A stretch of DNA of 13,937 bases from a virus: UHGV virus genome UHGV-0176194; one strand, given 5' to 3'. The notes below the pieces were generated by a model. It had not been told where the DNA came from and did not search any database. It saw only the letters and a program-made list of their open reading frames with translations. The position numbers and the translations under genes are program-made. Numbering within the stretch: the stretch's first letter is position 1; each line of letters opens with the position of its first letter. Shown here in pieces: positions 1 to 13,937 of this stretch.

Positions 1-37
1 CAATACGGCGCAGATATCTGTGGTCTGGATGAATTAA
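1..37 (+). CDS. 3' end of an upstream gene (partial, about 12 codons, ends TAA 35-37)
   Basis: Open frame runs off the 5' edge of the window and stops 13 nt before the next start. Too short to assign a product. Confidence 0.3.
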   Translation, partial: NTAQISVVWMN

Positions 38-49
38 GAGAGCAACAGC

Positions 50-292
50 ATGAACAAAATGAAGGTTAAGGCGGCTCCCGGGATGAAGTTCCCGATGGAG
101 GATAACGCCCGGAAATACATCACCACGGAAGCGGTGACCGTTGAGAACACCGCTTATTACCGGCGCGCCGTTCAGGACGGTGACCTGATTCTGGTGAAGG
201 ATGAGCCTGAAACCACCGTGACGGCTGAACAGGACGCCGTGCAGGTAAAAGCGAAGGCGAAGAGAGAGAAACAGGTGGATTCCGATGAGTGA
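50..292 (+). CDS. Small phage protein at the Mu gp38 position, immediately upstream of the sheath gene; function unknown
   Basis: 80-aa ORF with a GAGAG purine run just upstream of the ATG. Its stop overlaps the sheath start by 8 nt. Assignment is by position only. Confidence 0.55.
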   Translation: MNKMKVKAAPGMKFPMEDNARKYITTEAVTVENTAYYRRAVQDGDLILVKDEPETTVTAEQDAVQVKAKAKREKQVDSDE

Positions 293-1706
293 AATTCAGT
301 TTGACACCATTTCGGGCGGCATCCGTAAGCCCGGTGTGCATTTTGAGTTTAATACCCGGCTGGCCGTTAACACGCTGCCGGGTAACGAACAGCGTGTTCT
401 GGTGATTGGCCCGATGCTGTCAGGCGGCACCGCCACGCCCCTGAATGCCGTTTCCGTGTATTCCGAAGACGAAGCGGATTTGTATTTCGGGGCCGGTTCG
501 CTGGCCGCTGCAATGGCGCGCGCGGCCATTAATGCCAACAGCTATCTGCAACTGGATGTTATCGGTATTGCAGACAGTGGCGCAGGAAAGGCAGCAACCG
601 GCGCGGTTACCGTCAACGGTACGGCAATCAGCAGCGGAACACTGTCGGTATGGGTTGCCGGTGAGCAGGTTTCGGTGGATGTGGAAACCGGTGATGGACC
701 GTCGAAAATCATTCCGGCACTGGTGGAAGCAATGACGCAGACGCCTTCGCTTCTGGTTACGGGGGAATACCAATCGGAAGCCTCTCAGCTGACGGTCACC
801 ACCCGGACCAAAGGTGCCTGGGGGAATGACATCACCCTGTCAGCATCCACCACGGCAGGTGGTCTGACCGTGAGCGCCACGCCGATGGCGAACGGTGAAA
901 TGGACCCGGATATTCAGCCCGCACTGGATGCGGTCTTTGCCGCCGGTCACAACATTCTGATTTGTCCGTTCAGTACCACGCCAGCCCTTGCCGCCATGAA
1001 GCAGCATCTGGAGAAAACCGGGAACGCGATGGAACAGCGCGGCGCGATTGGCTGTGCAGGCTGGACGGGCAGTCTCGGAAACGGGATCACCCTGGCCGCC
1101 GGTGTGAACAGCGGGCGCGTGTCCGTCCCCTGGTATCGCGGCTCCGTGAAGCTGCCAGCGGTGCTGGCTGCCATCTACGGCGCTGTGATGGCGGGCGAGG
1201 AAGACCCGGCGCGTCCGCTGAACTCGCTGGCGCTGTCCGGGCTGGATGTGGTCGCCATGTCACAGCGTGAAAGCCGTAACGAGCAGGAAAACGCCCTGCA
1301 TAACGGCCTGACGCCGGTTGAGGTTGGCCCGGGTAACACGGTGCAGATTGTGCGTGCGGTCAGTACGTACACGGTAAACGCACAGGGCGTGACTGACGTC
1401 TCGTTACTGGATATCACGTCCATCAGAACGCTGGACTACACCCGCAAGGCGTGCCGCGAACGCATCAGCCTTCGCTTCCCGCGCGAAAAACTCAGCACCC
1501 GCACTATCGCAAAAGTGGAAAGCGAACTGTATGACGTGCTGATCAAGCTGGAGGAAGCGGAAATTCTGGAGAACGTGGAAGCGAACAAGGCAAAGCTGCG
1601 CGTTCAGCGAAACGGGAAAGATGCAAACCGTCTCGACTGCGTGGTTCCGGCGGATGTGGTTAACGGCCTGCATGTGTTTGCCGGTCGCATCGACATGATT
1701 TTGTAA
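285..1706 (+). CDS. Contractile tail sheath protein (Mu gpL-like)
   Basis: 473-aa ORF, AGGTGG Shine-Dalgarno 9 nt upstream, followed directly by a small tube-sized gene. Size and N-terminus (MSEIQFDTISGGIRKPGVHFEF) fit myovirus sheath proteins as I recall them. Not searched. Confidence 0.85.
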   Translation: MSEIQFDTISGGIRKPGVHFEFNTRLAVNTLPGNEQRVLVIGPMLSGGTATPLNAVSVYSEDEADLYFGAGSLAAAMARAAINANSYLQLDVIGIADSGAGKAATGAVTVNGTAISSGTLSVWVAGEQVSVDVETGDGPSKIIPALVEAMTQTPSLLVTGEYQSEASQLTVTTRTKGAWGNDITLSASTTAGGLTVSATPMANGEMDPDIQPALDAVFAAGHNILICPFSTTPALAAMKQHLEKTGNAMEQRGAIGCAGWTGSLGNGITLAAGVNSGRVSVPWYRGSVKLPAVLAAIYGAVMAGEEDPARPLNSLALSGLDVVAMSQRESRNEQENALHNGLTPVEVGPGNTVQIVRAVSTYTVNAQGVTDVSLLDITSIRTLDYTRKACRERISLRFPREKLSTRTIAKVESELYDVLIKLEEAEILENVEANKAKLRVQRNGKDANRLDCVVPADVVNGLHVFAGRIDMIL

Positions 1707-1718
1707 GGAGCGCGGTAA

Positions 1719-2093
1719 ATGTCCATTAAAGAATATGTCGGCTCGATTGTGCTGGAGGTGGACAGCCAGGAAATCGAGATCACCGACTTCGATGTTCAGA
1801 TCAACACCGGGCGAAAGCTGGTCAAGACCATGAACAAAACCGGCAGGGCAAAAGGCTTTGCCCGTGGCATTGCCACTTACGATATTTCTGTTTCGGCGGT
1901 TATCCCTGATACCAACGAGCCGGACTGGGAAAATCTGGAAGGTGTGAAAATCTCAATTTATCCGCTCAGCAACAGCGGCAAGCGCACCTCCTATCTGGAC
2001 TGCTTCACAACCGAAGTGGGTGAGAAATACACCGTCGACAGTGAAGCGAAAATTGATATCAAAATGGCTGCACTCAGGAAGGTGACAGGATGA
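1719..2093 (+). CDS. Tail tube protein (Mu gpM-like)
   Basis: 124-aa ORF with a strong AAGGAG site upstream. Canonical position between sheath and chaperone. Stop overlaps the next ATG (ATGA). Confidence 0.8.
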   Translation: MSIKEYVGSIVLEVDSQEIEITDFDVQINTGRKLVKTMNKTGRAKGFARGIATYDISVSAVIPDTNEPDWENLEGVKISIYPLSNSGKRTSYLDCFTTEVGEKYTVDSEAKIDIKMAALRKVTG

Positions 2094-2473
2094 CTTTGAT
2101 TAATACACAGACCGGCGAGCTGTCTGATGGCGTGGTGTTTAACGGCACCGTTCATAAAAACTTTGAGCTGCGTCTGCCGGTCATGCGTGATAACGGGCAG
2201 GCACTGGAAGAAACGGAAGAACGCTTTCAGACGGTGGATGGCTTCGCGGCGGATTATTACTACCGCTGTGCGGTGATGGCGGCAACGCTGGTCCGCCTGG
2301 GGGATATTCCGCAGGAAGAACTGACGGCGGAGCTGTTACACGACAACATGACGCCGGACGATTTTAATATTCTGCTGGCATCACGCAACGTCCTGAAGGT
2401 AAAGCGGAACGGCGGGAATCCCGGCTCGCCGGACTCCGGCTCGCAGTCCTCATCCTCGGGCGCTACGGAATAA
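2090..2473 (+). CDS. Tail assembly chaperone (Mu gp41 position; analogous to lambda G and P2 E)
   Basis: 127-aa ORF immediately upstream of the tape measure gene, with a Ser/Gly-rich C-terminus. A 162-nt apparent gap follows, and a second frame is open across it. Confidence 0.7.
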   Translation: MTLINTQTGELSDGVVFNGTVHKNFELRLPVMRDNGQALEETEERFQTVDGFAADYYYRCAVMAATLVRLGDIPQEELTAELLHDNMTPDDFNILLASRNVLKVKRNGGNPGSPDSGSQSSSSGATE

Positions 2474-2487
2474 CCGAAGAGCAAATC

Positions 2488-2646
2488 ATGACCATGAGCC
2501 GTCCCGAGCTGGACGGCTGGCTTGCCGCCGTTGACAGGCTGAACGGCGGCGGCTCAGGAAGGAAGGACACCTCACAGACCACCCGCCAGTCATTTAAATC
2601 CCTCAGAAAGAAACGCAGAAAAGGTAAGCAGAAAAATGGCCGGTAA
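2488..2646 (+). CDS. Candidate frameshift extension of the chaperone (or an independent 52-codon ORF)
   Basis: The frame at -1 relative to the chaperone is open from 2368 to TAA at 2644-2646, with in-frame ATGs at 2488 and 2494. It overlaps the last 106 nt of the chaperone ORF and the first 11 nt of the tape measure ORF. No canonical XXXYYYZ heptamer found in the overlap. Confidence 0.35.
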   Translation: MTMSRPELDGWLAAVDRLNGGGSGRKDTSQTTRQSFKSLRKKRRKGKQKNGR

Positions 2647-4909
2647 TTTCAAAGTTGGCATGACCCTGACTGCGAAGGACGAAGCCTCGCAGGTTCTGGA
2701 AAAGGGACAAAAACAGGTTATCAAAGCCACCGAAGGTGTAACAAAGGCGACACGGAAGGCAGGCGCAGAGCAGAAGCGTACCGAGCAGGAAAGCATTAAC
2801 AGCACGAAAAAGGCCGCAAAAGAGATACAGCGTGCCGCCCGTGCCCGGGAAACGCTCGGTATTCGTGCAGAGCGTGAGATCCGGCGCGAAATTTATCTGA
2901 CGGTTGCCAGTTATAACCGTCTGGCCCGCGCCGGTTTTGAATCTGCGCAGGAGCAGGAACGTGCCATGCAGGCCACCCGGGAAAAAGCCCGGGCACTCAA
3001 GCGTGAACTGGATGGTGTTACTCAGGCTCAGATGAAGATGGCGAAAACGCCTGTTATCCAGGAGCCGGGGCGTTTTGCCCGTGCGGCTGCATTTGGCGGG
3101 AATGCCGTGACAATAGGCGGTGGTATTGCAGCAGGTGCTGCCATTATGGCGCAGCCAGTCAAAAGACAGATGAGCTACGAACGCCAGCTGGCAATGATGG
3201 CCAATACCGCCTTCAGTGATGGTGGGCTGGAGGGGCGCAGGGCTGGTCTTGAGCAGATGAAAAGCAGCATCCGTAACGCGGTGACCTATGGCGGCGGTAC
3301 GAAAGAGGATGCAGCCGAAACGCTGGATGCCCTGCTGAAAGATGGCGGTATTTCATTTGAAACAGCCAGTAAGTGGCTGCCTGAACTGATGAAATACGCC
3401 ACGGCTTCCGGTGCATCAGCGACAGACCTGGCTAATGTGATGCTTAAGGGTAAAAAGACCTTTGGATTCAGGGATGAAGATATTTCCACCGTTCTGAATA
3501 TGGCAATTGCAGCGGGCAAAGAAGGCAGCTTTGAACTGAGCGACATGGCCCGCTGGTTATCTTCGCAACTGGGGTCAGCGTCAGCTGCGGGGATGAGAGG
3601 CAAGGATGATTTTGTCAAGATTCTGGCGCTGAATGAAGCTGCCGCCATTACGGCTGGAAGCAGTGATGAAGCCGGAAATAACGTGTTTAACCTGCTGGCT
3701 AAACTGACCAGCCACGATATTGAAACAGCGGCAAAGAGCATTGATTACAACGGTAAAGGAATTGATTTTTCCGGTACGCTGGTTCAGGCGCGCGAACATG
3801 GACTTGATCCGATAGATGCGCTGTCCAGCCTGATAGACAAAATCGTTGCCAGCGATAAACGCTTTCAGGAGTTGCAAAAGAAACTGGCCTCAGCCCGGGA
3901 TAAAGGCGAGCAGACGGCTGTTTATGATTCGATGGCAAAACTCCTTGAAGGCTTTGGTGTCGGGAAACTGGTTGCAGACCAACAGGCGTTAAAAGCGTTG
4001 CTGGCTTACCGTAACAACCCGGAATACCGGAAAAAGGTTGAAGACGCGATTAATCAGCAGCGCACCCTGCCGGAAGGCCAGCGCGCGGGGGATGTGGATT
4101 TTAACTTCATATCCGGCCTCAATGACTTTAAAACCGAACAGGCTAAAAACACGCTTGAATTTTCACAAATGGACAGCATGAAAAAGCTGGCGGATGCGTC
4201 CGGTACTGTGGCCGATGCCATAAGCTGGGCGGGTGAAAAGTTTCCGGGGCTGACCACGGCGGTGGTGGGTGCCACGACTGCGATTGAAGCGATGACCGCA
4301 GCGGCTCTGACATGGGCCGGGATCAAAATCCTGACAGGAGGTAAACCCGGTGGCAAGGCTGGCGAGGTTGTCGGTGATGTCATTGAAAACACGGTCAAAA
4401 AAGGCAAAGGATTTAAATTCCCCGGCATTGCCGGTAGCCTGCTTTCTTTCGGTGGCACCGTTACGGCACTGGCCACCGCAACCAGCCCGGAAGAAGACGC
4501 CGCCGTCGAAGGAAGCGAAGAACGCTGGAAACGCATCCGCGCCCGATATCCCCAGGAAATCATCGACGCCGCCCGCAAAAAATACCAGCCGTGGTGGCAG
4601 TTTGGGGAAGGCTACTCCACCGAAAACGAAGAGTGGTTGAGGCGCTGGGAGGAAGACAGGAAAAAAGCCGCAGCTGATGCCCTGCCATCACCGGCGCAGG
4701 TCAACAAAGCCGCAGGAAACACAACGCCTGAATCAGCATCAAAGCAACCCGGACGCATCACCCAGCCGGAATATCTCACGCACTGGGGACCACCTGCCAG
4801 CCCCATTAATTTCACCACACAACTGGTGCTCGATGGTCAGGTCGTGGCGGAGGCAGTGAACAAATACAACCTTCAGGACGGCAACAGAGGCACGGGAGGA
4901 ACTTACTGA
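2636..4909 (+). CDS. Tail tape measure protein
   Basis: 757-aa ORF. Charged, coiled-coil-like N-terminus, Gly/Ala-rich hydrophobic segments (GGNAVTIGGGIAAGAAIMA; GATTAIEAMTAAALTWAGIKILTGG) and canonical position after the chaperone. Confidence 0.85.
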   Translation: MAGNFKVGMTLTAKDEASQVLEKGQKQVIKATEGVTKATRKAGAEQKRTEQESINSTKKAAKEIQRAARARETLGIRAEREIRREIYLTVASYNRLARAGFESAQEQERAMQATREKARALKRELDGVTQAQMKMAKTPVIQEPGRFARAAAFGGNAVTIGGGIAAGAAIMAQPVKRQMSYERQLAMMANTAFSDGGLEGRRAGLEQMKSSIRNAVTYGGGTKEDAAETLDALLKDGGISFETASKWLPELMKYATASGASATDLANVMLKGKKTFGFRDEDISTVLNMAIAAGKEGSFELSDMARWLSSQLGSASAAGMRGKDDFVKILALNEAAAITAGSSDEAGNNVFNLLAKLTSHDIETAAKSIDYNGKGIDFSGTLVQAREHGLDPIDALSSLIDKIVASDKRFQELQKKLASARDKGEQTAVYDSMAKLLEGFGVGKLVADQQALKALLAYRNNPEYRKKVEDAINQQRTLPEGQRAGDVDFNFISGLNDFKTEQAKNTLEFSQMDSMKKLADASGTVADAISWAGEKFPGLTTAVVGATTAIEAMTAAALTWAGIKILTGGKPGGKAGEVVGDVIENTVKKGKGFKFPGIAGSLLSFGGTVTALATATSPEEDAAVEGSEERWKRIRARYPQEIIDAARKKYQPWWQFGEGYSTENEEWLRRWEEDRKKAAADALPSPAQVNKAAGNTTPESASKQPGRITQPEYLTHWGPPASPINFTTQLVLDGQVVAEAVNKYNLQDGNRGTGGTY

Positions 4910-6258
4910 TGGGCTGGGCTGAAAACCTGCAAAACGCCTCCTTTCGTGGCGTGCAGTTTGATGTACTGAACACGGATGAACAAATCAGCCGCGACCATGC
5001 GGTCTATGAATACCCGTTTGTTGACGGGGCGGATTTGCACGACCTCGGGCGCAAGGCGCGACCGTTCCGCATGACGGCGTTCCTGTGGGGGGAGTATTAC
5101 GAATATAAACTCGAAAAGCTGATCGCCGCCCTGGACGAAGGCGGCGATGGTGAGCTGATTCACCCGGTTTATGGCTCCGTTCCGTCGGTGATTGTGACCG
5201 GCTACAGCATCCGCCATGACGCAGAAAGCCCGGACAGCTGCACCATCGACATGAGCTTTCTGGAGAACCGCACCGGCAGCGCGTTGTTCAGCACCCCGTT
5301 ACCGGAGCTGTTTGCACAGCAGTTATTTGAAGAACTGGATAAGTTACTGGCACAGTTAAGCGAATTATTTGACGCTGTTACGGCCCCTTTAAAGACCATT
5401 AACAGCGTGATTAAAAAAATCCAGACGGTACGCGCCACGCTGGTGAATACCCTGCTGACATTCAAAAGCGATTTTCTCTCATCCATCGACAATATGATGT
5501 CACTGGCCAGCGAACCCGGAAAGTTTATCGGCGGACTGGCAGAGGTGCTGGAAATCCACACGTCAGATGTCGGGCACGCAGTGCCGGTGCTGGAGCGTAC
5601 TGATTCCGCCACCACGACCGGACTGACCGGAGAAGACAGCGTCGCCAGTTCTGCGACCGTGATGACCTGCTGGAATGAGGTGATGGCAGATATGGATGAG
5701 CTGGTCGCGCTGCCGGTCGCACTGGTCAGCGGTGATAAAACGCCGTCTGTGGCACTTCCGCCGGATGCGTCCGTGGAAGACGTGCAGGACGTGAAAGCGG
5801 CTTATGCGGTTCTGGCAGCCTCAGAGCTGGCCAGCGTGGCGACGGCGATACTGTCAGATGAGGCCCAGTCAGAGCAGCTTATACCGGCGGATATCGGGCG
5901 ACTGGTCGGGGATGTGCGCACCCGCTTACAGGCCGCCATCACGCTGTTCCGTGAACGCTATGAAGGCGAACGCGAACGGATAACCGAAACCGCATCACCG
6001 CTGGGACTGATGTACCCGGAAATCATTCAGAGCATGAAGAACGTGGCGGCATCCGTGCAGGATGTCGGCCTGCTGGTTCTGTCACGCCGCCCACCACTGA
6101 CGCAGAAACAGGTGCAGGCGGACAGTTGTCTGCTGTTGCTGGCGTGGCAGTGGTACGGCGACTACAGCCGTGCGGCAGAGCTGCAACGTCTGAACCCGCA
6201 GCTACGTGACCCAAACAACATAACCGCCGGGATGGTGATTAATGCCTATGCAAAATAA
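4909..6258 (+). CDS. DNA circularisation protein N-like tail protein (Mu gpN family)
   Basis: 449-aa ORF. N-terminus (MGWAENLQNASFRGVQFDV...YEYPFVDGADLHDLGRKARPFRMTAFLWGEY) matches my recollection of the Mu N family N-terminal domain. Start overlaps the tape measure stop by 1 nt. Confidence 0.8.
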   Translation: MGWAENLQNASFRGVQFDVLNTDEQISRDHAVYEYPFVDGADLHDLGRKARPFRMTAFLWGEYYEYKLEKLIAALDEGGDGELIHPVYGSVPSVIVTGYSIRHDAESPDSCTIDMSFLENRTGSALFSTPLPELFAQQLFEELDKLLAQLSELFDAVTAPLKTINSVIKKIQTVRATLVNTLLTFKSDFLSSIDNMMSLASEPGKFIGGLAEVLEIHTSDVGHAVPVLERTDSATTTGLTGEDSVASSATVMTCWNEVMADMDELVALPVALVSGDKTPSVALPPDASVEDVQDVKAAYAVLAASELASVATAILSDEAQSEQLIPADIGRLVGDVRTRLQAAITLFRERYEGERERITETASPLGLMYPEIIQSMKNVAASVQDVGLLVLSRRPPLTQKQVQADSCLLLLAWQWYGDYSRAAELQRLNPQLRDPNNITAGMVINAYAK

Positions 6259-7453
6259 CGACGACAAAATCAGCCTGGTCATTGCCGGAAGGTCGCATTC
6301 TGACTGGAGCAGTTATCGTATTGACAGCGATTTCCTGAAAGCCGCCGACGGGTGGCAGCTTCAGCTGGGACTGCCTGAAAAGGTGTTCCCGGCGGATATC
6401 GTCCGGGGTGCGCCGGTCCGTTTGCAGGCGGGAGACGAGACGGTCCTCAGTGGTCGCGTGGACAGCGTGCGCCGCAGTGTATCCCGTCAGAGCTGCACGC
6501 TGACCCTGTCCGGGCGTGATGATGCCGCCATTCTGGTGGACTGTGCCGCGCCGGTGTTCAGCGCCAATCAGCTGACGCTGGACGAGGTCATCGACAGGAT
6601 TGTCAGACCGCTGGGGATACAGCGCATCCGTATTCAGGCGTCCGGTGTGTCACGTAATGACAAGGTCGTTATAGAGCCGGGGATGCGTGCGTGGGATGCA
6701 CTGGCCAAAGCTGCCGCCGGTCGCGGCTTATGGCCATGGTTTGAGCCTGACGGGACGCTGGTTGTGGGTGGCCCTGACTACACCACCACGCCGGTGGATA
6801 CGCTGATTCTGAAGCTGGACGGCACCGGGAACAACGTGATGGAGCTGGACGATACCCGGTCCATTAACGGCTGCTTCTCCGAACTTACGGTACTGGCTCA
6901 AAGCCATGCCCGCCGCGCAGACAGCAAAAAACAACTGGCCGTGGTGCCGCTGGATATCTGGAACGAGGACGGCAGCGTGCGCACATTATCCGGGCAGGAC
7001 AGCGGTAATACAGGCAGTGGTCAGACAGGCATTCATAACATGAAAGCCGTGGCCACCGACCCCACCGTGGATTATTACCGCCCGCAGATAATCACCCAGG
7101 GCGACACCAGTAACATGGAGCAGGTGAACTGGCGCGCAAAAAAAATGATGAGTGATGCCCGCCTGTCGGGGCTGGATATCGTCGCACTGGTTGCAGGTCA
7201 TCGCACGGCGGACGGTGTCCTGTGGCAGCCCGGACAGCGTGTGCGAATTGTCAGCGAACCCCACGGCATCGATGCCATCTTTTTTCTGATGGGCCGCGAG
7301 TTCAGCGGAGGCCGGAGCGGGCAGACAACCCGGCTCCGCTTTAAGGAGGATGGCGTATGGATACCAGATGCCTTCCCGCGCGAGAAGAAACGCCATCACC
7401 GCAGGGGCAAAAAGAAAAAAGAGGTCGCCATTGTTAAGGTCTGGGAGAAATGA
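6242..7453 (+). CDS. Baseplate hub protein (Mu gpP-like)
   Basis: 403-aa ORF at the Mu P position, overlapping N by 17 nt and the spike gene by 4 nt. Ends in a Lys/Arg-rich tail. Confidence 0.75.
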   Translation: MPMQNNDDKISLVIAGRSHSDWSSYRIDSDFLKAADGWQLQLGLPEKVFPADIVRGAPVRLQAGDETVLSGRVDSVRRSVSRQSCTLTLSGRDDAAILVDCAAPVFSANQLTLDEVIDRIVRPLGIQRIRIQASGVSRNDKVVIEPGMRAWDALAKAAAGRGLWPWFEPDGTLVVGGPDYTTTPVDTLILKLDGTGNNVMELDDTRSINGCFSELTVLAQSHARRADSKKQLAVVPLDIWNEDGSVRTLSGQDSGNTGSGQTGIHNMKAVATDPTVDYYRPQIITQGDTSNMEQVNWRAKKMMSDARLSGLDIVALVAGHRTADGVLWQPGQRVRIVSEPHGIDAIFFLMGREFSGGRSGQTTRLRFKEDGVWIPDAFPREKKRHHRRGKKKKEVAIVKVWEK

Positions 7454-8103
7454 TGTGGGACAAGGTTAATCAGCGCATACAGCAGGCACTGGCCGCCGTT
7501 CGCCAGGCATTCAGGGTGGTGACCGGTACGGTGGACAGTTCGACCAAAGTACAGCTTCTCCAGCTGAACGGGCTGGCAGGCGAACAGCTGGATGGTGCGG
7601 AGTATTTTCAGCATTACGGCCTCACCACATCCCCGCCGCCTGGTTCAATGGGTATTGCCGTTCCGCTGAACGGTAATACCTCCCATACCGTCGTCGTGGC
7701 CACCGAGCACGGCGCATATCGCCTGACGGAACTGAAACCCGGCGAGGTGGCCCTGTATACCGATGAAGGCGCGAAAATCGTACTGAAGCGCGGGCGGATT
7801 GTTGAAACCGAATGTGACGTTTACCGGGTAAAATGCAAACGCTATGAGGTTGAGGCAGAGGAGAACGCCGCATTCACAACACCGTTACTGACAGCCAGCG
7901 ATAAGCTGACGGTGGAAGGTAAAATCACCGGCAACGGTGGCATGGCCATCCGTGGAGGCAAGGAATACGCCGCCACCTTTGAAGGCAATATCAACCATGT
8001 GGGAGGTGTGATTACCTCCGTTGACGTCACCATTAATGACGTTAAAATCGGAACCCATAAGCATAACACACCTGACGGCATGTCTGATATCCCCGTTAAT
8101 TAA
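7450..8103 (+). CDS. Baseplate spike / assembly protein V (Mu gp45, P2 gpV-like)
   Basis: 217-aa ORF with a C-terminal GTHKH motif of the kind reported to bind metal in spike apex domains. Position matches Mu gp45. Confidence 0.8.
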   Translation: MMWDKVNQRIQQALAAVRQAFRVVTGTVDSSTKVQLLQLNGLAGEQLDGAEYFQHYGLTTSPPPGSMGIAVPLNGNTSHTVVVATEHGAYRLTELKPGEVALYTDEGAKIVLKRGRIVETECDVYRVKCKRYEVEAEENAAFTTPLLTASDKLTVEGKITGNGGMAIRGGKEYAATFEGNINHVGGVITSVDVTINDVKIGTHKHNTPDGMSDIPVN

Positions 8104-8135
8104 GTGCTGAACACACTCATCTGATTCTGACCTGT

Positions 8136-8160
8136 CCATGCTGCCAGACTGGCGGCATGG
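8136..8160 (+). promoter_or_regulatory. Stem-loop enclosing the gp46-like start codon
   Basis: CCATGCTGCC (8136-8145) pairs with GGCGGCATGG (8151-8160), giving a 10-bp stem with one G-U wobble and loop AGACT. The ATG at 8157-8159 lies in the 3' arm. No Shine-Dalgarno sequence is evident. Confidence 0.3.
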
Positions 8161-8507
8161 ACCAGACGATTTCACCTGCAACCGGCGACTACGAACGCCG
8201 CCGGATTTACACACTTCATAACGCGGTTTATCTGCGACTGGCGACGCCGCTTGGCAGTTACTGGGCGGATGCGTCGCTGGGGTCACGCCTGCACGAACTG
8301 AAGCGGGAAAAAGACGTTTCCCGTGTCCACAGGCTGGCGGCGCAGTATGCCAGCCAGGCTCTTCAGCCCCTGCTCGATGACGGGCGGGCAAAATCCATTA
8401 CCGTTGACACGAAAGCGGGCCAGCGCGGCTGGCTGTTGCTGTTAATTACCGTCACGGATAACGCGGGCACACCGCAGACGTTTGAACACCCTGTGAGGAT
8501 TATGTAA
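8157..8507 (+). CDS. Small baseplate protein (Mu gp46 position)
   Basis: 116-aa ORF between spike and baseplate J genes. Its ATG is the only plausible start: the frame opens at 8100 with no other ATG or GTG before 8157. Confidence 0.7.
   Translation: MDQTISPATGDYERRRIYTLHNAVYLRLATPLGSYWADASLGSRLHELKREKDVSRVHRLAAQYASQALQPLLDDGRAKSITVDTKAGQRGWLLLLITVTDNAGTPQTFEHPVRIM

Positions 8508-13937: not shown

Follow-up and report, generated by a model that had tools for sequence, protein, structure and literature searches.

A probable programmed −1 frameshift linking a tail assembly chaperone to a downstream reading frame in a Mu-like prophage of Escherichia coli

Chaperone frameshifts in known phages and the locus described here

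To our knowledge, frameshifting of the tail assembly chaperone is to be expected in nearly all long-tailed phages. In the myovirus P2, a chaperone of about 90–140 aa, encoded between the tube and tape measure genes, is given a short extension of about 50–80 aa by a −1 frameshift (E/E+E') at a T-rich canonical heptamer. The locus described here shares with P2 the contractile tail, the small chaperone, the short −1 extension and the position of the genes, a likeness of arrangement. As in lambda G/GT, two overlapping open reading frames (ORFs) lie between the tail tube or major tail gene and the tape measure gene; in lambda, the fusion is made in small amounts beside an abundant short product (Levin, Hendrix and Casjens 1993; Xu, Hendrix and Duda 2004, 2013, 2014; summarised in PMC5009743). 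The predicted fold of the chaperone, which resembles the HK97 homologue, is a further point of likeness to the lambda system. The locus differs from lambda in its P-site motif, which is G_GUA and not the canonical G_GGA, in the shortness of the T part (80 aa), which has no detectable sequence similarity, and in belonging to a phage with a contractile, Mu-type tail that is known here from sequence alone.

The architecture of the tail module is that of Mu, with homologues of the sheath L, the tube M, the chaperone (Mu gp41/Mu_56), the tape measure protein, N, P, Q, V and W. The Mu chaperone is annotated in GenBank (AF083977) with a "verified −2 translational frameshift", citing PMID 15469818. 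The Mu shift differs from the one proposed here: it is a −2 shift that takes place on a G-rich site and leads into the other frame. The Mu extension is unrelated in sequence. Neither the chaperone of our locus nor its predicted fusion product matched the Pfam family PF23746 (Gp41_Mu) at E up to 1, which leaves both outside the family by this measure, and hhalign of the chaperone against Mu gp41 gave a probability of 9.8%. The chaperone of one relative (L120) gave a weak, collinear match to PF23746 of 21.7 bits (E = 2e-4), below the gathering score of 27 bits.

The DNA analysed (the window) is a stretch of 13,937 nucleotides from the virus genome UHGV-0176194 and carries the tail module of a Mu-like, contractile-tailed prophage of E. 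coli. The same DNA is found at 90–99% identity in 57 of 5426 complete E. coli genomes. The genes run in the order sheath, tube, chaperone, small ORF, tape measure and Mu-type baseplate. The tube stop and the chaperone start overlap as ATGA, and the tape measure gene is followed by homologues of Mu N, P (gp44), gp45, gp46, gp47 and gp48, and then by tail fibre genes. The features relevant to the present analysis are the following.

50–292: DUF2635 protein, first gene of the tail order listed here
285–1706: sheath, between the DUF2635 gene and the tube gene
1719–2093, + strand: tail tube gene, 124 aa (PHROG 185 tail tube protein, E = 3e-35), directly 5' of the chaperone gene
2090–2473, + strand: tail assembly chaperone "G", the zero-frame product, 127 aa, 13.9 kDa, pI 4.6 (PHROG 508, E = 1e-40)
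2368–2473, + strand: zero and −1 frames both open, 106 nt, of which only 2398–2473 bears on recoding
2398–2404, + strand: proposed −1 slip site G_GTA_AAG, homologous in position to the slippery heptamers of relatives
2401–2646, + strand: putative −1 frame "T" coding segment, with AAA re-read at 2401–2403, 80 codons at 2404–2643 and TAA at 2644–2646
2405–2438, + strand: GC-rich, near-invariant segment (GGNAAAG subfamily) with a predicted hairpin, a candidate stimulator, unproven
2488–2646, + strand: 52-codon ORF with an ATG start, RefSeq hypothetical protein WP_000178828.1
2636–4909, + strand: tape measure protein gene, 757 aa (PHROG 794, E = 1e-241; Pfam PF10145 PhageMin_Tail)

The 127-aa product of 2090–2473 is identified as a tail assembly chaperone by its match to PHROG 508, and this assignment, like that of the tape measure protein, agrees with the preliminary description of this DNA. 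The best match of a structure model of the chaperone was the HK97 tail assembly chaperone. Residues 107–127 form a Ser/Pro/Gly-rich tail that is predicted to be disordered. Pfam and NCBIfam recognised neither the chaperone nor the extension, and a sequence search among solved structures returned nothing meaningful. In RefSeq, a 99.3% identical E. coli prophage carries 2090–2473 and 2488–2646 as separate hypothetical proteins, with no ribosomal slippage indicated. PHROG 3114, which matches the C-terminal part of the T segment, is listed as "unknown function", and none of the names of the protein matches in our searches indicates a slippage product.

Reading frames, slip site and proposed fusion product

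The chaperone ORF closes with a TAA at 2471–2473 and is separated from the tape measure gene by a gap of 162 nt (2474–2635). In the −1 frame, relative to 2090–2473, a TAA at 2365–2367 is followed by a stretch that is open from 2368 to the TAA at 2644–2646. This stretch reads ...GITEEQIMTMSRPELDGWLAAVDRLNGG..., and its end is overlapped by 11 nt by the start of the tape measure gene at its ATG. The preliminary description had placed the chaperone end at 2473, the tape measure start at 2636 and the open −1 frame at 2368–2646, with the 162-nt gap between the two genes, and all of these coordinates were correct. The +1 frame is open only from 2403 to 2534, i.e., closed, and a +1 or −2 shift was rejected for that reason. 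By itself, the 93-codon open −1 stretch is unexceptional: other alternative-frame ORFs in the window reach 96–102 aa, and because ORFs of similar length occur in alternative frames elsewhere in this GC-rich sequence, the open frame alone is within chance. We take its significance to come from the comparative evidence. As had been observed earlier for the overlap, there is no canonical slippery heptamer; an in-phase X_XXY_YYZ sequence is absent throughout 2090–2473. In-phase A_AAG is frequent, with 26 instances in the genes of the window, and the A_AAG motif alone therefore proves nothing.

Homologous loci were gathered in two steps, with the chaperone as query and then by alignment of the −1 frame peptide. 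The set consisted at first of about 14 and finally of 71 distinct loci after duplicate removal. The comparison rests on prophage and metagenome loci. DNA and protein searches among deposited phage genomes yielded only the Klebsiella phage ST405-OXA48phi1.1 and two Ralstonia phages, a scan of genome contigs yielded only three loci, and no relative was found in the metagenome scan. The counts of starts and stops over 28 codons that are given below were made on 31 representatives.

An xxA_AAG sequence is present at the same position in all 71 loci and is the sole element common to them. At the homologous position, 46 loci have the heptamer A_AAA_AAG and one has G_GGA_AAG; five have G_GCA_AAG, and the window is one of 18 with G_GTA_AAG. 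The heptamer is canonical in 47 of the 71 loci, while the G_GTA_AAG of the window is near-canonical. Motifs of the form GGNAAAG occur in 24 distinct loci, at chaperone identities down to about 55%. The codon that follows AAG is the rare CGG in most relatives. A_AAA_AAG and G_GGA_AAG both rank in the top three of all heptamers for efficiency in E. coli (PMC4066793). Where the heptamer is canonical, both tRNAs can re-pair in the −1 frame; in the window, the P-site shift from GUA to GGU holds two of three pairs at best, so that re-pairing of both tRNAs is not achieved. The site is thus non-canonical, as the preliminary description had supposed it would be, and it stands at 2398–2404 in a position homologous to the canonical A_AAA_AAG or G_GGA_AAG of its relatives. 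A_AAG is the most slip-prone tetramer in E. coli, where a single tRNA-Lys re-pairs from AAG to AAA (PMC5009743; PMC4066793). On its own, the tetramer gives near-background slippage in E. coli reporters, with up to 5.6% reached only in combination with a strong pseudoknot (PMC4066793). A literature search for the exact heptamer GGUAAAG or GGTAAAG returned nothing relevant. Transcriptional slippage was rejected for the window, where there are only three A's at the site; it may occur in relatives whose site has an A8 run.

Immediately 5' of the motif, 33 A_AAA_AAG loci and two G_GTA_AAG loci (L086 and L090) have a −1-frame stop, and their −1 frame begins 3 nt ahead of the slip codon. The slip codons are thus the earliest part of the new frame that can be read in these loci. 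On the other side, the earliest end of the zero frame is found 39–45 nt downstream of the motif. Taken together, the early end of the zero frame and the late opening of the −1 frame bracket the slip site.

Conservation is consistent with translation of the −1 frame from the motif onwards. The −1 peptide GKAERRESRLAGLRLAVLILGRYGITEEQIM is kept down to relatives in which the chaperone is only 38% identical. The part of it upstream of ATG 2488, KAERRESRLAGLRLAVLILGRYGI[TS]E, shows higher conservation than the tail of the zero frame (NPGSPDSGSQSSSSGATE), a Ser/Pro-rich segment that varies in content and length among relatives. Over the 28 codons from the slip site to ATG 2488, the −1 frame has a mean pairwise identity of 0.58, compared to 0.36 for the zero frame. 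Over the same codons, stops are found in the zero frame of 24 of the 31 representatives and in the −1 frame of none. Potential start codons (ATG, GTG or TTG) are absent from these 28 −1 codons in the window and present in two of the 31 representatives.

The pattern of variability points in the same direction. In the 30 codons upstream of the motif, third positions of the zero frame are the most variable (0.60 vs. 0.41 and 0.29; p = 2e-8). Over the 28 codons downstream, it is the third positions of the −1 frame that vary most (0.49 vs. 0.33 and 0.30; p = 3.5e-4), and those of the zero frame show no excess variability (p = 0.92). The same switch is seen within the subfamily of the window, among eight diverged sequences (p = 1e-4), where identity in the T frame is 0.78 compared to 0.57 and the T frame never gains a stop. 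We read these patterns as a switch, exactly at the slippery motif, of the frame that is under purifying selection. In the T segment, KAERRESRLAGLRLAVLILGRYGITEE... is kept across relatives, and LAGLR..LALGRYGI is a conserved motif.

Whether any homologue carries the extension as a fusion had been raised in the preliminary description, and in-frame fused homologues do exist. In L121 and L134, nine A's in place of eight produce a single ORF of 174 aa, also adjacent to the tape measure gene. L137 and L138–L140 have six A's and single ORFs of 170 aa directly upstream of the tape measure gene; each of L138–L140 was recovered from a different sample. Homopolymer sequencing errors could account for some of the fused relatives. 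Several other loci were discarded: L135, which has an A7 run and a fragmented tape measure gene, is a clear sequencing error in an indel-ridden assembly; L136 looks fused and also comes from an indel-ridden assembly; and P0032, P0041, P0042 and P0126, fused or extended in appearance, come from assemblies full of indels. Among database proteins, a clean fusion was not found within the close G_GTA_AAG group of the window.

The comparative data strongly support a −1 frameshift of the G/GT type that leads out of the chaperone ORF into the frame downstream, as first suggested in the preliminary description, and we consider it likely that such a programmed ribosomal frameshift makes a G–T fusion, a second and longer form of the tail assembly chaperone. 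Our confidence that the exact slip site is G_GTA_AAG at 2398–2404 is somewhat lower. Most ribosomes would read 2090–2473 and release the 127-aa G. A minority would slip back by 1 nt at G_GUA_AAG while GUA occupies the P site and AAG the A site. In the A site, the single E. coli tRNA-Lys would re-pair from AAG to AAA. In the P site, tRNA-Val would move from GUA to an imperfect match with GGU, in which two of its three contacts are kept. The slipped ribosomes would then read GCG at 2404 and go on in the −1 frame through 2643 to the TAA at 2644–2646. The predicted GT product consists of G residues 1–105 followed by 80 −1-frame residues, 185 aa in all (20.9 kDa, pI 9.3), and has a very basic C-terminus. 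The predicted junction, ...NVLKVK|AERRESRLAGL..., lies after residue 105 (K105|A) and not near residue 120, where it had previously been placed. Insertion of one A at the slip site (GGTAAAAG) would join the G and T frames and leave the fusion as the sole product. By analogy with lambda G/GT, both G and GT would act on the tape measure protein in tail assembly, at a GT:G ratio that is low and fixed. Direct evidence exists for the frames, the conserved motif position, the switch of the selected frame, the start-less extension, the chaperone fold and the in-frame fused homologues. We infer slippage at the motif itself, probably at an efficiency of a few percent or less, as well as any stimulator and the role of the T part.

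Candidate stimulators and rival explanations

A hairpin is predicted at 2405–2438 (−17.3 kcal/mol), with an outer stem of 2405–2408 paired to 2435–2438, an inner stem of 7 bp formed by 2410–2416 and 2425–2431, and a loop at 2417–2424. Its stability was not significant when compared to shuffled sequences (z = −0.6). An eight-sequence alignment of the subfamily showed no covariation in the inner stem, in which six of the seven pairs never vary and no compensatory change occurs. Folds of 27 representatives revealed no comparable conserved structure in the A_AAA_AAG relatives. A search of Rfam gave nothing relevant, only one chance match, and no upstream Shine–Dalgarno (SD)-like element was found at a useful distance. 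The 34 nt that follow the motif (2404–2437) are nearly invariant at the nucleotide level, though solely in the GGNAAAG subfamily, which may reflect dual coding, a lineage-specific stimulator, or both. A tentative and rather doubtful reading is that the lineage of the window swapped an ancestral, efficient A_AAA_AAG for a weak G_GUA_AAG or G_GCA_AAG and compensated for the loss with a new stimulator in 2404–2437. The stimulator would then be an RNA hairpin, a pause at the rare codon CGG, or an effect of the nascent peptide.

The near-invariance of this segment goes beyond what dual coding obviously requires, and it also allows for a frameshift that takes place elsewhere, within the invariant GC-rich 2405–2440, e.g., by P-site slippage while the ribosome awaits the rare CGG at 2405–2407 or at some other non-canonical site. 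The comparative bounds permit any site from 2398 to about 2440, and CGG follows AAG in most relatives. However, the invariant stretch is specific to the subfamily and is missing from the 46 A_AAA_AAG relatives, which share with the window only A_AAG followed by CG. There is no in-phase slippery tetramer or heptamer in 2405–2440, and a hungry-codon slip of tRNA-Lys on a P-site AAG would still be an A_AAG slip that gives the same protein. We therefore regard a later site as very unlikely. The site might also be a decayed relic, in which case the lineage lost A_AAA_AAG and GT is no longer made in useful amounts, the T frame having not yet degraded. No stimulator is demonstrable in the window, and G_GTA_AAG should slip far less readily than A_AAA_AAG (PMC4066793). 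Against decay stand the 24 GGNAAAG loci, which extend down to about 55% chaperone identity, and the T frame of the subfamily, which is still under purifying selection (p = 1e-4) and never acquires a stop. Moreover, a weak site can be enough, since a GT:G ratio of about 1:30 suffices in lambda (PMC5009743). A relic is very unlikely indeed on these grounds.

Other explanations turn on the small ORF itself. The preliminary description had offered, in place of a frameshift, an independent 52-codon gene starting at ATG 2488. As the sole route of expression this does not hold, given its weak SD sequence and 28 conserved upstream codons that contain no start; initiation of the ORF on its own leaves these codons unexplained, and independent initiation can therefore not be the only route. 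The suggestion survives as a possible additional route, through re-initiation at ATG 2488 or 2494 by ribosomes leaving the chaperone stop 14 nt upstream, which we consider possible though unlikely. Three products would then be made, namely G, GT and a free, basic T' peptide of 5.9 kDa that would begin MTMSRPE. The RefSeq and IMG gene callers annotate the 52-codon ORF as a gene, PHROG 3114 consists of short ORFs of this kind, and most relatives retain the Met at 2494. The stop codon of the chaperone gene shares bases with a −1-frame Met codon in many relatives, as ATGA in L120 and related loci and as TAATG in L072–L076 and L025. Such a stop/start overlap is the classical arrangement for translational coupling. 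However, the overlap follows automatically from the Met and Ser/Thr of T (ATG A..) and need not be selected. Met 2488 is not conserved, and Met 2494 is replaced by Leu in L100–L104 and L132. SD pairing at ATG 2488 and at ATG 2494 amounts to only −2.1 kcal/mol each, compared to a background mean of −3.0 for the window and to −4.6 kcal/mol or lower at 11 of its 13 other gene starts.

It could also be argued that there is no frameshift at all, and that the small ORF is an independent gene, the open −1 frame upstream of it having arisen incidentally from GC-rich sequence and from constraints acting on the C-terminus of the chaperone. Such an explanation would fit with a chaperone gene that has no canonical heptamer, with the open alternative frames of similar length elsewhere in the window, and with public annotation, which keeps the two ORFs as separate genes. 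Upstream of the ATG, however, the third-position coding signature is found in the −1 frame and not in the zero frame. The zero-frame tail is variable, whereas the −1 peptide is kept to relatives at 38% identity; the conserved part has no start codon; in-frame fusions exist; and the canonical heptamers of the relatives stand exactly where the −1 frame opens. The absence of any frameshift is thus extremely improbable. Of these readings we favour the −1 frameshift, and in our view the 52-codon ORF is not a gene of its own but makes up the C-terminal two-thirds of the T segment.

Relation to other −1 sites and significance

Sites of the NNA_AAG type have been described in bacteria, including G_CGA_AAG in IS1222 and A_CGA_AAG in cdd of B. 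subtilis (PMC5009743). At NNA_AAG sites where the P-site codon does not re-pair, the efficiency is set by the wobble behaviour of the tRNA that reads the 5' codon (PMC5009743). Like IS1222, the window combines an A_AAG tetramer with a P-site codon that re-pairs imperfectly. Its P-site motif G_GU is also that of T7 gene 10 (G_GUU_UUC), where it is known as an imperfect P-site motif (PMC5009743). Most relatives carry the E. coli dnaX heptamer A_AAA_AAG itself. The locus differs from dnaX and the IS elements in that these have demonstrated stimulators, i.e., an upstream SD sequence, a hairpin or a pseudoknot, while none is demonstrable in the window.

The window displays five features of the G/GT class (Xu, Hendrix and Duda 2004): the location between the tube and tape measure genes, an overlapping ORF whose conserved N-terminal part lacks a start, a conserved placement of the slippery sequence, selection on the frame of the extension, and the chaperone fold. 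It is most aptly placed in the tail-chaperone frameshift class, as a new and unannotated member that is lambda G/GT-like and has an NNA_AAG-type site. The general picture of chaperone frameshifting is unchanged by this addition. If the slip site had indeed been exchanged and a new stimulator gained, the locus would represent a natural re-tuning of the G:GT ratio by co-evolution of the two elements, and the A6, A8 and A9 run-length variants would be alternative states, either fused or in two ORFs. Recognition of GT would give a function to an orphan family of small ORFs across the prophages of the Enterobacteriaceae. The four heptamers found at one site (A_AAA_AAG, G_GGA_AAG, G_GCA_AAG and G_GUA_AAG) make up a natural series for relating P-site re-pairing to −1 efficiency in E. 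coli. The main value of the finding lies in the correction of the annotation and in this natural four-heptamer series at one homologous site.

Proposed slip site and adjacent sequence in relatives

The proposed slip site is G_GTA_AAG at 2398–2404 in the window; most relatives have A_AAA_AAG at this position, and the length of the A-run there differs among them. With A8, the chaperone (G) and its -1-frame extension (T) are two ORFs; with A9 or A6, they form one in-frame ORF of 170–174 aa. The runs are located at:
L121, 1495–1503
L134, 1792–1800
L137 and L138–L140, near 'CTTAAAAAAGCG'

The A6 form was seen again in three independent samples. Because a phage with only the in-frame fusion (GT) would make no free G, barring a shift in the opposite direction, the fused A6 and A9 forms may be either genuine variants or homopolymer errors. 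Transcriptional slippage could also occur on the A8 run.

In the subfamily of loci with GGNAAAG slip motifs, to which the window belongs, the 34 nt at window 2404–2437 (GCGGAACGGCGGGAATCCCGGCTCGCCGGACTCC) are near-invariant, despite a chaperone identity of only 55–66%, whereas no such constraint is seen on the matching region of the A_AAA_AAG relatives, where it is free to vary. The invariance may stem from dual coding, from an RNA element or from a signal for pausing.

Slippery heptamers and tail-fibre gene sets

The window also carries two tail-fibre sets in succession (10162–13887), with in-phase, highly slip-prone heptamers inside the fibre genes:
10162–11091, first set, collar/fibre-repeat protein; contains C_CCA_AAG
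11091–11666, first set, lambda gpK-like fibre assembly protein
11711–13327, second set, protein with a prophage tail fibre N-terminal domain; contains A_AAA_AAG and A_AAA_AAA
13237–13887, second set, DUF4376 ORF

Heptamers are listed at 10479–10485 and 12271–12277, and also at 12121–12127 and 7138–7144. Past each of the tail-fibre heptamers, a stop is reached in the -1 frame after at most 11 codons, so slippage there would yield truncated products only, and these heptamers are probably incidental. The DUF4376 ORF is listed with a TTG start that overlaps the preceding gene by 90 nt; this is probably not the true start.

The extension and its possible free form

In public records, the chaperone and the small ORF (window 2488–2646, the C-terminal portion of T) are entered as separate hypothetical proteins, both in E. 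coli RefSeq genomes (L001, NZ_CP196316.1, 3391–3947) and in Klebsiella phage ST405-OXA48phi1.1 (L002, MK388859.1, 3010–3518), whose annotation lacks its textbook A_AAA_AAG site. In many relatives the chaperone stop overlaps a -1-frame Met codon as ATGA or TAATG (L120, 1594–1597; L072–L076 and L025, around 'AATAATG'), a classical arrangement for translational coupling, and a free C-terminal peptide (T') may therefore be produced as well. In the window (2471–2494) the TAA comes earlier, resulting in a 14-nt gap.

In the window, the 3' end of T, up to its stop codon, shares 11 nt with the start of the tape measure gene. The T part has a pI of 11.5, and its final ≈25 residues (window 2560–2646, SFKSLRKKRRKGKQKNGR) are extremely basic, a feature kept in all relatives. 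Such a composition suggests that the tail of T may bind nucleic acid or a partner that is acidic.
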